From: Candidatus Zixiibacteriota bacterium
GTDB lineage: Bacteria > Zixibacteria > MSB-5A5 > GN15 > JAAZOE01
DNA: 64,000 nt
Reading direction: 5' to 3'
Assembly: GCA_036480375.1 (NCBI GenBank)
Contig: JAZGGI010000021.1
Location: 10,083-74,082, forward strand
Below, one piece after another: positions 1-64,000 of this stretch (position 1 is its first letter; each line of letters opens with the position of its first letter). The notes under the pieces were generated by a model. The model saw nothing but the letters and a program-made list of their open reading frames with translations, was not told the DNA's origin and ran no database searches. The position numbers and the translations under genes are program-made.

Positions 1-213
1 GGAGACTATTCGGATTTATTATATGATAACGCGCGGGTTGGAATCGCTTATCGTAGCCGCGAAAACATCAAGCCGATTTTTATTTCGCCCGGGCATCTTT
101 GCGATGTGAGCGGGGCCGGGGAAATCGTTACTCGGTGTATAAGCCGATATCGAATGCCGGAGCCTTTGCGGGCGGCTCATAAGTTAGTGGGGGAAAGAAA
201 ACGAGAACTATAA
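1..213 (+). CDS. nfi: Endonuclease V, C-terminal fragment (5' end outside the window)
   Basis: Frame 1 is open from the window edge to TAA at 211-213. The translation ...NIKPIFISPGHLCDV...ISRYRMPEPLRAAHKLV matches the conserved endonuclease V C-terminus (PIxVSxGH ... PEPxRxAH). Confidence 0.6.
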   Translation, partial: GDYSDLLYDNARVGIAYRSRENIKPIFISPGHLCDVSGAGEIVTRCISRYRMPEPLRAAHKLVGERKREL

Positions 214-235
214 TTTTCTATCATGGAGCAGGCGA

Positions 236-1450
236 ATGAAAAATCCCCCAAAACTATTTTCCGATTTTCAACGGGATGGTTTGAAAATAACCGATTCGAT
301 AATAAAGCTGCGACGGTGGCTGCATCAAAATCCGGAAATCGGGCATCAGGAATTTAATACGACTAAAAAATTAAAAGCTGAATTTAAGAAACTAAAATTG
401 AGGATAAAAGATGATTATGCCTCAACCGGTTTGTGGGCGGAACTGGACACGGGACAAAAAGGCCCGACGGTCGCCGTACGAACCGATATTGACGCCTTAC
501 CCATCCAGGAGCGAACAAATTTACCTTTTGCCTCTAAAAAAGCGGGTTTTAGCCATGTTTGCGGCCATGATATTCATGCCGCCGCGCTGATTGGAACCGC
601 GCGGCTGCTTGTCAAACACAAAAGGTATCTCCGCGGTAAAATAAAATTCATCTGTCAACCGGCCGAAGAGGTTCCTCCCGGCGGAGCCCGGCCGCTGATT
701 AAAGCGGGAGTGCTCAAAAATCCGAAAGTTGACGTCATCCTCGCTCTCCATACCGATCCCACTATACCGGTCGGCTCGATTGGACTTCGCGACGGTGTCA
801 CGATGGCCGCGACTTTTGATTTTAATATTCGCGTCATCGGGAAAACCGGCCATGCCGCTTTGCCGCATAAATCTCTCGATGCCATAACCGTATCGGCGGA
901 GATTATATCGGGAATACAACAGGTTGTCTCGCGCATGGTCGATCCGATCGTACCCGTCGCGGTGACATTCGGGACGATTGAAGGCGGGACCGTACGTAAT
1001 GGCATTGCCGGGGAGGTTTTGCTAAAAGGTACGGCGCGTTCATTAAGTCCGGCCTATGCCAAGAAGCTTCCGTCGCTGATAAAGCGTACGGCCGTTAATA
1101 TCGCACGCGCATTCGGTGCAAAAGCTCAGTTTATTCCGCTCGCTGATTATCCTCTTTTTGCGTCCGACAAAACCGTAAATAATTTTATAGCCCGGTCATT
1201 TAAGACCGTATATCCAAATGGAAGGATTATGGAAATTTCTCAGTTTCTGGGGGGCGAAGATTTCGCCTGTTATCTGGAAAAAGTTCCCGGATCAATGATC
1301 TGGCTGGGTGTGAAAAATAAAAAGATCGGAGCCGATAAACCCTGGCATCATCCGGCCTTTATCGCCGATGAGAGAGCGTTGTCAGTCGGATACATTACCA
1401 TGGCTTCCGCCGTTGCCAATATATTGAATAATTGGAAAGGTTCCCGCTAA
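236..1450 (+). CDS. M20 family amidohydrolase (N-acyl-L-amino acid amidohydrolase / hippurate hydrolase-like)
   Basis: 404-aa ORF with M20D-type motifs: HVCGHDIHAAALIG, CQPAEE, GGEDFA, WHHPAF. Confidence 0.8.
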   Translation: MKNPPKLFSDFQRDGLKITDSIIKLRRWLHQNPEIGHQEFNTTKKLKAEFKKLKLRIKDDYASTGLWAELDTGQKGPTVAVRTDIDALPIQERTNLPFASKKAGFSHVCGHDIHAAALIGTARLLVKHKRYLRGKIKFICQPAEEVPPGGARPLIKAGVLKNPKVDVILALHTDPTIPVGSIGLRDGVTMAATFDFNIRVIGKTGHAALPHKSLDAITVSAEIISGIQQVVSRMVDPIVPVAVTFGTIEGGTVRNGIAGEVLLKGTARSLSPAYAKKLPSLIKRTAVNIARAFGAKAQFIPLADYPLFASDKTVNNFIARSFKTVYPNGRIMEISQFLGGEDFACYLEKVPGSMIWLGVKNKKIGADKPWHHPAFIADERALSVGYITMASAVANILNNWKGSR

Positions 1451-2931
1451 TGCGATGTCGCACAGCTCGAATTGTTTTCATAATCTTAATTTTTTCCGCG
1501 GTAATTAGAGCCGATATACTTATCGATCAAATGACCTCCTGGACAAATTTTTCATTTATTACTTCCATCGCTCTCGGCCATGATGTCGTTTATTTCGGAA
1601 CCAGCGAAGGCATCCTGCGCTATAGCCGTATTGAGCATAGGTGGCATCCTCCGATAACCGTCTCAGACGGTCTGTCGGATCCTTATATTCATCGCCTGGC
1701 GGTAACGCCCGACGGCGAAGTCGTGACGGTTCAGACCAATGATGGCGTTTTCACCTATGATGTCATTGTCAAACATTGGTATCTCGAATCGGATTTCCCG
1801 GAAGATTTATTTGTCGATTCCCGGCCCCATCCACCGCTGCCTCTTTTTTTCATGCCTCTCGGGTTTCAAATGTCACCGAACGGATATATTGCCGACAATA
1901 ATTTTCGGGAATATCAAATCACGGCCTATCTGGATGACAATTTCAATACGATTTTCACCGGGACGTGGGGAATGGGGCCGATGCTGATCGATAATGATGA
2001 TTTTTCCGCGCACCTGATGCCGTACGGATTGCTCCAGAAACGAACCGACGTCATTTACATGGAGGGCGATTCCATCTGGCTGGGCGGCAATGGCGGCGAT
2101 CGATATTCCGATGAATTTCATACCCGGCTGGGCGTGACGCTTTATGAAAAATCGAAAGAGGAATTTACCTGGCTGGAACCGCGCTATATTTACGGTTTTG
2201 ATTCGGAAATTATTTTCGATATTGCCGGGGACAGGAATAATCTTTATTTTGCCGGTCTCAACGGCCTGACGATTCATAAACGCAATACCGATCAATATAT
2301 CACTCTCACTCGCCAGAACGGCCTGCCGCAAACCGAGGTGACGGCGCTGGCCGTCGCGCCCGATTCGGTATGGATCGGAACTTATCGAGGGTTGGCGTTC
2401 TATACTCCGTCGGCCGACACGATGGTCACCGTCAGCAAATCGATTCTGGGTAATCTTTTTATTACCGATCTGGAGTTGGCCGACCGCAAGCTCTTTATAG
2501 GTACGACCGACGGCGCTTTTTATATTGATTTTCGGACTCTCGATGTCGGCCGCCTGCAGGACCCGGAAGGCAACCTGGGGGGAGAGATTCGGCATATTTC
2601 AACGCACAAGAACGAAGTTATCATATCATCCAATTCCGGCGTCACGATAATAAATCTGATGACCGAAAAATCCGAACAGCTTCCCTTTATCGATTTTGCT
2701 CTCGGAGCCTATGCCGCTGTCGCCAATGATAAATATTTCGCTATTTCGGTTGAAGACGGCCTGTTGTTATTGACTCGTGATAAGGCGCCCAAACATAATC
2801 ATTTTGATATTGATGACGGGTTGCTTTCCAATCATATCAATGCCATTGTTCCCGACGGCGATTATCTCTGGCTCGGCAGCGAAGAAGGCCTGACGCGATT
2901 CAAATGGATAAATCCGGAGAGGGTGGATTGA
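1450..2931 (+). CDS. Secreted beta-propeller protein with two-component-regulator-propeller (Reg_prop)-like repeats
   Basis: The ATG at 1450 overlaps the upstream stop (TAATG) and gives a signal-peptide-like N-terminus, MRCRTARIVFIILIFSAVIRA. Blade motifs recur: VYFGTSEGILRY, LYFAGLNGLTIH, VWIGTYRGLAFY, LFIGTTDGAFYI, LWLGSEEGLTRF. Confidence 0.6.
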   Translation: MRCRTARIVFIILIFSAVIRADILIDQMTSWTNFSFITSIALGHDVVYFGTSEGILRYSRIEHRWHPPITVSDGLSDPYIHRLAVTPDGEVVTVQTNDGVFTYDVIVKHWYLESDFPEDLFVDSRPHPPLPLFFMPLGFQMSPNGYIADNNFREYQITAYLDDNFNTIFTGTWGMGPMLIDNDDFSAHLMPYGLLQKRTDVIYMEGDSIWLGGNGGDRYSDEFHTRLGVTLYEKSKEEFTWLEPRYIYGFDSEIIFDIAGDRNNLYFAGLNGLTIHKRNTDQYITLTRQNGLPQTEVTALAVAPDSVWIGTYRGLAFYTPSADTMVTVSKSILGNLFITDLELADRKLFIGTTDGAFYIDFRTLDVGRLQDPEGNLGGEIRHISTHKNEVIISSNSGVTIINLMTEKSEQLPFIDFALGAYAAVANDKYFAISVEDGLLLLTRDKAPKHNHFDIDDGLLSNHINAIVPDGDYLWLGSEEGLTRFKWINPERVD

Positions 2932-2937
2932 TAATTT

Positions 2938-2992
2938 GTAGATCGTAACCCATGCGGTTTCGACAATGCGACAACCCGAGGGTTGTCGCTAC
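2938..2992. repeat. REP-doublet-like element (GTAG + imperfect hairpin, then a perfect GC-rich hairpin + CTAC)
   Basis: GTAG at 2938-2941 is followed by the imperfect hairpin cgtaacc/ggtttcg. The hairpin gcgacaaccc-ga-gggttgtcgc at 2968-2989 is followed by CTAC (2989-2992). The head/tail logic matches the elements at 25.7 and 63.3 kb. Confidence 0.4.
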
Positions 2993-3256
2993 ACTGTTCC
3001 CGTGTTCCACGGAATCTCCTCACGATGACATGAGCTTTCGATTTTAATTCGTATCCCCCCCGTTTCGACAAAAATAACTTTACACCATCTCATAAATCCA
3101 TATATTACGCCGACAAAATAAAAAACGACACACCCCGCCGATTTTTCGGTTGGGGCTTTTTGTGCTTTTAAACAGGCGACCGCCTGCTCTCATTTTGAGA
3201 TAGAGGTGGTTGTGTATGCTGCGGTTCTTTTTCAAAGTGGTGAACAGATATAACAA

Positions 3257-6200
3257 GTGGGAATAATGGAAACAACAATGACCAAAAAGACAAAGAGAAC
3301 TCTGCCGTTTATTTTCAAAAAGATATTTACACAATCCGATAGATTTACACTGCTCACCAATGATATAAAAAATGCTTTTGCAAATCAAAATAACGACGCG
3401 GCAATAAATGATAAAAATCATATAAACTTGACCGGTTTGGGCGGCGGCGGAACGGCCTATCTTTTGGCCGGGCTGTACGAAAAGATATCTGGTAATATCC
3501 TGTATGTGACTTCCACCTTTGATGAAGCGCAAAACCTCAATGACGATTTGATCAATCTTATCGGTGAAGATGCCGTTGAGTTCTTCCCCGGTCGTCAGAT
3601 TCCTCCGTATGAATTTCGTTCGCCATCGGGCGAGATAACAGGCCGCAGGTTATCTGCCTTATCAGCCTTGAACAATAATCATAAATCAATCATTGTCGCG
3701 ACCGCTCCGGCGATAATCGAACCGACGGTAGCCAAAGAAACTTTTGAAGCCGAATCACTGCATCTCCGCGTCGGCCTCGAACTCGATCCGAATGAATTGG
3801 CGTTGCGGCTCATCACACTCGGATTCAACCGTGTCGATACCGTTGAGGAAGTCGGCGATTTTGCCGTTCGCGGAGGGTTAATCGATTTCTTTTCGCCGTC
3901 GCACGAGCTACCGATTCGAGCTGAGTTTTTTGGCGATGAGATAGAGTCGCTTCGTCATTTCGATGTTCGCGACCAGCGCACGATAGAAAAATTCGATTCC
4001 ATTGATTTATTGCCTCGCCGCGAAGTTCCCATTAGAGCGGAAACGATTGAAGATCACCTTGAAAAACTGCATGCAAAAGACGCTGATCTGATCCGTGCCC
4101 GATTTCTATCCGAGCCGGACTTGCCCGGTCTGGAATGGCTCGCGGCCGCCTTCGGGATCGCTCGCGGTTCGGTTCTCGATTATCTGAAAGAGGATACTCT
4201 GATAATCCTCGACGGCGGCAGCGCTCTTCTGGGCGATATGAAAGACGCCTACGAAACCGGATCGGAACATTATGATAAAGCAAAAAACCGTTTAGTTAAA
4301 CCTCCCGAAATCGACACTTATTACTACACTCCCGAAGCGCAGTATCATCGCCTGACCAAAAACGTTTGCTGTATTATCCATCCTTTTCGTTCCAGGGAAA
4401 ATGCCCGCTTCGATTTCGGATGCGCCGAACATCCGGCTATCGGCAGCCGCCTTGACTATCTATCCGAAGTCATCGAAAAATACAAAAATCAGGGATACCA
4501 AACCGTCATCACCTGCGACAATAAGGGCCAGGCCGAACGGTTGGCCGAAATTTTGGGCGAGAGAAAAATCAATGTCCCTGTTGAAGTCTTTCACATCCAT
4601 GCCGGGTTCGTCTCGGATGAACTAAAATTCGCTCTTCTAACCGACCATCAGATATTCTCTCGCCGCTTCCGCCGCATCAAACGCCGCCGTTACAAAGAAG
4701 GCGTCGCCCTGACGTCGTATTCAAATCTGAACCAGGGAGATATCGTCGTGCACGCCGATTATGGCCTGGCGCGCTTTTCCAAACTGGAATCAATCACCGT
4801 GGACAGCCGCACCCGCGATTGCCTCCTTTTGATTTACAAAGACGGCGACAAACTGTACGTCCCGATTGAAGAATTCAACCGGGTTTCCAAATATGCCGGC
4901 AAAGACGCCAAACCAAAACTGACCAGCCTCGGTTCGCCAGCCTGGGAAAAAGTAAAGAAGCGAACCAAAAAAGCGCTGGCGGACATGGCCGAGGAATTGT
5001 TGAAATTATACGCCGAGCGGAAAATGAAACCGGGATTCAAATTCGATGAGGATACCGTCTGGCAAAAACAACTCGAGGCTTCGTTTGCCTACGAAGAAAC
5101 TCCCGACCAGATGAAAGCCATCAACGACGTCAAGCGCGATATGCAGACCGATAATCCGGCCGACCGTCTCGTGTGCGGGGATGTCGGATACGGCAAAACC
5201 GAAGTCGCCGTGCGGGCCGCCTTCAAAGCGGTTGAAAACGGTAAGCAGGTAGCGGTACTCGTACCCACGACGATTCTGGCGCAGCAACATTTCAGTACTT
5301 TTTCAAAACGGCTTAAAGAATTCCCGATGCGGATTGAAGTGCTATCACGATTCAAAACCCGAAAAGAGCAGAAAGCGATTATAGAAGATATCGCCGGGGG
5401 TAAGGTCGATATCGTCATCGGGACGCATCGCCTGCTTTCCAAAGATATCTTTTTTGCCGACCTGTGTCTTCTGATCGTTGACGAGGAGCAGCGGTTTGGC
5501 GTGGCGCATAAGGAAAAACTACGCAAACTCAAACAAAATGTCGATACCATTACGCTGACGGCGACGCCGATTCCGCGCACTCTCCAGCTTTCGATGATGG
5601 GCGCGCGCGATATGTCGCTTATCAATACTTCGCCGCGCGACCGCCTTCCGATTCAGACCGAAATTATTGAATTCAATCCTCAGCTTATGGCCGAGGCGAT
5701 CCTGCGTGAAATCGACCGCGATGGCCAGGTTTATTTTGTGCATAACCGCGTGCAGACGATTGAGGCGATGTATCGCTATCTCAAAAAATTCCTGCCGCAG
5801 GTCGAAATCGCCATCGCGCACGGACAGATGCATGAGAGGGAACTGGAAGGCGTCATGCTCGCTTATCTGGCCGGGCGGTTTCAGGTACTGCTGTGCACCT
5901 CGATTATTGAATCGGGTCTCGATATCCCCCGGGTCAATACTATTATAATCAACCGCGCCGACCGTTTTGGTCTGGCACAGCTTTATCAACTCCGGGGACG
6001 AGTCGGGCGTTCGCCCCGGCGAGCTTACGCCTATCTGGTGACCCCGCCGTATCGCCTGATGTCCAACGATGCCCGCAAGCGGATGCGGGCGATTGAAGCC
6101 CATTCCGATCTCGGCTCGGGTTTCGCCTTGGCGATGCGCGATCTGGAAATCCGAGGCGCCGGGCAGATCCTGGGCAAAAAACAATCGGGTTTTATCGAGG

Positions 6201-6724
6201 ATATTGGATTCGATTTATATACCAAACTTCTTGAAGAAGCCGTTGCCGAACTCAAGGGCGAAAAAATCGAACGCCTGCCGGACACCAAACTGGAAGGCAA
6301 ACTCGATTTATATCTGTCCGATGATTACGTCAATATCAAACAGCAGAAAGTCGATATCTACCGGCGGCTGGCCGACTGCGTCAAGCTCGACCAGATTGAA
6401 AAAATCAGGGAAGAGGTCGAAGACCGCTTCGGGAAGATGCCCGCCAAGGCCGAAGAATTTTTTGATGCTACGGCGCTTCGGTTAATGGCGGCGATATGCG
6501 GCGTTGAGCGCGTCATCGTCAATAACTTGAGAATAAAAATCGAATTTCCACCTTCGCTTGAAGTCACCCGGCCGTTTATTGAGCAAATCCGCAAAGCCAT
6601 TGACGCCCCGGTCGAATTTTCCCTGACCGGTAATTTCAACATCACCGTTGATTTGTCAAGCATCAACGCCAAAGACAGATTGAAATACATGAAAAAAGCG
6701 CTTGGGGAGATAGGGGTGAGGTAG
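3257..6724 (+). CDS. mfd: Transcription-repair coupling factor Mfd
   Basis: 1155-aa ORF. It has a UvrB-homology N-terminal region, a CarD/RNAP-interacting region (GDIVVHADYGLARF), and superfamily-2 translocase motifs (GDVGYGKTEVA, DEEQRFG, TATPIPRT, QLRGRVGR). The true start may be the ATG at 3266. Confidence 0.95.
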   Translation: MGIMETTMTKKTKRTLPFIFKKIFTQSDRFTLLTNDIKNAFANQNNDAAINDKNHINLTGLGGGGTAYLLAGLYEKISGNILYVTSTFDEAQNLNDDLINLIGEDAVEFFPGRQIPPYEFRSPSGEITGRRLSALSALNNNHKSIIVATAPAIIEPTVAKETFEAESLHLRVGLELDPNELALRLITLGFNRVDTVEEVGDFAVRGGLIDFFSPSHELPIRAEFFGDEIESLRHFDVRDQRTIEKFDSIDLLPRREVPIRAETIEDHLEKLHAKDADLIRARFLSEPDLPGLEWLAAAFGIARGSVLDYLKEDTLIILDGGSALLGDMKDAYETGSEHYDKAKNRLVKPPEIDTYYYTPEAQYHRLTKNVCCIIHPFRSRENARFDFGCAEHPAIGSRLDYLSEVIEKYKNQGYQTVITCDNKGQAERLAEILGERKINVPVEVFHIHAGFVSDELKFALLTDHQIFSRRFRRIKRRRYKEGVALTSYSNLNQGDIVVHADYGLARFSKLESITVDSRTRDCLLLIYKDGDKLYVPIEEFNRVSKYAGKDAKPKLTSLGSPAWEKVKKRTKKALADMAEELLKLYAERKMKPGFKFDEDTVWQKQLEASFAYEETPDQMKAINDVKRDMQTDNPADRLVCGDVGYGKTEVAVRAAFKAVENGKQVAVLVPTTILAQQHFSTFSKRLKEFPMRIEVLSRFKTRKEQKAIIEDIAGGKVDIVIGTHRLLSKDIFFADLCLLIVDEEQRFGVAHKEKLRKLKQNVDTITLTATPIPRTLQLSMMGARDMSLINTSPRDRLPIQTEIIEFNPQLMAEAILREIDRDGQVYFVHNRVQTIEAMYRYLKKFLPQVEIAIAHGQMHERELEGVMLAYLAGRFQVLLCTSIIESGLDIPRVNTIIINRADRFGLAQLYQLRGRVGRSPRRAYAYLVTPPYRLMSNDARKRMRAIEAHSDLGSGFALAMRDLEIRGAGQILGKKQSGFIEDIGFDLYTKLLEEAVAELKGEKIERLPDTKLEGKLDLYLSDDYVNIKQQKVDIYRRLADCVKLDQIEKIREEVEDRFGKMPAKAEEFFDATALRLMAAICGVERVIVNNLRIKIEFPPSLEVTRPFIEQIRKAIDAPVEFSLTGNFNITVDLSSINAKDRLKYMKKALGEIGVR

Positions 6725-6747
6725 ATTTCTACGCAGTTCAAGCTTCG

Positions 6748-9700
6748 CTATTTTTTATCAGTTGCCTCGTCTTCATTATTATTCACATCGAATAATGCCA
6801 ATAATTTTCTAATTTCCTGTTCATCAGGGTATTTATTGGCCAATTCATTCAGCTCTTCATACAATTGTTGCACCTGCTCAAGCTCTCCCTTATTACCGTA
6901 AATAGTAATCAAATTGTAGGCGCCTTTTGCCTGTTCCAGTCTTATTTCCGGCTCATCAGAGTACTTATCGGCCAGCGCCCCCAGCTCATCATATAATTTC
7001 CGCGCCTTCGCAACCTCACCCATATTGGCGTAAGCGAAAATCAAATTGTAGGCGCCTTGCGCCTGTCTCAGTCTTATTTCCGGCTCATCGGGGTAATTAC
7101 CGGCCAGCGCCCCCAGCTCATCATATAATTTCCGCGTCTTCGCAACCTCACCCATATTGGCGTAAGCGAAAATCAAATTGTAGGCGCATTTTGCCTGTGC
7201 CAGTCTTATTTCCGGACCATCGTATTTGTCGGACAGAGCCGAAAGATCGTCATATATTTCCTGAGCCTTGGCAAACTTTTCCTTTTTATAGTAATAAATT
7301 GTCAAATTGTAGGCGCCTCGTGCATGTGTCAGTCTTATTTCCTGTTCATCGGGATATTTACCGGCCAGCGCCGCCAGCTCATCATATAATTCCCGCGCCT
7401 GCTCAACCTCTCCCTTATTACCGTAAGCCAATATCAAATTGGCGGCGCCTTGTGCCCGTGCCAGTCTTATTTCCTGTTCATCGGGGCACTTACCGGCCAG
7501 CGCCGCCAGCTCATCATATAATTTCCGCGCCTGAGCAACCTCTCCCTTATTGCCGTAAGCTGAAATCAAATTGACGGCGCCTTTTGCCCGTGCCGGTCTT
7601 ATTTCCGGTTCATCGGGGTATTTACCGGCCAGGGCCGCCAGCTCATCATATAATTTCCGCGCCTGCGACAACTCATCCTTATTGCCGTAAGCTAAAATCA
7701 AATTGTAGGCGCCTTTTGCATGTATCAGTCTTATTTCCTGTTCATCGGGGTAACTACCTGCCAGCGCCGCCAGCTCATCATATAATTCCCGCGCCTGCGG
7801 AAGCTTACCCTTATTGGCGTAATCATTAATCAAATTGAAGGCGCCTTTTGCCTGTTCCAGTCTTATTTCCGGCTCATCAGAGTACTTACCTGCCAGCGTT
7901 GCCAGCTCATTATACAACTGTGCCGCCTGCGCAATCTCACCCTTATTGGCGTAAGCTGCAATCAAATTGACAGTGCCTTGTGCCCGTGCCAGCCTTATTT
8001 CCGGCTCATCGGGGTATTTACCGGCGAGGGCCGCCAGCTCATCATATAATTCCCGCGCCTGCGGAAGCTCATCCTTATTGGCGCAAATGGTAATCAAATT
8101 GACGGTGCCTTTTGCCCGTGATTTACGAATCAAGGAGGAATCTTTATACCGGGTCGCGAGAGTTTTTAAATCCTCGTAGTAGGATCGTGATTGTTCCAGT
8201 GAGAATTTTGCGCCGCCGTAATATAGAATATTGATTGCCAAAATTGACCAGAGAGTTGTCTCCTCTTCGGAGCGGTCCGCACATTTCAGGATATGGGCAA
8301 GAATCTTATGATCATGAAAATCTCTGATACATCGGTTTAAAAAGTCCGCAAAACCGGACGGGGAGATTTTCCATGCAATCCGCCGCATTTTTTCGGCAAT
8401 ATTATTAAGTTCCGGATGACCGCTGTCCAGGTGCTTAAGAACAAAATACTCGCCGATGATATCGGGTTCCAGCGGCGGCAGAGTGTCGCTTATCCGACTG
8501 CCCGACATTTTTTCAAATTTCTCAGTATTAAAATTCGCGGGAGATGGAAGTGATAAATCACTGTCGTTATTTTTAAGATATGCAATTGGAAGATGCCCGG
8601 TCATAGTCGCCAATGCCAGCAGATTCTTATAGGTTTGGCCTTCGTCGCCCAATAGCCAGAACTCATTTTCTTCCCGCTCCAGCACATCGTCCAGCAGACG
8701 GGTTTTATCCCATGCGTAAATATCCTGATTATGCACGACCGCTTCAGCCGCGAGAGTTCCGTACAACGGACGGCATTCGGGATCTATTTTCCTCAGTGAT
8801 TGTAAAAATTCGGATTTATTCGGTAGGGTCTTATTATGGCCCTTGATTACAAAAGACGCCAGGCCCCAAACGTCATCTTCCGAAAAAGAAGGCAAATTGA
8901 GCGGTTCGTCAAAACGGATCTCTTCAATTATGTACTTTGAACTGCCGCTTCCCAGGAATTTATCGTACCATTGACCCTCGGCGTCTCTCTCCAGTATCAA
9001 AAATCTGACAGGGCATGGAAAAGGTTTATTTCGCTGCGCCAAAGACAGGATAGCGGAACGAACATCGGAAGTTCGTTTGGCGGCATAGTCGATTATGATA
9101 AGCGTGGGCCCGTCCGGTTCCCAATCCACCCAGTCGGCGAATTTGTTAGATTCCGGAAGAAAGCCAACCCGCCACGGTTGGCCATTTCTTAAACAAAACT
9201 CCAGCGCCAGGCGGCTTTTACCCATTCCGCCGGATCCGATTGCAATCCACCACGAAAATGCTTTTGGAGCGTTAAGAAAATCCTGCAAACGATTTTTTTC
9301 ATACTCCCTGCCAATAAAAGGTACGCGGCGGGCTCTGAAATTGAGCCGGGATGCAGGCGCCACGGATAACAGTTTCAGTTCCAGGGAAGGTTGAGGACGT
9401 ATAACCGATTCCAAATCAGCAATCAGATTTTTCAGGTCGGTTTTTATTTCGTCAGTATCGGATAGTGTCTTGAGTGTAGTTCTCAATTCGGCGGACAGAG
9501 CATCGCCGAATTCCGCGTCTCGCACCGGACGCTCTCCTGATAATATCTTTTCCAGTAATTGGCGGTCCTGGTTTTTATTATCCAGTGTGGATTTTAATTT
9601 CATTACCTGCCCGGCGATCTCATTATAGTAGGGCACCTTTTGAACAATTTTACTTAATCGTTCGGTGGCATTTTTCGACAGCCATTTTCCGGCTACGCCC

Positions 9701-9894
9701 GCGCTGAGAACCACCAGCTTGGCAAGAAGTCTGAATACTATGCTGATATATATTTTGGGGAAGGAGGTTTCTTTATGAATCCAGTCGATAATTTGCGCGG
9801 CCGTATCGGAATCGGACAAATATTTTGCCAAATCATCGCTTATAATATGATCGACAATTGTATTGGGATTCAAATCCTGCTTGGGCGTAGACAA
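6748..9894 (-). CDS. STAND/NLR-like P-loop NTPase with an N-terminal helical domain and a C-terminal array of 44-aa TPR/Sel1-like repeats
   Basis: 1048-aa ORF with three signatures.
- Walker A: IGSGGMGKSRLALEF (aa 219-232).
- Walker B-like: TLIIIDYA (aa 264-271), then RFLILER.
- About 10.5 tandem 44-aa helical repeats over aa 569-1048. Confidence 0.75.
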   Translation of the reverse strand: MSTPKQDLNPNTIVDHIISDDLAKYLSDSDTAAQIIDWIHKETSFPKIYISIVFRLLAKLVVLSAGVAGKWLSKNATERLSKIVQKVPYYNEIAGQVMKLKSTLDNKNQDRQLLEKILSGERPVRDAEFGDALSAELRTTLKTLSDTDEIKTDLKNLIADLESVIRPQPSLELKLLSVAPASRLNFRARRVPFIGREYEKNRLQDFLNAPKAFSWWIAIGSGGMGKSRLALEFCLRNGQPWRVGFLPESNKFADWVDWEPDGPTLIIIDYAAKRTSDVRSAILSLAQRNKPFPCPVRFLILERDAEGQWYDKFLGSGSSKYIIEEIRFDEPLNLPSFSEDDVWGLASFVIKGHNKTLPNKSEFLQSLRKIDPECRPLYGTLAAEAVVHNQDIYAWDKTRLLDDVLEREENEFWLLGDEGQTYKNLLALATMTGHLPIAYLKNNDSDLSLPSPANFNTEKFEKMSGSRISDTLPPLEPDIIGEYFVLKHLDSGHPELNNIAEKMRRIAWKISPSGFADFLNRCIRDFHDHKILAHILKCADRSEEETTLWSILAINILYYGGAKFSLEQSRSYYEDLKTLATRYKDSSLIRKSRAKGTVNLITICANKDELPQARELYDELAALAGKYPDEPEIRLARAQGTVNLIAAYANKGEIAQAAQLYNELATLAGKYSDEPEIRLEQAKGAFNLINDYANKGKLPQARELYDELAALAGSYPDEQEIRLIHAKGAYNLILAYGNKDELSQARKLYDELAALAGKYPDEPEIRPARAKGAVNLISAYGNKGEVAQARKLYDELAALAGKCPDEQEIRLARAQGAANLILAYGNKGEVEQARELYDELAALAGKYPDEQEIRLTHARGAYNLTIYYYKKEKFAKAQEIYDDLSALSDKYDGPEIRLAQAKCAYNLIFAYANMGEVAKTRKLYDELGALAGNYPDEPEIRLRQAQGAYNLIFAYANMGEVAKARKLYDELGALADKYSDEPEIRLEQAKGAYNLITIYGNKGELEQVQQLYEELNELANKYPDEQEIRKLLALFDVNNNEDEATDKK
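6751..8190. repeat. Intragenic tandem repeat, 132-bp period, about 10.9 copies (encodes the 44-aa repeats of the STAND protein)
   Basis: The string caaattgtagg recurs at 6910, 7042 and 7174, exactly 132 bp apart. Neighbouring units are near-identical by eye, for example 6950-7080 versus 7082-7212. Confidence 0.9.
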
Positions 9895-9989
9895 TCAGAT
9901 TCTCCTTTTGACCTTTGAATATATGCCCTGCAATATAACTACCAAGAAATAATATATACTTAATTCATACCAAAAAGCAAGGAATTTTG

Positions 9990-10122
9990 CTTTTGCCTCC
10001 ACCCTCCGGAGGCAACCGGGCGGCTCGCGAGCCGCCCCTGCAGGAGATTGATGTCATAGCCCGTAATCAACATCGATTTGATATGCCCCAAAACGTTAAT
10101 TTGAGGAAACAAACCCATTTTG
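9990..10122. repeat. Intergenic repeat element, copy A (GC palindrome plus conserved flanking module)
   Basis: The perfect palindrome gggcggctcgcgagccgccc (10018-10037) is followed by ctgcagg. The 16-mer ttgatatgccccaaaa (10078-10093) is identical to 63375-63390, and the surrounding ~50 nt are clearly homologous. Confidence 0.5.
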
Positions 10123-10351
10123 ATAAACTGATTTTAGGCCAATCCGGATTTTTTTTGGCAATTAGGAATTAATTATTGCATCTACCAGGCATATTTCAAA
10201 TTCGCGGTTAGGGTCAGGATACTCAACATTGCCCGGTAAAAGGCTCTCATGCGAACGATAAAATGGGAAAAAACAGACCCGCCGGAAAACACCGGTCCCT
10301 CTGAAGAAGATTACAGGACTGAAGACATTGTCTTAAAGAATTTATGATCGT

Positions 10352-11236
10352 TTATTCTTGTCTTTTATATTGGAATGAGTCAAACGGCTCAAGAAGAATA
10401 TGGGCGTCCGGCATGTGCTCCTTAAAGATGTTAATATATTGCTCCTGTACTTTGGCGTCGGGAGTAAAATGCATAAATACAATTTCCTCAGGTTCGATAA
10501 TATTAAAAAAGACGTTCTGGGATTCAGCACTGATATCGTAAAATCCGATGAATAGAATATCGGTTTTAACGCCTTCATCACGCAGTTTCTGAAAACAGCT
10601 TTCGTGATTTTTCAGCCGCGCGTCACCGATATGCATAATATTATTGCCGTTGATAGTGAAGAGGTATCCCAGGTTTTGAGTATGTGCATGCTTATCGTAC
10701 TGTTCCCCGGTTTCTTCATCGGTTATCATGTATGAACCATGAGCCAGACCAAGCGCGCGGATTGAAATATCAGAGATGACGATTTCAACCCATAAATCTT
10801 TTTCGGGCGCAAGTGCTATTACCCGCTCGCTTATTAATTCGAAATTTGAACATGAATCCCGGAGCATCTCGAAAACCTGGGACGGGCCCACCAGAATGGC
10901 ATCCCTATTAGATTCCAGATGTCTCGCGGCAGAAACCGGATCAAAATGATCGAAGTGCCTGTGGGTAACGAAAACAATATCAATATCATCGAAGGGCGGT
11001 AACGCCTGCTCCATTTTTTCTAAGGTGCTATCAGACGGCCCATAATAATATTGTTCGTCGCCTTCAATATTAAAAATGGCGTCAATCAATACTTTCTTAT
11101 CCGCTGATTGTATGAGATAGCCGTCGCTGGCGATGTATGTCACGGTTACATCGGAATATCGCTGACCCTGGCAGCCGGTAATTGTAATCAGAATAGAAAC
11201 AAATATAATAAAGGTAAAAATCCGTTTCGACTTCAT
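10352..11236 (-). CDS. MBL-fold metallo-hydrolase, probable lipoprotein
   Basis: It carries the HxHxDH motif (THRHFDHFD). The N-terminus MKSKRIFTFIIFVSILITITGC has a lipobox-like ITGC. The start is taken at the internal Met (ORF track start is 11251). Confidence 0.7.
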   Translation of the reverse strand: MKSKRIFTFIIFVSILITITGCQGQRYSDVTVTYIASDGYLIQSADKKVLIDAIFNIEGDEQYYYGPSDSTLEKMEQALPPFDDIDIVFVTHRHFDHFDPVSAARHLESNRDAILVGPSQVFEMLRDSCSNFELISERVIALAPEKDLWVEIVISDISIRALGLAHGSYMITDEETGEQYDKHAHTQNLGYLFTINGNNIMHIGDARLKNHESCFQKLRDEGVKTDILFIGFYDISAESQNVFFNIIEPEEIVFMHFTPDAKVQEQYINIFKEHMPDAHILLEPFDSFQYKRQE

Positions 11237-11339
11237 AATAGTGCCTCCCAAGTGATTATTCGATAATTAGGACGTGGAATAAATCTAAGTGTTTTAAATA
11301 ATTCCATCGAATGATTCTTAAAAATATTAACCGAACTTG

Positions 11340-11849
11340 TTACTTCTTCCGATTCACGGCCACGATGATTAAAGCGATAGCGATCAGGGCAACTGTGGCA
11401 ATGATAACTATCGGCATACCAATATCAATTTCGCCTTTGGCTGAAAAGATAATAAGAAAAAGTATTCCTATTGCAAGAAATACAATACCCAGAATACTCA
11501 CGACTAATGCTCCGGCACCAACACCGACATTCGTACGATATGGATCGGTTTCGCGGAACTGATCGTTCTTTCGTTCATCAATTCGTCTCTTAAACCGAAC
11601 CCTGTTATTATCGAATTTTTCAACAAGTTCCCAACCTGACTTAGCTTCTTCCTCAATTACTTTTCTCAGGTTATCAGGTTTTCTGAAATACTCCGTATTT
11701 GCTCTAACGATTTTGAATTCCCAATCCTTCAGATCATCCGAATTATAATTGGTCATTATTTCTTCCTCCTTGCGGAGCATCTCAGCTCGTTTAGCTGCGG
11801 CGACGGCAGCGATCACGCCGCCGGTCACGGCGGGTGTTACTCCGGACAT
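11340..11849 (-). CDS. Hypothetical membrane protein (DUF4177-like soluble domain plus C-terminal TM helices)
   Basis: 169-aa ORF. The WEFKIV...GWELVEKFDNNRVRFKRR pattern resembles DUF4177. Two hydrophobic C-terminal segments follow. Confidence 0.4.
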   Translation of the reverse strand: MSGVTPAVTGGVIAAVAAAKRAEMLRKEEEIMTNYNSDDLKDWEFKIVRANTEYFRKPDNLRKVIEEEAKSGWELVEKFDNNRVRFKRRIDERKNDQFRETDPYRTNVGVGAGALVVSILGIVFLAIGILFLIIFSAKGEIDIGMPIVIIATVALIAIALIIVAVNRKK

Positions 11850-12074
11850 ATTTCCTCCATTTTAATCAATATACCGAAAACCAACAATAAAACTCAAATC
11901 TTTATTAAAAAATACAGCTAATCCCCTTGACAATAAGGACATACGAGTAATAAAAAATATATAAATCCTCCATTCTGTGATTGCCTTTTGCGTTGAAAAC
12001 CCGTATTATAAGAATCTGTTATAGCCTGCCTTAATTGGCGTAACTTGTTTTAATAAAGAGAGATAAGTAGCAAT

Positions 12075-14576
12075 ATGGACTTACAGCATCAGAAAATTAT
12101 CCCGATTTTTCTCGAAGAGGAAATGAAAAATTCATACTTAGATTATTCCATGTCGGTTATTACCAATCGAGCCCTGCCGGATGTCCGCGATGGTCTTAAA
12201 CCATCCAACCGTCGCATCCTCGTGGCCATGCATGAATTAAATCTTTCTCCCGGACGGCCTCATCGAAAATGCGCTAAAATCGCCGGTGATACCTCCGGTA
12301 ATTATCACCCGCACGGCGAGCAGGTTGTTTATCCGACGCTGGTTCGTATGGCTCAGGATTTCAATATGCGCTATCCCCTGGTGGATGGACAGGGTAATTT
12401 CGGTTCCATTGACGGCGACGGCGCCGCGGCTATGCGATATACCGAAGCCCGGTTGACCCCGATAGCGATGGAGATGATGGTCGATATCGAAAAAGAAACC
12501 GTTGATTTCATACCCAACTACGACGGGACTCTGAAAGAGCCGACGGTTTTACCGGGACGATTTCCTGATCTGATATGCAACGGGACAACCGGCATCGCGG
12601 TCGGTATGGCGACAAGCATCGCGCCGCATAACCTGACTGAGATATGCGCCGCCATAAATGCCATAATCGAAGATCCCGAAGTTGATAACGAATCACTTAT
12701 GGAAATAGTCCCCGGGCCGGATTTTCCCACCAGCGGAATTATATACGGCCGCGAAGGCATCAAAGAGGCGTATAGAACAGGCCGTGGAAGAATTACTCTG
12801 CGGGCCCGAGCCGTCACCGAAAAACAAAAAAATGGCAAAGAGCATATTGTCATCACAGAAATTCCGTTTCAGGTTAATAAATCCAGCCTTTTGATGCGCA
12901 TTGCCGATCTGGTGCGCGACAAAAAGCTGATCGGCATATCCGACCTGCGTGATGAATCGGATCGTGACGGTTTAAGAATCGTTGTCGAACTCAAGCGCGA
13001 CGCCCAGCCTGAAATCGTACTCAATCAGCTTTACAGCCATACCAATCTACAGACGACATTCTCGATAATTAATCTGGTTCTGGATAAAGGCGTCCCGAAG
13101 TTACTATCTCTGAAAAACCTTCTGGAATTATACATTGACCATCGTCATGAAGTTGTCGTCCGACGGACCAGGCACGATCTGCGCAAAGCTGAAGCCCGGG
13201 CTCATATTCTTGAAGGTTACAAAATAGCGCTGGATAATATCGATGCCGTAATAGCTCTTATTAAAAAGTCAAAGTCCGTTCCCGATGCCCGGGAAGGCTT
13301 GATAAAGAAATTCAAATTATCCGAGATTCAGGCCAATGCCATTCTCGAAATGCGGTTGCAGAAACTGACCGGGCTGGAACGTGAAAAAATTGAAAAAGAG
13401 TATCTTGAAACCATAAAAAAGATCGAGGAATACAAATCGATTTTGGATTCCAAGCCGCGCCGGATGCGTATTATCCGGGACGAAGTCAAGGATCTCAAGA
13501 AGAAATACGGCGATGATCGGCTGACCGAGATTATCGACGAAACCGAAGACTTGACGATTGAGGATTTGATTGCCGATGAAGAAATGGTTATCACCATCAC
13601 TCATACCGGATATATCAAATCACTTTCGGTCTCAGCGTACCGGAGGCAAAACCGGGGCGGCAAAGGCGTCATCGGTATGGAAACCAAAGAAGAAGATTTC
13701 GCCGAGCATGTCTTTATCGCCACCTCGCATCAGTATATCCTGTTTTTTAGCACAATCGGGCGATGTTACTGGGTTAAAGTGCATGAAATACCACGGGGAG
13801 GGCGCCTCGCCAAAGGCCGGCCGATCGTCAATATGTTAAAATTATCGCAGGGCGAAAGAATCTCGACCTTTACCCGTGTGCGGGAATTTACTCCGGATAA
13901 ATATATTATCATGGCCACCCGCAATGGTGTCATCAAAAAGACTTCGCTGGATTCATATTCCAATCCTCGCGTCACGGGAATTAATGCCATAACGCTCCGC
14001 AAAGGCGATGAGCTGATTCGTTGCGCCCTAAGCGACGGAACCAACGATATCCTCCTCGGAACCCGCAAAGGTCAGGCAATACGATTCCCCGAAGATAAAG
14101 TCCGGGCGATGGGACGTACCGCCGCCGGCGTCAAGGCTATTAAACTCGGCAAAGGCGATGAAGTTGTCGGGATGGTTGTCATCAAGCGCCAATCGACCAT
14201 TCTGGCCGTAACCGAAAACGGATACGGCAAGCGGACCAGCGTGGCCGACTACCGTATAACCAACCGCGGCGGGAAGGGCATCATCAATATCAAATGTTCC
14301 GAGCGCAACGGCAATGTCGTTGCGGTCAAGGAAGTGCTCGATGATGATGAACTTATCATGATGACCAAAGGCGGAATCGCCAATCGCATGGCGGTCAAAT
14401 CGGTCAATACTATCGGCCGCAATACTCAGGGCGTGCGAATGATTTCGCTCAAAGGCAAAGATAAACTGACCGACGTCGCGGTTGTCTTCGGCAGCCGAAA
14501 GAAACTGGCCGAAAACGGCAACGGTAACAACGGTAATAATAATGCTAATGAGAATCAGGAAGAATTAGACGTTTAG
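12075..14576 (+). CDS. gyrA: DNA gyrase subunit A
   Basis: 833-aa ORF with the conserved N-terminus YLDYSMSVITNRALPDVRDGLKPSNRRIL, the active-site region AAAMRYTEARL, and C-terminal beta-pinwheel repeats. It ends in an Asn/Gly-rich tail. Confidence 0.97.
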   Translation: MDLQHQKIIPIFLEEEMKNSYLDYSMSVITNRALPDVRDGLKPSNRRILVAMHELNLSPGRPHRKCAKIAGDTSGNYHPHGEQVVYPTLVRMAQDFNMRYPLVDGQGNFGSIDGDGAAAMRYTEARLTPIAMEMMVDIEKETVDFIPNYDGTLKEPTVLPGRFPDLICNGTTGIAVGMATSIAPHNLTEICAAINAIIEDPEVDNESLMEIVPGPDFPTSGIIYGREGIKEAYRTGRGRITLRARAVTEKQKNGKEHIVITEIPFQVNKSSLLMRIADLVRDKKLIGISDLRDESDRDGLRIVVELKRDAQPEIVLNQLYSHTNLQTTFSIINLVLDKGVPKLLSLKNLLELYIDHRHEVVVRRTRHDLRKAEARAHILEGYKIALDNIDAVIALIKKSKSVPDAREGLIKKFKLSEIQANAILEMRLQKLTGLEREKIEKEYLETIKKIEEYKSILDSKPRRMRIIRDEVKDLKKKYGDDRLTEIIDETEDLTIEDLIADEEMVITITHTGYIKSLSVSAYRRQNRGGKGVIGMETKEEDFAEHVFIATSHQYILFFSTIGRCYWVKVHEIPRGGRLAKGRPIVNMLKLSQGERISTFTRVREFTPDKYIIMATRNGVIKKTSLDSYSNPRVTGINAITLRKGDELIRCALSDGTNDILLGTRKGQAIRFPEDKVRAMGRTAAGVKAIKLGKGDEVVGMVVIKRQSTILAVTENGYGKRTSVADYRITNRGGKGIINIKCSERNGNVVAVKEVLDDDELIMMTKGGIANRMAVKSVNTIGRNTQGVRMISLKGKDKLTDVAVVFGSRKKLAENGNGNNGNNNANENQEELDV

Positions 14577-14601
14577 AATATTTTGCTTCGAGATTATCAA
14601 T

Positions 14602-14630
14602 AGCCGCCTTATTTTTCGGGCGGCTTTTTT
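14602..14630. terminator. Rho-independent terminator between convergent gyrA and the GYD gene
   Basis: Stem agccgcc (14602-14608) pairs with ggcggct (14619-14625) and is followed by a T-run. Confidence 0.6.
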
Positions 14631-14636
14631 AATATT

Positions 14637-14918
14637 TTATATCAGTCTCGAAAAGTCCTCATAAGAAATTACCGGCCAGGTTTCGGTTTCCAATATGCCC
14701 CGGCTGTTTATCTCGGACGCTACCCGAAACGCGGTGGTCTGGTCGTCGGCGTCGAATAAAGCGATATAATCGTACCGCCCCAGCGTCGCGAATAGATTAT
14801 CAACTTTCACATTATTTTTTGAAAATACATCCAACGATGCGTTGATTTGATGCGATAAATCCGGATGTGCTTTTTTGGCGTCGGAATTGATATTCATTGC
14901 CATAATAAAAGTCGCCAT
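14637..14918 (-). CDS. GYD domain-containing protein
   Basis: 93-aa ORF. TLGRYDYIALFDADDQTTAFRVASEINSRGILETETWPV fits the GYD family pattern (G-Y-D core followed by ...G...T.T). Confidence 0.55.
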   Translation of the reverse strand: MATFIMAMNINSDAKKAHPDLSHQINASLDVFSKNNVKVDNLFATLGRYDYIALFDADDQTTAFRVASEINSRGILETETWPVISYEDFSRLI

Positions 14919-15191
14919 AAGTTACCTCCCACGATATTTAAAAAATCCCATGCTTTCGTTTATTAGTTGATTTAGTTCCATTGATATTTCTCAAGTGATA
15001 CGTTTTGAAACGACGATTTTTAATATAAATCAATAAGCAAATTGCCTCCACCCTCTTGCGCCGCCAACGATAATTTTATATAATAGTATTAGTTCAAATC
15101 TTGATGTACATCTGGGACTGAAGAATAGATTTCTAATCTGGTTCTTTGGTTAAGACATCATCGCGCGAAAACCATATCAACTATACGAGGT

Positions 15192-15728
15192 ATGGTCATG
15201 CCGGAACAAACGTATTCAGCGGAAACGGCCGAAAAATTGGTCGTCGTGTCGTCAGAACTCTGCACGGAAATGACTAATTATTTAATCACTCGCGGCTATT
15301 TTTTGAAATTAGCCCATATCGGCTCAATCTTACGGGAGAATTTTGTCGCTATCCTGTGCGTGCTGTCCCTCAAGGAAAATATCATCTCCAGCGTCGATGA
15401 AATGAAGGAGCTTTTGGAAAATTCCAAAACCCCGCTGCGTGACTGGCTGACGGCCGTCTATGCTGCCACCAATCGAGAATATGATTATGAGAACCTGGTA
15501 ACCAATACGATTGATGATTTGTACCCCTATTATAATCAATGGTGCCGCGAACTCTTCACCGATGAGGAAGTAAACGGCAAAGATATCGGTAAATGGATAC
15601 CTGCCGCGACGGCCGCCTGCGTTAAAAATATAACCGATGAATTGGAAATGGATCTGGACGTCAACCTGTCCCATGAAGTTGATGACCTCAATGAGATTAT
15701 ATATCGCTATATCGAAAAACTGAGTTAA
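15192..15728 (+). CDS. Hypothetical protein
   Basis: 178-aa ORF with a plausible RBS (gagg) upstream. I recognise no family. Confidence 0.4.
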   Translation: MVMPEQTYSAETAEKLVVVSSELCTEMTNYLITRGYFLKLAHIGSILRENFVAILCVLSLKENIISSVDEMKELLENSKTPLRDWLTAVYAATNREYDYENLVTNTIDDLYPYYNQWCRELFTDEEVNGKDIGKWIPAATAACVKNITDELEMDLDVNLSHEVDDLNEIIYRYIEKLS

Positions 15729-15884
15729 ACCTCATCTCTGAACCAGGAATTATTCATTTGTATTCAATTCTCACCGTGAAACATTGGCCTGCAGATATCG
15801 TAGAAATATTTATATGCGGATTTTTTGAGGGGTATAGTAAATAGGCAGGAATAATTAAATCTATTGTCGGCAAGTGAGGCATAT

Positions 15885-16739
15885 ATGAATCTCAATCGCA
15901 AAATGGTATTAGTAATTGGTTTGGCGTCTTTGACGCTCTTCTCGGGTGCTTTTGCCAAACCCAAAAAGGAAATCATAAAGACTTACGATGCCAAAGAATC
16001 AATCAGGATAAAAACTGTCAGCGGCGATTGTATCGTTGAAAAAGGGGATGCCGATAAAATTATCGTTCGCCTGGAATATTCCATTTATCCCGAGGACGTC
16101 TTTGAGCCAGAATTCAAGGAGAGAGACAACTCTTTGAGACTGGATGAGGAATTTTATGGGTCATCGTCGGGAAGCTCAAAATGGTATCTCTCGGTCCCCG
16201 ACGGCACCGACATAAGATTCTCGTCCGCATCGGGTAATTTTTCGGCGGAGGGATTGGATCTGGATGTGATTATTTCCACAGCTTCGGGAGATATTGATAT
16301 TCTTGATTGCGGGGGGAGATTTGAAGGTAGTACAGCCTCTGGTAATATATTATTAGAAGGATCGCGTGGAGAATTTAATCTATCGACGGCGTCGGGAAAT
16401 GTTGACGCGATGGAAACAAAATTCGAAGACGATTGCGAATTATCATCGGCGTCCGGCGATGTTCTCGTCAGGCTCACCGAAAGTCTGACCCATGACTTTA
16501 TTATCAGGTCGGCCTCCGGTGATGCCGTTCTGGATTATGACGGGAATCCGGTTAAGGGGTATTTTGAATTCGTTGTCAAGTATCGCGATGGACGCATCAA
16601 ATCGCCGTTTGATTACGATGATGAAGAAAAATTCCGCCGTTGGGGTGATCAGTATATTCGTAAATCTTTCACCAGGGAAACCGATAGCCTGGAAATTTCA
16701 ATTTTTTCTGCCTCCGGTCGGGCGGAGTTGCGCGACTAA
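15885..16739 (+). CDS. DUF4097-like beta-strand repeat protein (putative adhesin), exported
   Basis: A signal peptide (MNLNRKMVLVIGLASLTLFSGAFA) starts at ATG 15885, after gtgagg. ASG(D/N) motifs recur every ~20 aa: SASGNF, TASGDI, TASGNI, TASGNV, SASGDV, SASGDA, SASGRA. Confidence 0.6.
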   Translation: MNLNRKMVLVIGLASLTLFSGAFAKPKKEIIKTYDAKESIRIKTVSGDCIVEKGDADKIIVRLEYSIYPEDVFEPEFKERDNSLRLDEEFYGSSSGSSKWYLSVPDGTDIRFSSASGNFSAEGLDLDVIISTASGDIDILDCGGRFEGSTASGNILLEGSRGEFNLSTASGNVDAMETKFEDDCELSSASGDVLVRLTESLTHDFIIRSASGDAVLDYDGNPVKGYFEFVVKYRDGRIKSPFDYDDEEKFRRWGDQYIRKSFTRETDSLEISIFSASGRAELRD

Positions 16740-16768
16740 ATAGGATTTCGATTAATAAAACTCCAAAA

Positions 16769-16800
16769 AAACCTATTGTTTAAGCGATAGGTTTTATTTC
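16769..16800 (+). terminator. Possible rho-independent terminator
   Basis: Stem aaacctat pairs with ataggttt and a T-rich tail follows. The stem is AT-rich, so support is weak. Confidence 0.35.
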
Positions 16801-16899
16801 TTGACTTTAACATAAATATTTTATTTATATTCTAACACGCTTTTATAAGAATCACTCTTTATTAATGCGCTCAAATATATAAATCTGTATCGGGGGAGT

Positions 16900-18492
16900 A
16901 TGATGGGTATAAAATCAAGATTTACCGGTCGCCGCCGGGCTTACGATGAAGATTATGGCTGGCACTACGGAAAAATTCCCGAAAAACTGAAAGTTGAAGG
17001 AAAAGAGATTGAACATCCCGGGCGAAAATGCGCGATTTTTCTCGTACACGGCATCGGGACTCAAACCCGGACTGAAACGGCGGCCCAGCTTCGTTCAGGA
17101 TTCGAAGACGCTTTTGCGAAAATTTCCAATTGGCAAAAGAAAAATAATATCAAAGGAGTTCCAAATACTCGCAATCTGCCGCCGCCTTATATTAAAGAGG
17201 CGTACTGGGCCAACTATGCCAATGTTGAAGAAACGTTCCCGGACGATGTCAAGAAATTCAGCGATAATGAGAAGAAATTTTTTATCAAGCTTTGGACCAA
17301 ACGCTTATCCTCTGCTTTTAGAACATATTTCTGGTTTCTCGGACAGCAACTAAGACTTCTTAATCCTTCGGTAATATGTAAGGTCGGGTTTTTCGCCTGG
17401 CTGACATATTTTCCGTTTCAACTTATTTCATTTGTCATCCTGACGATTTCCCTGATTCGCCACCCCAAAATTATATCGGACTATCTTACCGATGTCAGGC
17501 TCTATCTTAAGCCGCGGGGGATAGTCGAACGGACGATTGTTAAAAATATTGATTACAATGTCGGAAAAACATTCCTGCAGCTTATCGGGCTTGACTGGGA
17601 TTTTCGAACGCTTCATGGCAAACACCGCAAGTATGTATTAGATCAACCAATAGAATTCAAGAGAATAATCTGGGTCGCCCACAGTCTGGGGACAGTCATA
17701 AGTTATAACGTTCTCTCGGATTTGTTTCACCGCGCTCAGAAAATCGAAATAGGCAATTTCAGTAAAGAGCAAAAGGATAATATCAGGGTTTTCAAACGCT
17801 CCCTTAAAAGATTTGTTACTCTGGGAAGCCCCATCGATAAAGTCGCTTTCTTATTTTATAAATCGTCATTGCGCCGCTGGCCCAGAATGCTGCGAGAGGA
17901 AATGCTTTTCCGCAATGAAATAATCGACGCCTATTTTGATATTGAAACTATGAAGAAGAAGGCAATAAAAGAGGCTGCCGAAAAGAAGATTGAAAAGGAG
18001 CAATCTTTCAAAAAAGATGAAGATATATGCCTTAATGACTATGATAAAAATCTCGGCGAGGAATGGTGGTACAATTTTTATCATGTCTTCGACCCCGTTT
18101 CGGGAGCATTAAACAGCGATTTATTATTCAAGCGCAGGAAGCCCAAATCAAAAAAGGATTCGAATGCAAAAGACGAAGATGATCCATTCATATATCAACC
18201 GCCTGTTAATCTGCATATCAAAATCTTAAAATGTCCCTTATGGGCACATGTCTTGTACTGGACAGATTCTCGTTCACTGGGTTATATCCTCGCATCAGCG
18301 TATGGTTCATTTGTAAATACCAAACCGTGCAAACCTTACTCCAGCCTGACCCTGACCATTTTGGCAATAATTTCCAAACTGGCTGTTTTTGGAATAGCCG
18401 GGGGAATTATTTACTCGATTCTATGTTGGGATAGAATCCGCCCGGTGTTGCAAAAAATATTCCCGGTTTTGGAGTTCATTTTTGGGTGGTGA
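16900..18492 (+). CDS. Membrane-embedded alpha/beta-hydrolase-like serine hydrolase (lipase/esterase-like)
   Basis: 530-aa ORF.
- Oxyanion-type motif: FLVHGIGTQ.
- Nucleophile elbow: VAHSLGT (GxSxG-like).
- Also TLGSPIDK, and candidate Asp (FDPVSG) and His (WAHVLYW) residues.
- Hydrophobic segments occur mid-protein (FFAWLTYFPFQLISFVILTISLI) and at the C-terminus. Confidence 0.55.
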   Translation: MMGIKSRFTGRRRAYDEDYGWHYGKIPEKLKVEGKEIEHPGRKCAIFLVHGIGTQTRTETAAQLRSGFEDAFAKISNWQKKNNIKGVPNTRNLPPPYIKEAYWANYANVEETFPDDVKKFSDNEKKFFIKLWTKRLSSAFRTYFWFLGQQLRLLNPSVICKVGFFAWLTYFPFQLISFVILTISLIRHPKIISDYLTDVRLYLKPRGIVERTIVKNIDYNVGKTFLQLIGLDWDFRTLHGKHRKYVLDQPIEFKRIIWVAHSLGTVISYNVLSDLFHRAQKIEIGNFSKEQKDNIRVFKRSLKRFVTLGSPIDKVAFLFYKSSLRRWPRMLREEMLFRNEIIDAYFDIETMKKKAIKEAAEKKIEKEQSFKKDEDICLNDYDKNLGEEWWYNFYHVFDPVSGALNSDLLFKRRKPKSKKDSNAKDEDDPFIYQPPVNLHIKILKCPLWAHVLYWTDSRSLGYILASAYGSFVNTKPCKPYSSLTLTILAIISKLAVFGIAGGIIYSILCWDRIRPVLQKIFPVLEFIFGW

Positions 18493-18564
18493 TGAATTTA
18501 GTGAATTTTAATGTCGGGTCACATCGGGCAAAACCCAATGTGACCTGGTGAAATCAATTCATGC

Positions 18565-19137
18565 CTAATACAAAAATGATGTAATGCCGACGCCGAATAT
18601 AATTGTGGTGCCGGAATCCGAATATTCATCCCAGCTCCATTTATCCGACGACACCCTAAATCCCAGATCAGCCCCGACAGCGTCTGATATCATTAATATC
18701 ATTCCAACCTGTGCACCAAATTCCGTGATATTGATATTACCATTTCCGCCGAAATCAATTTGACCAAAATTGAAAAAACCGGAAATGTATGGATAGACTG
18801 CGCCTTTAACATCCACTCGTTCCTGGTTAGTATTCAGGTAATATCCGATTTTAGGTCCAATTCGAAACTCGGTGTATGTGTCTCCACTTTGAGACAGAGA
18901 TACTAAATCAAAATTAGCCCCCATCATAAATCCGTCAGATACAAAAAACCCTAAAGATGGATTTAATATAATTGTGGTCATCCCGTCTCCGTCATCCTCA
19001 TATAGGTCGCCGGATTGAGAAAATACATAAAATTGTCCGCCTAAAATGGCATTGCCCTTTTCAAGCGGCGTCTCTCCAAATGATAAACCGGTCATGATGA
19101 AAAATACCACGCCCAGCATAATCATTACTTTTGACAT
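18565..19137 (-). CDS. Small outer-membrane beta-barrel protein (OmpW/porin-family-like)
   Basis: 190-aa ORF with a signal peptide, an alternating amphipathic strand pattern, and a C-terminal aromatic residue (...GVGITSFLY). Confidence 0.55.
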   Translation of the reverse strand: MSKVMIMLGVVFFIMTGLSFGETPLEKGNAILGGQFYVFSQSGDLYEDDGDGMTTIILNPSLGFFVSDGFMMGANFDLVSLSQSGDTYTEFRIGPKIGYYLNTNQERVDVKGAVYPYISGFFNFGQIDFGGNGNINITEFGAQVGMILMISDAVGADLGFRVSSDKWSWDEYSDSGTTIIFGVGITSFLY

Positions 19138-19221
19138 AACTCCTCCTCAGCTTGATGCTTAAAAAATTGACTATAATGCTCCTTTATATGAAAATAGAAG
19201 TGTGTGATACTTATTCGCAAT

Positions 19222-19251
19222 AAAAAAAAACCCCGCTTTTGCGGGGTTTTT
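19222..19251 (-). terminator. Rho-independent terminator downstream of rplS
   Basis: Stem ccccgc (19231-19236) pairs with gcgggg (19241-19246). It is flanked by an A-run and a T-run. Read on the minus strand, the hairpin is followed by T9. Confidence 0.7.
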
Positions 19252-19287
19252 CCGGCAGCTTTGGTCTGAATCAGTCAAACAAAGCGC

Positions 19288-19761
19288 TTATTTTTCAGTT
19301 TTTTCTCCGGTCGCAGGAGTTTTAACAACTTCCGGTTCAGCGGCTTTGGCCGGTTCCGGAGCTTTTTCCACTACCGGTTTGGCAACGGCCTTGTCCTTAT
19401 TGTTTTTCTTTTCGGTCTTTTCGCCGAGCTTTTCTTTGATGCGCGCCGATTTGCCGGTCAATCCTCTCAGGTAATAAAGCTTAGACCTGCGGACTCGTCC
19501 CATCGTAACGCGCTCGATCCTGTCAATATTCGGCGAGAACAGAGGAAAGACACGCTCGACGCCAACGCCGGATGAAATCTTGCGGACTGTGAAAGTTTTT
19601 CCGGTTCCCGATCCGCGGAGGCTGATTACCGTACCCTTGAAAACCTGAATTCGCTCTTTATCGCCTTCCTTAATCTTATAATAAACGGCGACGGTATCGC
19701 CGGAGCAGAATTTCGGTATATCCTTAATATACTGATTTTCAATCTGGGCGATTCTTTTCAT
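19288..19761 (-). CDS. rplS: 50S ribosomal protein L19 with a Lys/Ala/Pro/Glu-rich C-terminal extension
   Basis: The core [35 protein letters not shown]...[27 protein letters not shown] is classic L19. The start is taken at MKRIAQ. The ~40-aa tail is not part of canonical L19. Confidence 0.9.
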
Positions 19762-20530
19762 CAGAACCACTCCCTTCTATAAACTCATTATTTATTTTCT
19801 TCAAAAACTCTTTATCTTCTTTGCTCAAATCGGCTTTGTCAATCAACTCGGGACGGTTGGCCATCGTTTTCTTAAGTGACTGCCGCCGTCGGTACATTTC
19901 AATCTCGGCATGATGGCCCGACATTAATTCCTCGGGAATTGTAAGTCCCCTGAACTCGGCCGGGCGGGTGTACACCGGAGCGCCCAGAAGCTGATCATTG
20001 GTAAATGAATCGCTTATGGCTGATTCGATATTTCCCACTACCCCGGGGATCAATCTGACAGCCGCGTCAATAATCACCCATGCCGCCGGTTCGCCGCCGG
20101 TCAGGACATAATCGCCGATTGATATTTCATCTATCGGGTAAAGCCGCAAAATTCTTTCGTCGATTCCTTTATAATGTCCGCAGATTATAACCAGTCTTTC
20201 CAGGAGCGACAATTTCATCGCCGTTTCCTGGCTGAATTTTTTCCCGGACGCGGCCGTTAAGATAATTTTTATCTTATCCCGGTCAAAATTATCGTAATCG
20301 ATTCCGAGACTATCCATAGCCGCCGCCAGCGGTTCGGGTTTGAGAACCATCCCGCCTCCGCCGCCAAAGGGAGTGTCATCGACGGTGCTGTGTTTATCCG
20401 TTGCAAAATCCCGCAGATGAATAATATTGATGTCAAAGAGCTTGTCTGCTTTTCCCCGTCCCAGCAGCGATGATTCCAAAGGTTTCACCAATGCCTCGGG
20501 AAAAAGAGTAATTAAATCTATCCTCAGCAT
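19739..20530 (-). CDS. trmD: tRNA (guanine37-N1)-methyltransferase TrmD
   Basis: [12 protein letters not shown]... at ATG 20530 is the canonical TrmD N-terminus. It also has [11 protein letters not shown] and the trefoil-knot region. The start lies 4 nt after the rimM stop. Confidence 0.9.
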
Positions 20531-20534
20531 TTTT

Positions 20535-21080
20535 TTATTCTGCTTCGGTTTGACTTCCCCGGCCTTCAAATAACCCAGCCGGGGGGTCAATTATAATCTT
20601 TTTTTTCTCAATGTCAATCCCAATAATGAACCTGTCCACCACCGGGAACAACACTTCGCCGTATTCCTTCGATTTTATCCGGTAAATATCGTTGGCCGGA
20701 TAAAACAAAACCTCCTCAATAACCCCGTAATTTGTTCCATCAGTTCCCCTTACTTCCGAGTCGATAATATCGAACTGATAATAACTGTCCTCGGGTAACT
20801 CCGCCGCCTGCTCGCCCGGAATTTCAACCGTTTTATTGGTCATCGCCGCGGCCGATTCGCGGCTTGTTATTCCAGCGATCCCAACAATCGGCCGGTCACC
20901 GACGATTCTGACCGATTCAATTTTTAATGGCCGTCGATTTTCGCCGTCGGCCACGAAAATTTCTTTCAATTCCAGAAAACGCCGAGGAAAATCGGTTTCA
21001 GGGATTATATAAATCTCTCCGGATAATCCCTTCGGCCGGCCAAACCGACCGATAACAATATATTCCGGTCGATTGATCAC
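20535..21080 (-). CDS. rimM: 16S rRNA processing protein RimM
   Basis: IVIGRFGRPKGLSGEIYI is the RimM N-terminus. A PRC-barrel-like C-terminus is present, and the gene sits between the KH gene and trmD. Confidence 0.85.
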   Translation of the reverse strand: MINRPEYIVIGRFGRPKGLSGEIYIIPETDFPRRFLELKEIFVADGENRRPLKIESVRIVGDRPIVGIAGITSRESAAAMTNKTVEIPGEQAAELPEDSYYQFDIIDSEVRGTDGTNYGVIEEVLFYPANDIYRIKSKEYGEVLFPVVDRFIIGIDIEKKKIIIDPPAGLFEGRGSQTEAE

Positions 21081-21311
21081 TTATTCCAAAATCTCGAGAA
21101 CCGCGCGTTTGCCTTTTTTGGCGGAAATCGCGGCAATCAGAGTACGGATAGATTTGGCCGTCTGGCCGTGTTTTCCGATTACCTTACCAAGGTCGCCGTC
21201 ACCGACGTGCAATTCGTAAACGGTAGTTCGTTCGCCTTGAACTTCATTTAATTGAACCTGATCGGGTTGATCAACCAACGCCTTAACGATCGTCTCAATA
21301 AACTCTTTCAT
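21081..21311 (-). CDS. KH domain RNA-binding protein (YlqC/UPF0109 family)
   Basis: 76-aa ORF with the [17 protein letters not shown] GxxG KH motif, in the conserved position between rpsP and rimM. Confidence 0.8.
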
Positions 21312-21381
21312 TCGATACTCCTTTGTAAGTCAGAAGTCAGTGATAACACTACTACGCATTAGTTTGTGACAATATGTGAGG

Positions 21382-21729
21382 TTATTCCACTTTTTTCTTC
21401 GATTTCCTCTTTTTGGGTCGTTCCGTTATGGTATCATTGATAGTCATCTCGGAAATATCCTGTCCGGCTTTTTTGGCCAGATACTTCTTTGTCAGACCGA
21501 TTTGGGTAAAAAGCGAAGCGACGGTATCGGATACAACCGCGCCCTCATCGAGCCATTTGTACGCTTTTTCCTCATCGACTGTCACCCGGGCCGGTTTTTC
21601 AATAGCGGCGTAATGGCCGATATTTTCCAGAATCGGACCGTTGACCGCGCGGCGCGAATCAATCGCGACAATGCGGTAATACGGGCGTTTCTTACTGCCC
21701 ATCCGTTTTAATCTGATTTTTGTGGCCAA
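21382..21729 (-). CDS. rpsP: 30S ribosomal protein S16 with a basic C-terminal extension
   Basis: KIRLKRMGSKKRPYYRIVAIDSR is the S16 signature. It uses a TTG start with an upstream GGAGG. The Lys-rich tail is ...RPKKRKSKKKVE. Confidence 0.9.
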   Translation of the reverse strand: MATKIRLKRMGSKKRPYYRIVAIDSRRAVNGPILENIGHYAAIEKPARVTVDEEKAYKWLDEGAVVSDTVASLFTQIGLTKKYLAKKAGQDISEMTINDTITERPKKRKSKKKVE

Positions 21730-21757
21730 TAGCTCCTTCCTTTATATATAAGGTTTG

Positions 21758-23080
21758 TTAAAATGGCATCATGTTTTTCGGCAATCCCTTCATGCCCATT
21801 TTGCCAACGTTTTTCAACATCTTTTTCATCTGTCCGAACTGTTTTAACATTCTATTCAATTCCTGAACAGTGGTTCCCGAACCGTTCGCTATTCTTTTAC
21901 GGCGGGAGCCGTTTATTATATTGGGATTTTGACGTTCGTACGGCGTCATTGATAGAATCATCGCCTCAACCCGTTTCATGGCTTTGGGATCAAGGGTCGC
22001 CCCTTTGAGCGCCTTGCCCATCCCCGGAATCATTTCCAGAAGCGATTCCAAGGGTCCCATTTTTTTTAGTTGCTGCATCTGCGCGTAAAAATCTTCCAGC
22101 GTGAACTGAGCCTTACGCAGCTTCTTCTCAAGCTTTTCGGCCTCTTTGATATCGACCATCTCCTGCGCCTTTTCGACGAAGGAGACAATATCACCCATCC
22201 CCAATATTCGCGATGCCATCCGGTCGGGATGAAACGCTTCCAAATCGGTCAGTTTCTCGCCGATTCCGACCAGTTTAATCGGGCATCCGGTCACGGCTCG
22301 AATCGAGAGAGCCGCGCCGCCGCGGGCGTCGCCGTCTAGCTTCGATAACACTACGCCGGTAACATCGAGCCGTTTATGAAATTCACCGGCGACGTTGACG
22401 GCGTCCTGACCGGTCATGGCGTCGGCCACGAGCAATATTTCCTGTGGCTTGGCCATCTTTTTAATATTAGTCAACTCGGTCATCAGCTCATCGTCGATAT
22501 GCAGCCGTCCGGCGGTATCAAATATTATCAAATCGACAAATTCTTTGCGAGCCTTACTTATAGCCTCTTTGCAAATTTTGACCGGGTCCTCCTGACCCAT
22601 CTCAAAAACGGCCACGTCAATCTGTTTGCCCAGCATCTGCAACTGCTTGATCGCCGCGGGGCGATACGGATCAGCGGCGACCATCAGGACTTTTTTATTT
22701 TTCTTCTTGTATCGCAAGCCCAGCTTGGCAGTCAACGTCGTTTTGCCCGATCCCTGCAACCCGCATGTCATGATTATTGAAGGGGGACGCTCGGAAACAT
22801 GGATATCGGCTGTTTTCTCACCGAGCAGTTTGACTAATTTTTCATGGACGATTTTGATGATCTGCTGGCCCGGTTCAACCGACCGGACAGTCGTCGCCCC
22901 GGCCGCTTCGGCCTGGATATCTTTGATAAACTCTTTGGTGACTTTGTAATTGACGTCAGCTTCGAGAAGCGCCCGGCGGATATCCTTGAGGGCGTCTTTG
23001 ATATTATCCTCGGTCAGCGTTCCGTGTCCGCGGAGTTTTTTGAATGTCGCTTCTAATTTTTCGGTCAGGCTGTCAAACAT
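21758..23080 (-). CDS. ffh: Signal recognition particle protein Ffh
   Basis: 440-aa ORF with NG-domain motifs GLQGSGKTTT-like (GLQGSGKTTLTAKL), DTAGR and LDGDARGG, plus a Met-rich M domain. Confidence 0.97.
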   Translation of the reverse strand: MFDSLTEKLEATFKKLRGHGTLTEDNIKDALKDIRRALLEADVNYKVTKEFIKDIQAEAAGATTVRSVEPGQQIIKIVHEKLVKLLGEKTADIHVSERPPSIIMTCGLQGSGKTTLTAKLGLRYKKKNKKVLMVAADPYRPAAIKQLQMLGKQIDVAVFEMGQEDPVKICKEAISKARKEFVDLIIFDTAGRLHIDDELMTELTNIKKMAKPQEILLVADAMTGQDAVNVAGEFHKRLDVTGVVLSKLDGDARGGAALSIRAVTGCPIKLVGIGEKLTDLEAFHPDRMASRILGMGDIVSFVEKAQEMVDIKEAEKLEKKLRKAQFTLEDFYAQMQQLKKMGPLESLLEMIPGMGKALKGATLDPKAMKRVEAMILSMTPYERQNPNIINGSRRKRIANGSGTTVQELNRMLKQFGQMKKMLKNVGKMGMKGLPKNMMPF

Positions 23081-23469
23081 TGTTTTCGCTTCAGTTCAAT
23101 TGTCGTTTTCAATCTCAATTTCCGGCGCAGGCAGGTTTCGAAATTACCAAGACGCAATCAATTGTACCATACCAACAGGCGCAATCCGCCCCTTGGGCCA
23201 GAGCCAAATAATATACCAATTTGGGACAAAAATGCAAGCGGATTTAAAGGGGGGATAGTTTCGGATTTGATAATGGTTTGATGTGTACATTTTATGTTGT
23301 GGATTTTGTATAAATGGACTATTATTAAATGTGATAAAGGAATCTTCCCAACAGGACCTAGTCCTTGTCGGGTGGGACACCTACACAATGAATTTTGTAG
23401 TGGAAATCACTCAAAATGTGATTTACATTACTTCAGTTATGTACGTGATTAAGAGGAGAGAAGATAGCA

Positions 23470-24849
23470 GTGAGCGGGAAGCTGAAAATCTGCGGTGAGA
23501 TTCGAGACCCGATACATGGTCTAATACCAGTAACGGACATTGAATTCAAGGTCATGGATACTTCTTCTTTTCAACGACTAAGGAGGATCAAGCAGCTAGC
23601 TCTTGCCGATCTGGGATTTCATGGTGCGATGCATAATCGTTTTGGCCACTCGGTTGGTGTGATGCATATCGCTTCAAAGATGATTGAGCATCTTGAAAAC
23701 GCTGGCGAGGTAAAATTGAAGGGTACAGAAATGCAAGATATCCGTCTTGCGGGTTTGTTGCACGACATCGGCCATGGCCCTTTTTCTCATATCTCGGAGT
23801 ATCTTCTGAAGTATATGAGTCCACAGAGTGAGAAGAAAGGAAATATCGAAGAGATTCACGAAGCGATCTCACATCGCATCATTGCTGAGGACCGTACGAT
23901 TAAAGATGTATTGGGCGAGGCAAGAACTATGAGAATAATATCTATTTTAAGTACAGACCAGCCATCCCCGGATTTCAAGCATGATCTTGTTTCAGGTCCT
24001 CTCGATGCTGACAAAATGGACTATCTTCTGAGAGACAGCTACTTCACAGGGGTGAAATATGGTGTATTCGATTTGGACAGATTAATTAATGTTCTGACTA
24101 TGACTGATGAAAACAGAATGAAGCGACTAGCCGCAAAACGTGAGGGTGTCCAAGCAGTAGAGCAGTATGTACTGGCGAAATACTTCATCGCTCACCAGGT
24201 TTATCAGCATCGAATCAGGCACATTACCGACAAAATGATTATCGAAGGAGTCAGCGCTTCAATCACTGACGGGAATGAAGACCTAAAGAAAGTCTATAGT
24301 TATAGCAAGAAGAAGGCCTATGTTACTGAATATCTTAAGTGGGATGATGAGTTAGTTTGCCAGTCTGTGCTTAGCAATAGCAAGCGGGGTTCCAAAGGGT
24401 ATAAGTATTTCTCGATGTTGAGAGATCGACAGTTGCTTAAGGAAATATCGAATATCCGCGTCAATGAATTAGACGGAGGAGAGAGTCTTCAGGCGATTGA
24501 GAAGATTGAAGAGATCAGGAAAAGTAATTATGACGATTTGGTTTCGACTATAGAGCAGGAATTCTCTCTTTTACCAGGATTTACGCATGTCTTGGCATAT
24601 TCACTCAAAGTTCCACTAATACAGAAGAGCTTTGGAATTGTTGATGAGCAGTCAATTCGTATTAAGTGTAGTGAAAAGACAACGACGCTATTAGAGAATG
24701 AAAGTCCTCTTTACGGTGGTATTGTGGATGATGCAAAAAATCACTTTATTCAGATCATTGGGATTCCGAAAATAAAGTTGAAATCCAGAGAGAGTCGTGA
24801 GAAACTGAGTAAAAAAATCCTGACAAAGTACTTTGAAGGAAATTTGTAA
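23470..24849 (+). CDS. HD-domain phosphohydrolase, SAMHD1/EF1143-like (COG1078-type putative dNTP triphosphohydrolase)
   Basis: 459-aa ORF with a GTG start after aggag. NRFGHSVGV, LLHDIGHGPFSH and DADKMDYLLRDSYFTGVKYG line up with the H...HD...D catalytic motifs of SAMHD1-type enzymes. Confidence 0.85.
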   Translation: MSGKLKICGEIRDPIHGLIPVTDIEFKVMDTSSFQRLRRIKQLALADLGFHGAMHNRFGHSVGVMHIASKMIEHLENAGEVKLKGTEMQDIRLAGLLHDIGHGPFSHISEYLLKYMSPQSEKKGNIEEIHEAISHRIIAEDRTIKDVLGEARTMRIISILSTDQPSPDFKHDLVSGPLDADKMDYLLRDSYFTGVKYGVFDLDRLINVLTMTDENRMKRLAAKREGVQAVEQYVLAKYFIAHQVYQHRIRHITDKMIIEGVSASITDGNEDLKKVYSYSKKKAYVTEYLKWDDELVCQSVLSNSKRGSKGYKYFSMLRDRQLLKEISNIRVNELDGGESLQAIEKIEEIRKSNYDDLVSTIEQEFSLLPGFTHVLAYSLKVPLIQKSFGIVDEQSIRIKCSEKTTTLLENESPLYGGIVDDAKNHFIQIIGIPKIKLKSRESREKLSKKILTKYFEGNL

Positions 24850-25433
24850 TGAATATACCAAATGTATACGCACTTCTAATATACTTGATCGAGCACAATG
24901 GTGGCTCGTTTCATGGCAAGACAAACATCCACAAGAACATATACCTGCTCCAGCAGATGATGCCTCGGATCGATCTTCCATTGAAGTTTAGCCCCTATTT
25001 CTATGGACCCTTTAGTCAAGACGTTTCGGAGGCACTGGATCTTCTAGAGAGTAGCGGTTTACTGAAGGTTAGTGCTATAGATTACGGGGTGAGAGATTCT
25101 TTTGAGGTTCGCAAGTACATTTACAAACTTACGTCGTCCGGAAGGTCAGCTGCTGAAAGTGTTAAGAAGAACTACAATGAGTTTGCGTCTGTAATCGACA
25201 GTAATTTCGCAAAACTAATTTCTACAGGCTACCATGAAAATACTAAGGTCATTTCTACTGCATCAAAGGTAAAACATATTCTTTCTGCAGAAAAGAAATC
25301 GCTGACTAGGAAATCAATTCAAGCAAAGGCAAAAGAGCTGGGGTGGGAGATCAATACGCGCGATTTATCTGCATCCGTGAAGGTGCTAGTTGACATCGGG
25401 TTGGCTAGGACAGGTGATCCATCTCAAAAATAA
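24849..25433 (+). CDS. Small partner protein: Panacea (DUF4065/SocA)- or YwgA-like N-terminal domain with a possible winged-helix C-terminus
   Basis: 194-aa ORF whose ATG overlaps the HD gene stop (TAATG at 24847-24851). KTNIHKNIYLLQQ...FSPYFYGPFSQDVSEALDLL resembles the Panacea pattern (T..KLQKLLY...F.AW.YGPV...V). The C-terminus LTRKSIQAKAKELGWEINTRDLSASVKVLVDIGLAR looks HTH-like. Confidence 0.5.
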   Translation: MNIPNVYALLIYLIEHNGGSFHGKTNIHKNIYLLQQMMPRIDLPLKFSPYFYGPFSQDVSEALDLLESSGLLKVSAIDYGVRDSFEVRKYIYKLTSSGRSAAESVKKNYNEFASVIDSNFAKLISTGYHENTKVISTASKVKHILSAEKKSLTRKSIQAKAKELGWEINTRDLSASVKVLVDIGLARTGDPSQK

Positions 25434-25594
25434 GCAATACGTTTTTTCAAGCGGATTCCTCGTAAAGAACCTTTACAATTATTCCACAATTCCACTGTGT
25501 TTTCTGAAATCATCCACGTTTATAGAATGAAATGATTTTATGATGGAGTGATAATTATTAATGGGAAAGTAGGCTTTTACGAAGTACGAAAAAG

Positions 25595-25791
25595 GACAAA
25601 ACGAACCCAATTCGCCGTAAGCCTCACAGGCATATTCAAATAGGAGGAATTTACAAATTCGCAATTGTGGATAACTAATATAAATTCACGCAATTATCGT
25701 GAAAATCAAAACTGGCCAGTAGGGGCTCGTCGCGACGAGCCCACTGAGACGAAACTATATTTATCGCGGGTCGCTCGCGAGCGACCCCTAC
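25595..25791. repeat. Intergenic repeat element, copy B (conserved 23-mer module plus REPIN-like inverted REP doublet)
   Basis: The 23-mer aaaacgaacccaattcgccgtaa (25598-25620) is identical to 63442-63464. GTAG (25719-25722) precedes the palindrome gggctcgtcgcgacgagccc (25723-25742). The palindrome gggtcgctcgcgagcgaccc (25768-25787) is followed by CTAC (25788-25791). Confidence 0.55.
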
Positions 25792-25801
25792 AGTAAAAAT
25801 T

Positions 25802-26842
25802 TTACTCAAACGGTTCTGAAAAATTCTTATTCGGCTCGATAAACAAACGCTTGTCATAGTAGTCAAAAACCAGATTAAAGCGCGAGAGTAATCCCAATCC
25901 AATCATTACCTCACTAAATGTGTTCTTACTATGCTCTTCCGAAATATAAGCTACAATCGCATTATTGATTTTGTATCCGCCAATTTCAATTTGAGGCATG
26001 CGTCCGAAATATCCCAGGGTTTCGGTGCCTTCAATATTTCTTCCCAGACTCCCTGCGGTAGAATTCTCGGGGACTGTTATACTATTTTCTTTTCCGGTTG
26101 CAATTTCCAATTGATCGTTATATCCCAAATCCATGAGCACTTTTACAGATACATCACGGCCATCCGAAAGTTTTAGATTTACGGGGATCGACCATGGACC
26201 AAATCCTATCGGCTCCCAGGGAACGGCAACTCCCGAACCGCCATATTCAAATTTGCCCGGCTCGCTTAGTGTCATCATCATTTCATCAAAATTTATATCG
26301 ACAATAAAATGTTTTAATAGGCCCGCGCTGATCTGCCCAACACTTCCAGACCACATAACACTGTTACCAGAGCTATAAGGCGTAATGATCGCCTCCTGAT
26401 CGGTCAGTTCAACTCCGGGAAAACCAACCGTTATCCCTGATGCTGTTCTGGATTGAATTCCACTATCATCTTTTGATCCTCCGATCGAAATTTCGCCTTC
26501 ATATTTCAACCCCAAAGAATCTACCTTTGGACTGCCCCAGAATAGCAACTGGTCCCAGTGGAAGCCGTCATCAAGGAGAAATTGAACATCATGGCCATTG
26601 ATTTTACAATTAAAGCGAATATCTCCGCGATAAATATCAAATGGGAATTTAATGATGCGTTGTTCCGAAAGGTAATTTAGTTTTCCTGGGGGAGGAGTCA
26701 GTTCAGTTTTTGATTCATCATCGCCAAGAGCATAAGGTGCCAGATAAATCAAAAACGTAATTGTTATGAGAAATCCCTGAAAGAATTTCAGTCCGATTAC
26801 CTTTGAGAAGGATGACAGGAAATTAATTGTGTGGAATTTCAT
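25802..26842 (-). CDS. Exported two-lobed retropepsin-like (clan AA aspartic peptidase-like) protein with non-canonical active-site triads
   Basis: 346-aa ORF with an N-terminal hydrophobic anchor or signal. It has two repeated lobes, each ending in a G.lG..lL..F.v..D motif (SAGLLKHFIVDINFD and IGLGLLSRFNLVFDYY). The D-T/S-G positions read LLDDGF and LMDLGY. Confidence 0.4.
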   Translation of the reverse strand: MKFHTINFLSSFSKVIGLKFFQGFLITITFLIYLAPYALGDDESKTELTPPPGKLNYLSEQRIIKFPFDIYRGDIRFNCKINGHDVQFLLDDGFHWDQLLFWGSPKVDSLGLKYEGEISIGGSKDDSGIQSRTASGITVGFPGVELTDQEAIITPYSSGNSVMWSGSVGQISAGLLKHFIVDINFDEMMMTLSEPGKFEYGGSGVAVPWEPIGFGPWSIPVNLKLSDGRDVSVKVLMDLGYNDQLEIATGKENSITVPENSTAGSLGRNIEGTETLGYFGRMPQIEIGGYKINNAIVAYISEEHSKNTFSEVMIGLGLLSRFNLVFDYYDKRLFIEPNKNFSEPFE

Positions 26843-27477
26843 TTGATAGTTCCTCCGGTATAGCGTATTCCGCGACTAAACATATCGAGGTAATGATCTA
26901 TATATTCGTCCGATTCAAAGCAGGCGAATGAGTAGGTGGTTGACAGAGCCCTGTTAATGATACTTCTAATGGAATAAAGAAATTGACTGATGCAAAGATC
27001 GACTTTCAAGTCAGCCCGCAAAGAACCATCTTTAATTCCCATTTGGAAAATACCACGCAAGCCTTCAGCAAGTTCGTTGTTTAAATTATCAAAACTTTCA
27101 AATGCTTCGCCGCTAATCGAATCGGGATCGAGTCCTTTTAAATCCCAGTAAAGCTGCAAATATAATGACTGGGGATTTCGCCGGGAAAAATCATAAAGGG
27201 TCTTCCCCCATATCGTAATTTTATCTAAACCGCTCCGAGTTAACTCCATCGCCTTTTGCTGTTCTCTCCAACGGGTTTTATTATCTTCGATGAGAACCAT
27301 AAGGCAAATTTCATCACGGCTCTTAAAATAGGAATACAGGGTGCGCCGAGTATATTCGGCCGCCGAAGCTATATCTTCCATAGAAGTATTTTCGATACCC
27401 TGTTGGGCGAAAAGTCCGCGCGCTGCATCCAGTATATAGCTTTGGCGAATCTCCCTCTCGGCTGTTTTTCTTGACAA
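26839..27477 (-). CDS. TetR/AcrR family transcriptional regulator
   Basis: The N-terminal HTH ILDAARGLFAQQGIENTSMEDIASAAEYTRRTLYSYFKSRDEI is typical TetR_N. It overlaps the downstream gene by 4 nt. Confidence 0.85.
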   Translation of the reverse strand: MSRKTAEREIRQSYILDAARGLFAQQGIENTSMEDIASAAEYTRRTLYSYFKSRDEICLMVLIEDNKTRWREQQKAMELTRSGLDKITIWGKTLYDFSRRNPQSLYLQLYWDLKGLDPDSISGEAFESFDNLNNELAEGLRGIFQMGIKDGSLRADLKVDLCISQFLYSIRSIINRALSTTYSFACFESDEYIDHYLDMFSRGIRYTGGTIK

Positions 27478-27621
27478 AATGACACTCCTTTTACAAGATA
27501 CACAGTATGTGTAATATAATGCATTATACGAGTAATGGTGATTTTTGTTTCATTGTTTTCGAAATAAAGTAATATTCAGTTGGCGTTCACTCTCCAGCGC
27601 TGAAGGAGAAAGGAAAATCAT

Positions 27622-28164
27622 TTGCCAACAATATTCACTCATGCCATAACCGGATTGGCAGCCGGGAAAATGCTCTGGCTCAAAAACCTGCCCAAGAGGT
27701 TTTGGATAATATCAATAATCCTGCCAATTATACCCGACGCCGATGTTATAATGTTTCGTCTTGGATTTGCCTACGGTCATTTTCTGGGGCATCGTGGTTT
27801 TTTCCATTCTATACCGTTCGCGTTAGTTTTGGCATTTATCGTGATGATTTTATTTTTCCGCGAGGCAAAACTGTTTTCAAAACGCTGGAATATCCTGACA
27901 ATTTATTTCTTCTTAATCTCCGCCTCACACGGTATGCTTGATGCTCTTACCAATGGCGGAGAAGGTGTCGCGCTTTTGTCTCCCTTTTCTCAGATAAGAT
28001 GGTTTTTTCCCTTCAGGCCTATACTGGTTTCTCCAATCGGTATCAATAGTTTTTTTAGTGAATGGGGGATGCGTGTAATTATAAATGAGATCCTCTGGAT
28101 TTGGTTGCCATCGCTAATAGTACTATCTTTGGCGAAACTATTAACACGCCGAAATCGTAAATAA
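27622..28164 (+). CDS. Membrane-bound metal-dependent hydrolase, YdjM/DUF457 family
   Basis: 180-aa polytopic protein with the N-terminal PTIFTHAITG motif and conserved His/Asp residues (IPDADV, GHRGFFHS). It uses a TTG start. Confidence 0.7.
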   Translation: MPTIFTHAITGLAAGKMLWLKNLPKRFWIISIILPIIPDADVIMFRLGFAYGHFLGHRGFFHSIPFALVLAFIVMILFFREAKLFSKRWNILTIYFFLISASHGMLDALTNGGEGVALLSPFSQIRWFFPFRPILVSPIGINSFFSEWGMRVIINEILWIWLPSLIVLSLAKLLTRRNRK

Positions 28165-28204
28165 TAGCTATTGGTTCCCAAGAATTAATTAAGGAGACTT
28201 AAAA

Positions 28205-28699
28205 ATGATTACTATTCGTAAATATCAAAAAAAGGATTCTGTGGCAGTCGGTAAATTAATCGCTGACACTTTTCTGAAATATAATCTTTCTTATGCCTCG
28301 CCAGAAGAACAGCAAAAACTTCTGGGGCCTTTTCGAAATGCTCGATCTAAAAGTCAGTCACATCAGGATGAGATTGCCAAATTGATATCCGCTCCAATGG
28401 TATTTGTAGCGGTTCAGGACAAGAAAAAAATAGTTGGAGTGTTGAGGGGCAGCAAAGAGAAAATGCGGAGTTTGTTTGTGCTCGGGAATTCTCATCGGAA
28501 TGGATTTGGTCGGAAACTTGTTATGCGATTTGAGAAAGAGTGTGTTTCGCAGAATTCTCAAGTGATTAAGTTGATGGCTACCGTTTACGCAATTCCATTT
28601 TATCAGAAAATGGGCTATAAGAAAACTACCGGGATTAGAAAAATGAACTGTCTTGATGGCACCGGCTTACCTTACCAGCCGATGAAGAAAATTATTTAA
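28205..28699 (+). CDS. GNAT family N-acetyltransferase
   Basis: 164-aa ORF with acetyl-CoA binding motif A (HRNGFGRKLV) and FYQKMGYK. Confidence 0.8.
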   Translation: MITIRKYQKKDSVAVGKLIADTFLKYNLSYASPEEQQKLLGPFRNARSKSQSHQDEIAKLISAPMVFVAVQDKKKIVGVLRGSKEKMRSLFVLGNSHRNGFGRKLVMRFEKECVSQNSQVIKLMATVYAIPFYQKMGYKKTTGIRKMNCLDGTGLPYQPMKKII

Positions 28700-28741
28700 A
28701 ACTCGTGGTTGGTGTACATCCTCGTGCGCCAATAAATATAT

Positions 28742-28770
28742 AAAAATCCCGCTTTTGATGCGGGGTTTTT
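28742..28770. terminator. Bidirectional rho-independent terminator between the GNAT gene and ctc
   Basis: Stem cccgc (28748-28752) pairs with gcggg (28760-28764). An A-run lies on the 5' side and T5 on the 3' side. Confidence 0.6.
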
Positions 28771-28803
28771 ATTATGATTAATTTATGCGGCAACGTTAGA
28801 CAG

Positions 28804-29499
28804 TTATTTCTTCTTGTCGCCTTCTTCTTTCTTCTCTTCGCCTTCTTCTTTCTTTTCTTCACCTTCAGCGCCCTCTTCGCCTTCAGCGCCTTCTTCGCCT
28901 TCAGGCTCTTCTTCTTCAGCAGCTTCAACTTCCTTGATGACCGTCGGAGCGCTAATAGTTACGATGGTGCGAACAGCGTCGGTTATTACATCCACTTTAT
29001 CAAGCTCAATATCCGAAACGTGAATTGATTCCCCGATGTTCAGATGAGAAATATCAATTTCGATTTTTTCGGGTATTTCGGCCGGCAAACATGAAATTTC
29101 GATTTCACGCCTGATATTCTGAACGACACCGCCAAAGTTTTTAACGCCTTCAGGGATACCAACCGTTATGACGGGAATCGTAATAGTAATCGGTTGATCC
29201 ATCGAAATATTGTGAAAATCAAGATGCAAAAGCTCGCCCGAAACGGGATCCTTTTGCAATTCCCGAATGAGGACTTTGCGAGCCGGTTCGTCCATTCCGT
29301 CAATTTCAAGATTAATAATCGTTGATAGGGGAACGCCGTGCATTAATTGATACAGTTCGCGGTAATTAACCTGAATCGAAATCGGTTCCGTATTCGGACC
29401 ATATATAACCGCGGGGATGTTTCCTTCACCGCGCAGACGGCGATTGAAACCTTTTCCAGTGTTTTCCCGTTTGGAAACTTTCAGATTAAGTTCTTTCAT
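28804..29499 (-). CDS. rplY: 50S ribosomal protein L25 / general stress protein Ctc with an acidic low-complexity tail
   Basis: The N-terminus LNLKVSKRENTGKGFNRRLRGEGNIPAVIYG is canonical L25/Ctc. The C-terminal tail is EEEEPEGEEGAEGEEGAEGEEKKEEGEEKKEEGDKKK. Confidence 0.9.
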   Translation of the reverse strand: MKELNLKVSKRENTGKGFNRRLRGEGNIPAVIYGPNTEPISIQVNYRELYQLMHGVPLSTIINLEIDGMDEPARKVLIRELQKDPVSGELLHLDFHNISMDQPITITIPVITVGIPEGVKNFGGVVQNIRREIEISCLPAEIPEKIEIDISHLNIGESIHVSDIELDKVDVITDAVRTIVTISAPTVIKEVEAAEEEEPEGEEGAEGEEGAEGEEKKEEGEEKKEEGDKKK

Positions 29500-29530
29500 C
29501 TATTCAAACCTCCAGAAATATTTTCGTGTC

Positions 29531-30475
29531 TTAAGTTCTAAACATCATTGATACCGAAGCGTCAGTTTCAATTCTATCAATCGACTCGGCAAACGTTTCG
29601 GCACAGCTTAATACCGTAAACTTATCGGATAGGTGTCGCTGTGACTGATCGATCGAGTCGGATATAATTACTTTTTCAATCGGCGAATTATCGAGTCTTT
29701 CCAGGGCGTTGCCGGATAAAACACCGTGCGCCGCGCAGGCGTATATTTTCCCGCATCCGGCTTCCTTGAGCGCCTTGGCGGCTTCAGTCAGAGTTCCGGC
29801 GGTATCAATCATATCGTCACGGATGATGACATCGCAGCCATCGACTTCACCGATGATATGTACAACCTTTGCCTTGTTTTGTTCCGGTCGCCTTTTATCG
29901 ATTATGGCCAGGCTCGCCCGCATCGTTTTGGCGAAGGCGCGGGCCACTTTTATTGAGCCGACATCAGGGCTGACAACGACTAAATTGTCAGTCGGGATTT
30001 CTTGCAGGAAATCGTTAAATATGATTGACGAATAAAGGTGGTCAACCGGAATCGTAAAGAAACCCTGAATTTGAGCGGCGTGTAAATCCATAGTTATAAC
30101 ACGGTCGGCTCCGGCGGTGCTTAATAGATCGGCGATTAGCTTGGCGGCGATACACACCCGGGGCATTTCTTTTCGATCGGCGCGACCATATCCATAATAC
30201 GGAATCACAGCCGTAATATTTTTGGCCGAGGACCGGCGCGAAGCCTCAATAAGCATTAACAGTTCAAACAGGTTATCGGCAGACGGATTGGTCGGTTGAA
30301 CGATAAAAACATGCGCACCCCGAATATTTTCATTAATCTGAACAAATATCTCGCCGTCCGAAAATCTTTTTATTTCGGTATCACACAGGGGAACATTGAG
30401 CTTGCGAGCGATCGCTTCGCCCAAAGGCCGGTTAGCCGTTCCGCAAATTATTCGCACATGTTTATTATTCAGCAT
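29531..30475 (-). CDS. prs: Ribose-phosphate pyrophosphokinase
   Basis: 314-aa ORF with FSDGE, the PRPP-binding loop VVSPDVGS and DDMIDTAGT. Confidence 0.95.
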   Translation of the reverse strand: MLNNKHVRIICGTANRPLGEAIARKLNVPLCDTEIKRFSDGEIFVQINENIRGAHVFIVQPTNPSADNLFELLMLIEASRRSSAKNITAVIPYYGYGRADRKEMPRVCIAAKLIADLLSTAGADRVITMDLHAAQIQGFFTIPVDHLYSSIIFNDFLQEIPTDNLVVVSPDVGSIKVARAFAKTMRASLAIIDKRRPEQNKAKVVHIIGEVDGCDVIIRDDMIDTAGTLTEAAKALKEAGCGKIYACAAHGVLSGNALERLDNSPIEKVIISDSIDQSQRHLSDKFTVLSCAETFAESIDRIETDASVSMMFRT

Positions 30476-30506
30476 ATCTATGTGTCAGTTTTCCCTTGGT
30501 TATGAT

Positions 30507-30544
30507 AAAAAACCTGTCCCGGTTCATCGCGGACTCGGAACAGG
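30507..30544 (-). terminator. Rho-independent terminator following tRNA-Gln
   Basis: On the minus strand: cctgttccg, a 14-nt loop, cgggacagg, then T6. Confidence 0.55.
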
Positions 30545-30570
30545 TGAACCTTTCATAACTTGTCGTCTGG

Positions 30571-30642
30571 CTGGGGCGGCAGGATTCGAACCTGCGAATG
30601 CAAGCTCCAAAGGCTTGTGTCTTACCACTTGACGACGCCCCA
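30571..30642 (-). tRNA. tRNA-Gln (anticodon UUG)
   Basis: The reverse complement TGGGGCGTCGTCAAGTGGTAAGACACAAGCCTTTGGAGCTTGCATTCGCAGGTTCGAATCCTGCCGCCCCAG folds as a cloverleaf. It has a 7-bp acceptor stem, anticodon stem CAAGC/GCTTG, loop CTTTGGA (anticodon TTG), and T-arm GCAGG-TTCGAAT-CCTGC. Confidence 0.9.
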
Positions 30643-30652
30643 ATAATTTTCT

Positions 30653-30928
30653 TTACGCCTGTTGAGCAGTAGAGGCTTTTAATTCCGTCTCATAAGCCTC
30701 CAAAACTTTTTCCTCAATCTGTTGGCGAGTTTCATTGTTAATCGGATGGCAGATATCCTGATGACTGCCGTCCGGCCTTTTCCTGCTCGGCATCGACACA
30801 AAATACCCGGAGTTACCCGAAATTATCTTGAGTCCCCGAACAACAAAGGCGTTGTCGAAGGTCACGTTAGCGAACCCTTTAAGTTTTTCCTCGTTACGTA
30901 ACGTGATTCTTATCTCGGTGATTTCCAC
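30653..30928 (-). CDS. spoVG: Septation protein SpoVG
   Basis: MEITEIRITLRNEEKLKGFANVTFDNAFVVRGLKIISGNSGYFVSMPSRK is a near-canonical SpoVG sequence. Confidence 0.9.
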   Translation of the reverse strand: MEITEIRITLRNEEKLKGFANVTFDNAFVVRGLKIISGNSGYFVSMPSRKRPDGSHQDICHPINNETRQQIEEKVLEAYETELKASTAQQA

Positions 30929-30953
30929 GGCTGACTCCTCCCGCTGAATGCGG

Positions 30954-31898
30954 TTAACTCACCCTAAGCGGTAGGATAAGAGGGTCCACATCAAAACACC
31001 CCCATCCTTCCCCCACGAAGGATAATGCGAATTCTTCCTCAACGGCGCCTTTATCAAAAAGACCAAAAATTGTGGGACCACTACCGCTAAGTCTCGCAAT
31101 TCTTGCGCCTGCTTTTATCAGCCTTTCTTCTATATCCCCCAATACCGGATATAACTTTTTCAACTCAATTTCTAAGTCATTGGCCATTTGGGAAATCACA
31201 CCAAATAACTCAGCCGTTGTTTTACAACATATTAAGTTAACATTCCTCAGCGGCTCTGTCAAGTCCAATTTCAAAATCCGATAGGCCTTGGCAGCTCGGA
31301 TTTCAAAGTCGGGCGTCACAAGGATAACCTTGTAATCGATTGGCAATTGAAAGGATTTGACGTTTTCGCCCCGTCCGCAGACTTCTGCCTGCCCGGTGCC
31401 AAAGAAAAAGGGGACGTCAGAGCCGATTTCGAGCCCGATTTTCTCCATTTCCTGACGGCTCAAATTCAAATTAACCAATTTATTGGCTGCTTTAATGAAT
31501 GCTGCCGCATCCGAAGAACCGCCCCCTAAACCAGCCCCGGCAGGAATTTGTTTAAATAACGTTATCTTAAACCCCAAATTCCGTCCAAAATTGCGTTGAA
31601 TCAATTCCGCCGCTTTATAAACAAGGTTATTTGGACCGATTGGAATCGATTCCCAATTGGTTTCAATCAATATATCCGGTTTGGTCAATTTTCTGATAAG
31701 TAGATGATCAGCCAGATCTACCGCCTGAAACCAGGAATAAATATCATGATAGCCGTCAGGCCGTTTGCCGGTTACCTTTAAAAACAAATTGATCTTGGCC
31801 GGAGCGGATATAAATATTTCCGACCCGCCCTGATTGACTCGTCCCGCAAATTCGGGCTTAGTTTTGGGATTAAGCTCCATAATGTTGTAGTATATCAT
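30954..31898 (-). CDS. ispE: 4-diphosphocytidyl-2-C-methyl-D-erythritol kinase
   Basis: It has the APAKINLFLKVTGKRPDGYH N-terminus and the GHMP kinase motif IPAGAGLGGGSSDAAA. The true start may be the Met at 31880. Confidence 0.9.
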   Translation of the reverse strand: MIYYNIMELNPKTKPEFAGRVNQGGSEIFISAPAKINLFLKVTGKRPDGYHDIYSWFQAVDLADHLLIRKLTKPDILIETNWESIPIGPNNLVYKAAELIQRNFGRNLGFKITLFKQIPAGAGLGGGSSDAAAFIKAANKLVNLNLSRQEMEKIGLEIGSDVPFFFGTGQAEVCGRGENVKSFQLPIDYKVILVTPDFEIRAAKAYRILKLDLTEPLRNVNLICCKTTAELFGVISQMANDLEIELKKLYPVLGDIEERLIKAGARIARLSGSGPTIFGLFDKGAVEEEFALSFVGEGWGCFDVDPLILPLRVS

Positions 31899-32010
31899 TT
31901 TAAATGATAAAGTTCAAGCCGCCCGGCAATAATCGGTTGACTTTCTTTGGTTTTCGGTGTTTTATTACTGCCTATAGGTGAGGAATATTTCAAAGAGATA
32001 GGAGACGGCA

Positions 32011-33939
32011 ATGGGAATGAATTTGGCTGAAAAAATCATTTCGGCTCATCTCGTTAGCGGAAAGATGGAAGCAGGCGAAGATATCGCCATAAAAATAGAC
32101 CAAACCCTGACCCAGGATGCAACCGGGACAATGTCTTATCTGCAGTTTGAGGCGTTGGGGCTAAAGAAAGTCCAGACGGAAGTTTCGGTCAGTTATATTG
32201 ATCATAATATGCTCCAGTCGGGATTCGAAAACGCCGATGACCATAATTACTTACAATCTGTCGCAGCCAAATACGGTATATATTTCTCTCGCCCGGGTAA
32301 CGGTATTTGCCATCAGGTTCATTTGGAACGGTTTGGAGTTCCGGGCAAAACCTTGATCGGTTCCGATTCGCATACTCCTACCGGAGGCGGAATCGGGATG
32401 CTGGCTATGGGTGCCGGCGGGCTCGATGTCGCCGTGGCTATGGGCGGTGGATCGTTTTATCTGAGAATGCCCGAAGTCCTGAAAGTCCACCTGACAGGTA
32501 AGTTAAAACCGTTTGTGACCGCCAAGGATATTATCCTTGAAGTATTGCGGGTTCTTTCGGTCAGAGGCGGTTTGGGCCGGATTATAGAGTATGGCGGTCC
32601 GGGTGTCAAAAATCTGACCGTTCCGCAGCGTGCCACGATTACCAATATGGGAGCCGAATTGGGCGCCACGACCTCGATCTTTCCGTCCGATGAAAATACG
32701 AAAGCATTCCTCAAGCTTCAAAAACGAGTAAAATCATGGATTCCCCTGGAAGCCGATCCCGATACCAAATACGCCAAAATTATAAAAATCGATCTCAATA
32801 AATTAGAGCCGATGATCGCCAAGCCGCATTCACCGGATAATGTCGTTAAAGTGAAGTCAATCAAACGGGTTAAGGTTGACCAGGTTTGTATTGGAAGCTG
32901 TACCAATTCTTCGTTTACCGATTTGATGATAACGGCCAGCTTATTCAAAGGTCGACATGTCCACCCCGAAGTTTCATGCACAATTTCACCAGGCTCAAAA
33001 CAGGTCTTGGAGGCGGTCGCATCAAATAACGCCCTGGCTGATTTAATCGGGGCCGGATGCCGCATAATAGAATCGGGATGCGGACCGTGCATCGGTATGG
33101 GACAAGCGCCGAATTCCGGAGCCGTTTCGATTCGTTCATTCAACCGCAATTTTCCGGGACGTTCCGGCACCAAAGACGCCCAGGTGTATCTGGCCAGCCC
33201 CGAAACCTGTGTAGCCGCGGCCGTTACCGGCTATATCACTGATCCCCGTGAATTGAAAAAATATCCTAAAGTAAAACTTCCCGAGAAAATCAGGATAGAT
33301 GATTCCGGTTTGATCGAGCCGTCAAAGGAACCGGCAAAAGTTAAGATTATGCGGGGACCCAATATCGCTCCGCTGCCGATTAACGAACCGATGCTGTCAA
33401 CTCTGGACGGTAAAGTGCTTCTAAAAGTAGGCGACAATATTACGACCGATCATATTATGCCGGCCGGGACCAAAATCCTGCCTCTGCGCTCAAATATTCC
33501 CAAAATCGCGGAATATGTTTATCATTATGTTGATTCCGATTTTGTGAAAAGAGCCAAAGATAATAAAGGGGGATTCATTGTCGGCGGCGAAAATTACGGT
33601 CAGGGTTCATCCCGCGAACATGCCGCGCTGGCGCCGATGTATCTGGGGCTGAAAATGGTTCTGACTAAATCATTTGCCCGTATTCATCTGGCCAACCTGA
33701 TAAATTTCGGAATTCTACCGCTTACCTTCGCTTACCCGGAAGATTATGACAAGGTTGATCAGGGCGATAATTTGAAATTGCCAATGGTGTCCGATATTCT
33801 CTCAACAGGCGCCGATATTACCGTCAAAAATATCACCAAGGGAATCGACATTCAGGTTACCTATTCACTGACTTCGAGGCAGATTCAGATTATTCGCGCT
33901 GGCGGACTACTGAATTATACGCGAGGCGGCGGTAAGTAG
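32011..33939 (+). CDS. Aconitate hydratase (short, ~640-aa aconitase family member)
   Basis: Fe-S cluster ligand motifs GSDSHT, IGSCTNSS and CGPCIGMG are present, followed by a swivel domain with GENYGQGSSREHAA. Confidence 0.85.
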   Translation: MGMNLAEKIISAHLVSGKMEAGEDIAIKIDQTLTQDATGTMSYLQFEALGLKKVQTEVSVSYIDHNMLQSGFENADDHNYLQSVAAKYGIYFSRPGNGICHQVHLERFGVPGKTLIGSDSHTPTGGGIGMLAMGAGGLDVAVAMGGGSFYLRMPEVLKVHLTGKLKPFVTAKDIILEVLRVLSVRGGLGRIIEYGGPGVKNLTVPQRATITNMGAELGATTSIFPSDENTKAFLKLQKRVKSWIPLEADPDTKYAKIIKIDLNKLEPMIAKPHSPDNVVKVKSIKRVKVDQVCIGSCTNSSFTDLMITASLFKGRHVHPEVSCTISPGSKQVLEAVASNNALADLIGAGCRIIESGCGPCIGMGQAPNSGAVSIRSFNRNFPGRSGTKDAQVYLASPETCVAAAVTGYITDPRELKKYPKVKLPEKIRIDDSGLIEPSKEPAKVKIMRGPNIAPLPINEPMLSTLDGKVLLKVGDNITTDHIMPAGTKILPLRSNIPKIAEYVYHYVDSDFVKRAKDNKGGFIVGGENYGQGSSREHAALAPMYLGLKMVLTKSFARIHLANLINFGILPLTFAYPEDYDKVDQGDNLKLPMVSDILSTGADITVKNITKGIDIQVTYSLTSRQIQIIRAGGLLNYTRGGGK

Positions 33940-34009
33940 AAGATTTATTGAAGCGCAAAATAACCGGGCGTGCCGAGCGCGTTCGGCTTAATATTAATGA
34001 AAGATTGAT

Positions 34010-35110
34010 ATGGTAGATATAGATAGTCTCAAAAATACCCCCTATACCCAATTTCATATTGAAGCCGGAGCCAAAATGGTGCCTTTTGCCGGTTATTATA
34101 TGCCGGTGCAGTATTCGGGGATTATAGATGAGCATAGAGCGGTGCGATCCGGAGTCGGACTATTTGACCTGACTCACATGGGTGAATTTGAAGTCAGCGG
34201 CGATGGGACTCTTGGCTTTCTCCAGAAAATAACCACTAACGACGTATCGGCGTTGGATGTGTATCAAATTCAGTATTCATGTATGACCTACGATGACGGC
34301 GGCATCGTTGATGATTTGCTGATCTATCGCCTGCCCGATAGATATTTGCTGGTCGTAAATGCCGTCAATATTGAAAAAGATTTTAAGTGGCTCCAAAGTT
34401 ACCTGGCCAGTGAGGTCGAGCTAATTGACAAAAGCGATTATTACTCTCTGCTGGCCATTCAGGGGCCGAATGCCCAAAAGCTTTTGCAGGAATTGACATC
34501 ATTTGATCTGGATACATTGCTATATTACTGGTCAACCGAAAGTGAGATCGCCGGGTATAAAATTCTCTTTTCCCGAACGGGATATACCGGCGAAGACGGG
34601 TTTGAACTTTATATCCCGCCTGAATATGCTTCCGATATCTGGAATGCAGTAAACGAAGCCGGGAAAAAATACGATTTGAAATTGATAGGTCTCGGCGCCC
34701 GCGACAGTTTACGGCTGGAAATGAAAATGGTTCTCTACGGCAATGATATTGACCAGACGACTAATCCGATTGAAGCCGGGTTGAGATGGATACTCAAGCT
34801 TAATAAAGGTGAATTTATCGGGGCCGATGTTCTTCGGGCGGTTAAAAAAAATAGGCCCAAACGCAAACTTGTCTGTATGGTGTTAAAAGATAAGGCGTTT
34901 CCCCGAAAAGGGTATTTAATTTATAACGGCGAGGATAAGATAGGCGAGGTAACGTCCGGAACGGTGTCACCTTCTCTGGGAATTCCGATTGCCATGGGAT
35001 ACGTCGCCCGGAAATACTCGAAATCGGGAAATGTCGTTGAAATTGAAATCCGGGGCAGGAGATTTGCCGCTGATATTATTAAGCCGCCGTTCTATAAGAA
35101 AAACAAGTGA
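34010..35110 (+). CDS. gcvT: Glycine cleavage system aminomethyltransferase T
   Basis: 366-aa ORF with GAKMVPFAGYYMPVQY, GLFDLTHMGEF, TGYTGEDGFE and GLGARDSLRLE. Confidence 0.92.
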   Translation: MVDIDSLKNTPYTQFHIEAGAKMVPFAGYYMPVQYSGIIDEHRAVRSGVGLFDLTHMGEFEVSGDGTLGFLQKITTNDVSALDVYQIQYSCMTYDDGGIVDDLLIYRLPDRYLLVVNAVNIEKDFKWLQSYLASEVELIDKSDYYSLLAIQGPNAQKLLQELTSFDLDTLLYYWSTESEIAGYKILFSRTGYTGEDGFELYIPPEYASDIWNAVNEAGKKYDLKLIGLGARDSLRLEMKMVLYGNDIDQTTNPIEAGLRWILKLNKGEFIGADVLRAVKKNRPKRKLVCMVLKDKAFPRKGYLIYNGEDKIGEVTSGTVSPSLGIPIAMGYVARKYSKSGNVVEIEIRGRRFAADIIKPPFYKKNK

Positions 35111-35829
35111 TTGATTCGATGATAGAATTATATTTATTGCCCGCCGAAATTCCGGACGATCTTGATAAGAATCGCTCGGTGGTAATTATAGATATTTTTC
35201 GAGCCACGACATCAATGGCGGCGGCTCTGGCGGCCGGTGCAGAAGCTCTATATCCTGCCGGCTCAATAGCGGAAGCGGAAAATTTAAAAAAGGATTTGGG
35301 AGATTCGACACTAATGGCGGGCGAGAGAAACGCTTATCGAATCGAGAATTATGATTTCGGCAACTCGCCCGAGGAAATGATTCCGGATAAAGTATCCGGG
35401 CGAAAAATAATATTCAACTCGACCAATGGCACCAAATTGCTTCGTCGATTTTCGGAGTTCGATAATGTTCTGTTGGGTTCGTTTGTCTGTATGAGTTTTG
35501 CCGTTTCCACTCTCGCGCGGTTATCTGCTCCGCCGGTTATTTGTTGCGCCGGACAGGAGGGACGCGTTTCGGGTGAGGACACGATGGCGGCCGGGATGAT
35601 GGTTTCGCGAATGAGCGACACCTTTTCCGATTGTAACGACGCCGCCAATTTGGCCCGGCTCGCGTATAAAAATTGCGGCGCTAATTGGCGGGAAGTTACC
35701 ATGAATTCGACGCATGGGCGATATCTGAAGTCTATCGGAATGGGCGATGATTTGGTTTTTTGCACCGAACTGGACCGATATGATTTTGTGCCCATTAAAT
35801 CGGGAAATAAAATTATTAAAAGTCCCTGA
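35107..35829 (+). CDS. comB: 2-phosphosulfolactate phosphatase family protein (ComB-like)
   Basis: VVIIDIFRATTSMAAALAAGA... and NGT motifs are typical of the ComB family. It overlaps the gcvT stop by 4 nt. Confidence 0.75.
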   Translation: MIDSMIELYLLPAEIPDDLDKNRSVVIIDIFRATTSMAAALAAGAEALYPAGSIAEAENLKKDLGDSTLMAGERNAYRIENYDFGNSPEEMIPDKVSGRKIIFNSTNGTKLLRRFSEFDNVLLGSFVCMSFAVSTLARLSAPPVICCAGQEGRVSGEDTMAAGMMVSRMSDTFSDCNDAANLARLAYKNCGANWREVTMNSTHGRYLKSIGMGDDLVFCTELDRYDFVPIKSGNKIIKSP

Positions 35830-35914
35830 TGCGGAGTTGCGATAATAGATTAATTAAAGATAAATATGGCGCTTATGGCGTATAAGTTATCGTTGATACG
35901 AAAGAGGTAGTATT

Positions 35915-37843
35915 ATGAAACGAAGTATAATTGGGATTTGCGGTCTTTGCATATATATCTTAATTTTCTCAGGCCTAATCCAAGCTCGGAATATTCAATG
36001 TGAAATAACGGTTCGTGAACAAAACAGTGACGGTGACTATGTATTAATATACAAAAAGAATATTGATGTCTATGAGGGCATAAAAAATACCAGCTTTCAT
36101 GTGAATTTTACGATTGATTTAACGGCTAATTCCCGTGGCGACAGTTTATATGAGTGTGAATTTTCGCTTTATACGTTGGGTCCCCAACCGCAAAACCTGT
36201 TCAAGAAATTTCATAGCCATGCCGGCGGTATTTATTTTGTCGAAGATGTCCGGGGCAAGAATAATACGGTATACCGCGTGGGGATATCACCGCTCGCAAT
36301 CGATAGTGTTTCCGATATTGATCAAACCTGCGATTATGACTATCACGCCGACGGTGTCTGGAATTTCGATCCGTCAGCTAATTTTGATTTTTATTATGTT
36401 CCCCGGACTCTGGGAGATGTCCGCTGGAATCTGTTGCGAGAATATGTTGAGACGACATATAAGGAATTCAAAAAAATATTTGAGCAGGGTTTTCCCGGCA
36501 AGGTAAATTATTTCTTCGCGCCCTGTTTACTCAAAGAAGTTCAGTGGGATAAGCGGGGCGGTTTTGCCATCGATCCGACGCGGTCTAATTGTTTTACACT
36601 CTATTCCCACAATTACAATACGATTGACGCTTTCCCCGGGATTTTGACCCGCACCTATCGTTATCTGGGATATTCCCCGCCTATTTTGGTTGAAGGCGCA
36701 GCCGGATATTTCGATGCTGCTCATTACTATGCCCGAGAATTAAAGAAGAAAAGCGAATTGTCGCCACTGGCCAATATGCTGCGTTCAATCGATTATTTCA
36801 GACTACCCGGGTACAATAATGTTTCGGCGGCCGCATCCTTTGTGAAATATTTAGTCGATAAGTACGGATTAAACCGCTTTATTGAACTATACCGGAAAGC
36901 TACCGACTTGAATATAGGCGAGCAGTTTTCTGTCGTGTATGATATATCGCTGGATTCTCTTGAAGCCGACTGGCATCATCTTCTGGATACGGTCACGATT
37001 CATTCGGGACATTTTCATTATTTTTATGAGCGTGATAAATTTATCTATAACCGCACCGGCATGGATATATTCCTGCGGGAATTGAAGAACCATATGGAAA
37101 CCACTTATGATTCGACTTATGCCATCGGCGAGGAAGCCTGGAATATGTATATGGACGGTGAATATGACACCGCCCGAACTCTTTATGAATTTCTTATCAC
37201 GCGCGAGGCGGATGATATTACCAATTGGATGGCATACGGGAATCTGCTTCTAATCGACGGGCAATACGATTCAGCCTTGAAAATTTACGACCGCGTTTAT
37301 GAGACCGATTCGACGGCCAAGAGTATGTTCTATAAGAAAGGCGATACATATTTCCGGATGGCAAATATCGACAGCGCCAAAACCTATTTGATTCGGGATT
37401 TCACCGAAAACCCGTCCCAACTAAGCCGGGCGTCGTCGGGAATCCTGATGGGTCGAATTTCGTTATCCGAAGGCGATACCGCCACCGCCATTGATTACTA
37501 TGCCGGTGCGGTTGACGCCGTGGAGCAAATATATCAAATGGGAAAATCGCGGCCCGCATATCTCCTGCGGCTGGGGCAGGCGCACCTGGGATTGGCCTTA
37601 TGCGAAAATGATACCACCAGCGTCGCCAAATCGTATCTGGACCAGGGCCTTTATTTTGAAGTACATCCGGTGCGAGTAATATTTTTTACTCGCCTTCTCC
37701 GCGAATTAGGTCGAATTGCCGACCTTGATGGGCGACGGGAAGATGCTATCGCTCTTTATCAACGAGTCCTGAAATACCCGTTGCCGCCGCATTTTGAAGA
37801 AGAAGTCAGATCTTATATTTTGGAGCCGTTCCGGGGGTTTTAG
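35915..37843 (+). CDS. Exported hypothetical protein with a C-terminal TPR-like region
   Basis: 642-aa ORF with the signal peptide MKRSIIGICGLCIYILIFSGLIQA. The C-terminal third has TPR-like helical pairs (WMAYGNLLLIDGQYDSALKIYDRV..., YFRMANIDSAKTYL...). Confidence 0.5.
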   Translation: MKRSIIGICGLCIYILIFSGLIQARNIQCEITVREQNSDGDYVLIYKKNIDVYEGIKNTSFHVNFTIDLTANSRGDSLYECEFSLYTLGPQPQNLFKKFHSHAGGIYFVEDVRGKNNTVYRVGISPLAIDSVSDIDQTCDYDYHADGVWNFDPSANFDFYYVPRTLGDVRWNLLREYVETTYKEFKKIFEQGFPGKVNYFFAPCLLKEVQWDKRGGFAIDPTRSNCFTLYSHNYNTIDAFPGILTRTYRYLGYSPPILVEGAAGYFDAAHYYARELKKKSELSPLANMLRSIDYFRLPGYNNVSAAASFVKYLVDKYGLNRFIELYRKATDLNIGEQFSVVYDISLDSLEADWHHLLDTVTIHSGHFHYFYERDKFIYNRTGMDIFLRELKNHMETTYDSTYAIGEEAWNMYMDGEYDTARTLYEFLITREADDITNWMAYGNLLLIDGQYDSALKIYDRVYETDSTAKSMFYKKGDTYFRMANIDSAKTYLIRDFTENPSQLSRASSGILMGRISLSEGDTATAIDYYAGAVDAVEQIYQMGKSRPAYLLRLGQAHLGLALCENDTTSVAKSYLDQGLYFEVHPVRVIFFTRLLRELGRIADLDGRREDAIALYQRVLKYPLPPHFEEEVRSYILEPFRGF

Positions 37844-37868
37844 TCCCTCCGTCCGCTGGGATTGAATT

Positions 37869-39959
37869 ATGCTGAATTTTCTCAATACAGCGATTCTTTT
37901 TGCCGCGGCGGCGGCTTTATTCCCTTTTATTCTACATCTCTTTTCAAAGAGAAAAGTCAAAACCGTACCATTTTCCTCAATTGCTTTCCTCAAGGCGATG
38001 CGCAAGCATCAGGTGCGGGCCATCAAAATCAGGCAGCTACTTCTTTTGATAATCAGAACACTAATTATCCTCGCGGTTGTTTTGGCTTTTGCCCGACCGG
38101 CGACTAAAGGCGGCTATCTGGGTTCACACGCGTCGGTATCGGCCGTAATTATAATTGACAATTCGGCCTCGATGGGATTATCGGTGCGGGACGGAATCCT
38201 TTTTGACCTGGTGGTGAAAAGGGCGCAGGAAATTTTGGGGCAACTGGGCCAGGCCGATGAAGTCGCCATTTTGGCGACAACCGGAGATTATGCCGATCCC
38301 CAAGGGGAAAATATTTTTGGCAATCCCGGGCAATCCGCTCAGATTCCGGATAAAATTTCGCTGACTGATATTCGCGCCGATTTATTGACCAGCTATTCAA
38401 ACGCAATTGAATTACTGGGCGAACGACTGAATTTAAATCATGAGATATATATTCTGAGTGATTTGCAGGAAATATCTTTTGCTAATGATGAGCAAATCGC
38501 TGAATTTAATGGAAAGACTTTTTGGGTCGAGTTGCCGATTCGAGAGATATCGAACTGCAGTATTCTGGAGGTCGGCTTCGGTAATCAGTTAATTGAAATA
38601 GGAACCGAATTCCCTATTTCCTCGACGGTTAAATCATACTCGACCGAAGGCGATGATAATATTCTCGTTTCGCTGTATCTTGATGATGAACGCATCGCTC
38701 AGGAAGATATTCGACTGCGGCCTGGTGTTTCGGCACCGGTTGATTTTGAAATATCGGTCGCCACTCCGGGCTATCACTCCGGATATGTTGAATTATCCGA
38801 TGATGACCTATTGGCCGATAACCGTCACTATTTTAGTTTTTATATCCCGGAGCAATTCAACATTCTGCTGGTCGGGCAGGACGATATCGATCGGCAGCTA
38901 TTTAAACTGGCACTGGCCCCGGATGAAAAATTGAGAAGGCACTGGTCGGTTTCGGAAATCGGATATAATAATTTTCAAACCGCTCGCTTACGGGATTTTG
39001 ATGTTGTTATACTCTCCGATTACGAAACGCTTCCCCGAAGCGATGTCAATCGCCTCAAAGATTTTGTTCGCCGGGGCGGAGGATTGATGTTGAACATCGG
39101 GCAAAAGTCGGATTCGGCTCATTATGCCATGCATTTTGAAGAAATGACAGGCGTGAAGTTAACCTCGTCGTTCCCGGTTAATTTCTCAAGGGCGGGACAT
39201 TTTACTATTACAGATTTTAATTTCGAGCATCCTATTCTGCAGATATTGAAAGATAAAATCGATCCCCAGTCTCTTAGTTTTAGATCGTATGCATTGCCGA
39301 AATCGCGACTTCAGGATGATGCCGAAGTGAGTTTGATAGCCCGATATTCGGATGGCTCTCCGGCGATTGCGGCCGCGCCGTTCGGTCGCGGGCGTGTTCT
39401 CTATTTGGGCTGTGATATCTCACCGGATATTTCAGATATCTCATTGCATCCTTTGTTTGTTCCGTTTTTGGTGCGCTCCTGCGAATTTTTATCATCCGAT
39501 TTTTCGGCGCATACGGAGAATATAAATGCCGGTGACGCTCCGGTTCGAGTTTTGCGCCGAGGATTCAATATCGCCAATGAATATATATTGATCGGTCCCG
39601 ACAATTCCCGCCGCACTGTCTCTATGGAATTTCGTGACGATACGCGCCGCTTGAATTGCGACCCTGTTCGCCGTGCGGGATTGTATCGAATTATGAACGG
39701 AACCATTGAAAGCGACCGCTTTGCCGTTAATATTGATTCCGAAGAAGGTGATTTCTATACTACCGATTGGGATGAAATGGAATCGCGGTTTTCCGGAGCG
39801 TCTCGTATGCCTTCGGAGACATCAGTCGCCGGATTTCTCTCCGAAAAAAGATTCGGGCGGGAATTATGGCAGTTTTTTATTGCCGCTGCGCTTATTCTTT
39901 TGGCTTTGGAAATGCTCGTCGCTCGGGATCGCGGGGCGCCTTTAACCTCAGACGATTAA
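37869..39959 (+). CDS. BatA/BatB-like membrane protein (aerotolerance-operon N-terminal double-TM domain plus vWA domain)
   Basis: The N-terminus MLNFLNTAILFAAAAALFPFILHLFSKRK matches the BatA_N pattern. A vWA MIDAS-like motif VIIIDNSASMG and a C-terminal TM helix are present. Confidence 0.65.
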   Translation: MLNFLNTAILFAAAAALFPFILHLFSKRKVKTVPFSSIAFLKAMRKHQVRAIKIRQLLLLIIRTLIILAVVLAFARPATKGGYLGSHASVSAVIIIDNSASMGLSVRDGILFDLVVKRAQEILGQLGQADEVAILATTGDYADPQGENIFGNPGQSAQIPDKISLTDIRADLLTSYSNAIELLGERLNLNHEIYILSDLQEISFANDEQIAEFNGKTFWVELPIREISNCSILEVGFGNQLIEIGTEFPISSTVKSYSTEGDDNILVSLYLDDERIAQEDIRLRPGVSAPVDFEISVATPGYHSGYVELSDDDLLADNRHYFSFYIPEQFNILLVGQDDIDRQLFKLALAPDEKLRRHWSVSEIGYNNFQTARLRDFDVVILSDYETLPRSDVNRLKDFVRRGGGLMLNIGQKSDSAHYAMHFEEMTGVKLTSSFPVNFSRAGHFTITDFNFEHPILQILKDKIDPQSLSFRSYALPKSRLQDDAEVSLIARYSDGSPAIAAAPFGRGRVLYLGCDISPDISDISLHPLFVPFLVRSCEFLSSDFSAHTENINAGDAPVRVLRRGFNIANEYILIGPDNSRRTVSMEFRDDTRRLNCDPVRRAGLYRIMNGTIESDRFAVNIDSEEGDFYTTDWDEMESRFSGASRMPSETSVAGFLSEKRFGRELWQFFIAAALILLALEMLVARDRGAPLTSDD

Positions 39960-39965
39960 TATAAA

Positions 39966-41849
39966 ATGCTGCTTGCTTCATTATCAAATATCTCGAAGCG
40001 TTTTGATTCTCAGATCATCGTCGAAAACGCTTCTCTGGCGATTCAGGAAGGCCAAAAAATCGGGCTGGTCGGAAATAACGGGACCGGCAAAACCACTCTT
40101 TTCAATATCATTTCCGGAATCATGCGGCCGGATTCGGGCACGGTCGATTTCAAGAAAGGTACCACCGTCGGTTATGTGGCCCAGGAATTGCATGAGGAAT
40201 TGGAATTATCACTATATGATTTTTGCTTTCTGGCCTATCCCAAAATCAATGACATCCGGCTGCAACTAATATCCCTCGAAGTTCAAATCTCCAGAGAAAA
40301 TCCATCCGAAGAGATTCTGAGCGAATATCATATCCTGACTCAGGAATATGAAGAGATGGGAGGGTATCGCTTTGAGACCGAAGCCAAAATTGTTCTCGAG
40401 GGAATCGGTTTTAATCGTATGCAGATGAGTCGCAGGTTGGCGATTTTTTCCGGTGGCGAACGAAATCGAGCGCAAGTCGCGGCGGTATTGCTCGGTGGTT
40501 ACGATTTATTGCTTTTGGACGAGCCAACCAATCACCTTGATATCAACGCCACTATCTGGCTCGAAAATTATATTTCAGGATCAAAATCAGCCTTTCTGAT
40601 AATCTCGCATGATCGCCGTTTCCTTCAAAACACCGCCGAAAAAATCGCCGAACTGTCGCAGGGCAAGCTGGATCCGTATCATTGCCGCTTCGATGATTAT
40701 CTTGAAGAACGCGAAAAAAAATTGAAGCTGGCCGAGCATCATTACCGTCATCAGCGAGAAGAAATTGTTCGCATCGAGGATTTTATCCGCCGGAATATGG
40801 CGGGGCAAAAAACCAAACAAGCGCAGTCGCGGCAAAAGTACTTGGCCCGCATGAAAAGGCTGGAAAAGCCGCATCGGGAAAATACACGACCGACATTTAA
40901 GATTCTTGACGGCGGGCGTTCATTCCGGCAGGTTGTCAAAGTCGATGACATGGTTATCGGTTACGATAATGTCCCCCTCGTCGATGAGATTGAGTTTGAA
41001 CTTACCCGGGGAGATAGGGTGGGGATTATCGGCCCTAACGGGTGCGGTAAAACATCTCTTTTGAAAACTCTCGGCGGGTTTCTGGAACCGATTGCGGGCG
41101 AGATTACGATTGGAGGCAATGTCGATATCGCCTATTTCGACCAGGAGCTTTCCGATCTCAATCTTCAAAACGACGTTCTTTCTGAATTGTGGGAAATCGA
41201 CCCGCTGGCCGAATCGGGGAGGCTCCGCTCATTTCTGGCGCGCTTTGGATTTATAGGAGAGGGTGTTTTTAAAAGAGTTTTTCAGCTTTCCGGGGGCGAA
41301 AAAACAAAGCTGTCTCTCGCCAAAATCTTATATCATCCCGCCAATCTTTTGATATTTGACGAGCCGACCAATCATCTTGATATTGTCTCGATTGAAGCGC
41401 TCGAAGAAGGCCTTAAAGAGTATAACGGAACTCTTATTGTCGTCAGCCACGACCGTTATTTTCTCGATAATGTCATTAACCATATCTTTGAGATTTCAGC
41501 CGGGTACATGCGCAAGTACCTTGGTAATTACAGTTACTATGTAGAAAAATCCGGCCCCGGGAATGTCACAGGCAAAACAGTTTCTGTCGAGAAAAAAGCC
41601 GCTTACGAAGAATTCAAAGAAAGAGGCCGCCGGAAATCGAGATATATGAAAAAACTGGCCCGACTGGGGGAAATGATTGCGGACGGCGAGGCTCGCCTGA
41701 CTGATTTGGAGAAAGAAGAGATTCTTATCGATAAGGCTGACTGGCAAAAACTTAACGAAAATCATGCCGCCCGCCGGGAATTGGAAGAGCAAATCCTTTC
41801 ATGGTATCTGGAAAAAGAGCAAATGGAAAAGGAACCGCCTCTTGACTAA
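39966..41849 (+). CDS. ABC-F family ATPase (translation factor type; Uup/YheS/EttA-like)
   Basis: Two ABC cassettes (GNNGTGKTT / LSGGERNR / LLLDEPTNHLD and GPNGCGKTS / LSGGEKTK / LIFDEPTNHLD), no TM domain, and a charged C-terminal coiled coil. Confidence 0.9.
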   Translation: MLLASLSNISKRFDSQIIVENASLAIQEGQKIGLVGNNGTGKTTLFNIISGIMRPDSGTVDFKKGTTVGYVAQELHEELELSLYDFCFLAYPKINDIRLQLISLEVQISRENPSEEILSEYHILTQEYEEMGGYRFETEAKIVLEGIGFNRMQMSRRLAIFSGGERNRAQVAAVLLGGYDLLLLDEPTNHLDINATIWLENYISGSKSAFLIISHDRRFLQNTAEKIAELSQGKLDPYHCRFDDYLEEREKKLKLAEHHYRHQREEIVRIEDFIRRNMAGQKTKQAQSRQKYLARMKRLEKPHRENTRPTFKILDGGRSFRQVVKVDDMVIGYDNVPLVDEIEFELTRGDRVGIIGPNGCGKTSLLKTLGGFLEPIAGEITIGGNVDIAYFDQELSDLNLQNDVLSELWEIDPLAESGRLRSFLARFGFIGEGVFKRVFQLSGGEKTKLSLAKILYHPANLLIFDEPTNHLDIVSIEALEEGLKEYNGTLIVVSHDRYFLDNVINHIFEISAGYMRKYLGNYSYYVEKSGPGNVTGKTVSVEKKAAYEEFKERGRRKSRYMKKLARLGEMIADGEARLTDLEKEEILIDKADWQKLNENHAARRELEEQILSWYLEKEQMEKEPPLD

Positions 41850-42420
41850 AATTCTGGGCATATCCGGGTCGCCCGTTATCGGCTCATCAACCGAATTATT
41901 GGTCAGGGAAGTACTAAAAGGAGGTAAAGCGGCGGGAGCCAAAACGAAATATATCTATCTCAATGAACTGGACATAATGCCCTGCCAGGCTTGCGGCGAA
42001 TCTCCCGACGACGGATATTGCTTTTTCAATGACGGCATGGATGAAGTTTATAAAGCATTCGACTGGTGCGATGCAATCGTCATCGGTTCCCCGATATATT
42101 TTGATTCGGTCTCGGCCCAGACAAAACTGTTTATAGATCGTTCTAATTGTTTCAGACATTATCGGCCCGAATCGCCGGAATTGATTATTCCCCGGATAGA
42201 AAAACGACGGAAAGGTATAATTATTCTCGTCGGCGGCAAGCGGGAAAAATTCGAACCGGCTCGAAAAGTTGTCGGGGGCTTTTTTGTCTGGGCCAATGTT
42301 GAACGATTCGGATTGATTTCCTATTCTCATTCGGGATTCGAAAAGGGCTCAGTCAAGAAAGATAAAAAAGTTATGAAAGAAGCATTTGAGACAGGCCAGA
42401 AAATATGCCGTGATGATTAG
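41842..42420 (+). CDS. NADPH-dependent FMN reductase / iron-sulfur flavoprotein-like
   Basis: KILGISGSPV...CQACGESPDDGYC...DAIVIGSPIYFDSVSAQTKLFIDR. A TTG at 41842 gives the canonical N-terminus. The longer track ORF from 41764 would overlap the ABC-F gene by 86 nt. Confidence 0.7.
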   Translation: MTKILGISGSPVIGSSTELLVREVLKGGKAAGAKTKYIYLNELDIMPCQACGESPDDGYCFFNDGMDEVYKAFDWCDAIVIGSPIYFDSVSAQTKLFIDRSNCFRHYRPESPELIIPRIEKRRKGIIILVGGKREKFEPARKVVGGFFVWANVERFGLISYSHSGFEKGSVKKDKKVMKEAFETGQKICRDD

Positions 42421-42442
42421 GCGGAAAGGTTGATTTGGGGAC

Positions 42443-42470
42443 TTGATTTAGATTTACAAAAATATATATT
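42443..42470 (+). promoter_or_regulatory. Candidate sigma70-type promoter for the aroF-men operon
   Basis: TTGATT (42443-42448), a 16-nt spacer, then TATATT (42465-42470). This is a consensus match only, and the promoter rules of this lineage are unknown. Confidence 0.25.
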
Positions 42471-42566
42471 GAAAAGTTATCGTTTTCGGGCTTTAACCGG
42501 CGCGATACTTATCTTATTGAAGGCGGCCTCGGCGGATTCAAGTGAAAACCGGCGGCGGAGAGTGAA

Positions 42567-43553
42567 ATGATATACAGTTTTGACAGCAAAGATGACAATT
42601 ATAATAAATTTGTAGCCGAGTTATCTGAACAACCTCTTGATTACGAAGTCATCAGCCGAGATAAAATTGTTATCAGAATTTTCGGCCATGTCGACGATGA
42701 TCTGCGAAAACGACTCGACCAAATTTCGGGCAAGGGGAAATTAATATTAAAAAAAGCGGCCGATGACGTAACTCTGTTTAATGAAATCAAGCGTGGTAAG
42801 ATTATTATCGCCGGACCCTGTTCGGTTGAATCGGAAAGTCAGATTGATGAGATCGCGGGATTTTTGTCAGGATTGGGAGTGAGATATTTGCGTGGTGGCG
42901 CGTTCAAGCCCCGGACGCAGAGCAGTTCATTTCAGGGGCTGGGCAAAGTCGGTTTGAAAATTCTATCGGAAGCGGCCGCGAAATATAATATGAAAGTCGT
43001 CACGGAGTTGATGGACAGGTCTCAATTGGATGAGGTGTATCAATACGCCGATATCATTCAGGTCGGTTCGCGGAATATGTTCAACTATACTCTGTTGACA
43101 GCCCTGGGCGCGGTCGATAAAACGATTTTATTCAAGCGCGGCATGGCGGCGACGATAGATGAATGGCTTCATGCCGCTGACTATATCCGCAAAGGAGGCA
43201 ATGAACGAATAATCCTATGTGAGCGGGGAATTCGCACTTTCGAAAAACGTACCCGCTTTACTCTCGATGTTCTGGCTATTCCCATCGCCCGTCAATTAAG
43301 CGGACTACCGGTCATCGCGGATGCTTCGCATGCCGCGGGCGATAGAAAATTGGTTCCGCCCCTGGTCAAAGCGGCTCTGGCGGCGGGAGCCGACGGTATT
43401 ATGGTCGAAGTTCATAATAATCCAAAAGATGCCCTATCCGACGGCGCGCAATCGATGACGTTTACCGATTTTAATAATCTTCTCGATGACCTCGCCAGTC
43501 TCGGCTACGAAATTGTCCATAAATCCCGGCGGCGTAATCCGGCCAAATTTTAG
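42567..43553 (+). CDS. aroF: 3-deoxy-7-phosphoheptulonate (DAHP) synthase, type I-beta, with an ~75-aa N-terminal extra domain
   Basis: It has IIAGPCSVES, RGGAFKPRT, FQGLG, QVGSRNM, LCERGIRTFE, DASHAAG, EVH and LSDG. This matches Thermotoga/Bacillus-type DAHPS, with an N-terminal extension where those enzymes carry a regulatory domain. Confidence 0.85.
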   Translation: MIYSFDSKDDNYNKFVAELSEQPLDYEVISRDKIVIRIFGHVDDDLRKRLDQISGKGKLILKKAADDVTLFNEIKRGKIIIAGPCSVESESQIDEIAGFLSGLGVRYLRGGAFKPRTQSSSFQGLGKVGLKILSEAAAKYNMKVVTELMDRSQLDEVYQYADIIQVGSRNMFNYTLLTALGAVDKTILFKRGMAATIDEWLHAADYIRKGGNERIILCERGIRTFEKRTRFTLDVLAIPIARQLSGLPVIADASHAAGDRKLVPPLVKAALAAGADGIMVEVHNNPKDALSDGAQSMTFTDFNNLLDDLASLGYEIVHKSRRRNPAKF

Positions 43554-43555
43554 TC

Positions 43556-44920
43556 ATGTCCGATAAAATAACATTCACCAACAAACAGGGCGAAAACGCT
43601 TCGGAAATTTTCGCTCAGGTCAAAGAGCTCTCGATTTCAATTAATCAACCCCTGCCGTTCATTATAGAAAAAGAAATTTCCCCTTTGGATATTCGGGCGC
43701 GGCTCAAGGATTTCGGACGGGGCGAAAAGTTTTACTTTCGAACCAGAGATAATCGAAACGAACTGGGAGCATTTAGGGCGGCGTTTTCCGCTTCACCCGA
43801 AAAGGCCGAAGAGATATTAAAGCTGTCACCTCAGGATAATTTATTCTTCTTGATTGCATTACGATTTACAAAATCCAAAAAAAAGGATGACGTCTGGGAT
43901 GAATTTCCCGATGGATTGTGTTTCGTGCCTGAAATCATGATCCGGCGGCTGGATAATAAATATGTGATGCAATACTGCATGGTGATTGATTCTAAGATCG
44001 AGCCGGAAGAACTAAATAAGTATGGAAAAAATTATGAAGATTTGTCTGCGACGGAAAAATCGTCGCATTCGGATAATGTACCTGACTTGGAGCATAACCA
44101 ATACCTGCCGGATAAGGAGGCATGGAACCGAATTATTTCAAAATGCCTGAACGCTATTAACGCCGGTGATTTGAAAAAAATCGTCATGTCCCGCCGGATC
44201 GACTATCGAGCCGTTTCTCCGATAAACCCGTTTGACCTGTTGATTTCGCTCGACAACAACCAGAAAAATAATTACGCCATGCTCTATCAGGGTAAAAATG
44301 GTAAATCGTTTATCTCCATTTCGCCGGAAAGACTCTACCGCAGGGAAAACGAAAAAATTTCTGTCGATGCGCTTTCATCAACTGTCGATCGTGGAGAAAC
44401 CGCGGAAGACGACGCAAAACTCGAAAGACTCTTATTCGATGATGCCAAACTCCAACGTGAACATCAGGCAGTAATCGATGGGGTTGAAAAAAGCCTTGCC
44501 GCGCTTTGCAATCATCCGATAAAAATAGATCCTCCAAAAGTATTAAAGCTATCTCGCATTCAGCATTTATTAGCGCGAATTACAGGTCAATTGAAAAATG
44601 ATGTCGGCGACCGAAAAATCATTGAGACTCTTCCCCCCACGCCCGCCGTGGGAGGAACGCCGCGGGAAGTTGCCGCCGATATGATTTCACAACTGGAGCC
44701 GTTTGACCGAGGGTGGTACGCCGGGCCGATCGGTTATTGGGGAAAGCACGAATCCGAAATCATGGTCGGTATCAGATCGATGGCGATCGAAGGCGAACGT
44801 GCACATGTATATGTTGGATCGGGAATTGTCGAGGGTTCCAATCCGGATGGTGAGTGGCGGGAAACCGAAAGTAAGAATGTGATGAATTCTTTAATCGCGC
44901 GAACCGATGTAAAGATTTGA
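43556..44920 (+). CDS. menF: Isochorismate synthase
   Basis: The chorismate-binding C-terminal domain has SPERLY, PTPAVGGTPR, DRGWYAGPIGY and GSGIV, in a men cluster context. Confidence 0.85.
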   Translation: MSDKITFTNKQGENASEIFAQVKELSISINQPLPFIIEKEISPLDIRARLKDFGRGEKFYFRTRDNRNELGAFRAAFSASPEKAEEILKLSPQDNLFFLIALRFTKSKKKDDVWDEFPDGLCFVPEIMIRRLDNKYVMQYCMVIDSKIEPEELNKYGKNYEDLSATEKSSHSDNVPDLEHNQYLPDKEAWNRIISKCLNAINAGDLKKIVMSRRIDYRAVSPINPFDLLISLDNNQKNNYAMLYQGKNGKSFISISPERLYRRENEKISVDALSSTVDRGETAEDDAKLERLLFDDAKLQREHQAVIDGVEKSLAALCNHPIKIDPPKVLKLSRIQHLLARITGQLKNDVGDRKIIETLPPTPAVGGTPREVAADMISQLEPFDRGWYAGPIGYWGKHESEIMVGIRSMAIEGERAHVYVGSGIVEGSNPDGEWRETESKNVMNSLIARTDVKI

Positions 44921-46686
44921 AAATTCCGAATATAAATGTTTTTCAGGCTCATTTGGTTATTGATCATCTGGTCAATGAAGGGGTTGAGCTTTTTATAATT
45001 TCACCGGGATCAAGGTCCGCGCCTCTCGTTACGGCCTCATCTGAGCATCCCAATGTGTCTACCAAAATAATAATTGATGAACGGGCCGCCGCTTACTTCG
45101 CGGTCGGTTATGCTCGTTCATTCGGGCGCGCCGCTGGATTGATATGCACCTCCGGGACAGCCGCCGCCAATTATTTCCCGGCGATTATAGAAGCTTATCA
45201 ATCACGCCTGCCGCTATTTGTTCTCACCGCCGACCGCCCGGAGGAATTGCAGGGACGCGGCGCCAATCAAACCATAAATCAGTTTGATCTGTATGGCGAG
45301 TACGCGTGTTCAGTAACGTTTCCCGCGCCGGATGCTTCTTTTAATGCAGAAGAGACACTTAATAAATTAGACAATGCGATAAAGAAAACCTGGGATAAAA
45401 GTAATACAATCGCCGGTCCGGTTCATCTGAACCTTCGCTTTAGAGAACCATTGGCGCCGGTTGTCGAGAAATTTGACGAAGATAAATTATGTCATCAGAC
45501 GGACAACTGGTATCAGGAAAAACTCCGCAATGAATCGGTTATTGAAAATGATAATCAAGTCGGTATTGATGACGCGCAGTTACTTATTGAAGGATGTCGG
45601 AACGGCCTCATCATTGCCGGGCCGGAAACGAGACATCGTAAGGCGACGTCAATAGGCAAATTATCGCAAAAACTCCGCTGGCCGATTATAACCGATATTC
45701 TCTCGCAGTTCCGGTTTACGTCTCAGGAAATCGCCGGTTACCCGGTGGGTTTATATGACCTTTACATCGATATTGACAACTTGACCGAAAAACTCAAACC
45801 GGAAGGCATCATTCAGGTCGGAGGACTGCCAACTTCAAAAAGACTCAATCAGTTTTTGAATTTAATCAAAGGCATTCCGATAATCAAGATTCAGAGCCAT
45901 GACAACATTATTGATCCCGATCATATCCATACCCATACTATTCATTTACAGGAAGACGAAGCAATGAGGCAACTTGACTCATTACTTCAGCCAAACGAAG
46001 AAAAGACCTTTCTGGATAGATGGCTGCGATTGGAATATTTATGCCGTACCGGTCTCGAAGAATACGCACGCGGCGACTGCCTCAATGAAATAACGATTTA
46101 CAAAGAAATCAGTGATTTAATCCCGGCCCGGGACGCTCTCTTTTTGTCCAGCAGTATGCCCGTCCGCGATGCCGATAGCTTTGTTCCGGTTACCCGAAAA
46201 GGTGTCACCGTTGGATGTAATCGAGGCGTCAGTGGAATCGATGGCGTCATTTCTTCGGCCTGCGGATTCGCCAAAGGGTGCAATCGTCCAACGACTCTGA
46301 TAATAGGCGATCTGGCCTGCATGCATGATTTGACTTCACTAAAAATAATAAGCGAATCAGCCAATCCCGTCATTGTAATAATTATAAATAACAACGGCGG
46401 AGGAATCTTTCATTTTCTTCCGATTGCCGAGTATGATGAAATCTTTGAGAAGTATTTCGCGGCACCGCAGAATATATCCTTTGAATCGACCGCCGGCATG
46501 TACGGATTGCCTTATTACAACCCAAAATCCATAACCGAATTCGGAAGCGCCTATCATGAATTGAAAAGCGATAATAAATTCGGCATGATCGAAATCACAA
46601 TCGATCGTCGGGACAATTATAAAAAGCATGAACATATCCGTGAAATAATCAGGCAGAAAATAACTAATTCAGAATTATCAGCATGA
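44917..46686 (+). CDS. menD: 2-succinyl-5-enolpyruvyl-6-hydroxy-3-cyclohexene-1-carboxylate (SEPHCHC) synthase
   Basis: ThDP enzyme with ISPGSRSAPL, TSGTAAANYFPAIIEA, LTADRP and GDLACMHD...NNNGGGIF. Its TTG start overlaps the menF stop. Confidence 0.92.
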   Translation: MKIPNINVFQAHLVIDHLVNEGVELFIISPGSRSAPLVTASSEHPNVSTKIIIDERAAAYFAVGYARSFGRAAGLICTSGTAAANYFPAIIEAYQSRLPLFVLTADRPEELQGRGANQTINQFDLYGEYACSVTFPAPDASFNAEETLNKLDNAIKKTWDKSNTIAGPVHLNLRFREPLAPVVEKFDEDKLCHQTDNWYQEKLRNESVIENDNQVGIDDAQLLIEGCRNGLIIAGPETRHRKATSIGKLSQKLRWPIITDILSQFRFTSQEIAGYPVGLYDLYIDIDNLTEKLKPEGIIQVGGLPTSKRLNQFLNLIKGIPIIKIQSHDNIIDPDHIHTHTIHLQEDEAMRQLDSLLQPNEEKTFLDRWLRLEYLCRTGLEEYARGDCLNEITIYKEISDLIPARDALFLSSSMPVRDADSFVPVTRKGVTVGCNRGVSGIDGVISSACGFAKGCNRPTTLIIGDLACMHDLTSLKIISESANPVIVIIINNNGGGIFHFLPIAEYDEIFEKYFAAPQNISFESTAGMYGLPYYNPKSITEFGSAYHELKSDNKFGMIEITIDRRDNYKKHEHIREIIRQKITNSELSA

Positions 46687-47489
46687 CAGAATTAATAAAA
46701 AATTGGAATTTTGTTACATCCGGTAAATCCGATAAACAGCCAATTTTATTTCTGCACGGCTTTATGGGCAACGCCAATATCTGGCGAAATACAATCGCGA
46801 ATCTGGACAATGATTTTTTCTGCGTCGCAATCGATTTACCCGGTCATGGTCAAACCAGGGCCGATTTGGAATATCTGAAGTTTGAAAATCTGGCAGATGG
46901 ACTACACAATTTTGTTAACACCCAATTTACCAAAGAATCGATTCTCGTCGGTTATTCGATGGGAGGGAGAATCGCCTTATATACCGCCCTGAAATATCCT
47001 GATACATTCAAAGCTCTCGTCCTCGAATCATCGTCTCCCGGAATTGAGGATGAAGAAGAACGAAAAACTCGTCTTATGCGTGATGAAAAAGATTCGGCCA
47101 AAATGAAATCAACCGATATGCGGTCCTTCCTGACCGAATGGTATCGGATGCCGGTATTTGATTATCTGAATGACTTTCCCGACCTCAAAGAAAAAATTAT
47201 AAATAAAAAATCGTCAAATGATCCTCAGGCTTTAGCGGAAGTTATTGTCAAATTGTCCCCCGGCACCCAACCATCGCAATGGAGTAATCTAAACCAGTGG
47301 ACAAAACCGATTCTCATCATTGCTGGTGAAAAGGATCAAAAATATTGCCATATCGGCAAGAAAATGCACGCCGGTTTGGCTAATTCGCGCCTTGAAATTA
47401 TCCCCAACGCGGGACATATTGTCCATCTCGAAAATCATAAAGATTTCATGACGGTCTTGAAATCTTTCCTCGCATCGTATATCTTGTAG
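46683..47489 (+). CDS. menH: SHCHC synthase (alpha/beta hydrolase MenH)
   Basis: LHGFMGN, the nucleophile elbow GYSMGGR and the C-terminal AGHIVHLE are present. The gene sits between menD and menB. Confidence 0.8.
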
Positions 47490-47520
47490 TTCTCGATACA
47501 CAACACAAAAGGAGATTACC

Positions 47521-48342
47521 GTGTCAGAAGTCAAATGGCAAAAAGCCGGAGAATATAAAGATATCTTTTATCACAAAGCCGAAGGGATCGCAAAAATAAC
47601 CATCAATCGTCCCGGTGTGCGCAACGCCTTCAGACCCCTGACGGTATTCGAGATGTCCCAGGCGATGGCCGACGCCCGCGACGACAGCGATATCGGGGTG
47701 GTCATCCTGACCGGCGAAGGCAAAGACGCTTTTTGTTCCGGAGGCGATCAAAAAATTCGGGGCGACGCCGGATATGTCGATGATGAGGGCGTTCACCGCC
47801 TTAACGTCCTCGATTTTCAACGGCAGATTCGCACCCTCCCCAAACCGGTCATCGCGATGGTGGCGGGATACGCTATCGGCGGAGGACATGTCCTGCATCT
47901 CATATGCGATCTGACGATTGCCGCCGACAACGCCCAATTCGGCCAGACCGGTCCTAAAGTCGGATCTTTCGACGGCGGATATGGAGCCAGCTACATGGCC
48001 CGTATTGTCGGTCAGAAAAAAGCCCGGGAAATATGGTTTCTCTGTCGCCAGTATGATGCCCAGCAGGCTCTGGAAATGGGACTGGTCAATAGCGTCGTGC
48101 CGTATGATAAACTGGAGGAAGAAACAGTCAAATGGTGCAAGGAAATTCTGGCCAACAGCCCCATGGCTATTCGCTGCCTTAAGGCGGCTCTCAATGCCGA
48201 CTGCGACGGTCAGGCGGGACTTCAGGAACTGGCCGGAAACGCGACCATGCTTTTCTATATGACCGAGGAGGGTCAGGAAGGTCGCAATGCTTTTAACGAA
48301 AAACGGAAACCGGACTTTTCCAAATTTCCAAGAAAACCGTAG
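47521..48342 (+). CDS. menB: 1,4-dihydroxy-2-naphthoyl-CoA synthase
   Basis: Crotonase fold with [28 protein letters not shown] and [12 protein letters not shown]. It uses a GTG start. Confidence 0.95.
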
Positions 48343-48348
48343 GATGTA

Positions 48349-49248
48349 TTGCGGTATCACATGACTGGTCAATCATCATTCCATATCTGGCTATTGGCCG
48401 CGCGTCCCAAGACGCTTCCGGCCGGGATTGTTCCGGTTTTGGTCGGCGGAGTGATTGCTTATAGTCATAATGGTTTTGCGTTATTACCTTTTCTTGCGGC
48501 TTTGTTTGGCTCGATCATGATTCAAATCGGGACCAACTTCGCCAACGACTTATTCGACTTCAAAAAACAAACCGACCGGGAAGACCGTATCGGGCCTCTG
48601 CGAGTGACTCAAGCCGGACTGGTGACGCCCAAACAAACGGCCATGGCTACGGCGATTGCGTTTGGGCTGGCGACCTTGGCAGGGATTTATCTCGTCTATA
48701 TCGGAGGATGGCCGATTGTCATAATCGGCACTGCGTCAATCCTGTGCGGAATACTCTATACCGCCGGGCCTTATGCCCTGGGATATCTGGGGCTGGGCGA
48801 AATATTCGTATTAGTTTTTTACGGCCCTGTTGCCCTGGCCGGAACTTATTATGTGCAAACTCTTAAGTGCCCAACCGAAGTTATCATCGCCGGATTGCCG
48901 TTCGGTATGATTTCGACCGCGATTCTGATCGTCAATAATCTGCGAGATATCGAGACCGACAAAAAAAGCGGCAAAAATACTCTGGCTGTTCGGTTCGGCC
49001 CAACATTCGCTCGCATTGAGTATGCCGTCATGATCGCCGGGGCCGGAGTCATTCCGCCTCTCATGACGATAATGGAATTCGGCAATAAATTCCTGTACGT
49101 CACGATTGCCTATCTTCTTTTCGCTCCCGGCGCTGTACGGGCCGTATTTTCCAGTAATGACGGTGAAAGGCTCAACGCGACCCTGGCGGCGACGGGACGA
49201 TTGCTTATTATCTACGGCATCTGTTTCAGTATCGGATGGCTGTTATGA
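48349..49248 (+). CDS. menA: 1,4-dihydroxy-2-naphthoate polyprenyltransferase
   Basis: UbiA-family polytopic protein with NDLFDFKKQTD and NNLRDIETD Asp-rich motifs. The true start may be the ATG at 48361. Confidence 0.9.
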   Translation: MRYHMTGQSSFHIWLLAARPKTLPAGIVPVLVGGVIAYSHNGFALLPFLAALFGSIMIQIGTNFANDLFDFKKQTDREDRIGPLRVTQAGLVTPKQTAMATAIAFGLATLAGIYLVYIGGWPIVIIGTASILCGILYTAGPYALGYLGLGEIFVLVFYGPVALAGTYYVQTLKCPTEVIIAGLPFGMISTAILIVNNLRDIETDKKSGKNTLAVRFGPTFARIEYAVMIAGAGVIPPLMTIMEFGNKFLYVTIAYLLFAPGAVRAVFSSNDGERLNATLAATGRLLIIYGICFSIGWLL

Positions 49249-50312
49249 AAATCGCGTCTTACAAAATTAAAAAATATTCGCGTAAATTTGTTGAGCCGTT
49301 CGTAACTTCAAAAGGAACCCATACTCATCGCGAAGGCGTTATAATCTCTATCAAAACGGCTGAAGGTAATATCGGATATGGCGAAGCGGCTCCATTACCG
49401 GATTATTCTTCAACAGGTCTGACATCCATTGAAAAAATGCTGAATGAAATCATGCGGCAATTGCCGGGCGTGGAAATCCCAAACGACCTGCCGTCGATTT
49501 CGGGTTACATCGCTCAAATTTGTAATAGCAACTCCATCTGCCGTTTCGCTTTGGAATCAACCCTATGCGATGCGGCGTCGCGGGAGAAGGAATTACCCCT
49601 CAATAAATGGCTGAATCCGGATGCCCAATCCCGAGTCCCGGTTAACTATCTAATCGGAAAAGAAATTGAGAATTGGGATGAAATGGCGACGGAGATTAAA
49701 GAAGGCGGCTATCAGGCAGTCAAAATCAAGGTAGGGGGCGATCCTTACAAAGATATCGACCGCGTAAAAAAAATCCGTGGCGATCTGAAAAGCGATATCG
49801 CCATCCGTCTTGACGCCAATCAGGGCTGGACATACAATCAGGCACTTTATGTACTTAATCAATTGCGAAATGAGAATATTGACCATGTTGAAGAACCAAT
49901 CGGAAATCCCGACGCCGATAAAATAAGAACCCTGGGCGAAGAGACCGATTGCCCTATCGCTCTCGATGAAAGCCTGTTTTCGGTTTTCGATCCCAGAAAC
50001 GCCATCAGGGAAAAAATATGCGATGTTATCATTCTCAAAGCGTCGCAGATTGGCAGCTTTGCCGGCATTCTCGATCTTTGCAATCTCGCCCGTCTCTACA
50101 ATCGACGCATAGTTTTAACCTCGACCCTTGAAAGCGAAATCGGCATTGCGGCTCAACTTCATCTCGCTTCGCTTCTCGGCGAAAATATTCCTCCATGCGG
50201 ATTTGACACCTTGAGGTTGTTCGAAAACGCTGACCCGGATTTGAGCCGGGTGCAGGATGGATACATTAACCTTTCATCCGGAAACGGAATCGGATATGTC
50301 GGAACAGATTGA
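49236..50312 (+). CDS. menC: o-succinylbenzoate synthase (enolase superfamily)
   Basis: KIKVG, RLDANQGW, VEEP, ALDES and ILKASQIG follow the MR/MLE subgroup metal-ligand pattern, in men context. Confidence 0.8.
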   Translation: MAVMKIASYKIKKYSRKFVEPFVTSKGTHTHREGVIISIKTAEGNIGYGEAAPLPDYSSTGLTSIEKMLNEIMRQLPGVEIPNDLPSISGYIAQICNSNSICRFALESTLCDAASREKELPLNKWLNPDAQSRVPVNYLIGKEIENWDEMATEIKEGGYQAVKIKVGGDPYKDIDRVKKIRGDLKSDIAIRLDANQGWTYNQALYVLNQLRNENIDHVEEPIGNPDADKIRTLGEETDCPIALDESLFSVFDPRNAIREKICDVIILKASQIGSFAGILDLCNLARLYNRRIVLTSTLESEIGIAAQLHLASLLGENIPPCGFDTLRLFENADPDLSRVQDGYINLSSGNGIGYVGTD

Positions 50313-51723
50313 ATGCCCGATTAAGAAAGCCGCCGAATCGAATCCGAACGCGATCGCTCTTTCCGATTCCAACAGTTCTGTAACCTACAAACAATTATAT
50401 AAACTGATTCAAAATACCCGAGCTTATTTGTTCGACAAAAATATAGGCCCCGGCGATACGGTTGCCTGCCTTGCTCGGAATTCAATTGAGCAGGCAATAT
50501 TTTTCTGGGCATGTTTTAAATCCGGAATTATATTTTTGCCTTTAAACTGGCGACTGACAAGGGCGCAGTTAAATAATCAACTCGAAAAAATAAATTGCCG
50601 CTTGCTTTTATTTGATAAGGGATTTGCGGGTATAAATTTGTCATGCGAAAAATCAACTGATATATCCCAAATTCATTCGGAAAAGATTTCCAACTCTTTC
50701 AATGAAAGCGATAACGCGATTGACCTTAATCGGGAAGTTTTGATTGTATTCAGCGCCGGGACGACATCCGAGGCTAAAGGTGTCGTTCTGACCGCGAAAA
50801 ATCTTTATTTCAGCGCTCTGGGATTGCTCGAAAGATTTCCGCTGGAAAAGTCAGATTGCTGGCTTGCGGCCTTGCCGTTTTTTCACGTCGGCGGCATCTC
50901 GATTCTGATGCGTACGGCTATGGCCCGATGTTCGACTTATATAATGCCGTCATTCCAGCCTGATGAGATAATTGAATTATGCAGGCGTCGAAAAATCATC
51001 CTTTCAGTCGTTCCCACGATGATGTCCGATTTAATAAGACTCGATACCGAAAATTGTTTGAAAAATGCCCGGGCGATTATAATGGGAGGAGCCGGAGCCA
51101 GCCAGAGATTAATTGATAAGATCAAATCCCTGGGCCTGCCGGTTTTGACCACCTACGGCATGACGGAAACTTCGTCTATGATAACTTTACTTTCCTCCGA
51201 AGATTCACAGAATAAACCGCATACGGCCGGAAAAATCCTGCCTTATCGTGAGATTAGAATTTCCAGGGATAGCCATATTCAGGTCAAAGGGAAAACTCTA
51301 TTTGCCGGATTCACTGATAATTCCGAAATAAACCTTTCCGATGATGGCTGGTTTGATACGGCCGATATCGGTGAGATTGACGAAAACGGTTTCTTACACG
51401 TCATGGGGCGATCGGATGACATGATAATTTCGGGCGGCGAAAATATTTCATTATCAGAAATCGAAAACGCCTTGCTTGAAATCGATTTCGTCAAGGCAGC
51501 AGCCGTAATTAAACATGACCATGAGAAATGGGGGCAATATCCGGTAGCTTTAGTTGAAGTATCATCGCCAAATGAGGGCTGGGAAGATATAAAAGAAGCC
51601 CTCTCCCCAAAAATACCCGGATTTATGATGCCCCGGGAAATTCATATTTTAAACGCGATACCTCTGAATGCGGTTGGTAAAATCGATAGAAATAAACTCA
51701 GCCGAATGCTCAAAAAATATTAA
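50257..51723 (+). CDS. menE: o-succinylbenzoate-CoA ligase
   Basis: Adenylate-forming enzyme with FSAGTTSEAKGV, TYGMTET, GWFDTADIG and GRSDDMIISGGENI. The true start is probably the MSEQIE Met near 50296. Confidence 0.85.
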   Translation: MDTLTFHPETESDMSEQIECPIKKAAESNPNAIALSDSNSSVTYKQLYKLIQNTRAYLFDKNIGPGDTVACLARNSIEQAIFFWACFKSGIIFLPLNWRLTRAQLNNQLEKINCRLLLFDKGFAGINLSCEKSTDISQIHSEKISNSFNESDNAIDLNREVLIVFSAGTTSEAKGVVLTAKNLYFSALGLLERFPLEKSDCWLAALPFFHVGGISILMRTAMARCSTYIMPSFQPDEIIELCRRRKIILSVVPTMMSDLIRLDTENCLKNARAIIMGGAGASQRLIDKIKSLGLPVLTTYGMTETSSMITLLSSEDSQNKPHTAGKILPYREIRISRDSHIQVKGKTLFAGFTDNSEINLSDDGWFDTADIGEIDENGFLHVMGRSDDMIISGGENISLSEIENALLEIDFVKAAAVIKHDHEKWGQYPVALVEVSSPNEGWEDIKEALSPKIPGFMMPREIHILNAIPLNAVGKIDRNKLSRMLKKY

Positions 51724-51726
51724 GTA

Positions 51727-52140
51727 TTATTTACCCAAATAATTTTCCAACCCGGTGCGGAGTTTTTCGGGAATATCCATCTTTTGTTTTTTTACCGGAT
51801 CTATCGTAACATGCACCGTTTTTGCTGTTCCCACGACAATCCCATCTAAATTTGTGAGTCTGTATTCGAGTGTAAAAGACGTTTTTCCAATTTCAGACAC
51901 AACAAGCTCAATCTCGACAGTGTCGCCATCAGTCAGCATTTGCGTATAATCTGTCTCGGCGTGGACGATAGGGATAAAAAATTCCTTCTTTTCAAACATC
52001 TCAACAAAGGGAAATCCGATTGTCGCCAGGAATCTCTCATAAACGTCATGAACAATACGGAGTTGATTGGCAAAAAACAAAATTCCCGCCGCGTCAGTAT
52101 CGTGTAATTTAATGGTGTAATAATCCTTAATTGCGCTCAT
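51727..52140 (-). CDS. Hotdog-fold acyl-CoA thioesterase (4HBT/YbgC type); candidate DHNA-CoA thioesterase
   Basis: 137-aa ORF with the HDTDAAGILFFANQLRIVHD catalytic-Asp region typical of 4HBT-class thioesterases. It is convergent with menE, 3 nt away. Confidence 0.65.
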   Translation of the reverse strand: MSAIKDYYTIKLHDTDAAGILFFANQLRIVHDVYERFLATIGFPFVEMFEKKEFFIPIVHAETDYTQMLTDGDTVEIELVVSEIGKTSFTLEYRLTNLDGIVVGTAKTVHVTIDPVKKQKMDIPEKLRTGLENYLGK

Positions 52141-52277
52141 AATGTAATTCTCGCCTCAAAATAATAAAAATCGGCCCAATCATTATATAAACGGGCTTGC
52201 CTTGAAAAATCAAAGTTAAAAATCGAGCCTCTTGACAATTAGCCTGTTATATTGTATCTACGAATTACGAAAAATTA

Positions 52278-52895
52278 GTGCAAATTGGTATGGTTTATAT
52301 GGATAAAAAACAAGAATATTTTAATTCGATTGCGGAAGATTGGGATAAGGACTTTACGGCCGAGGATATTGAACGGCTGGTGCATATTATCGACAAAATA
52401 AATGTCACCAAAGGCGTTACCGTATGCGATATGGGTTGCGGTACCGGGGTTATGTTTGATATGCTCCGACGCCGGGTCGGCGAAGATGGATATATCGTCG
52501 GAGTTGATTTCGCTCCTCGCGTAGCGCATCGGGCCATGCAAAACTTTCCCTTCCATAATATCGGTGTTGTTGAAGCGTGTGCTGAAGCTTTACCATTCTA
52601 TAAAGATAATTTTGATCTGGTCATCTCATTCGCGGCTTTTGCTCATTTTAGGAAACAAGGTGAGTCTATTCACCAAGCTTACCATATTCTCAAGCCGGGC
52701 GGCCGCCTTGTCATAATTCATCTTTATGGTAGAGAAGAACTTGAACGGCAGCACCATGAAGTGGGCGGTCCGATAGATGACGATAAATTGCCCGACCGCG
52801 ATCATCTGGCCGAAATGTTTCAAAATAGTCATTTCGAGCGGTTTGAATTGACCGAAACGCAGAATCTATATCTGGCCATCGGATATAAGGATTAA
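52278..52895 (+). CDS. Class I SAM-dependent methyltransferase
   Basis: SAM-binding motif I is VCDMGCGTGV, with a downstream LKPGGRLVI. The likely start is MDKKQEYF (52299). Confidence 0.7.
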   Translation: MQIGMVYMDKKQEYFNSIAEDWDKDFTAEDIERLVHIIDKINVTKGVTVCDMGCGTGVMFDMLRRRVGEDGYIVGVDFAPRVAHRAMQNFPFHNIGVVEACAEALPFYKDNFDLVISFAAFAHFRKQGESIHQAYHILKPGGRLVIIHLYGREELERQHHEVGGPIDDDKLPDRDHLAEMFQNSHFERFELTETQNLYLAIGYKD

Positions 52896-53404
52896 TGCGT
52901 CCTTCGGCGAAATTTATCACGCAGACAGCGTTGTTTATTGCTCTGGGTATAGTTTTCCCTATAGTTTTTCATCAATTTGGTCTGGGCGGTCGAATATTTC
53001 TTCCCATGCACATTCCGGTCTTGCTGGCCGGAAGTATCTGCGGCATCTCCTCGGGTTTACTGGTCGGTATTATTTGCCCCGGCTTATCGTTTTTGCTGAC
53101 GGGAATGCCGCCTTCGTATGCCGTCCCTCTTATGACGGCCGAACTTGGATTTATCGGAATAACGGCCGGACTAATTTTTCACAAGTTTAAACTCAATATC
53201 TATATCGCTTTGATAGCGGCCTTGATCGTCGGTCGTCTTGGGTTCGCTCTGGCTCTGTTGGGACTGAGCCTTTTTCTTGATATGCCTTACGGACTCCCGG
53301 AATATTTCGGGGGAGCGGTAATCACCGGCATTCCCGGTATCGCCGTTCAATTGATTATTATTCCGCCGATAGTCGCGGCTATCAAACGGCGGGACGGTAA
53401 TTAG
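52895..53404 (+). CDS. Polytopic membrane protein, ECF-transporter S-component-like
   Basis: 169-aa ORF with ~5 TM helices. The N-terminus KFITQTALFIALGIVFPIVFH resembles ECF substrate-capture subunits. Its start overlaps the methyltransferase stop. Confidence 0.45.
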   Translation: MRPSAKFITQTALFIALGIVFPIVFHQFGLGGRIFLPMHIPVLLAGSICGISSGLLVGIICPGLSFLLTGMPPSYAVPLMTAELGFIGITAGLIFHKFKLNIYIALIAALIVGRLGFALALLGLSLFLDMPYGLPEYFGGAVITGIPGIAVQLIIIPPIVAAIKRRDGN

Positions 53405-53429
53405 TGATATCTGTAGTAATCTATCAATA

Positions 53430-54503
53430 ATGAAAGCAGCTATAATAAACTCCCGGCAATCGGCTTATCCCGTTGGCGATGATTTGTGGGTTCAAAAAAC
53501 CCTGCGGGCCGTGGAATACCTGGCCGGTCGCCAATATACAATCGTTACTTCAATCGGCTTAAATACCTGGGAATTGGTTTTAGCTCTCGCCTCACAATAT
53601 AAAGCGGAAGTTAATATAATCATGCCTGCCCAAAAATATGAGACCGGCCTTGAGGAAAAAATTATTAATGATTTCAAACTTGATTCGAAGCGCGTGTGGT
53701 TTCTAAAATCCGATGAGTTAATACCTGAAAAAAGACAAAGACTTTTATCACGTGATAAAGCCGTAATCGATTTGGCTGATATTCTTGTTCCAATTTCAAT
53801 CCGACCGAGCGGAAATATGGTATATCTTTTAGATTGCAGTAAGGACAAAATTTTTTCCCGTTACCAAATTCCTTATCAGAAAAGCCGTCGTCGGCCAAGC
53901 TATAAAATCATTAAGTTAAATCCGGAATTATCAGATGGAAAATGGCTCGTTCATTTCACTCGCAGCGGCAAATTTCCCTGGCCGGGATTGACATCTTTTG
54001 AGTTTTATCACTCGATGATTTCATCCGGCAAAGAATATTGCCAGTCAGCGCACAATGTCCTTGTTCGAATTCTCGAGAGCAGGATTATCAGGGCCAGTAA
54101 TAATAATATCGCCGATGGCTCATACGTTGTTGGATTTTCAAATCTGATTAATGTTGATCCCGCCGAGATTTTTAGATATCGCTCTCGATTGGTTAATCCA
54201 TATTTCGAACCATACGGTCTGGCAATCTCAACCGATTATGTGAGTAAACATGGAATCTCTCCGGTGATTTACGGGGATAGGCATCTTTACGATACTCTTG
54301 ATGGTGATAAACGATCCTTTTTTCAATCCAGAGGCAAAAAGAATCAATGGGTCGGTGAAAATGAGTGGCGGCATATCGGTGATTTTGTATTTGACAATAT
54401 TCCGCCGGACCATCTTCGAATTATTGTTCCGAATCAGAAAGAAGTAAATGAATTTCAGGCTATGTCCAGTATTCCGGTGATCCCGCTCGATTTTACAGAA
54501 TAA
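53430..54503 (+). CDS. Fusion protein: DprA/Smf-like (SLOG-type Rossmann) N-domain plus AbiGi-like C-domain
   Basis: 357-aa ORF.
- N-half: TIVTSIGLNTWELVLALA...VNIIMPA...LSRDKAVIDLADILVPISIRPSGNM parallels the DprA pattern (SGxAxGiD..AH...RNRIIagLsd.vlVvEa..kSGsl).
- C-half: WLVHFTRS, LVRILESRIIRAS, VVGFSNL and EPYGLAISTDYVSKHGISPVIYG parallel the AbiGi (PF10899-type) pattern as I remember it. Confidence 0.45.
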   Translation: MKAAIINSRQSAYPVGDDLWVQKTLRAVEYLAGRQYTIVTSIGLNTWELVLALASQYKAEVNIIMPAQKYETGLEEKIINDFKLDSKRVWFLKSDELIPEKRQRLLSRDKAVIDLADILVPISIRPSGNMVYLLDCSKDKIFSRYQIPYQKSRRRPSYKIIKLNPELSDGKWLVHFTRSGKFPWPGLTSFEFYHSMISSGKEYCQSAHNVLVRILESRIIRASNNNIADGSYVVGFSNLINVDPAEIFRYRSRLVNPYFEPYGLAISTDYVSKHGISPVIYGDRHLYDTLDGDKRSFFQSRGKKNQWVGENEWRHIGDFVFDNIPPDHLRIIVPNQKEVNEFQAMSSIPVIPLDFTE

Positions 54504-54663
54504 ATTACCCGGATTCAAAGTTGCAGTTTTAATCACAAAAATAATATGGAGTTATAAATTTTGAAGAACGATATGCCCCTGAGTAAGCTATTAATTAAAC
54601 GATTCTTCCTCAAAATCCGCAGGAAAAGTTTGTGAAAAAAATAACAAATGGCGTTAAAATAAC

Positions 54664-54691
54664 TTGACAACAAACTCTCACAAAATATATT
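54664..54691 (+). promoter_or_regulatory. Candidate sigma70-type promoter for the atp operon
   Basis: TTGACA (54664-54669), a 16-nt spacer, then TATATT (54686-54691), about 60 nt upstream of the first atp-associated ORF. Confidence 0.3.
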
Positions 54692-54750
54692 TCCCCCTTG
54701 TAATATCGGGGCTGAAGCCCGTGCGGTAATATGGTGAAATCTGTAAACCT

Positions 54751-55020
54751 TTGAGGTTTCAGGGTACGTTAAAGAAAAGTAAGAGAATTGAGGGAGCAAG
54801 GCAGATAGGCATCGCGACGACTATACCGTTTCTGTTAGTCGCCGGTCCTGTCATTGGATATTTCGTAGGAAATTGGATAGACAAAAAACTGGGTACCGAG
54901 CCATACTTGATGATAATCCTTATTCTTTTGGGATTTTTATCATCCGGGAAAGAGACCTATAAATTAATAAAGCAGTTAAATGATGGCAGCAAAGATACTG
55001 ACGACGAATTTCACAGCTGA
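54751..55020 (+). CDS. atpZ: AtpZ-like small membrane protein (ATPase_gene1 family)
   Basis: GIATTIPFLLVAGPVIGYFVGNWIDKKLGTEPYLMIILILLGFLSS is the typical two-TM AtpZ pattern. The start codon is uncertain. Confidence 0.6.
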   Translation: MRFQGTLKKSKRIEGARQIGIATTIPFLLVAGPVIGYFVGNWIDKKLGTEPYLMIILILLGFLSSGKETYKLIKQLNDGSKDTDDEFHS

Positions 55021-55411
55021 TTTTATTCAGCGAACCTTAAGAACTACTGGTATTGTTCTTATTATTACGTTCTTACTTGGTCTGTACTATTTCGGATTAT
55101 ATGATTCTCTTGCCTATTTATCGGCTGGCATCTGGTCGATGCTAAATTTAATATTTTTGGCGGCTCTGGTGAGAATGGCTCTTCGACCCGACAAAATCGA
55201 CAAACTGGCCGTTGCCGGATTGGCGCTAATTAAGTTTCCTTTATTATATGGAACCGGGTATTTTTTATTTACGGTTGAAATCTTTCGTCCCATACCTTTA
55301 TTCATCGGTCTTTCAATCGTGTTATTGATTATGTCATTAAAAGCCCTCTCTCGGGCAATGTTAAAGCTTGATTTTGTAAACCAGGAAGATAGTTCTCGAG
55401 GCGTTGCATGA
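54980..55411 (+). CDS. atpI: AtpI-like membrane protein (ATP synthase protein I position)
   Basis: 143-aa ORF with four hydrophobic helices, immediately upstream of and overlapping atpB. Confidence 0.5.
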   Translation: MMAAKILTTNFTADFIQRTLRTTGIVLIITFLLGLYYFGLYDSLAYLSAGIWSMLNLIFLAALVRMALRPDKIDKLAVAGLALIKFPLLYGTGYFLFTVEIFRPIPLFIGLSIVLLIMSLKALSRAMLKLDFVNQEDSSRGVA

Positions 55412-56244
55412 TTCATTACAAGCTTCTAAATAATCTCATTATTCTCACCAGTGAAGTAGCCAATAAGGCGGGCGAGGCTTCAGAACATGGAAATGGCCAA
55501 GAAGATGGCATTAGCATGGTAATGCCAAATCTATTAACATTCATCTTTGGAAATGAATTCGGGCATCATTATGCTGTGACCATTTTCGCTCTTCTTATTG
55601 CTGTAGGTATGATGATAATGGGAATGATGGTTTATAAAAACCGTCAAATGATTCCCGGCCCGTTTCAAAACGTGGTTGAGATGATATTTGAGGGTTTGTA
55701 TAATCTGGTTCATTCCATGCTGGGCAAAGCTACTGACCGCTATATTCCATTTCTGGGAACGTTATTTATCTATATTTGGTTTATGAATTTGAGCGGCCTG
55801 GTACCGTTTGTCCACGCTCCGACTTCATCAATTAAGATGACGATAGCCTTGGCGATCACAGTATTTATATATGTGCAATACATTTCTTTCACTCGGATGG
55901 GATTCAAGAAATATTTCCTTCATTTATGTGGCGATCCTTATTCTGGCGTTACCTGGGTTCTGGTTATTATTAACTTCCCTCTACATTTTATTGGAGAGTT
56001 CATTAAGCCGATTTCACTGGCTGCGCGACTTTTTGGAAATATTTTTGGCGAGGATACTCTTATCGCGGTCATGGTATCGCTTGGTGTCCTTGCGCTATCG
56101 GCAATTCATAGCCCAATAGGTATTCCATTCCAGTTGCCTTTTTATTTCCTGTCGCTATTGCTCGGAACGATTCAGGCATTGGTTTTCACACTGTTATCAA
56201 CCGGATATATAATGATGGCTCTGCCCCATGGGGAAGACCATTAA
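55408..56244 (+). CDS. atpB: F0F1 ATP synthase subunit a
   Basis: It carries the conserved Arg motif LAARLFGNIFGE and the C-terminal helices LLGTIQALVFTLL. Confidence 0.92.
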   Translation: MIHYKLLNNLIILTSEVANKAGEASEHGNGQEDGISMVMPNLLTFIFGNEFGHHYAVTIFALLIAVGMMIMGMMVYKNRQMIPGPFQNVVEMIFEGLYNLVHSMLGKATDRYIPFLGTLFIYIWFMNLSGLVPFVHAPTSSIKMTIALAITVFIYVQYISFTRMGFKKYFLHLCGDPYSGVTWVLVIINFPLHFIGEFIKPISLAARLFGNIFGEDTLIAVMVSLGVLALSAIHSPIGIPFQLPFYFLSLLLGTIQALVFTLLSTGYIMMALPHGEDH

Positions 56245-56295
56245 AAATGAAAATAGAGAAGGAAATAAATACAACGTAAGTTTTTTGGAGGTAAT

Positions 56296-56532
56296 ATGGA
56301 TTATCAAACTGGATTGGCGATTGCCGCTCCTCTGGCGATTGGTGTTGCCGCAATCGGATCAGGTCTGGGTTTGGGTAAAGCTGTCGGTTCTGCTATGGAA
56401 GCTATGGGGCGTCAGCCGGAAGCGATTGCCAAGATTCAGACAGGAATGATTATTGGCGCCGCGTTCATCGAAGCGTTGACAATCTATGCTCTGCTCGCAT
56501 TTCTTATGGTTATGGGAAAAATCGGCGCGTAA
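56296..56532 (+). CDS. atpE: F0F1 ATP synthase subunit c
   Basis: 78-aa hairpin protein with the GRQPE loop and the carboxylate in AFIEALTIYALL. Confidence 0.93.
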   Translation: MDYQTGLAIAAPLAIGVAAIGSGLGLGKAVGSAMEAMGRQPEAIAKIQTGMIIGAAFIEALTIYALLAFLMVMGKIGA

Positions 56533-56621
56533 TCATTGTTCCATTTTTTGGAATCGTGCGTAAAAAACCTGCCGGTTAAACGCCGGGCTTAACCGCTCGG
56601 TGTTGCCAGGGAGAAATTGAT

Positions 56622-57119
56622 ATGGATCTTTTTGCAGAACTACTAGATTGGAAATTAATAGCAACTCATATCTTCGGGTTTGTTATTATGGTTTGGATTC
56701 TCAAAAAGTTTGCCTGGAAGCCAATTCTGGGTATTCTGGCCGAACGGCGGGAAAAAATAATATCCGAGTTCGACAATATCGAATCAGGAAAGGCCGAAAT
56801 AGCCCAAACCAAAGAAGGGTATGAGGCCAAGCTCAAAGATATCGATAATCTCGCCCGTCAGAAATTGACCGAAGCGGTCAATGAAGGTCAAAAAATCGCG
56901 GCGGAGATTAAAGAGAAGGGTCGCGACGAGGCCAAGGGCATCATCGACAACGCCAAGGCGCAACTTGACCGCGATGTCGAAAAAGCCCGTGCCGGTCTTA
57001 AAGAAGACATGGTCAATATGACTATTTCGGCGGCCGAAAAAATCATTTCGGCAAAGGTGGACGAACCGGAAAACCGTCGGCTGATCGGAAACTTTATCGA
57101 TAGCGTGGAGAAAGCTTAA
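56622..57119 (+). CDS. atpF: F0F1 ATP synthase subunit b
   Basis: A single N-terminal TM helix is followed by a long charged coiled coil (ILAERREKIISEFD...). Operon position also supports the call. Confidence 0.88.
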   Translation: MDLFAELLDWKLIATHIFGFVIMVWILKKFAWKPILGILAERREKIISEFDNIESGKAEIAQTKEGYEAKLKDIDNLARQKLTEAVNEGQKIAAEIKEKGRDEAKGIIDNAKAQLDRDVEKARAGLKEDMVNMTISAAEKIISAKVDEPENRRLIGNFIDSVEKA

Positions 57120-57122
57120 AAG

Positions 57123-57671
57123 ATGTTAGCGCAGGAAGTCGCCAAAAAATACTCGACCGCCCTGTTTAATATTGTTCGGGATAAGGGCTTGATTGACGAA
57201 GCTTACCAACAGTTCGAGGAGCTTGACGCTCTGATAAACAAAGACCGCACGCTGTTGCAGTTTCTTTTGGCTCCTCATATTCTCGATCAGCACAAACTGG
57301 CGTTGATTCGCGATGTTTTCAAAGAGCGCTTAAACCCGCTTTTCCTCGAATTTCTCCTCGTCCTGATTCGCAAGCACCGCATCGGTTTTCTGCATAACAT
57401 TTGCGAAGAGTTCCGGGAACGAGTGGCCAAAGCGCGCGGGATGCTCGTCGCCAGGGTGACAACGGCGACGTCTATGAATGATGATGAACGACGCCGACTC
57501 ACCGAAAAACTCGCCGGCAAAACCGGCAAGACGATTGAGCTTGAAGAAAAAGTCGATCCGAAGATTTTGGGTGGAATGATTATCATTCTCGGTGATCAGA
57601 TTATTGACGGTTCAGTCCGGCACCATCTGGCGATATTGAAAGAAGATTTGATGAAATTAAAAGTCGCTTAA
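57123..57671 (+). CDS. atpH: F0F1 ATP synthase subunit delta (OSCP)
   Basis: 182-aa ORF with the VAKKYSTALF N-terminus and ILGGMIIILGDQIIDGSVR C-terminus, typical of delta. Confidence 0.85.
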   Translation: MLAQEVAKKYSTALFNIVRDKGLIDEAYQQFEELDALINKDRTLLQFLLAPHILDQHKLALIRDVFKERLNPLFLEFLLVLIRKHRIGFLHNICEEFRERVAKARGMLVARVTTATSMNDDERRRLTEKLAGKTGKTIELEEKVDPKILGGMIIILGDQIIDGSVRHHLAILKEDLMKLKVA

Positions 57672-57727
57672 GTGCGGCTGTGATAAATAAACGAAAATAA
57701 ACATTAACTATACAGGAGAAGTGCCTT

Positions 57728-59248
57728 ATGGGTCTCAATCCTGAAGAAGTCTCATCGGTTATACAAAAAGAGATTGCCAAGTATGAGACCAAGCTTGAAA
57801 TGGAATCGGTCGGTACCGTTCTTCAGGTCGGTGATGGTATCGCGCGTGTCTGGGGTCTTGAAGATGTGATGATGTCTGAACTGGTCACGTTCCCCGGCGA
57901 TATTACCGGATTGGTATTAAACCTCGAAGAAGATAACGTCGGTGTCGCTATTTTTGGAAATGACCGCTACATTAAGGAAGGCGACACGGTCCGCCGGACC
58001 GGCAACGTAGCCCGAGTTCCTGTCGGTGACGCCCTCATCGGTCGCGTTGTCAACTCAATCGGCGAGCCGCTCGACGGCAAAGGCCCGATTGTAACCGACA
58101 AATTCCGCCTCCTTGAAGGCCGGGCTCCCAACGTCGTTCAGCGTCAACCGGTGAAAGAACCGATGATGACCGGTCTCAAGGCGATTGACTCAATGATTCC
58201 GATCGGCCGCGGCCAGCGTGAATTGATTATCGGCGACCGCCAGACGGGTAAAACTGCGATAGCTATCGACGCCATAATCAATCAAAAAGACACCGATGTA
58301 TTTTGCATCTATGTCGCTATTGGTCAAAAGGCGTCCAGTGTCGCTCGCGTTGTCGAGATTCTCGACCGGCATGGAGCCATGGAATACACGACTGTCGTTT
58401 CCGCAACCGCCAACGACCCGGCTCCGCTTCAATACATCGCGCCTTATGCCGGATGTGCTATCGGCGAGGAATTCCTCTATACCGGACGTCATGCTCTCGT
58501 CATCTATGATGATTTATCCAAACAGGCTCAGTCATACAGGCAATTATCTTTGCTTCTTCGTCGTCCTCCGGGCCGTGAAGCCTACCCAGGCGATATCTTC
58601 TATTGCCACTCCCGACTTCTTGAGCGCGCCGCCAAGCTGTCCGATGAGGAAGGCGGTGGCTCATTGACGGCTCTTCCGGTTATCGAAACCCAGGCCGGAG
58701 ACGTTTCGGCGTATATCCCGACCAACGTCATATCGATTACCGATGGTCAGATTTATCTGGAGCCGGATTTGTTCTTCGCTGGAGTTCGTCCGGCGATTAA
58801 CGTCGGTATTTCGGTTTCTCGTGTCGGCGGTAACGCCCAGACCAAAGCGATGAAAAAAATCGCCGGTTCCCTGCGTTTGGATTTGGCCCAGTATCGAGAA
58901 TTGGCCGCCTTTGCTCAGTTCGGTTCGGACCTCGACGAAGCCACTAAGAGGCAGTTGACCCGCGGTGAACGGATGGTTGAAATTCTCAAGCAGGGACAAT
59001 ACGTTCCGCAATCTTTGGCCCGCCAGGTAAACATCATTTGGGCCGGCGCCAACGGTTATCTGGATGATATTGCCATTTCCGACCTGGAAAAATTCGAGAC
59101 CGAATATCTGGCGTTTGTAGAAAAAGAATTTCCGGATATCATGATTAATATTGATAAGGAAAAAGAGATTTCCGACGCAACCGACCAAAAAATGCATGAT
59201 GCCGCGAAGAAATTCAAAGAGCAGTTTAGCCCATCGACAAGTGAATAA
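57728..59248 (+). CDS. atpA: F0F1 ATP synthase subunit alpha
   Basis: [14 protein letters not shown]-loop, [12 protein letters not shown] and the [23 protein letters not shown] signature. Confidence 0.98.
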
Positions 59249-59251
59249 ATT

Positions 59252-60115
59252 ATGGCGACGCTTCGAGATATATTAAAAAGAGTCAATTCGGTAAAATCGA
59301 CTCGTCAGATTACCAGGGCGATGAAGATGGTGGCCGCGGCCCAGTTGCGTAAAGCGCAATTGCAGGCCGAGCAGTCGCGCCCCTATGCGGAAAAAATGGC
59401 CGATATGCTGGGACATCTCTCCGCCGCCGCAACCGATAAATTGTCTCATCCTTTTTTCGAAAAACGCGATCCAAAGAAGCAAACCCTGGTTTTGATGACT
59501 TCGGATCGAGGCTTATGCGGAGCATTTAATTCCAACCTGATCCGTAAAGCGCAGGATTGGTTATCGGAACGGGATCTGGACAAAACCGAACTGGTCACGG
59601 TTGGCCGTCGGGGATATCTGTATTTCCGTAAACGGCAGTGGAAGATTTCCGAGGCGTATAATGAATTCAACGCCGAAATGAATTTTGACATGGTGCGTGA
59701 TCTGGTTGGCTATTTGACTAATCGCTTTGTTTCGGGGCAGACGGATGAGATTTATCTGTTGTACGCCAAGTTTTACTCGACCGCAAAAAATATCCCGACC
59801 ATCGAGAAGTATTTGAATATTGATCGTCCCGAAACGAGTGAGGGAGAATCGGTCGGCGCGTACATTTTCGAACCGAATCCGGATGCCATCTTTTCGGACC
59901 TGCTTCCGCGCTATGCTTTGGTGCGTTTGCAATCGGCTTTGGCTGATTCATTCGCTTCTGAGCACGCGACCCGAATGATGGCGATGACTCTGGCGACTCA
60001 AAATGCCGGAGAAATGATTGACAGCTTGACGCTGCAATACAACAAAGCCCGTCAGGCGGCGATTACCAAGGAGATACTTGAAGTTGTCTCGGGCGCCGAA
60101 GCGCTCAAGACATAA
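59252..60115 (+). CDS. atpG: F0F1 ATP synthase subunit gamma
   Basis: The N-terminus IKRVNSVKSTRQITRAMKMVAAAQLRKAQ and C-terminus YNKARQAAITKEILEVVSGAEAL are canonical. Confidence 0.95.
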   Translation: MATLRDILKRVNSVKSTRQITRAMKMVAAAQLRKAQLQAEQSRPYAEKMADMLGHLSAAATDKLSHPFFEKRDPKKQTLVLMTSDRGLCGAFNSNLIRKAQDWLSERDLDKTELVTVGRRGYLYFRKRQWKISEAYNEFNAEMNFDMVRDLVGYLTNRFVSGQTDEIYLLYAKFYSTAKNIPTIEKYLNIDRPETSEGESVGAYIFEPNPDAIFSDLLPRYALVRLQSALADSFASEHATRMMAMTLATQNAGEMIDSLTLQYNKARQAAITKEILEVVSGAEALKT

Positions 60116-60188
60116 CATAGATTTTGCCATTGTGCGATATTGAATAAGCACGATGGCGCTGACAAAGAAAAAAACATAGTCTTTATAG

Positions 60189-61612
<1,424 letters not shown>

Positions 61613-61613
<1 letters not shown>

Positions 61614-62011
61614 TGTACAAATTGTCGATAGTTACTCCGGAAAAGATAATCTACGAGGAAGAGGTTAGCTCGATCATTGCTCCCGGCACCCTCGGGTATC
61701 TGGGAATAATGAGCAATCACGCCCCGATTATAACGTCGTTGAAACCGGGTAAGCTGATGATCAAGGACAACAAAGACGAAGTGATTAATTTTGCCCTGTC
61801 GGGCGGATTTCTGGAAAACTCTTCCAATGTCTGCACTATCTTAGCCGACTCGGCCGAATTTGCCAGCGATATTGATCTGGAGCGGGCCAGAGAATCTCTT
61901 GCACGCGCCAAACAGCGCATCCGGAACGCCGCCGGTGAAATTGATGTCGGCCGCGCCAGAAACGCTTATGAACGGGCCAAAAACCGCTTGACTATCGCCA
62001 AAGATAAATAA
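61613..62011 (+). CDS. atpC: F0F1 ATP synthase subunit epsilon
   Basis: 132-aa ORF with a beta-sandwich N-domain (LSIVTPEKIIYEEEV...GYLGIMSNHAP) and a helical hairpin. Its start overlaps the atpD stop (TAATG). Confidence 0.92.
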
Positions 62012-62040
62012 AAAACAACAACCCCCCCTGTTGATTGATG

Positions 62041-62077
62041 AGGTCGGAAGCGCAACGCAACCGACCTTATCGTTTTT
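62041..62077 (+). terminator. Probable rho-independent terminator of the atp operon
   Basis: Stem aggtcgg (62041-62047) pairs with ccgacct (62061-62067), followed by tatcgttttt. Confidence 0.5.
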
Positions 62078-62154
62078 AAATACTCCAGAGAATTAAACAT
62101 TTCCCACCTATATTTCGTCTCTTTTCCGTAAAGCCGGGTAAAGGAGAAATCAAA

Positions 62155-63090
62155 ATGAACCGCTATTCCAAGGTACCAAACTTTATAATTCTATCATTTA
62201 TCTTGCTATTGGCAGTACATCCTTGTTTTGCGCAGGATAATGCAGTTTTATCAGGTCCTTATTTCGGACAAGATCCACCTGAATTAGAGCCGCTCGTATT
62301 TGCAAAAGGGATTATAGACTATGACATTCATGGTTGTCCTGTATTTACACCGGATGGTAAAGAAGCATACTGGACGGTAATGAAAACTTTCAAAATGATG
62401 CATTCCAAGGAAGTAAACGGAGTCTGGACGCCTCCCGATACTTTTCAATTTTCATTGGAATTTGATGCTTCTGACGCACCATGCCTATCACCAGATGGGA
62501 ATCGATTGTTTTTTCTATCATATGAAGAAAAAGTTTCCGGTTCGGGTCGTGAACATGTCGACAATATCCGGTATATGGATCGCGTTGAAGGCGGATGGAG
62601 CGAGCCACAACTGGTAGGTTCGGGAATCAACGATTTCAAAACGCACTGGCAGTTTTCTATAGCCAATAATGGTAGCATATATTTTGGAGCAAAGGAAACA
62701 GGCAATGGAGATATATATGTTTCACGATTTGAAAACGGCATATATCAGCCTGCAGAAGTACTGGGATCAAATATAAACAGCGAGCATTATGATTATTCAC
62801 CATTTATTGATCCCAATGAGAATTATATAATATTTTCACGAACCGTCGGAGATGCGCGGAAAGATTACGCTGATTTATATATAAGCTTCAAAGATGGTGA
62901 TGGCAATTGGTCGAAAGCTGTTCCTATGGAAGCTTTAAATACTAGGGTTCATGAAATGAATCCCAACGTGACTCGCGATGGAAAATATCTTTTTTTTCTG
63001 AGAAATACTTGGGGCAATAATTGGGATGGATCATCCACGCATTGGGTAAGCGCCAGGATTATAGATAGATATAAAACATCAGAAAATTAG
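62155..63090 (+). CDS. Exported PD40/TolB-like beta-propeller repeat protein
   Basis: It has the signal peptide MNRYSKVPNFIILSFILLLAVHPCFA. Motifs resembling WD40-like PD40 blades recur (FTPDGKEAYW, LSPDGNRLFF, FIDPNENYIIFSR, VTRDGKYLFF). Confidence 0.5.
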   Translation: MNRYSKVPNFIILSFILLLAVHPCFAQDNAVLSGPYFGQDPPELEPLVFAKGIIDYDIHGCPVFTPDGKEAYWTVMKTFKMMHSKEVNGVWTPPDTFQFSLEFDASDAPCLSPDGNRLFFLSYEEKVSGSGREHVDNIRYMDRVEGGWSEPQLVGSGINDFKTHWQFSIANNGSIYFGAKETGNGDIYVSRFENGIYQPAEVLGSNINSEHYDYSPFIDPNENYIIFSRTVGDARKDYADLYISFKDGDGNWSKAVPMEALNTRVHEMNPNVTRDGKYLFFLRNTWGNNWDGSSTHWVSARIIDRYKTSEN

Positions 63091-63269
63091 CGGATTGATA
63101 AAAAGTAAGCACTGGTTGCCCCACTGCTTACCGTGGATTTCGCTGATTACTCCGTGGGCGGCAGACGTCTCCTTCTGTTTCTTATTTACATTTTTCCCAC
63201 ACAAACACCAATAATTCCGAATAAATCCCTATATGCATGATGAAATATATAAAGGTCAGACAATCACCC

Positions 63270-63464
63270 GTAGGAGCTCGTCGTGACGAGCCCGCATTTA
63301 CTATTTTTCCGGATCACTCGCGAGCGATCCCTACTGTAATAACAGACCTATGCCTTTTCGTATTAACCACCGGGTTGATATGCCCCAAAAGGTTAATATG
63401 ACAAAACGAACCCATTTGGGATTGAAAAATGTTTTTTTGAAAAAACGAACCCAATTCGCCGTAA
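63270..63464. repeat. Intergenic repeat element, copy C (REPIN-like doublet plus both conserved flanking modules)
   Basis: GTAG (63270-63273) precedes gagctcgtcgtgacgagccc. ggatcactcgcgagcgatcc (63311-63330) is followed by CTAC (63331-63334). The 16-mer ttgatatgccccaaaa (63375-63390) equals 10078-10093. gacaaaacgaaccca (63400-63414) equals 25595-25609. The 23-mer at 63442-63464 equals 25598-25620. Confidence 0.55.
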
Positions 63465-63634
63465 CGAACGTAAATACAAGTGCTTACAAGTTATTTTTTG
63501 TAAAATATGAGATAATCGTAAGAAATATCCTGCTATCTACTCACTATATATACCAGGAATATATTAAACGAAAACACTTGCCCGTCGTCATAATGTAGAT
63601 GTAGCGGCGTATTTACTTCCGGGAGGTTATATTT

Positions 63635-64000
63635 ATGTCTTATCCGTTCTTAAAACAACTTTTTCTTTTGTCAGTTTTATTTACTTTTTCATCGGTTTTT
63701 GTAGGTGGTATTGATGCATCAAATTCAAAACCACTTAGCACCAATTCTCAAAGCCCTCCAGCGATTGGATCAATTGACAAAATCCAGTTGCCGTTCATTG
63801 AGAATGATGGTCAATATGACGATGTTGTGAGATTCTATGCCCGTACTTTCAGCGGGGTCGCGTTTGTCACCAATGATGGTCGCATAGTCTATTCAATGCC
63901 GGATCGAAGTTCAGATGGCGGACAAATAAACCTTGCGCTTCAGGAGCGGTTGCTTGGTAGAAATCGGATCGACCTACGGGGTATCGCACCGGCCACCTGT
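63635..64000 (+). CDS. Exported protein, N-terminal fragment (3' end outside the window); N-terminus resembles SBBP/DUF7948-type beta-propeller proteins
   Basis: ATG at 63635 follows gggagg (63621-63626) and the frame stays open to the window end. It has the signal peptide MSYPFLKQLFLLSVLFTFSSVFVGG. LPFIENDGQYDDVVRFYARTFSGVAFVTNDGRIVY resembles the LPLxFExNxGQ...V.F..R lead-in of that family. Confidence 0.45.
   Translation, partial: MSYPFLKQLFLLSVLFTFSSVFVGGIDASNSKPLSTNSQSPPAIGSIDKIQLPFIENDGQYDDVVRFYARTFSGVAFVTNDGRIVYSMPDRSSDGGQINLALQERLLGRNRIDLRGIAPATC

Follow-up and report, generated by a model that had tools for sequence, protein, structure and literature searches.

The gene at 53430..54503 of the window (the whole 64,000-nt stretch of DNA that was analyzed) encodes a member of a real, widespread and unnamed protein family in which a DprA-like domain is fused to an AbiGi-type domain. 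The novelty lies in this domain architecture; the component domains were already known. Rather than a classic abortive-infection module, the product is probably a modifying enzyme that uses NAD+ and is encoded on the chromosome. This reading is favored because the gene is stable among housekeeping genes and does not lie in a phage-defense island. The overall layout of the gene is as follows.

53430..54503, + strand: whole open reading frame (ORF list; ATG start), 357 aa, two-domain SLOG(DprA-like)–AbiGi-like protein
53430..53879, + strand: Rossmannoid domain of the SLOG superfamily, most DprA-like by fold, residues 1 to ~150 (Foldseek against the PDB)
53925..54485, + strand: AbiGi-like domain (ADP-ribosyltransferase, ART, superfamily), residues 166-352 (hhalign, Pfam, PADLOC)

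The window protein has a database match at 100% identity, a hypothetical protein of a candidate division Zixibacteria MAG. Searched alone against Pfam, NCBIfam, PADLOC and the PDB, it gave marginal AbiGi matches and nothing else, and the family has no name in Pfam, NCBIfam or PADLOC. The family comprises ~2,100 cluster representatives at 50% identity, spread patchily over Zixibacteria and several other, mostly uncultured, phyla, and all 150 of the 150 top matches share the two-domain layout. In the AlphaFold2 model of the whole protein (pLDDT 91.7, pTM 0.86), the arrangement of the two domains is confident. Because the layout is kept across the ~2,100 representatives and is confidently modeled, it is not a product of chance. 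Foldseek and hhalign confirmed the single-polypeptide fusion of DprA/SLOG-like and AbiGi-like domains that had been proposed in the sequence-only reading, and all the strings quoted there (TIVTSIGLNTWE, NIIMPA, LSRDKAVIDLADILVPISIRPSGNM, LVHFT, LVRILESRIIRAS, VVGFS, PYGLAIS and HGISPVIYG) are present in the translation. That reading did not recognize the domain combination as described; indeed, no description of a SLOG(DprA-like)–AbiGi fusion was found in the searchable literature. Two other proteins were considered and rejected. P0115 (659 aa), a candidate for a longer architecture, is a gene-calling artefact, since the extra stretch is of low complexity and precedes an internal start, and P0193 (L031), a candidate standalone C-terminal domain, is a frameshifted full-length gene.

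By profile comparison, the C-terminal half is a true homolog of AbiGi (PF10899), as the sequence-only reading had held. With hhalign, the C-terminal domain aligned to a 28-sequence AbiGi alignment at 99.3% (E=7.3e-21, 150 columns) and to a single PF10899 protein, P0219, at 98.1% (E=9e-14). P0219 is a bona fide AbiGi (25.5 bits, above the Pfam threshold), and the negative control, the unrelated E. coli protein YagK (PF11726), gave 0.13%. The window protein itself scores 11.4-11.5 bits against PF10899 (E ~0.3), below the gathering threshold of 22.4 bits. Among 40 family members, Pfam AbiGi was the top family for 12 (E<1; best 5.1e-5) and PADLOC AbiGi for 10 (best 5e-6); the second Pfam family was DUF2971 (PF11185), with 2/40 (E=0.033). 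A search of 5.8 billion sequences with the profile of the C-terminal domain reached an AbiGi protein at E=4.5e-4. The isolated domain was modeled with a pLDDT of 92.1. The following motifs were located in it; here and below, conservation is counted in an alignment of 137 diverse family members.

53952..53960, + strand: H175-F-T177 on the first strand, putative ART motif I, aligned with the invariant AbiGi H20 and T22
54207..54218, + strand: E260-P261-Y262-G263 (FEPYG), core motif common with the AbiGi F..YG (hhalign)
54261..54272, + strand: P278-V279-x-Y281, putative ART motif II tyrosine, aligned with the invariant AbiGi P113-V114-W115-Y116
54357..54371, + strand: E310-x-E312-W-R314, putative ART motif III (E-x-E), aligned with AbiGi E182-R-E184-W-R186

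The H-x-T, P-V-x-Y and E-x-E-W-R motifs are invariant in both the family and the AbiGi alignments and are paired with each other by hhalign. H175, E260, P261, Y281, E312 and R314 were each found in 137/137 members, E310 in 136 and T177 in 134. In the model, H175 lies on the strand formed by residues 172-176, Y281 on that of residues 280-282, and E312 opens the strand 312-316, so that the pattern of the three-motif ART constellation (H/R; Y/S-T-S; E or E-x-E) is matched in order on strands. AbiGi has been classed among the ART families, and DUF2971 is reported to resemble both AbiGi and DarT and to have an H-Y-ExE site (PMC12522546); a 2026 review describes AbiGi as lacking similarity to proteins of known function (PMC13064643). 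A sequence link of the C-terminal domain or of AbiGi to solved ARTs was not found, and no solved ART was a significant Foldseek match of the domain (best E=0.69), with exotoxin A and pertussis toxin at E=3-9 (TM 0.19-0.29). Judged from its motifs, the AbiGi-type domain looks like an intact ADP-ribosyltransferase. The earlier description of the AbiGi-like half as antitoxin-like does not fit the listing of AbiGi among ART families and the essentially invariant H, Y and E-x-E residues.

For the N-terminal domain, assignment to DprA/SLOG held up by predicted fold but not by sequence profiles. In a Foldseek search of the PDB with the model (pLDDT 91.7), the DprA structures 4ljk, 4ljr, 5mll and 3uqz were matched at E=1.4e-5 to 7e-4 (probability 1.0), with target-normalized TM scores of 0.45-0.50, and ShosA (8zva) was matched at E=6e-5; the DprA and ShosA alignments extended over ~150-160 columns. 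The top 20 matches also included other SLOG folds, namely YpsA (2nx2), LOG/YvdD (1t35/5zbj), TM1055 and the Moco carrier protein (2iz7). With several SLOG families matched, the modeled domain is a SLOG superfamily fold. The DprA Pfam model (PF02481) matched neither the window protein nor any of 28 N-terminal domains, DprA was not among the matches of a PDB profile search with the domain, and an hhalign comparison with E. coli Smf reached 0.14%. Because none of these sequence searches found a link, the claim of DprA similarity is kept at the level of the fold. Three segments are placed like DprA motifs.

53448..53459, + strand: N7-S8-R9-Q10, loop after strand 1, at the presumed structural position of the DprA 'G-S/T/A-R' ssDNA motif
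53550..53573, + strand: S41-x-G43-x-x-T46-W47-E48 (TSIGLNTWE), with the spacing of DprA 'SGxAxGID' (comparison by eye with E. coli Smf)
53742..53756, + strand: [W/L]105-x-x-R108-D109, in a helix, matching the DprA 'F/L/Y-x-x-R-N/D' base-pocket motif (conservation)

The ssDNA-binding motifs of DprA are G-[STA]-R and [FLY]-x-x-R-[ND] (PMC3950713), and the DprA-like ShosA also binds ssDNA (PMC11961720). In the family, N-S-R and [W/M/L]-x-x-R-D follow each other in the order expected from these DprA motifs. S8 is present in 136/137 members, Q10 in 125, R108 in 136 and D109 in 137, and position 105 is W, M or L; R9, the counterpart of the key Arg52 of DprA, is present in only 105/137. In the central segment, S41 is found in 124 members, G43 in 119, W47 in 119 (plus 18 with Y) and E48 in 112 (plus 19 with D). 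The invariant residues S8, W20, R108 and D109 lie at the putative counterparts of the base- and phosphate-binding motifs of DprA. The LOG catalytic motif PGGxGTxxE was not found in the domain, where the nearest string is S-x-G-x-N-T-W-E, with DprA spacing. The protein may have a role in nucleotide sensing, as the sequence-only reading also suggested.

The gene lies between menaquinone-associated genes and the atp operon, as had been noted from the sequence. Upstream are genes for a MenE-like AMP-ligase, a 4HBT thioesterase, a UbiE/MenG-like methyltransferase and an ECF S-component, the last of which ends 25 nt before the start of the family gene; downstream are ATPase_gene1, AtpI and AtpB. The AT-rich gap of ~250 nt that had been pointed out after the gene spans 54504..54750 (247 nt, GC ~0.37 vs ~0.41 within the gene), and its consensus match to a sigma-70 promoter is placed ahead of atpZ (54751), where the predicted promoter could serve the atp operon.

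52278..52895, + strand: class I SAM methyltransferase (Pfam, NCBIfam)
52895..53404, + strand: ECF S-component (Pfam, NCBIfam; weak RibU similarity)
54664..54691, + strand: predicted sigma-70-like promoter, TTGACA-16 nt-TATATT, 11/12 (consensus scan)

No AbiGii-like gene is adjacent in the window, as originally stated, because all flanking ORFs are assigned to other families. A NADAR homolog was found neither in the window nor in the family loci, a macrodomain was not found among the Pfam-assigned neighbors in the window and related loci, and no TIR-domain ThsB, SIR2 or TM effector is among the neighbors. The 64-kb window does not contain a canonical dprA; a weak Smf match at 2053..2457 belongs to a propeller-like protein and was discounted as a DprA.

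In ten genomes of the Zixibacteria clade, with the family protein down to 41% identity, the gene slot is constant, with the menaquinone/methyltransferase/ECF-S cluster on one side and the atp operon on the other. Across the syntenic copies, the family protein is 41-72% identical, vs 58-87% for AtpB. These observations are best read as vertical inheritance of the gene in Zixibacteria. An AbiGii, TIR or cyclase partner is adjacent in none of the ~30 related loci, no recurring defense partner was found around the family loci, and no family members were found on IMG/VR viral contigs. At some non-syntenic loci, a few neighbors match the PADLOC models mad2, mad3 and mad8; the patchy phylum spread and some of the PADLOC neighbor matches are compatible with a conflict role. 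Among the members themselves, 5/40 weakly match the PADLOC single-gene candidate PDC-S31 (E=0.014) and 11/40 match the phage family phrog_13416. In other lineages, the family gene directly follows metal importer genes of the same strand at six loci, in at least four synteny frames, and these importers (Nramp plus Usp, ZIP, ZnuABC/Tro-type) are non-homologous to one another. In a Rosetta-stone test, 84 loci from the closest clade of standalone AbiGi proteins had no SLOG-like neighbor and no recurring partner. NADAR abuts AbiGi at 2 of these 84 loci, in Kribbella and one close relative only; the lead was dropped as general evidence because it concerns only these two loci, none near the family.

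Tentatively, and with somewhat less than even confidence, we propose that the gene encodes a regulated, NAD+-using chromosomal enzyme whose ART domain is guided by a DprA-like pocket for nucleic acid or nucleotides. The product would be a soluble, single-chain enzyme. Its C-terminal domain would bind NAD+ and transfer ADP-ribose, as the published classifications of AbiGi, DUF2971 and DarT suggest, and the N-terminal pocket might hold single-stranded nucleic acid or a nucleotide and thereby select or present the substrate, by analogy with DarT, which ADP-ribosylates bases in ssDNA. Since neither an eraser (macrodomain or NADAR) nor AbiGii lies nearby and the gene is located among core operons, we infer that the enzyme has a regulated role on the chromosome and is part of neither a toxin–antitoxin pair nor a mobile Abi system. 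This role could be in nucleic-acid marking or the stress response, with a possible tie to metal or oxidative stress where importers lie upstream. As to the class of the target (DNA, RNA, protein or small molecule), we can only infer it.

The one-gene abortive-infection module proposed in the sequence-only reading would work through a SLOG domain that senses a nucleotide signal or phage DNA, comparable to ThsA and cADPR, and activates an ART effector that damages host or phage nucleic acid. It would draw on the homology to AbiGi, part of a proven lactococcal Abi system, on the sensor function of SLOG domains in Thoeris and the presence of the DprA-like ShosA in a defense toxin–antitoxin system, and on the PDC-S31 and phrog_13416 matches, the patchy spread and the few mad2/mad3/mad8 neighbors described above. 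However, the slot between housekeeping operons is kept in the ten genomes, TIR, cyclase and AbiGii genes are absent next to the gene at all ~30 loci, no copies were found on IMG/VR contigs, and the N-terminal fold resembles DprA more closely than the cADPR-sensing YpsA/ThsA type. The one-gene reading is therefore unsupported by context, given the syntenic housekeeping slot, the lack of a recurring defense partner and the failure to find the family on viral contigs, and we consider a defense module unlikely. We likewise doubt that the protein is a small-molecule NAD+/ADP-ribose enzyme of a stress or metal regulon, in which the ART domain would act on NAD+ and the SLOG domain would bind or hydrolyze an ADP-ribose derivative, with no nucleic acid involved. 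The upstream metal importers point in this direction, as do the presence of LOG and Moco-carrier proteins among the fold matches of the N-terminal domain, the occasional location of DUF2971 genes near iron permeases, and the proposal that SLOG domains read or cleave ADP-ribose derivatives (PMC9503650). Yet the LOG motif is replaced by a DprA-type layout, the clade of the window has a vitamin-type ECF-S upstream and no metal importer, and the metal link consists of gene order only.

Many bacterial ARTs modify proteins, and this fact, together with the intact H, Y, E-x-E constellation and a core-genome location that fits a regulator, would agree with a DraT-like, protein-directed ART in which the N-terminal domain is a nucleotide-responsive regulatory module. 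We consider this improbable: the published analysis places AbiGi and DUF2971 nearest to the DarT and scabin-like ARTs, which act on DNA, the closest structural relatives of the fused domain bind nucleic acid, and no gene for a candidate target recurs as a neighbor. Finally, the protein could be the DprA ortholog of this lineage, a recombination mediator in transformation with an odd non-catalytic C-terminal domain, given that DprA is the top fold match, DprA-like motifs occur at matching positions and the window has no canonical dprA. Against this stand the failure to find sequence similarity to DprA, the apparently catalytic invariant residues of the C-terminal domain, and the absence of the SAM and winged-helix accessory domains of DprA, so that such an ortholog is very improbable.

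The preferred reading of a chromosomal modifying enzyme has several implications. The welding of an AbiGi core with an ART-type site to a DprA-like domain leads to a testable guess, namely, that AbiGi-type domains act on nucleic acid via NAD+. Work on AbiGi dates back to the 1990s, and a domain known only from phage defense may also have a housekeeping or stress use. As a large unannotated family that is a fixed part of an uncultured phylum's core genome, the fusion would fill an annotation gap, and its repeated position beside Mn/Zn/Fe importers offers another lead. A bolder possibility, which we regard as a long shot, is that the family represents the first DarT/AbiGi-type ART that is fixed in the chromosome and stands outside conflict systems, a bacterial PARP-like enzyme that would sense ssDNA or RNA and mark it with ADP-ribose within a metal/oxidative stress program in Zixibacteria and allied uncultured phyla. 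If true, this PARP-like reading would also show what AbiGi does biochemically, a long-standing question.

Among known systems, the closest is AbiGi itself, the product of the first gene of the lactococcal two-gene AbiG system, to which the C-terminal 185 residues of the window protein are homologous over the whole domain. AbiGi and the family have in common H-x-T, F-x-P-Y-G, P-V-x-Y and E-x-E-W-R..G-D; compared with AbiGi, the family has an insert of ~20 residues (PWPGE..YY) after the first strand, and the window protein has an N-terminal SLOG domain that AbiGi lacks. AbiG has an AbiGii partner and a plasmid or island location, whereas the window gene has neither and is located in the core genome. 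DUF2971, a predicted ART of the H-Y-E clade, matches the family pattern in its invariant Tyr and E-x-E, but its similarity to the family is far weaker than that of AbiGi, and its motif I histidine is poorly conserved, in contrast to the invariant H175. DarT (PF14487), known from DarTG and DarT–NADAR, is an ART that is linked in the literature to AbiGi/DUF2971; no direct sequence or fold match of the family to DarT was obtained. The DarT systems pair the enzyme with a macrodomain or NADAR antitoxin, neither of which is near the window gene, and ssDNA recognition in the window protein would, unlike in DarT, come from a separate fused domain.

DprA/Smf and ShosA are the best structural matches of the N-terminal domain, without detectable sequence homology. 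The domain is shorter than DprA, lacks the SAM and C-terminal domains, and does not invariantly have the key arginine of DprA motif 1. Furthermore, its fusion partner is an enzyme-like domain; DprA, by comparison, works together with RecA, and ShosA has ShosT as its partner. Like the window protein, ThsA of type I Thoeris (SIR2–SLOG) combines an NAD+-using domain and a SLOG domain in one polypeptide. However, ThsA always requires the TIR partner ThsB, which is not beside the window gene, and its order of domains is different, with an N-terminal SIR2 catalytic domain and, at the C-terminus, a cADPR-sensing SLOG domain of a different clade.

A 357-aa ORF with an ATG start was found at 53430..54503 on the + strand, where the sequence-only reading had placed it, and all motif strings quoted in that reading are present in its translation. 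The protein is identical to a recorded hypothetical protein of a candidate division Zixibacteria MAG. The assignments of the neighbors also match, with menaquinone-associated genes on one side and the atp operon on the other:

Genes around the family gene, in the window
Upstream: MenE-like AMP-ligase
Upstream, opposite strand: 4HBT thioesterase
Upstream, within 52278-53404: UbiE/MenG-like SAM methyltransferase and ECF S-component
Downstream: ATPase_gene1 (AtpZ), AtpI, AtpB, AtpE, AtpF

The methyltransferase and ECF S-component genes share one base (52895) and are paired, beside menaquinone genes, in all syntenic genomes. The S-component, which ends 25 nt before the family gene, is of the vitamin type, with weak similarity to RibU and FolT. 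The gap following the family gene is 247 nt long, close to the length proposed earlier, and mildly AT-rich (GC about 0.37). It contains a sigma-70-like promoter at 54664..54691 (TTGACA, 16 nt, TATATT; 11 of 12 consensus positions), 60 nt upstream of atpZ, and this near-consensus element appears to be placed to drive the atp operon. A terminator-like hairpin was not found on the + strand of the gap. Given the mild bias, the atp-facing promoter and the missing hairpin, the gap is ordinary; the promoter itself deserves attention because promoters of this phylum have been little studied.

A word-indexed search retrieved only 29 relatives; none carried a Pfam domain, and all were close to full length. 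An exhaustive profile search, covering 1.84 billion representatives, yielded 2,098 clusters at E≤1e-3 and 1,271 at E≤1e-30. Both halves of the profile were covered by 150 of the top 150 matches; the fusion is thus the rule in this large family. Two apparent departures were rejected. A standalone C-domain at one locus (L031:4567-5699) is a frameshifted full-length gene, split by a frameshift or assembly error into ORFs of 129 aa and 232 aa, the upstream piece being the start of the N-domain, and a 659-aa protein (P0115, L004:1886-3865), from a high-GC contig, owes its length to a mis-called start: an internal Met is preceded by about 290 residues of low-complexity sequence in which Arg, Pro and Gly are frequent. 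The species-representative genomes with the family are mostly Zixibacteria; other carriers are labeled Ignavibacteria, FCB group, Planctomycetota, Acidobacteriota and Fibrobacterota, and partial proteins are on record from Desulfomonilaceae and Syntrophobacteraceae MAGs.

The window protein scores 11.5 bits against Pfam AbiGi, below the threshold of 22.4 bits, so that its membership in the Pfam family is formally not established, and reaches E=0.02 against PADLOC AbiGi. Of 40 diverse C-domains, 12 had AbiGi as their first-ranked family in Pfam (best 5e-5) and 10 in PADLOC (best 5e-6), with DUF2971 as a weak second family. A C-domain profile run against 5.8 billion sequences matched a Kribbella protein with an AbiGi-family annotation (E=4.5e-4), itself above the Pfam threshold. 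In hhalign, the C-domains matched this single protein at 98.1% (E=9e-14) and a 28-protein AbiGi alignment at 99.3% (E=7.3e-21, 150 columns), compared with 0.13% for an unrelated negative control, and the family motifs H-x-T, F-E-P-Y-G, P-V-x-Y and E-x-E-W-R..G-D were paired with AbiGi-invariant residues. Together, the family-wide matches, the hhalign scores and the paired invariant residues establish the AbiGi homology that had been proposed for this half. Separately, 11 of the 40 C-domains matched phrog_13416, an uncharacterized phage protein family (best E=9e-5), and marginal fold matches fell on uncharacterized proteins of Bacillus phage G, phage SP-15, mimivirus and tupanvirus. Large viruses therefore probably encode AbiGi-like domains.

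The predicted C-domain model is confident (pLDDT 92.1). A search of the PDB with it gave no significant match, and the ADP-ribosyltransferases (ARTs) exotoxin A, pertussis toxin S1 and CopC appeared only within the noise (TM 0.19-0.29, E=3-9). Conservation was counted across 137 diverse family members:

Conserved C-domain residues (window protein numbering)
H175: 137/137
T177: 134/137
E260: 137/137
P261: 137/137
Y281: 137/137
E310: 136/137
E312: 137/137
R314: 137/137

The model places each of H175, Y281 and E312 on a strand; E312 opens its own, and E310 is in a loop two residues before E312. Such strand-borne H, Y and E-x-E residues are the usual arrangement in ARTs. We read the C-domain as an intact enzyme with putative ART chemistry rather than as the antitoxin-like half suggested previously, H175, Y281, E310 and E312 being kept in at least 136 of 137 members. 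These results fit two papers, one that lists AbiGi among the ART families (PMC12522546) and a 2026 review that reports no functional similarity for it (PMC13064643).

The full-length predicted model is also confident (pLDDT 91.7, pTM 0.86), and its best PDB matches in Foldseek all lie on the N-half and belong to the SLOG superfamily:

Foldseek matches of the full-length model
DprA, H. pylori and S. pneumoniae: E=1.4e-5 to 7e-4; best alignments about 150-160 columns, 16-18% identity
ShosA: E=6e-5
YpsA: top 20
LOG-type proteins: top 20
Moco carrier protein: top 20

The ssDNA-binding signatures of HpDprA are G-S/T/A-R and F/L/Y-x-x-R-N/D, held apart from the LOG motif PGGxGTxxE (PMC3950713). In the family the order is the same: N-S-R-Q follows strand 1 (S8 136/137, R9 105/137, Q10 125/137) and [W/M/L]-x-x-R-D lies in a helix (R108 136/137, D109 137/137), residue equivalence being judged by sequence layout; its T-S-x-G-x-N-T-W-E shares the spacing of the DprA S-G-x-A-x-G-I-D, and the LOG motif is absent. 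The predicted fold bears out the earlier DprA/SLOG assignment, and the motif layout resembles that of DprA. Sequence methods gave no signal: Pfam had no hit for any of 28 N-domains, no DprA was returned when the PDB was searched with an N-domain profile, and the hhalign score for E. coli Smf was 0.14%. The predicted domain is therefore DprA-like in fold and layout without demonstrable membership in the DprA family.

The order MenE, thioesterase, methyltransferase, ECF S-component, family gene and atp operon recurs in ten distinct genomes, with family proteins 41-72% identical to that of the window. In these genomes the family protein (41-46% identity) and MenE (35-44%) diverge at about equal pace; AtpB is at 58-75% and AtpE at 86-96%. 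The gene looks vertically inherited under purifying selection. More distant members (≤38% identity) reside elsewhere, in lineage-specific frames, with no common partner gene. A second frame is conserved in another Zixibacteria-type clade (L118, L119, L120) and comprises a NosD-like beta-helix protein (-), the family gene (+), a large Peptidase_S8 (-) and DUF6125 (+); a further locus (L022) shares only the last two and has RtcB RNA ligase divergently adjacent instead. The family gene lies at about 5.9-7.1 kb in all four.

No AbiGii gene adjoins the family gene in the window, as noted before, or at the other loci examined, nor does a macrodomain, NADAR or TIR gene. Across 84 loci of the closest clade of standalone AbiGi genes, likewise, no partner recurs, so that the absence of AbiGii is not unusual. 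A minority of 125 neighbor proteins matched PADLOC, mostly generic models, and IMG/VR viral contigs contained no family copy. Neighbors at non-syntenic loci strongly matched mad3 (4.6e-34), mad2 (3.7e-19) and mad8 (9.1e-16), each in at most two proteins, counted over the pooled neighbors; a MADS-like defense system may or may not underlie these hits. A NADAR-domain gene converges on a standalone AbiGi-family gene in Kribbella and in one close relative (L034:4001-5367, L038:122-1494), the two overlapping by 4 nt in L034; this pairing would fit ART chemistry, yet it occurs at only 2 of the 84 loci.

At six loci, which represent at least four synteny frames, the family gene is directly preceded on its own strand by a divalent-metal importer:

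Metal importers upstream of the family gene (locus coordinates)
L018:4114-5964: Nramp plus Usp
L031:~2792-4558: Nramp plus Usp
L118:5095-5859: ZIP
L120:1767-5774: ZnuA/ZnuC/ABC-3, Tro-type
L017:1113-4807: ZnuA/ZnuC/ABC-3, Tro-type
L030:1-2086: ZnuA/ZnuC/ABC-3, Tro-type

The three importer types are mutually non-homologous, and in one ZnuABC/Tro-type set a DtxR-like Fe_dep_repr_C domain is fused. Genomes that share a frame can differ in importer type: one frame has ZIP, ZnuABC or none, and another has ZnuABC or Nramp plus Usp. The window's own clade has the vitamin-type ECF S-component in place of an importer. In some lineages this arrangement, a matter of gene order alone, may reflect co-regulation with metal or oxidative stress.

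Direct support exists for the AbiGi homology, the near-invariant polar residues in both domains, the confident two-domain model, the stable chromosomal position and the lack of partner genes. The reading we tentatively favor, as a joint package, is that the C-domain would use NAD+ and transfer ADP-ribose, the DprA-like domain would hold single-stranded nucleic acid or a nucleotide and present or select the substrate, and a single polypeptide would thus perform a DarT-like reaction in a regulated cellular role, not as a toxin–antitoxin system. That the gene is instead a single-gene defense module with the SLOG domain as sensor seems unlikely, considering the vertical inheritance it appears to show beside housekeeping genes. 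The importers would suit a small-molecule NAD+/ADP-ribose enzyme within a metal or stress regulon, an explanation we also doubt, the window's clade having a vitamin-type component at that place. An ART regulator directed at a protein would share the conserved C-domain residues and is improbable, and a divergent DprA ortholog, compatible with the fold and motif order, is very improbable in light of the profile searches.

The searched literature contains no description of the fusion, of the family size or of its fixation in core genomes, in agreement with the sequence-only reading, which had not recognized the domain combination. The family offers a solid, testable lead on the function of AbiGi-type domains, drawn solely from homology, a predicted structure and the order of genes. 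Compared with AbiGi, it has a specific insert of about 20 residues after the H-x-T strand (residues 180-200; 53967-54029 in the window), in which W184, P185, E187 and Y193 are kept (PWPGE..YY); the two domains themselves, of the AbiGi kind and of the DprA/SLOG kind, are both known.
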